DNA of 64,000 nt from Saccostrea echinata (taxonomy: Eukaryota), in NCBI RefSeq assembly GCF_033153115.1, contig NW_026889750.1, forward strand, positions 17,484,001 to 17,548,000, given 5' to 3'. The notes below the pieces were generated by a model that had not been told where the DNA came from, did no database searches, and saw only the letters and a list, made by a program, of their open reading frames with translations. Both the position numbers and the translations under genes were made by a program. Shown one piece after another: positions 1 to 64,000 of the stretch; within the stretch, counting starts at the first letter, position 1, and the number at the start of each line of letters is the position of its first letter.

Positions 1-114
1 AAAATAGATTTCTATGTCTCAGCATGTGTCTTTAGATAGTGTCTGAATACCCGCCAAATATCTCAGTGATATCTCAATTCACAAAAAGTAATGCCCAAAA
101 CTGATGCTAAAAAT

Positions 115-1731
115 GTCAGGAGTGCAACACCGTTTGTGACATTTTGAAAATTCAATATTTTTTGAAGATTTGTAAAATAAAGAATAATGGTTTACGTTGG
201 AATGTTTACTTCCTGATAAACGAATGGTTTACGACCTGGTAATACTCGAAGTATTGAGCTTTAAATGTAGACTGTAGCAACTTTTGTTTGACCAAGTTGT
301 AGTCATAGCTGATGTTGAAAAAAAAATGTTATACCATGTCAGGAGTGTAACAGAAAAACTGTAGTATTACCAAAAACATCGATTTTAAAAATCTGAAAGA
401 CAATTAAGTCAAAAAGGAATTATCAAAGTGTAAAGCAATAACTGATATACAATCTAAAACATAAATCACAAGCAGCATTAATGAGACTCAAGTATCTGTG
501 CATACCCAATAATGTCAAGAGTGCAACATTTGATGTTTAGCTCCCCAGCATGAAAAAAACTTTTATCAGTAAATGATTCTCTGGTTTTTATTTGGAAAAT
601 AAAGACTCAAAGAACATTTTTACCAAATAGGTTTATCAATTCCAGGGTCTGTCTGTGTCTCAGGTCTATATTTCTATGGTCAGGAGTGCAATACATTTTT
701 TTTTTAGATTCAAGTGACATGATGAAAAGACTTCTATTCATGCTAAGGAATATTCATTAATTAATAATGATCTATTTGAATAATTTAGTACTAAATTATT
801 GACAGATTTATTATTAAAATCCATCTCTTTTTCAATTTTATCAATTCAGATGTGTTTTTATCTTTTCTTTGATTTTTTATGAATGTAAAATGACTGAAAA
901 ATTGTTATAAAATTCAACTAGTTCCACCTCAACTTCACTGAAACAACGGTACAAGTTCTGGTGCAATTTTCGCTTCACAATTCTAATTTATAGACTCCTA
1001 TGCTCTTGGTCAGGAGTGCAACAAATATGTTAGAATTCTTGATGATCAAATATGAATAAATATAAAGAAAAAAAATGATGAGAAGAATCTTTCTGGTTGA
1101 CCCCAGTTGCTAACAGTGTTTGTCCTGTGAAGAAAAATATACTATAAAATATATTTTATCTTTTAAATATATATATTCAATCTAGTTTTTTGACATAAAT
1201 AGGGAATAATCCAAGATATAAAGTCAAGTTTAAATACTTTCGTGTGTTTTAATTATGAAGTATCGGACTATACATATTGCACAATTTCGTTACCACTTGA
1301 AGTTGCACTTTATGAATTTTTGTGTTCTATGGTTTTATTTTTTAATTTTACTGCAGTCAGGAGTGCAACAAAACTTCTTTTTTTTTTTAAATTATCAATG
1401 ATCTTCATCTATCTTTACTTAAAAATAAATTGCAAAAAAATTGATACTACATGTATTTGATGTTCAGAAAATTATGTCTATCAACTAATTACAGACATTT
1501 TACAGTAAATTCAGAGAATAGTTTTCATCACTTAATACATTTTTAAATACAATGTAGATATGTTACACATTGCATATAATCATGTTTTGAAGTTTTGAAA
1601 ATATGGAAAAACTTGCCGTAAATGATAAAAATATCAAAACGACGAACTGATTACAAAGAATGGGTTATTGTGTGTTATAATTTTTAAAACAATGTTAAAT
1701 AAAATACATATCAGATGTCAGGAGTGCAACA
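115..1731 (+). repeat. Seven same-orientation copies of a 15-bp motif GTCAGGAGTGCAACA, probably subterminal repeats of a DNA transposon truncated by the window edge
   Basis: Copies at 115, 338, 514, 679, 1009, 1356 and 1717 with 0-1 mismatch, separated by unrelated 150-350 bp spacers. Confidence 0.7.
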
Positions 1732-1918
1732 CAATAATGTAAAATAGGGTCATTTCAATATCGAGTATTTTTTGTAAGGAAACTTGTATATCAAAATTCT
1801 TTTTTGGCTTAGATTCAAAGAATTGACCTAAATGGACAAAAAGTGATTTGGGGGAATTTTATTGTTTCATATTTCTTTAATATTAAAACTTTTCAAACCA
1901 GAATTGAAAAAATAATGT

Positions 1919-2214
1919 TTGTTTGTTTGTTGTTTAACGTCCCTCACGAGAATTTTTCACCCATATGGAGACGCCACCACTTGCCGGTGAAGAGCTGCAA
2001 ATTTTGCCCTATGCTCGGCACTTACGGCCATTGAGCAGTGAGGGATCTTTTTCGTGCCAACACCTACTGCGACACGGGACCTCGGTTTATACGGTCTCAT
2101 CCGAAGGACCGGTCTCCACGTCCCACAGTGGGATTCGAACCCGCGACGTAAGGATCAACTCCTTACTCCGCGACTCTAGAGCAGACGCTCTAACCACTGC
2201 GTCACGTGGTCGAC
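1919..2214 (-). mobile_element. tRNA-derived SINE (Meta-domain type), full length
   Basis: A box TGACGCAGTGG, B box GGTTCGAATCC, core TATAAACCGAGGTCCCGTGT...GGCACGAAAAAGATCCC, (AAAC)n tail, 12-bp TSD AAAAAATAATGT (1907-1918 / 2216-2227); homologous to 27878-28177. Confidence 0.9.
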
Positions 2215-5165
2215 AAAAAAATAATGTAAAATAACAATCAAAAAGCCAATTTTTTCCACAGATACAAGAGAAGAAACTCAATTAAGGATTAGATCTGATC
2301 ATTTATATCCCTGATCCCATTTTGAAGCATAAAAAACTATACTTTCTTTTCATTATGTATTTGAAAAAGTCTTTTAGGATGTTGTGATATTTTCCTTTTT
2401 TTTAAAAAAATAAGTTTTACTAATAAAAATTTTGAAACTTTTTTAATCCAAATGTCTATTCTATTGCAACTTCAGGAATTTTAACTGGAATGCATATACA
2501 ATATAATGATATAAATGAAAAATATGTTATGGGTAGTTGAATTTTTTTTTTTTAAAAATTCCATTATGGTGGTCATTATTTTTGAATTCATCCATTAGTA
2601 TTTAAAATAAAATAAAAAATTTTTTACAGTGCATATACTAGCTACATTAAGAGTCTTACTGGCAGAGAAATTTTGTGATTCAGGGAAGAGCAAGACTTTA
2701 TCATAAGCATTTACTGTAGCTGAGACTTGGCCTAAAACTTGTTTTTTAATAAATGGAAATACATTAACGATGAGCATCTCCATTTATTAACACATGTAAA
2801 TAAATTCTGTGCCAAGTGTCAGCAACAGTTCATGTACCTTGCAACTGTTAGGAGTATCTCCATTTATAAACTGGTCTGTAGGAAGCAATTTCAGGGGAAC
2901 ACAATCCATCCCAAATTCCTTGACAAGCTAAAAGGGAAAATACTTTTTTGTTGAATAAGGTTCGTTTTGTAAATACATATTGGCCGGGGTGGGGGCAGCC
3001 TCCCTGTACCCCCCTTCCAATGGGTTTGATTATACCGGGTACTAAACTAGAGACAAGTACAGGAAATTGTTGTGATACAGTATTGTTCTTTCATCCTTTA
3101 TTTTCATATCAATTGTAATACTACATGTATTTGAATACTTTAAGCTTTGTATTTCTTGCAAAATAAAATTGTAATTTCTCGTAATGACAATAATTATAGA
3201 TTATCTAAATTCATTTAAGGTCGTTGGAGAACACATACATTTTTGTTCAAATTTGAGTGAACATGAACCTTGCTTCAAACATTTTCCCCGAAAATCATGA
3301 AAAAAGAAACTAAATCTATGTTAAAGTAAGTTAAGCTACATGACTTAAAGTTTAATTATTTTGTTGCAAGATTTCTCAGTCGTATGTAGAAATATATAAG
3401 GACAAAAAAGAATTTTGAACATCATATAAAATCTACAATTTCTTAATATTTTAGGAATTTGATATAATTTGCATAATTTACAACCAAAATTAGTCCAAAA
3501 ATGTTGAACATGAATCCAATTTTTACATATAGCAAATATGGCCTCTGAATAAATTTCAATTTTGGTGGCGTTTTATGGCTTTATAGGACGGCATAGATTT
3601 TACGAACCAATAGGTCTGTGGAGGATGTTCAGTAATTTGGATGAGTGAAATACAAATATAAGATTGTTTTATCTGCTTTTTAAAATCGTTCTAGGAATTT
3701 TAAATTAAATATAACGTGACAAAAGATTTAAGATTTGTGAATTTTAAGAATATCTTAATTTAAGGACTAATTCTACTTTTTCAAATAATCTTATAGGCAC
3801 TGTAGTCAGTTAGTCGGAATTTTTCTTGCATGGTGGAACCAAAAACAACATTCAAAAAAATTTTCTTAAAAAAAAAATAGTTTTTTCTCTAAGTGCGATA
3901 TTTGAAATTCAATGAAAAAAGTATTGACTGCATGAAAAAAGCAATCTGTAATGTAATCCTGAAAAAAAATAATTTACTAGTTATTGAACGAGTATTTAAT
4001 TCCAACGTATACTTTTTTGCTACAAGCAATTTCAAATTACTGCTCAGACATGCTCAACGTATCAATTAAATCAATGCATTTTAATTTTTTACATTCGTAT
4101 TAAACAATACGCAAGTGGAACCTACCGGGGCTGTTTTCTTCTCCATCGATCTAACCACAGTGATAAAAAAAAATTACAATGATTGAGAAAAATGCTACCC
4201 TTTTTCTGTTAAAAAAATCGTATTAAATTTTCAAATTACTAGTATTCAGTTCTGAAAAAAGTGGTGATATTTCTTACCTAATGAATATGGCGAAAGAAGT
4301 AACCAGCTGTACATGTGAGATAGTGTATATAAGGTTCAGAGATCTAATGATACTAAGTATTAATGATAAATTTGTAATTGTCATACTTGTCAGCTTATTT
4401 GTATGATAAGCTCCTCAGCCTGCACACGATGCACTGGGTAATTTATCCTCTAACTAGATACAGTGTTATACCTGTAATATTGTGTTTATTTATGTTCATC
4501 AAAGGGACAGAAAATGAAGATAGCTCAGAGCAAGTAAAAAGCGGGCTATTTTCCTATTACGAAGTCTGAAATAATTTTTTTTTTACTTTAAACTGTGCGA
4601 TTTTGGAGTTTCACTCAAAAAGTAATCGATCCTTTACTATTTTTTTTTTAACTTTTCACATCTTTAACTTTTGCAATGTGCAAACATGAAAGTACTTTTA
4701 AAAAAACTTTAAAAATATATATACTCGTTTTGGCTACTTTGAAAAATATCATTTGAAAGTTAGCAATTACTAAATGCATGTTTCCTTAAACTTTATTTCT
4801 GAATCATTTTGTTAACAAAGTGGAAAAGAAGTTTCTACCAGGAATCAGTTATGCATGCATACCCCTGACTTTAACTTCGATTTATGTAAGACCGATCATT
4901 CTCATGATAATGAGATAGGTACTTTGTGTCCGGGTTCTATTCTCGTTCGCCGCACCGCTTCAATCAAACCTGAGACGTAAATATGGTTAAAATCCACCTT
5001 TGACGTCACTCTTTTGTTTGAGCGCTCCATTTTTTTCAGGAATGGAGAGTTGCAAATTACATTGAAAACGGAATTTGTTAAATTCATATTCTCCTTTCCG
5101 TGCCTCTACCGAGGAAAGAAAATTTTAATAAGTTAATTTTCATATAAAGAAAATAAATGTGGTAT

Positions 5166-5232
5166 TGTTCAGAATCGAACCCGGTACCTTCACCTTCGTA
5201 GTCAGGTACTCATCTCACTATGCTGTCGAAGC
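5166..5232 (-). pseudogene. Degenerate tRNA-like / SINE-head fragment
   Basis: B box GGTTCGATTC and a decayed A box on the minus strand; no convincing acceptor stem. Confidence 0.4.
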
Positions 5233-5479
5233 TGTTTAAAGACAGTGGATTTAAATAACTTCAGTACACTTTTTTCGCCTTACTTTATATATATATATAA
5301 ATTAAATACTACATGTACTAATATGTTTAATGTATATTTACATTGTATCTTATAAATATTCTTTATTATATATTAACAAACAATAATTGCAAGCATTTAA
5401 AAAGGTGGATTTTAAGCGGGTCTCGAGGCCTCGGCTCCATTACTTTTAAGGAATGGAGCGCAACTCGTACATTAACCCT

Positions 5480-5717
5480 AACGTTGTGAGTGTTCCTTTG
5501 CCAAGCGAAGTGAAAGTCATGATCACGGGTCTTTCGGATGAAATCTTAAAATGTCCCGTGTCACGGTATGCGTTGGCACGATATAGAACCCTCACTGCTA
5601 AAGGGCCCTGAGTGCTGAGTATAGGTCTAAATTTGAAGTTCTTCATCGGAATATGGTGACGTCTCCCTATGAGTGAAAAATTTTCGAATGGGACGCAAAA
5701 CAACCTTCAATCAATCA
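5480..5717 (+). mobile_element. Diverged Meta-type SINE relative with a different or absent head
   Basis: Shares TTCGGATGA...TCCCGTGTC...TGGCACG...CCCTCACTGCT...GAGTGAAAAATT...GGGACG with the two full copies; (TCAA)n tail. Confidence 0.75.
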
Positions 5718-6364
5718 TTTTTAGATTCAATACCTATATTCTTAGACCAAACACCTGTGTTTGTAAAGCTCTGTTATTGTTTTTGTTCACGTTTTACCAG
5801 AAGTATTTGATTTGCTAACACTGCAAACATCACTGAACACAAACAGACAACACTGGTATGTTGGTTTTGCTTTCTTACATTTCTATTTTGACTTTTCTTG
5901 AATATAGTTATATATATATTATTATTATTACACCACATTATTATTTCCCACTTTTCTTATATTAAAGATATTAAAGTCCAAGGATGTATCATAATGGCAA
6001 TCAAACACACAAAAAATTCTTAGTTTTAATAATTTTCAGATAAAAAGAGTATCTTAAACGCTTTCAGTTTGTAATATTATAATATCGATTTGAAACGCTC
6101 TTAATTGCAACATATAGGTCATAAAATTCTATCTAAAGCTTAAAAGAATACAAACTTCAAATCTGTGTCTATCTTAAGCAATTCTTTTAAAAAGAGGAGA
6201 AAACTTGACTTGTTATTATTTATTTCATCTTCTTGCACATTATCTTTCATATTTAAAAGGAGTTATATATCATAAAATCTCTCAACAATGTACAAGTGTT
6301 ACAAAAATTATAACAAACAACAATGGAGTTATGTGTGTCGTTGTAGATCTTCTTTAGGAGACAT

Positions 6365-6528
6365 TTAACCCTGTGTGGCCTTTGGCCCTCCACCTGCTCC
6401 ACCACCCATCATACGCCTCAACATCATCATCTGCATCAAATCGTCCATGGCCATCATTTCCCCGCCTCCCAGCATCATCAATCCTAGTAAGTTATTTCCT
6501 CCGAACATTCCCCCTCCTGGGCCCATTA
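6365..6528 (-). CDS. Met/Gly-rich protein last exon
   Basis: CCACAG acceptor; C-terminal part of ORF 6365..6628; TAA stop. Confidence 0.88.
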
Positions 6529-7981
6529 CTGTGGATAAATCAGAACAAATACTCAGTATAGTGCTAAAACGTGAATTCACAGCAGATTTGTTGAGAAGTT
6601 CTTCTAACGCCTTGAAGGAGGTTTTCATCGATTTAATTTTTGTTACAGGGCAAAATATATCGCTATCATATATAGTTTTTGCAGTTATTTCAATCTTTCC
6701 ATTTGGTTATTTGAAATAAAAAATATAGATGGAACTGCATATCAGATGTAATTTTCCCCAAAACTTATTTATTGGTAGCTGCGTTTTGTCGTAAGAGTTA
6801 CCTCTAAAACTCCAAATTCAATGTGCTAGCAAGCAAGATTTATTCAAAATTGTTTGGACCAAAACATGCAATTACATGTATGAATACAATAAGATAAAAA
6901 TAATAATAATTATAATAAAAAGACGATTTAGTGAATATGAGGGGTACTTGTTTATCAAAAGATACTTACATGACTTCATCATCATATAGTTCATCATAGT
7001 TTCTGAAAAAGAAATGTCATTACTAAAATACACAATGAACGACACAGCATGATACATTCATCTGTAATAAAGACTTAGGCCTTTGCATAGTATCTGTTTA
7101 TTTGCATGTACGTTTCTTTCTGAATGCTTAATACAACCCAATAGATATGGTTCTAAATCAACGATTGAAGAGTTTCTATGCCTGAAAGTTCTCCTGAGAT
7201 TCATGAATTTCTCAGCTCATCAACATGACCAAGTCAGTCCCCCAAGGAAAGAGAAGATTTTGTAAAGGTATATTCATTTCTAATAAAATAAAAACTTTTC
7301 CAAATGGGAGCTGATCATTGGTGACACAAATTTAATCATTTGACAAAGAAATCATCATAGTAAACTTGAATGTTTTTTAACCAGTAAAGAAGATTATAAA
7401 AGGTGTAACGAATTTTTAATGTATAACCAGTTTAGCCCATCCTCGAGGTCTGAACCCTGACAAGAAATTCACAGTTTTGGTTGACGGCAAACTGAGCATC
7501 ATAACATTATAATCATGTTTAAAAAATTGTCTGCTATATGTCTCAGAGTAAAGATTTTCAGATCTAATAAGTTTTCAATATATGACAAATTTATAGACCC
7601 ACAATGGGGTCTACGTCATGGGCATGAATTTCACTACTAGTAGATAGATAAGAGTTTATTACAGTTTGCTAGGTGGTAACCCAAGAGTAAAGAATACTAC
7701 ATATATTATAGAGTAAAGAATGTAAATTACTCAATCAAGGAAAATATTACAAGTAAACTTTCTATTTTTGTAAATTACAATCAATATCGGTATCACTCTA
7801 TATACTGATGAGCGACTTTCTCCTAGAGTTACTATATCACTATAGGAGACCAAAGTGTTCATAGCACACCTGACATTCCAGATGACGGCTGTTGTCTTGA
7901 AGCCCCCCTGGATCTTGATCTCTGGCACCACGCACAACCAACCAGTAAAAGAGCAGCAATTAGAGCCAGAAAGGTCTTCAT
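6365..7981 (-). CDS. Small secreted Met/Gly-rich protein, 102 aa, 3 coding exons (7981-7870, 7002-6970, 6528-6365)
   Basis: Exons of 112+33+164=309 nt joined by two phase-1 GT-AG introns give MKTFLALIAALLLVGCAWC-QRSRSRGASRQQPSSGMSETMMNYMMMKSLMGPGGGMFGGNNLLGLMMLGGGEMMAMDDLMQMMMLRRMMGGGAGGGPKATQG*. Classical signal peptide; AATAAA on the minus strand at 6224-6219. Confidence 0.88.
6970..7002 (-). CDS. Met/Gly-rich protein coding exon 2 (33 nt, ETMMNYMMMKS)
   Basis: TTTTTCAG acceptor, T|GTAAGT donor, phase 1-1. Confidence 0.85.
7870..7981 (-). CDS. Met/Gly-rich protein coding exon 1 (signal peptide)
   Basis: TTTTAG acceptor at 7989-7988, ACAATG start, MKTFLALIAALLLVGCAWCQRSRSRGASRQQPSSGMS, donor TCAG|GTGTGC. 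Confidence 0.85.
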
Positions 7982-9737
7982 TGTAATCTAAAATCAATAC
8001 CCAAATAAGAATAATGCCGATAGAAAATGATTATGGAGATCTTAATAGGAAATAGTTGCATTTGACATTAGTTCTTTGGGAAAAAAAAAACTTTTTATCT
8101 TCAAATCACTGTAATTTACAAGTGCAAATTACAGCATATGAATACATATTCAATGTCATCTAAATTCCTGTTTGCCGTTTAACCACAGTGCTTTGAATAT
8201 TATATCAAATGTATATGATATTTTTCAAGTTTATAATTTCCCTCCTGAATGACCTCCATGTTATTTTTCAGATACACTCTTCAACGCCTGAACGTCAGCA
8301 AAAAAGAAATCAGATTTCAGATATTAATGACGTTGCCTCAAATTAAGGGATGATGAATACATTTTTATCATTTTATAGTGTATTCAGGTAAGGTTGTGAC
8401 TCAAAGTAATGCAAGATTTGTTCGAAGTTTCGTTTAGGTTTTCTGCTCAACCAATATTTTAGAGTTGCACTAATTAAATGTTTGAAATAAGAAAAATCAG
8501 AGCGAATATTATACATGTACATATAATTGTTTTCCTCTTCCTAGAACTTTATTAAAATCATATTTTTGAATTGTTGGCGAGACTGCATAATTTAGTTTCT
8601 TCTAAATTAATAGGTGAAAAGTGACCTTCTTCTTTTTAAATCAATATCTAGAGATGCCGTGCTTCGTAAATGCATCAGAACTCCTTCCTACCAAATAATG
8701 AACAAATCTATCATAAATTCATATATTTATCGAGCATCAAAAGAAGTGATATGACGACACGTGATATAGTTCTGACAGTTAAATGATATGTTTGACTCGT
8801 ACGTCACATAAATCTGTCCGTCTAGTTCTGTAGTATGCTCACTTTTATTTTCACAAAAATTATTTGGGATCAGGGAGGGAAAATAAGATAAACTTTATTT
8901 CTTTGAGCCCATTGGGTGTCTTAAATCTTAACTGAAGAACTGAAGAAAATTGTAATCTCTATGTATATCCATTAGAAAGACATTATAGGCCTATGCCAAT
9001 ATTTTTACGTACTGTTTTTTGACTACTTTAAGAATTATTTTAGATAATTGGTCGGTTATCATGAGAAACTAACAGATCTAGTTGGTTGACAGTTGCATAG
9101 TGCAAAAAATACTGGAGTCACAAGTTCTAGCGTCAGTTTACTGAATTTTGTTACTAATCCAAACTGATAGAAAAGAATATATCCACTGCTTTCTTTCTTT
9201 TTCTCTTATGAAAAAATACAACACCAAAAACATTTTAAAGGTAAAATACATGCAGCCATAACCAGAATTACGGGCATATCAGGTACTAATATTACACAAG
9301 AAATTATTTTGAAAACAATTCACTATCCGATACTGAGTATATCATTACATTCGTTTTTTTTTAATTATATTAAAATATAAAAATGATGTTTTAAAAAGTA
9401 AAAGACGATCCAGGACCAAGAAATAAAAGCTAGTAAAATACTTCAAGCAAGAATGAATTCAGACCTGCTAAACATTCAAAAGAAACAAAAATTGATGCAT
9501 AGAAATTTTATTTAGCTCCATGGACCCTCGTGCCCATTAGAATGACTCAAATACAAAATCATGATTGTTGAACATTCTAACGCTTATCGGAGGAAAATAC
9601 ACGTTCTCAAAATTACCAGTATCCAGCGGAATTGTTTAGCGCTATAGTTTGAAAATTTATTTGAAAAATTGCAGACGGGATTATTCATCAGTAAATACCT
9701 AAATTTTAGACTGAAAAAGAAAGTTCTAAATATTTAC

Positions 9738-9820
9738 CTGTCTAGTATAATGCAACAATGTAGGTCAGTTTTCAATCCTTTCTGATTTGACATATGATAT
9801 GCACTTCGGTATATAAATAA
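9738..9820 (-). promoter_or_regulatory. Putative TATA-like box and non-coding first exon of the Met/Gly-rich gene
   Basis: Minus strand: TATTTATATA (~9819-9810), Inr-like TCAGA ~25-30 nt downstream, strong donor CAG|GTAAAT at 9738/9737. The ATG exon has an acceptor 6 nt upstream of the ATG, so an upstream exon is expected. Confidence 0.5.
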
Positions 9821-10952
9821 TATTTCCCTGCAATTAATATATGGAGGTATATTTTTATTTATCATTTATTACATTCCCTTGTCCGCTGTTTTGACACAAA
9901 TCGCCCTGCTGTCAGGTGCGTGACGGATAACCATTCCTTCAACATGCGCAGGTCCATTTCAATAGGCTTGACCGTATTGGTCGGTTTTTCCTTTATTTGT
10001 GAGTGTGTATATATATTGTCCTGCGAAAGGTTACCGGTACTTGCTCGCACTGCTGATGAAAGTAGTACATCAAAACATAGGCAGGATTCATTAAACACTT
10101 TAGGCCGGAGAGCAACAAATATTTACGGCGTAGTAAAAAAAAAATATGCACGTGTATAATGTAGAAGTTTGCTAGAATATTAATATAACTTATAGTCTCA
10201 AAAAATGACCAAAGAAATATAAAAAAAAAGTTGCATAATGAGATACAAGTAGACATAAATATAAGACAGGGCGATAAATTAGATTTAGGCTGAGTTATGA
10301 TGCATGGAATTGTTGGACTCGTTATGGTATACATCTAACTATATGCATACTCTAACTGCTACGCAGTCCTGCATCTTAATTACATGTAGATGTTAAGATG
10401 AAAGTAGAAAGAAGTATTTCTTCGTTTCATCGAATTTTTTTTATCGAGTTTTATACTACAGGGTGAACGAAAATACTTCATGAAAGAGAGCAATAATCCA
10501 ATATATGCGTGCAATTAAGAATTATATGACTGTTCATTTAAATTGCATGATTTAATTAATACTCATTAATAATACGCACCATAACTGAATTATTGCTCTT
10601 ATCAACTGGATTAATGATATCATTTCATTCAATATATACGTGCATCCATTCTTTAAGAGAGAGAGCATTTTAAATTAATAATGACATTTTTAACATATAT
10701 CCGTCATTGAAAAATTATCTTTTATTGCTGCTCTCGTTGAAGAAAAATATATTTATGCGCATCAATTCTGATAAATTGAAATTTTGTTTATATTTCACTT
10801 TAACTTTATATCAATTGATATATATTAATTGCATTAAACAGATAAAGAAATGATTTATACCTAGCTTTAAAATTGATTTTGTGAACTATAAATCTACCGC
10901 TTTGAAGAACATCATCACTTCAATATATGAGATCAATGATTGAATTGTTTCG

Positions 10953-11095
10953 CGCATCAAATCAATTATTGCACGCAATAAATGAAATGATTTTCGCATC
11001 AAATCAATTATTGCATGCAAAAAATGAAAATTTTCGCATAAAATCAATTATTACACGCAATAAATGAAATATTTTTGCATCAAATCAATTATTGT
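10953..11095 (+). repeat. ~41-bp tandem repeat, ~3.5 copies
   Basis: Unit CGCATCAAATCAATTATTGCACGCAATAAATGAAATGATTTT repeated with few changes. Confidence 0.8.
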
Positions 11096-11400
11096 TCACA
11101 TCTATTTAATCGAAAAGCGTTTCAAATTTTTAATGTACTTATTTCAATTAATGAAAGCAATAATTGAGTTTATGCTACATGCATCTTCAAATATAAATGT
11201 AAAGATATCCTTAAATATTTACATTTCCAATGTCTTTGTCCAAGATAAAATTACAAATTGTAAAAACTCTTTATTTCTACATAAATCTACTGGTTCATCG
11301 ATAGGCGCGGTTAAAAAAAAATCACGTGCGGGGCGGGACAAATAGAGACAGAAGCGGGGCTATTAGCACGGGAATTTGCAGAATCAGGAGCATGTAAATA

Positions 11401-11561
11401 TAAGGAATAACTGTCAGATTTTTTGGATTCATGACGATGATCAATCGATTGGCTTGCGTGATAATTTTATGCATAAACGCCTTCGGCGTTTATGCAAATT
11501 ATCACGCAAGCCACTCGATTGATCACATCATGAATCCAAAAAATTAGACAGTTATTCCTTA
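11401..11561. mobile_element. Fully palindromic fold-back MITE (161 bp)
   Basis: TAAGGAATAACTGTC...GACAGTTATTCCTTA; the arms pair almost throughout around a CTTCGG apex. Confidence 0.8.
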
Positions 11562-12305
11562 ATTAAATTGCACTCAATATGCACGCAGATTATCAACTAA
11601 AAGAGAGCAGTAATTCAGAAACTGCACTCATTTACACATAGAATTATTGTGCTCTCCAGCTGTATAAATCATTTTGTATCAATTCAATTTTTGATAAATG
11701 TCATTAATTCAATTCGAAATTAACAATATTCAACAATTGCAAGCATCAATTTAGAATATTAATCAAATGCTTTCAATAATTTAATACATAATAGTTCAGA
11801 ATATAATTGAAGGTATCATTGTTTATTTGAAAAGATCTTTGAGTTAATTCAGTACAATTTCTACACTGTATAAATTTAATGTGATATTTATAATGGACAA
11901 ATGTGATTCTCATGATGATGATAGACTGTCAAATGAAACTGCAATTGTGTTCACTTTCAAACAATATAACAACGTCTCTATTTTACTGTAGTAACCAAAA
12001 TGATATAAAATCCACTTATGATATACTGTAGCATACATGTATGTGAAGGTACATATATTTGCAAAAATAATATTATCATGTATGTGGATGAATTGTACTT
12101 ATTCAAAACCAAACTCAGATCTTTGCTACCAACAAGTGATAGAAGTAATAGCACAATGGAATTTTATCTTTAAGAGTTTAAAAAGGTGAATATCTAATGT
12201 TACAATTGTATCATTTGTGGATGAAAATTTGAACTCTAATGCTACATTATATCACAAATGAATTTTATATCATTAAGAGTTACTGCCAGTTACTTCTTAA
12301 ACATC

Positions 12306-23831
<11,526 letters not shown>

Positions 23832-23959
23832 TTTTAAAGTTTATAATATATTGTCCAAGTAGAATTTTGGTGATATTTCGAAAACAATTTTTCTTTATCA
23901 TGCACCACAGGATCTTCTTTGGCGAATGTAAAATACAGAATGATAAAGACGATGCAGAA

Positions 23960-23971
23960 ATTTCCGGAAAT
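23960..23971. promoter_or_regulatory. Palindromic ETS-type motif ATTTCCGGAAAT, putative PSMD14 promoter element
   Basis: Perfect 12-bp palindrome with a CCGGAA core ~130 bp upstream of the PSMD14 ATG, in a locally CpG-richer region. Confidence 0.45.
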
Positions 23972-24043
23972 GTTGACGAATAAGGGTACTGAACGTCTTC
24001 TTAATTAATGATTGACCAGTCACCTTAATGTTTACAATACCAG

Positions 24044-24264
24044 GGGCCCGTTTTACAAAAGAACTTACGACTAAGACCAAAAACTGTAGTTGATAGTAAA
24101 CTTTTTACAAAATTAATTATTCTGTTTAAAATTGCTTTTGTAAACATATCTTACTGCATTCCTTTTAAAAAGATTAAAACCATTGTCAATATAATGTTAA
24201 TTAGAAAGTTATATGCAAAATTAAATTTTGGTCTTAGTCGTAAGTTCTTTTGTAAAACGGGCCC
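24044..24264. mobile_element. PIF/Harbinger MITE just upstream of PSMD14
   Basis: Perfect 39-bp TIR GGGCCCGTTTTACAAAAGAACTTACGACTAAGACCAAAA, CAG TSD. Confidence 0.88.
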
Positions 24265-24320
24265 CAGGAATTTTACGTATCAAAGATGTCTGACGACGTT
24301 TTTTTTTAATTCTAGGGTTT

Positions 24321-35343: not shown

Positions 35344-38300
35344 GAGGATGGTAACATTAAACGGGATCCCAATATGAGGAACAACTTCCATAATTGTCAC
35401 CAGAGGGTGGGAAACAGGGCAGGGAATCAACTGCAGGCAAGTAGAGAAGAAACTGTAAGATTTGTGTGATAAATTCTGTCATGTCTGGATTTTGTTGACT
35501 CTTTCTCAGTTTAATTACTTGACATCTGGGTATTCTTATTATCAAGAAGAAGGAGCAGAAGAAGGACGAGGTTCATCATCCAGGGAGCCTAGCTCACAGA
35601 AATTTTTTTTTTCTTTTTTTGATTAATACCCTTGTCCTTTTTTCGGTCTCTTATCCACTGCCTACTCTTATATGACTAACGAGCTTCACTCCCTTCGACT
35701 AAACCCTCTCTTACACCCTTTCCTTAGCTAACTGTCCCCATTTGCTAACTTATTTTTCAACCAATTTTCCTTTTCTCTTTTTTAAAATAATGTTTTTGTT
35801 CTTAAGTTGTATATTTTCAGGAAGCCAGACGAGGGACAACACAAGAGACATAAGGCCGGCCAAAGATGAAGTTGTACCCATTGTCAAGCTATGAACAGAA
35901 ATGAAGATTGGCCAAAGTGGTATGTAATATATACTGCATCTGTTAGAATTTTGATTTCCAGTTGTTTAAAATCCAACTTGATTAAAGCAGTTAGGTTTCT
36001 CTTTTGACTTCCTGACTCTCTATGTTAACAGGAGGATGGTTACACAAGCCTGGATCCCAATGTGAGGAACAACTTCCATGATTGTCAGCATGGGGTGGGG
36101 TGTAGGGCAGGGAATTATCTGCAGCCAGGCAGAGAAGAAAGGGTAAGATTCGTGTGATCAATCATGTCATGTCCAGATTTTGTTGGCTCTTTGTCAGTTT
36201 AATTACTTGACATCTGGGTATTTTTATTAGCAAGAAGAAGTTCAGGACCACCTGAAGGACGTGGTGAGGAGGAGTCTCTCTCTCATTCAACTGCAGCCAT
36301 CATTGAAAAATGAGGTAAGATTTGGGCTCTTCTTCTTGCACTCTTTCCCCTTTGTTTACTTGTCAATTGATGTTGACCTAGTTGGGCTTTGAACTCTTGA
36401 CTTCCAATTGACAGGATGCAGAATAGAAGGACCCATTCCAAGGAACAGAAGAAGGACCCAAGTCGTCATCCAGGGAACCTCACAGAGAAGTTTTTTTCCT
36501 TTTGATTAACAACTTAGCCTCTTTTTCTGTCTGCTATCCCCTATCTACTCTAAAATGACTAACTATCTCCATTCCCTTCCTCTACCCCTTCTTTTACTTC
36601 CTTTCCCTAGCTAACTGTCCCCGTTTGCTAACTTATTTTCCACTAATTTTTTTTATTCTGTTTTTGTGAATTTCTGTAATATTTGTAATTGATTGATTTA
36701 TTACTAATCTTGTGTAAGTTGTATATTTTCAGGAAGCCAGACGAGGGACAACACAAGAGACATAAGGCCGGCCAAAGATGAAGTTGTACCCATTGTCAAG
36801 CTATGAACAGAAATGAAGATTGGCCAAAGTGGTATGTAATATATACTGCATCTGTTAGAATTTTGATTTCCAGTTGTTTAAAATCCAACTTGATTAAAGC
36901 AGTTAGGTTTCTCTTTTGACTTCCTGACTCTCTATGTTAACAGGAGGATGGTTACACAAGCCTGGATCCCAATGTGAGGAACAACTTCCATGATTGTCAG
37001 CATGGGGTGGGGTGTAGGGCAGGGAATTATCTGCAGCCAAGCAGAGAAGAAAGGGTAAGATTCGTGTGATCAATCATGTCATGTCCAGATTTTGTTGGCT
37101 CTTTGTCAGTTTAATTACTTGACATCTGGGTATTTTTATTAGCAAGAAAAAGTTCAGGACCACCTGGAGGACATGGTGAGGAGGAGTCTCTCTCTCATTC
37201 AGCAGCAGCCATCATTGAAAAATGAGGTAAGATTTGGGCTCTTCTTCTTGCACTCTTTCCCCTTTGTTTACTTGTCAATTGATGTTGACCTAGTTGGGCT
37301 TTGAACTCTTGACTTCCAATTGACAGGATGCAGAATAGAAGGACCCATTCCAAGGAACAGAAGAAGGACCCAAGTCGTCATCCAGGGAACCTCACAGAGA
37401 AGTTTTTTTTTCCTTTTGATTAACAACTTAGCCTCTTTTTCTGTCTGCTATCCCCTACCTACTCTAATATGACTATCTCCATTCCCTTCCTCTACCCCTT
37501 CTTTTACTTCCTTTCCCTAGCTAACTGTCCCCGTTTGCTAACTTTTTTTCCACTAATTTTTTTTATTCTGTTTTTGTGAATTTCTGTAATATTTGTAATT
37601 GATTGATTTATTACTAATCTTGTGTAAGTTGTATATTTTCAGGAAGCCAGACGAGGGACAACACAAGAGACATAAGGCCGGCCAAAGATGAAGGGGAAAC
37701 CATTGTCAAGCTATGAACAGAAAAGAAGATTGGCCAAAGTGGTATGTAATATATACTGCATCTGTTAGAATTTTGATTTCCTGTTGTTTAAAATCCAACT
37801 TGATTAAAGCAGTTAGTTTTTCCTTTGACTTCCTGACTATGTTAACAGGAGGATGGATACACAAGCCTGGATCCCAATGGGAGGAACAACTTCCATGATT
37901 GTCAGCATGGGGTGGGGTGTAGGGCAGGGAATTATCTGCAGCCAAGCAGAGAAGAAAGGGTAAGATTCGTGTGATCAATCATGTCATGTCCAGATTTTGT
38001 TGGCTCTTTGTCAGTTTAATTACTTGACATCTGGGTAGTTTTATTAGCAAGAAAAAGTTCAGGACCACCTGGAGGACATGGTGAGTAGGAGTCTCTCTCT
38101 CATTCAGCTGCAGCCATCATTGAAAAATGAGGTAAGATTTGGGCTCTTCTTCTTGCACTCTTTCCCCTTTGTTTACTTGTCAATTGATGTTGACCTAGTT
38201 GGGCTTTGAACTCTTGACTTCCAATTGACAGGATGCAGAATAGAAGGACCCATTCCAAGGAACAGAAGAAGGACCCAAGTCGTCATCCAGGGAACCTCAC

Positions 38301-41300
38301 AGAGAAGTTTTTTTCCTTTTGATTAACAACTTAGCCTCTTTTTCTGTCTGCTATCCCCTACCTACTCTAATATGACTATCTCCATTCCCTTCCTCTACCC
38401 CTTCTTTTACTTCCTTTCCCTAGCTAACTGTCCCCGTTTGCTAACTTATTTTCCACTAATTTTTTTTATTCTGTTTTTGTGAATTTCTGTAATATTTGTA
38501 ATTGATTGATTTATTACTAATCTTGTGTAAGTTGTATATTTTCAGGAAGCCAGACGAGGGACAACACAAGAGACATAAGGCCGGCCAAAGATGAAGGGGA
38601 AGCCATTGTCAAGCTATGAACAGAAATGAAGATTGGCCAAAGTGGTATGTAATATATACTGCATCTGTTAGAATTTTGATTTCCTGTTGTTTAAAATCCA
38701 ACTTGATTAAAGCAGTTAGGTTTCTCTTTTGACTTCCTGACTCTCTATGTTAACAGGAGGATGGTTACAAAAGCCTGGATCCCAATGTGAGGAACAACTT
38801 CCATGATTGTCAGCATGGGGTGGGGTGTAGGGCAGGGAATTATCTGCAGCCAAGCAGAGAAGAAAGGGTAAGATTCGTGTGATCAATCATGTCATGTCCA
38901 GATTTTGTTGGCTCTTTGTCAGTTTAATTACTTGACATCTGGGTATTTTTATTAGCAAGAAGAAGTTCAGGACCACCTGAAGGACGTGGTGAGGAGGAGT
39001 CTCTCTCTCATTCAGCAGCAGCCATCATTGAAAAATGAGGTAAGATTTGGGCTCTTCTTCTTGCACTCTTTCCCCTTTGTTTACTTGTCAATTGATGTTG
39101 ACCTAGTTGGGCTTTGAACTCTTGACTTCCAATTGACAGGATGCAGAATAGAAGGACCCATTCCAAGGAACAGAAGAAGGACCCAAGTCGTCATCCAGGG
39201 AACCTCACAGAGAAGTTTTTTTTTTCCTTTTGATTAACAACTTAGCTTCTTTTTCTGTCTCCTATCCCCTACCTACTCTAATATGACTAACTATCTCCAT
39301 TCCCTTCCTCTACCCCTTCTTTTACTTCCTTTCCTTAGCTAACTGTCCCCGTTTGCTAACTAAATATTTTTCCACTAATTTTTTTTTTATTCTGTTTTTG
39401 TGAATTTCTGTAATATTTGTAATTGATTGATTTATTACTAATCTTGTGTAAGTTGTATATTTTCAGGAAGCCAGACGAGGGACAACACAAGAGACATAAG
39501 GCCGGCCAAAGATGAAGTTGTACCCATTGTCAAGCTATGAACAGAAATGAAGATTGGCCAAAGTGGTATGTAATATATACTGCATCTGTTAGAATTTTGA
39601 TTTCCAGTTGTTTAAAATCCAACTTGATTAAAGCAGTTAGGTTTCTCTTTTGACTTCCTGACTCTCTATGTTAACAGGAGGATGGTTACACAAGCCTGGA
39701 TCCCAATGTGAGGAACAACTTCCATGATTGTCAGCATGGGGTGGGGTGTAGGGCAGGGAATTATCTGCAGCCAAGCAGAGAAGAAAGGGTAAGATTCGTG
39801 TGATCAATCATGTCATGTCCAGATTTTGTTGGCTCTTTGTCAGTTTAATTACTTGACATCTGGGTATTTTTATTAGCAAGAAAAAGTTCAGGACCACCTG
39901 GAGGACATGGTGAGGAGGAGTCTCTCTCTCATTCAGCAGCAGCCATCATTGAAAAATGAGGTAAGATTTGGGCTCTTCTTCTTGCACTCTTTCCCCTTTG
40001 TTTACTTGTCAATTGATGTTGACCTAGTTGGGCTTTGAACTCTTGACTTCCAATTGACAGGATGCAGAATAGAAGGACCCATTCCAAGGAACAGAAGAAG
40101 GACCCAAGTCGTCATCCAGGGAACCTCACAGAGAAGTTTTTTTTTCCTTTTGATTAACAACTTAGCCTCTTTTTCTGTCTGCTATCCCCTACCTACTCTA
40201 ATATGACTATCTCCATTCCCTTCCTCTACCCCTTCTTTTACTTCCTTTCCCTAGCTAACTGTCCCCGTTTGCTAACTTTTTTTCCACTAATTTTTTTTAT
40301 TCTGTTTTTGTGAATTTCTGTAATATTTGTAATTGATTGATTTATTACTAATCTTGTGTAAGTTGTATATTTTCAGGAAGCCAGACGAGGGACAACACAA
40401 GAGACATAAGGCCGGCCAAAGATGAAGTTGTACCCATTGTCAAGCTATGAACAGAAATGAAGATTGGCCAAAGTGGTATGTAATATATACTGCATCTGTT
40501 AGAATTTTGATTTCCTGTTGTTTAAAATCCAACTTGATTAAAGCAGTTAGTTTTTCCTTTGACTTCCTGACTATGTTAACAGGAGGATGGATACACAAGC
40601 CTGGATCCCAATGGGAGGAACAACTTCCATGATTGTCAGCATGGGGTGGGGTGTAGGGCAGGGAATTATCTGCAGCCAAGCAGAGAAGAAAGGGTAAGAT
40701 TCGTGTGATCAATCATGTCATGTCCAGATTTTGTTGGCTCTTTGTCAGTTTAATTACTTGACATCTGGGTAGTTTTATTAGCAAGAAAAAGTTCAGGACC
40801 ACCTGGAGGACATGATGAGGAGGAGTCTCTCTCTCATTCAGCTGCAGCCATCATTGAAAAATGAGGTAAGATTTGGGCTCTTCTTCTTGCACTCTTTCCC
40901 CTTTGTTTACTTGTCAATTGATGTTGACCTAGTTGGGCTTTGAACTCTTGACTTCCAATTGACAGGATGCAGAATAGAAGGACCCATTCCAAGGAACAGA
41001 AGAAGGACCCAAGTCGTCATCCAGGGAACCTCACAGAGAAGTTTTTTTCCTTTTGATTAACAACTTAGCCTCTTTTTCTGTCTGCTATCCCCTACCTACT
41101 CTAATATGACTATCTCCATTCCCTTCCTCTACCCCTTCTTTTACTTCCTTTCCCTAGCTAACTGTCCCCGTTTGCTAACTTATTTTCCACTAATTTTTTT
41201 TATTCTGTTTTTGTGAATTTCTGTAATATTTGTAATTGATTGATTTATTACTAATCTTGTGTAAGTTGTATATTTTCAGGAAGCCAGACGAGGGACAACA

Positions 41301-44300
41301 CAAGAGACATAAGGCCGGCCAAAGATGAAGGGGAAGCCATTGTCAAGCTATGAACAGAAATGAAGATTGGCCAAAGTGGTATGTAATATATACTGCATCT
41401 GTTAGAATTTTGATTTCCTGTTGTTTAAAATCCAACTTGATTAAAGCAGTTAGGTTTCTCCTTTGACTTCCTGACTCTCTATGTTAACAGGAGGATGGTT
41501 ACAAAAGCCTGGATCCCAATGTGAGGAACAACTTCCATGATTGTCAGCATGGGGTGGGGTGTAGGGTAGGGAATTATCTGCAGCCAAGCAGAGAAGAAAG
41601 GGTAAGATTCGTGTGATCAATCATGTCATGTCCAGATTTTGTTGGCTCTTTGTCAATTTAATTACTTGACATCTGGGTATTTTTATTAGCAAGAAGAAGT
41701 TCAGGACCACCTGAAGGACGTGGTGAGGAGGAGTCTCTCTCTCATTCAGCAGCAGCCATCATTGAAAAATGAGGTAAGATTTGGGCTCTTCTTCTTGCAC
41801 TCTTTCCCCTTTGTTTACTTGTCAATTGATGTTGACCTAGTTGGGCTTTGAACTCTTGACTTCCAATTGACAGGATGCAGAATAGAAGGACCCATTCCAA
41901 GGAACAGAAGAAGGACCCAAGTCGTCATCCAGGGAACCTCACAGAGAAGTTTTTTTTTCCTTTTGATTAACAACTTAGCCTCTTTTTCTGTCTCTTATCC
42001 CCTACCTACTCTAATATGACTAACTATCTCCATTCCCTTCCTCTACCCCTTCTTTTACTTCCTTTCCCTAGCTAACTGTCCCCGTTTGCTAACTTTTTTT
42101 CCACTAATTTTTTTTATTCTGTTTTTGTGAATTTCTGTAATATTTGTAATTGATTGATTTATTACTAATCTTGTGTAAGTTGTATATTTTCAGGAAGCCA
42201 GACGAGGGACAACACAAGAGACATAAGGCCGGCCAAAGATGAAGGGGAAGCCATTGTCAAGCTATTAACAGAAATGAAGATTGGCCAAAGTGGTATGTAA
42301 TATATACTGCATCTGTTAGAATTTTGATTTCCTGTTGTTTAAAATCCAACTTGATTAAAGCAGTTAGGTTTCTCTTTTGACTTCCTGACTCTCTATGTTA
42401 ACAGGAGGATGGTTACAAAAGCCTGGATCCCAATGTGAGGAACAACTTCCATGATTGTCAGCATGGGGTGGGGTGTAGGGCAGGGAATTATCTGCAGCCA
42501 AGCAGAGAAGAAAGGGTAAGATTCGTGTGATCAATCATGTCATGTCCAGATTTTGTTGGCTCTTTGTCAGTTTAATTACTTGACATCTGGGTATTTTTAT
42601 TAGCAAGAAGAAGTTCAGGACCACCTGAAGGACGTGGTGAGGAGGAGTCTCTCTCTCATTCAGCAGCAGCCATCATTGAAAAATGAGGTAAGATTTGGGC
42701 TCTTCTTCTTCCACTCTTTCCCCTTTGTTTACTTGTCAATTGATGTTGACCTAGTTGGGCTTTGAACTCTTGACTTCCAATTGACAGGATGCAGAATAGA
42801 AGGACCCATTCCAAGGAACAGAAGAAGGACCCAAGTCGTCATCCAGGGAACCTCACAGAGAAGTTTTTTTTTCCTTTTGATTAACAACTTAGCCTCTTTT
42901 TCTGTCTCTTATCCCCTACCTACTCTAATATGACTAACTATCTCCATTCCCTTCCTCTACCCCTTCTTTTACTTCCTTTCCCTAGCTAACTGTCCCCGTT
43001 TGCTAACTTATTTTCCACTAATTTTTTTTATTCTGTTTTTGTGAATTTCTGTAATATTTGTAATTGATTGATTTATTACTAATCTTGTGTAAGTTGTATA
43101 TTTTCAGGAAGCCAGACGAGGGACAACACAAGAGACATAAGGCCGGCCAAAGATGAAGTTGTACCCATTGTCAAGCTATGAACAGAAATGAAGATTGGCC
43201 AAAGTGGTATGTAATATATACTGCATCTGTTAGAATTTGATTTCCTGTTGTTTAAAATCCAACTTGATTAAAGCAATTAGTTTTTTCTTTGACTTCCTGA
43301 CTATGTTAACAGGAGGATGGTTACAAAAGCCTGTATCCCAATATGAGGAACAACTTCCATGATTGTCAGCATGGGGTGGGGTGTAGGGCAGGGAATTATC
43401 TGCAGCCAAGCAGAGAAGAAAGGGTAAGATTCCTGTGATCAATCATGTCATGTCCAGATTTTGTTGGCTCTTTGTCAGTTTAATTACTTGACATCTGGGT
43501 ATTTTTATTAGCAAGAAGAAGTTCAGGACCACCTGAAGGACGTGGTGAGGAGGAGTCTCTCTCTCATTCAACTGCAGCCATCATTGAAAAATGAGGTAAG
43601 ATTTGGGCTCTTCTTCTTGCACTCTTTCCCCTTTGTTTACTTGTCAATTGATGTTGACCTAGTTGGGCTTTGAACTCTTGACTTCCAAGACAGGATGCAG
43701 AAGGGAAGGACCCATCCTAAAGAGCAGAAGATGGACCCAGGTTATCATCCAGCGGGCCTCAGAGAGAAGCTTTTTTTATTGATTGTCCTTTCTCTTATTC
43801 TGTCTCCTATCCCCTACCTACTCAAAATGACAGCTATTTTCATCCGTTTTCTTCCTGTCTCTCTGTGTTACCAGGATGATGGTTACGAAAGCCTGGAACC
43901 CATTGTGAGAAACAACTTTCTTGTTTGTGAGAAGGGTGAAACCAGGGAGCCAAGCATAGAAGAGAGGTTAAGATTCGTCCAATAATGTCAGCCCTTTATA
44001 TTTACTGGGCTTTTTCTTTGAGATGAAGGCTTCAAATTCCTATGATATCTTGATATTTTTTATTAGTTGGAGGTGGATAAGGATCACCTGAAGCACATTG
44101 TGAGGAGGAGTCTGTCTCCTATTCACCTGCTGCTATGTATGGAAGATACAGTAAGATTCAGACTCTGTTTCTTGCATGTTTTCATGATATTCTTGTCAGT
44201 TGATGCTTACCTTCATGCAGGTGAATGTCAGATTATGTTACTTAAATTTTCTTATTTGTTGTGTTGAATCACTGTTAATCTTCTGGCACTGTTTTATTTT

Positions 44301-45004
44301 TTCCAGGCACTTGGAAGTGGAACACATGAGGACTGACCAACAGAAGAATAGGAGTCCATTGTAAAGATATGATCAATAGCCAACAGTGGCCAAGGAGGTA
44401 AAACTCTGCATTTGTTGTACTTTTTTTATATTTGTTTTCAATGTTACTTATCAAAGCAGGATACATGTACTTCTATGACCTCCTGACTTTCTTTGTCAAA
44501 AAATTTTCTTAAACAAGTCTCAATCCAAGGTGAAGTTCATCTTCCTCATTTGTCAGGAGGTCTGGAGAGCCAGGATTAAATGCAGGCATGACAGCCAATC
44601 AATGAGCAAACTCTGATTCAATATAACTGAATTTCTTTTGCTTATTATCTTTTGATGGAGATGATGATCTTTCGTCAATTATCTTAAATAAGCATTGCAA
44701 TCAAGGCAGACCTCTATGACGAGGTGAAGAGGTTATCATCACCTTCTAGGAAATGCATCGTGAGCTTGGATGAACTGCTGCCAACTGCTGAAGTACTGGT
44801 AAGGAAAATGTATAATGTTAACAATCAGCAAACTATTTTTTGTCGATTTATAAATTAAAATACCGTTCAATTTCGTTTACAATTTTTCTTTTTAAACAGA
44901 CAAAGAGTAAGGCTGCCCTTGATCTCAAGATGAAGAAGAGACCCTTAACAAGCAGCAAAAGTGAGGAGATATCATAGATCAATCAGACAAGCCAAGAAGT
45001 GACA
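35344..45004 (+). pseudogene. Multi-exon gene or pseudogene of mostly phase-0 exons, amplified by the tandem array; product unknown
   Basis: Purine-rich blocks bounded by polypyrimidine-AG and GTAAGA/GTATGT. Unit-1 cassettes are 99, 111, 84 and 75 nt. The 111- and 84-nt cassettes are open in frame 0 in every unit and in the diverged copies; other cassettes contain stops. Confidence 0.6.
35800..43690 (+). repeat. ~910-bp tandem array (8 full units + 1 partial, highly similar), each with four exon-like cassettes
   Basis: GAAGCCAGACGAGG starts at 35821, 36733, 37643, 38546, 39467, 40377, 41280, 42194 and 43108; diverged flanking copies at ~35250-35800 and ~43690-44400. Confidence 0.97.
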
Positions 45005-47124
45005 GTAAGATAAATGTCTGAACAATGCACTCTTTATATTTCTATTATTTTCCCACTCTGTTCAGAAACTTATAGCTGAACATGACTCGTAAATAGCATA
45101 TGCCATTTTCGATAACACTATCTACGATATCAGCACCGGGGTATACCATTCACATTCGTTACACATAACTGCTTTACTGTCAGGGGTATCGGCGTGGAAA
45201 GTCGACATGTGTACGTGCAGGTTATCTTACGTTACCTTACGTTACCTTTGTTTACATTTTATTGCAGTAACGTGTATTTGTGTTTGTTTGTATACTGCAC
45301 TGATCTGTGGAACTGTTGTAAGTTTCTTTGGTATCTTACTCTCCTGCATTAGTTATTTTTGTCGCTACCGAGTGCTATGTAGAATACGTCCGTCTACACT
45401 GGTGACGACTGATTACACTGAACAGTGACTAAGTGAGCGGCTTTATATAGGGGCCCTAAGATATAGCAACTGAACAATCGAATATGGCGGACAAATTCCT
45501 TTTACGAATCATGTTCAGCTTTAATTTAGGTTAAATTTAAATCAGGTTGTCAGCTTTGGGATATCATTACCTGTAATCATTGTAATAAAACCTAGGGTAT
45601 AGGGTAATTACTTTATCATGCATCCTTGTTTCTTTTATTCTCACTTGTCAAGGTTGAATTGCTGACCACAATTTATATATAGAATAATAACCACCTTTTG
45701 GTTCACTTTAATTAATAAAATGAATTGTGAAATTCATGGCTCCAGGATTAGGATTCTGGTGTTAGGGCAGAGACTTGTTATGGAAATATCACTATCTGGT
45801 TGAAGTTGTCAAAATATAAAAAATGTGTTATCTTTGGGCACCACATCTACGAACATAATGTATATTGTCCTCTTCATCCCATGAAGTATTTACACCAATC
45901 AACTGAAAGAGCTCAATATTGTTTCATTGCAAACAATATAAATTAATTTATATGGCTTCATTGATAAGGGGTGCATTCAAGATTGTAGCAAATACATAGC
46001 TCTACCTAGCCTCTATGATCTTGAGCAATGTGCTAGCATATCCATAACTAGCATTAAATCATACAGTGCGTTCGATACGACCTAGCATATCTAACCTAGC
46101 AGCTAAGCTAGCTGCTACAATCCTGAATGCAAGCCTGATATTGAAAATGCCTGTACTCTTTGAACATGGAAATAAAGAGCAAGGGTGCCTCTAAATTGTG
46201 AAATTGATAGCACAAGGGTCAAGGGTGCTGGTTCTAGGTCGGGATGCTACTTATCATGTAATGAATATAGTTAAAATACATCAATTCTTTGGATTTTTCT
46301 CCTCTGTTCTATAGCAATTATCAGGCAAACGAAGTTCATACTTGTATTAAATAAGATTGTTTAAACTAAATTTGTAAAATTCATGACCAGCGAGACAGGT
46401 TCAGTTGCAAGTGCTTCATTGACTATGCACAGGGAAAGTTCTACTCTACTTTGAGAGTAGTTATACGCCTTTGATTATTCACCAATAATAATAATGTAAG
46501 TGATAGTCACTTGATTTACTTAAGATAGTAAATAGATAAACATCAGGAAAAAATCCTAATATTTCATTGAACAGGTGAGGCGTGATAAACAGGATTACAC
46601 AGGGTTTGATATGAATAGTTTATTCTTTCATGTAGAAGCTAAGTACCGTTGTTAACAAATTAAAGATGATAGTGAAAATTAGGAATGTAAATAGTACTTG
46701 CATTAACAGTTCCAATGTGATACACAGTTTACATGCTACCCACATTGACCTGTGTAACATCGTGCTTTGATTCTGAACTATTGGAAAAACAAATTTTATA
46801 AATAGATGTCATCGTCATCTGATTATTAAAGATAAGCTTGTCAGAAACTTTTCAGAAATCAGGTTAACTATTTTATTCTTCCTTGATCACCCTATTTCTG
46901 TTATTTTTGAGCATTAATTCTTCCTTTTTCACTTTTATTTGCTTTATTATATAATTATTAAATTGCTATTCTATGGACTCTTTACAAAGTTGAATTATAC
47001 TCAGGTGACCGTTAAGGCCCTTCGATCTTTTCTTCCAAGATTACACTATTGTGTGATTTGGAAATTTTTATGATATAAATGATATTGTAAACTTTTACCT
47101 TGTTCATTTAAATATTAGAGCTTC

Positions 47125-64000: not shown

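What the first reader, a model, noticed from the sequence alone, without database searches (positions are those of the whole stretch)
6365..9820. Cryptic secreted Met/Gly-rich microprotein gene: candidate bivalve shell/ligament matrix protein or processed peptide precursor
Seen: three exons with canonical phase-1 introns give a 102-aa ORF that the ORF track splits. It has a 19-aa signal peptide (MKTFLALIAALLLVGCAWC) and an 83-aa mature part with 19 Met, 19 Gly and no Cys: a basic RSRSR N-terminus, MM/MMM clusters alternating with GGG hinges, an RR dibasic site, N-terminal Gln and C-terminal Gly. Known: Gly/Met-rich secreted proteins occur in bivalve hinge ligament (abductin, Met-rich ligament proteins) and nacre (MRNP34). 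N-terminal Gln can cyclise to pyroglutamate and C-terminal Gly is the PAM amidation signal. Inference: a lineage-specific structural, biomineral or redox (Met-oxidation) protein that I cannot match to a named family.
Basis: partly seen in the sequence, partly recalled or inferred. Interest (0 to 1): 0.8.

Follow-up and report, generated by a model that had tools for sequence, protein, structure and literature searches.

The report
Oyster methionine-rich secreted microprotein gene
This is a real, spliced and transcribed small oyster gene for a 102-residue, probably secreted protein that is about a quarter methionine and a quarter glycine; the eastern oyster has an unnamed counterpart, and what the protein does is still untested.

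Summary
They give 102 codons, and the 83-residue mature part has 19 Met, 19 Gly and no Cys. All three predicted junctions, including the 5' leader intron 9738/7987, occur in assembled contigs of public runs. Runs X1, X2 and X4 (study P1) show all three; X5 (study P2) shows two. The skipped ends read GT..AG on the minus strand.

The gene is single copy in its genome. A profile search of 1.84 billion proteins found 5 relatives. One is the full-length Crassostrea virginica 'uncharacterized protein LOC111112419'. It is collinear with all three coding exons and matches both split codons.

Pfam, PDB, the ESM Atlas and the paper searches named nothing. So this is an oyster-restricted orphan family, already annotated but uncharacterised in a sister species.

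Two defining features of abductin, tandem decapeptide repeats and a Cys/Tyr N-domain, are not met. The shell/ligament and peptide-precursor readings remain untested because no tissue information could be obtained. The scan earlier noted other Met-rich gene clusters in this genome. This gene shows no sequence match to any other place in the genome.

The parts
9738..9824 (-). 5' leader exon (non-coding for the main ORF). Its only ATG, at 9793, opens a 21-codon upstream ORF.
   Evidence: Contig of X1 runs 9824..9738 and then joins to 7987 (table 8). There is one ATG in the 87 nt. The uORF translates to MSNQKGLKTDLHCCIILD.
7988..9737 (-). Intron in the 5' leader (1750 nt), GT..AG
   Evidence: Joint 7987/9738 'skips 1750', ends CT..AC on the + strand, in X1, X2 and X4 (table 5).
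7870..7987 (-). Coding exon 1. Main ATG at 7981-7979. It carries the signal-peptide-like segment MKTFLALIAALLLVGCAWC followed by the basic QRSRSRGASRQQPSSGMS. The uORF stop TGA (7980-7978) overlaps the main ATG.
   Evidence: Contigs cover 7870-7987. It aligns to P0004 residues 2-38, with 0 of 2000 shuffles reaching the score.
7003..7869 (-). Intron 1 (867 nt), phase 1, GT..AG
   Evidence: Joint 7002/7870 in 4 of 4 runs.
6970..7002 (-). Coding exon 2, a 33-nt micro-exon (E)TMMNYMMMKS(L), phase 1-1
   Evidence: It is present between both joints in 4 of 4 runs. It aligns to P0004 residues 40-49.
6529..6969 (-). Intron 2 (441 nt), phase 1, GT..AG
   Evidence: Joint 6528/6970 in 4 of 4 runs.
6365..6528 (-). 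Coding part of exon 3: the Met/Gly-rich conserved core MGPGGGMFGGNNLLGLMMLGGGEMMAMDDLMQMMMLRRMM, a variable tail ending in Gly, and the stop TAA at 6367-6365
   Evidence: 28 of its 53 positions are invariant among 4 sequences. It aligns to P0004 residues 50-105, z = 18.5 against shuffles.
6205..6364 (-). 3' UTR. AATAAA lies at 6224-6219. The contigs of X1 and X4 end at 6205; the X2 contig runs on to 6135.
   Evidence: table 8. The hexamer was read.

Best explanation
Shown: a single-copy, spliced, transcribed oyster gene with four exons, three of them coding. It is the ortholog of Crassostrea virginica LOC111112419 and encodes a 102-residue protein.

Inferred: the N-terminal segment has the architecture of a cleavable signal peptide (n = MKT, h = FLALIAALLLV, c = GCAWC, with small residues at -3 and -1). 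It would take the protein into the ER and be cut after Cys19. That would release an 83-residue, Cys-free, largely disordered chain. In this chain three short Met-lined helices, roughly SETMMNYMMMKSL, NNLLGLMML and EMMAMDDLMQMMMLRRMM, are separated by Gly hinges.

Most likely function (a guess from composition, secretion signal and taxonomic restriction): an extracellular component of the oyster's secreted matrices, such as the mantle secretome, the shell/ligament organic framework or an adhesive layer. It would work by Met-mediated hydrophobic self-association and possibly Met oxidation or cross-linking. It would be an accessory component, not the rubber-like elastomer itself and not a classical neuropeptide.
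For: Gene reality:
- All three joints have GT..AG ends in contigs from 2 studies.
- There is no second genomic match that could be a retrocopy.
- Of the 4 variants seen in the coding sequence, 3 are synonymous and 1 is Ala17Val in the signal segment.

Orthology:
- P0004 = XP_022305619.1 aligns collinearly with exon 1, exon 2 and exon 3. Shuffle z-scores are 12.1, 4.5 and 18.5, and 0, 1 and 0 of 2000 shuffles reach the observed score.
- The split codons Glu and Leu equal P0004 residues E39 and L50.

Secretion:
- The n/h/c architecture and the Cys|Gln-Arg junction are conserved in the window and in P0004.

Disorder with short helices:
- The AlphaFold2 model of P0004 has mean pLDDT 56.7, with helices at 3-23, 37-50, 62-69 and 77-90.

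Matrix-like character:
- The mature part is 23% Met and 23% Gly with no Cys.
- Met-rich regions are common to insoluble nacre, prism and ligament proteins of Pinctada (PMC7591529, abstract and section 6).
- The family was found only in oyster-like sequences: 5 hits among 1.84 billion representatives.
Against: - No tissue, proteome or localisation data could be obtained. Run names and tissues are coded.
- The sequence is not repetitive, unlike abductin and most low-complexity matrix proteins.
- Known Met-rich shell proteins are much larger.
- Four Arg follow the hydrophobic segment within 10 residues (C-flank charge +4, N-flank +1). By the charge-difference rule (recalled) this argues for an uncleaved, N-out/C-in anchor rather than a signal peptide.
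- No signal-peptide predictor was available.
- C. virginica isoform X1 places 23 residues in front of the hydrophobic segment.
- The structure model has low confidence.
Confidence: 0.4

Rival explanations
1. Precursor of a processed, end-protected secreted peptide such as a hormone, pheromone or antimicrobial. Signal cleavage would expose Gln, which cyclises to pyroglutamate. The invariant RR would be cut by a prohormone convertase. The C-terminal Gly would be converted to an amide.
For: Gln follows the predicted cleavage site in both full-length sequences. RR is invariant in alignment A1 and is present in P0004 and P0005. The last residue is Gly in the window, in the C. virginica group and in P0003, although the tails differ. 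The contigs are deep relative to the other contigs laid on the stretch, which is only a weak sign.
Against: There is only one dibasic site. Conservation runs across it (MMM-x-RRM-[MF]). The peptide after RR is the least conserved part. The product before RR would be about 66 residues with about 17 Met, unlike any neuropeptide I know (recalled). The family is oyster-only, whereas most molluscan neuropeptide families are widespread (recalled). No Gly-Lys/Arg amidation sites are present.
Confidence: 0.2
2. Single-pass membrane microprotein. The N-terminal hydrophobic stretch is not cleaved and acts as a reverse signal anchor, leaving the Arg-rich flank and the Met/Gly-rich tail in the cytosol. 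There the flexible Met surfaces would bind partner proteins.
For: The 17-residue hydrophobic stretch has a mean Kyte-Doolittle value of 2.39. Its flank charges are N +1 and C +4 in the window, and +1 and +3 in P0004. Isoform X1 of C. virginica makes the segment internal. Weak Pfam matches of exon 1, below the curated cut-offs, are to the small membrane proteins MAP17 (E = 0.019) and melan-A (E = 0.12).
Against: The n/h/c architecture, with a Gly at the h/c border and small residues at -3 and -1, is canonical for cleavage and is conserved in both species. The Pfam matches are below threshold and lie in hydrophobic stretches. Isoform X1 is only a prediction.
Confidence: 0.15
3. Extracellular thioether-based metal (Cu(I)/Ag(I)) binder or sacrificial methionine antioxidant. 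Clustered MxM and MxxM spacings on flexible helices would capture soft metal ions, or would be reversibly oxidised.
For: There are 19 Met with 0 Cys and 0 His in the mature part. Met positions are invariant across lineages. MxM and MxxM spacings are visible. Extracellular copper handlers use Met-only motifs, and oysters hyperaccumulate Cu (both recalled, not from a call).
Against: There is no homology to any known metal-binding family. The paper search for methionine-rich + copper + Crassostrea gave 4 listings, none on such a protein judging by title and abstract start. The argument is purely compositional.
Confidence: 0.12
4. Not a protein-coding gene: a spliced non-coding RNA whose ORF arose by chance.
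For: The 5' leader holds an upstream ORF whose stop overlaps the main ATG, which could dampen translation. No peptide evidence exists.
Against: The reading frame is conserved through all three exons and both split codons in C. virginica. Of the 4 coding variants, 3 are synonymous. The Met richness is unique within the 64-kb window.
Confidence: 0.03

Closest known systems
Crassostrea virginica uncharacterized protein LOC111112419 (XP_022305619.1, isoform X2, 105 aa; XP_022305612.1, isoform X1, 128 aa)
   Same: Same architecture: a signal-like segment, Cys|Gln-Arg, a basic/Ser stretch...SGMS-E-xMxNxxMMKS-L-MGPGGGM..., the invariant core LGGGEM..MDDLM.MMM.RRM, and a tail ending in TQG. tblastn against the window, with the low-complexity filter off, gives 64% identity over exon 3 and 51% over exon 1. 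It is collinear with all coding exons.
   Different: The tail after RRM differs in sequence and length. It carries two extra N-terminal residues and has a predicted longer isoform. Its function is equally unknown, and no paper in the searched library names it in its main text. Supplements could not be searched.
Abductin (scallop hinge-ligament rubber protein)
   Same: Secreted, Gly- and Met-rich, low in Pro. One stretch, GGGMFGG, resembles the GGFGGMGGGX unit (unit as given in PMC13052691).
   Different: There are no tandem decapeptide repeats. There is no Ala-rich N-domain with two Cys and cross-linking Tyr; the mature part has 0 Cys and 1 Tyr. It has an acidic, conserved helix and an RR site. 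No abductin sequence was available for a direct comparison.
Pinctada Met-rich insoluble shell and ligament proteins (LMP, NU-5, P,NU-5; MRNP34)
   Same: Extracellular proteins with methionine-rich regions. The authors propose that such regions build insoluble scaffolds (PMC7591529, abstract and section 6).
   Different: The sizes given for these proteins are about 45-180 kDa, with acidic or repeat domains. This one is about 9 kDa, non-repetitive, and has no sequence relative outside oysters. MRNP34 is known to me only from the reference list.
Met-only metal-binding motifs and Met-rich flexible tails (Ctr1 'Mets' motifs, SilE/PcoE, GroEL GGM tails)
   Same: Clusters of Met with MxM and MxxM spacing, Gly-Met richness, and disorder with conditional helices.
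   Different: The resemblance is of composition only. The Ctr1 and SilE/PcoE comparison is recalled, not tested. The GroEL paper (PMC12571646) was seen only as a search listing.

Membership tests
LOC111112419 family (oyster orphan protein) | Collinear sequence similarity over the whole protein, beyond composition | tested here: met
   Local alignment scores of exons 1, 2 and 3 against P0004 were compared with 2000 shuffles each. The z-scores are 12.1, 4.5 and 18.5, and 0, 1 and 0 shuffles reach the observed score. The matches fall at P0004 residues 2-38, 40-49 and 50-105.
LOC111112419 family (oyster orphan protein) | Residues at the exon junctions agree with the spliced model | tested here: met
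   The split codons read Glu and Leu (by eye). P0004 has E39 and L50 at those places.
LOC111112419 family (oyster orphan protein) | Orthology rather than paralogy (single copy, synteny) | tested here: inconclusive
   It is single copy in the window's genome.
Abductin | Gly/Met-rich domain built of tandem GGFGGMGGGX decapeptides | tested here: not met
   The 53-residue exon-3 piece has a single GGGMFGG and no tandem unit (read directly). The feature is as given in PMC13052691.
Abductin | Ala-rich N-terminal domain with two conserved Cys and conserved Tyr | tested here: not met
   The mature part has 0 Cys and 1 Tyr, and its N-terminus is Arg/Ser/Gln-rich.
Abductin | Located in the hinge ligament (resilium) | not testable with these tools
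   Tissue labels of the runs are coded. No proteome data were at hand.
Neuropeptide / prohormone precursors | Cleavable signal peptide | tested here: inconclusive
   The n/h/c layout and small -3/-1 residues are present and conserved, but the downstream flank is strongly basic. No predictor was available.
Neuropeptide / prohormone precursors | Conserved peptide(s) delimited by basic cleavage sites, with less conserved spacers | tested here: not met
   There is a single RR, conservation is continuous across it, and only the tail after it is variable.
Neuropeptide / prohormone precursors | Amidation donor Gly | tested here: met
   The terminal residue is Gly in the window, in P0001, P0002 and P0004, and in P0003. 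Whether it is amidated is untested.
Shell matrix proteins | Protein detected in a shell or ligament extract; transcript in mantle | not testable with these tools
   No proteome or tissue data were available. A motif search of paper main texts gave no biological hit. Supplements are closed.
Met-motif Cu(I) binders | Measured soft-metal binding through MxM/MxxM thioethers | not testable with these tools
   The motifs are present by reading. Binding needs an experiment.

The most novel reading that the evidence does not exclude
An oyster-specific secreted protein that uses only methionine side chains (19 Met, no Cys, no His) on Gly-hinged, conditionally folding helices. It would act as an extracellular soft-metal (Cu(I)) buffer or as a reversible Met-sulfoxide redox sink. 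That would be a new animal class of thioether-based extracellular metal or redox handler in a famously copper-accumulating lineage.
Probability: 0.1. Interest if true: 0.65.

Novelty: new member of a known kind. Interest (0 to 1): 0.33.

Why it matters
The protein databases searched here held no entry for this gene from the window's own species. It also defines a small oyster-restricted family with an invariant Met-studded core. Such lineage-restricted secreted low-complexity proteins are the usual raw material of shell, ligament and adhesive innovation in bivalves. A non-repetitive member of about 9 kDa is easy to synthesise and test for self-assembly, Met oxidation and metal binding. The finding is nevertheless ordinary in kind. 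It is one more uncharacterised taxon-restricted secreted protein, already annotated as 'uncharacterized' in C. virginica.

Tried and rejected
- Named families: Pfam gave nothing for exon 3 and only sub-threshold hydrophobic matches for exon 1. It gave nothing for P0004 or P0006. A PDB profile search had a best E-value of 0.34, to unrelated enzymes. The ESM Atlas gave no usable hit for exon 3 or for P0004.
- BLASTP masking: BLASTP with compositional adjustment fails on the exon-3 piece (E = 23) although the homology is plain. This probably explains why search for related loci confirmed none of its 168 pattern matches. I replaced it with tblastn run with the filter off and a shuffle control.
- DNA of relatives: both metagenome scans were blank. 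No intron positions, synteny or dN/dS could therefore be obtained for relatives.
- P0005: it looked like a fusion with a zf-UBP domain. That part maps to another contig of the window's genome (C2, about 9.96 Mb) and is Pfam PF02148. I treat P0005 as an assembly chimera or a fusion specific to that source, and use only its first 40 or so residues.
- Fold search: not run, because the model is of low confidence (pLDDT 56.7).
- Third homologous-protein search: not used. The exhaustive profile search had already covered the question.
- Antisense ORF: the 114-aa ORF at 6375..6719 on the + strand is rejected as a mirror of the Met/Gly codons. All splice ends fit the minus strand.
- Papers: there was no hit for the LOC identifier. 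Six short motifs gave one irrelevant chemistry paper. Searches for Met-rich + oyster + signal peptide, Met-rich + copper + Crassostrea and Ostrea/orphan/secreted/mantle gave, judging by the listings, nothing about this protein. PMC10543319 has no mention of methionine. Supplementary tables, where a LOC id or a proteome hit would sit, could not be seen.
- Earlier scan notes: a look-up by sequence was blank.
Full report
**What is there.**
- 7981-7871 gives MKTFLALIAALLLVGCAWCQRSRSRGASRQQPSSGMS.
- 7000-6971 gives TMMNYMMMKS.
- 6526-6365 gives MGPGGGMFGGNNLLGLMMLGGGEMMAMDDLMQMMMLRRMMGGGAGGGPKATQG followed by a stop.

The single base left at the end of exon 1 (g) and the two at the start of exon 2 (aa) make Glu. 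The t at the end of exon 2 and the ta at the start of exon 3 make Leu (read). Both introns are therefore phase 1. Counts were summed over the pieces: 100 whole-codon residues plus the two split codons make 102. The part after Cys19 has 83 residues with 19 Met, 19 Gly and no Cys. Splice-site contexts are canonical. In the six-frame translation of the whole 64-kb window, the only stop-free 53-residue windows with 13 or more Met are 14 overlapping windows in this same frame, out of 4123.

**Transcription and splicing.** The look-up of sequencing runs listed five runs that hold 5-8% of the sampled words of 6250-9850. That is about what exons alone would give. They are on record only as 'RNA? (a guess)'. 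I laid four of the five (X1, X2 and X4 of study P1, organism A; X5 of study P2, organism B) on 5900-10500.
- Joints 6528/6970 (skips 441) and 7002/7870 (skips 867) are in one contig of each of the 4 runs.
- Joint 7987/9738 (skips 1750) is in X1, X2 and X4.
- All skipped stretches read CT..AC on the + strand, which is GT..AG on the minus strand.
- The X1 contig (562 nt) covers 9824-9738, 7987-7870, 7002-6970 and 6528-6205.

Contigs cannot give level, strand or true ends. The X1 and X4 contigs end at 6205, 14 nt after an AATAAA at 6224-6219, and X2 runs on to 6135. Low-depth unspliced contigs lie in the introns (6783-6992 in X2, 7675-7860 in X4). They may be pre-mRNA or carried-over DNA. A processed DNA copy is unlikely to be the source of the joined form, because exon 1 and exon 3 each match only their own place in the 923-Mb assembly. 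Four differences fall in the coding sequence: three are synonymous (Gly22 and Gly45 of the exon-3 piece, and Gln20) and one is Ala17Val in the signal segment.

**The leader.** The 87-nt leader exon has a single ATG, at 9793. It opens a frame of 18 codons, a split AG|A codon (by eye), and then Leu-Gln-stop. Its TGA (7980-7978) overlaps the main ATG (7981-7979). I have no evidence on whether this matters for translation.

**Relatives.** Two searches gave the family.
- A search restricted to the exon-3 residues of the unspliced genomic ORF found three unnamed proteins: P0001 and P0002 from ENA and P0003 from JGI. These are prokaryote-style ORF calls that run from intron into exon 3. Against the window piece they are 77, 74 and 72% identical, and 28 of the 53 positions of the window's piece are invariant. 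The conserved core is M-GGN-LLGLM-LGGGEM--MDDLM-MMM-RRM, with Gly as the last residue.
- A profile of that alignment, run against 1.84 billion representative proteins, found 5 proteins at E <= 0.001. The new ones are P0004 and P0005.

P0004 is XP_022305619.1, 'uncharacterized protein LOC111112419 isoform X2 [Crassostrea virginica]'. A 128-residue isoform X1 (P0006) sits in the same cluster. P0004 is full length and collinear with my three pieces, at residues 2-38, 40-49 and 50-105. The residues between the pieces, E39 and L50, are the ones my split codons give. Composition-preserving shuffles reach the observed scores 0, 1 and 0 times in 2000. P0005 carries the family's core at its start and then a zf-UBP domain (PF02148). 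That second part maps to another contig of the window's genome, so I take P0005 for a chimera. A search with P0004 itself returned only P0004, P0002 and P0001. The window is therefore from an oyster; I did not determine the species. The family is seen only in oyster-like sequences, within the limits of these databases.

**No named family.** Pfam gave no match that reaches its curated cut-off, the PDB gave no significant match and the ESM Atlas gave no usable hit. No paper in the searched library holds the LOC identifier or, in a biological context, the motifs. Supplementary tables could not be searched, and differential-expression lists or proteome hits for this gene may sit there.

**Anatomy and likely mechanism.** The N-terminus has the layout of a cleavable signal peptide: n = MKT, h = FLALIAALLLV, c = GCAWC, with Ala at -3 and Cys at -1. 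The same layout and the same Cys|Gln-Arg junction are in C. virginica. Against this, the flank after it is very basic, with net +4 in 15 residues against +1 before it. By the charge-difference rule (recalled) that favours a reverse signal anchor. I had no predictor, and I put secretion at roughly 0.7.

The AlphaFold2 model of P0004, built with the shallow alignment, is of low confidence (mean pLDDT 56.7). Besides the signal segment it shows three short helices, at 37-50, 62-69 and 77-90, separated by Gly-rich loops. This fits a mostly disordered chain with conditional helices and gave no basis for a fold search.

My best reading is a secreted accessory component of an oyster extracellular matrix that associates through its Met-rich helices. 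It rests on composition, taxonomic restriction and the literature on Met-rich insoluble shell and ligament proteins (PMC7591529, abstract and section 6). It is an inference, not a result.

**Comparison with known proteins.** Passages of PMC13052691 describe abductin as follows:
- an Ala-rich N-domain with two conserved Cys and conserved Tyr;
- a Gly/Met-rich domain of GGFGGMGGGX repeats;
- very little Pro.

Here there is no Cys, one Tyr and a single GGGMFGG, with no tandem repeat. Two defining features are therefore not met, and the protein should not be filed as an abductin. The Pinctada Met-rich proteins whose sizes the paper gives are about 45-180 kDa.

For the peptide-precursor reading, the Gln after the signal, the invariant RR and the terminal Gly are real and conserved. 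But there is only one basic site, conservation runs through it, and the piece after it is the least conserved.

The metal/redox reading rests only on composition and recalled analogies.

**Earlier notes of this scan.** Two other places of this genome were noted as clusters of secreted Met-rich, abductin-like genes (s1-808025 and s1-803100). I did not examine them. My own-genome searches with exon 1 and exon 3 found no second match at E <= 10, so this singleton is not a recognisable sequence relative of them. If those clusters are the ligament elastomer genes, that role is already taken.

**Verdict.** The gene is real, expressed, single copy and conserved among oysters, and it belongs to an uncharacterised, apparently oyster-restricted family that C. 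virginica RefSeq already annotates. Its function is open, and the tissue of expression is the missing and easily obtainable datum. Interest is modest.

Noticed in passing
window 9793-9738 and 7987-7978, minus strand: The only ATG of the 5' leader opens a 21-codon upstream ORF. Its TGA stop overlaps the main start codon (the sequence reads ..AATGA..), an arrangement that could couple termination to re-initiation. The upstream ATG has a weak context: C at -3 and T at +4.
   Followed up: partly
window 6013-6045: A 32-33-nt stretch just downstream of the gene lies inside many otherwise unrelated contigs of all four runs (lengths 108-2627 nt). Their loose ends on both sides are partly alike between runs (tables 7 and 8). 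It looks like a fragment of a dispersed, transcribed repeat.
   Followed up: no
window 10953-11117 and 11401-11561: About 1.1-1.7 kb upstream of the gene's start there is a tandem array of 40-42-nt units (3.5-4 copies). Next to it lie two nested, nearly perfect inverted repeats (34 nt at 94% complementarity and 30 nt at 97%). The whole looks like a MITE or foldback element.
   Followed up: no
window 9875-10134 and 10172-10318: Run X5 alone has low-depth unspliced contigs (depth 6 and 2.4) just upstream of the leader exon. They could be an alternative upstream start, an unrelated transcript or DNA carry-over.
   Followed up: no
P0005 (Logan contig); own genome C2:9958915-9960746: P0005 starts with this family's core and continues into a zf-UBP domain. 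The genomic match of that domain is on a different contig of the window's genome. This is probably an assembly chimera.
   Followed up: partly
window 6375-6719, plus strand: The longest mechanical ORF of the region (114 aa, Pro/Ile-rich) is the antisense mirror of the Met/Gly-rich exon 3. It is not a gene, since all splice ends fit the minus strand.
   Followed up: yes
P0006 (C. virginica isoform X1): The predicted longer isoform puts 23 residues in front of the hydrophobic segment. If it is real, the segment would be an internal anchor rather than an N-terminal signal peptide.
   Followed up: no
window, whole: The window is AT-rich (GC 0.27-0.41). It has only 5 mechanical ORFs of 110 aa or more, so it is gene-poor around this gene. 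It holds 175 N, which I did not examine.
   Followed up: no
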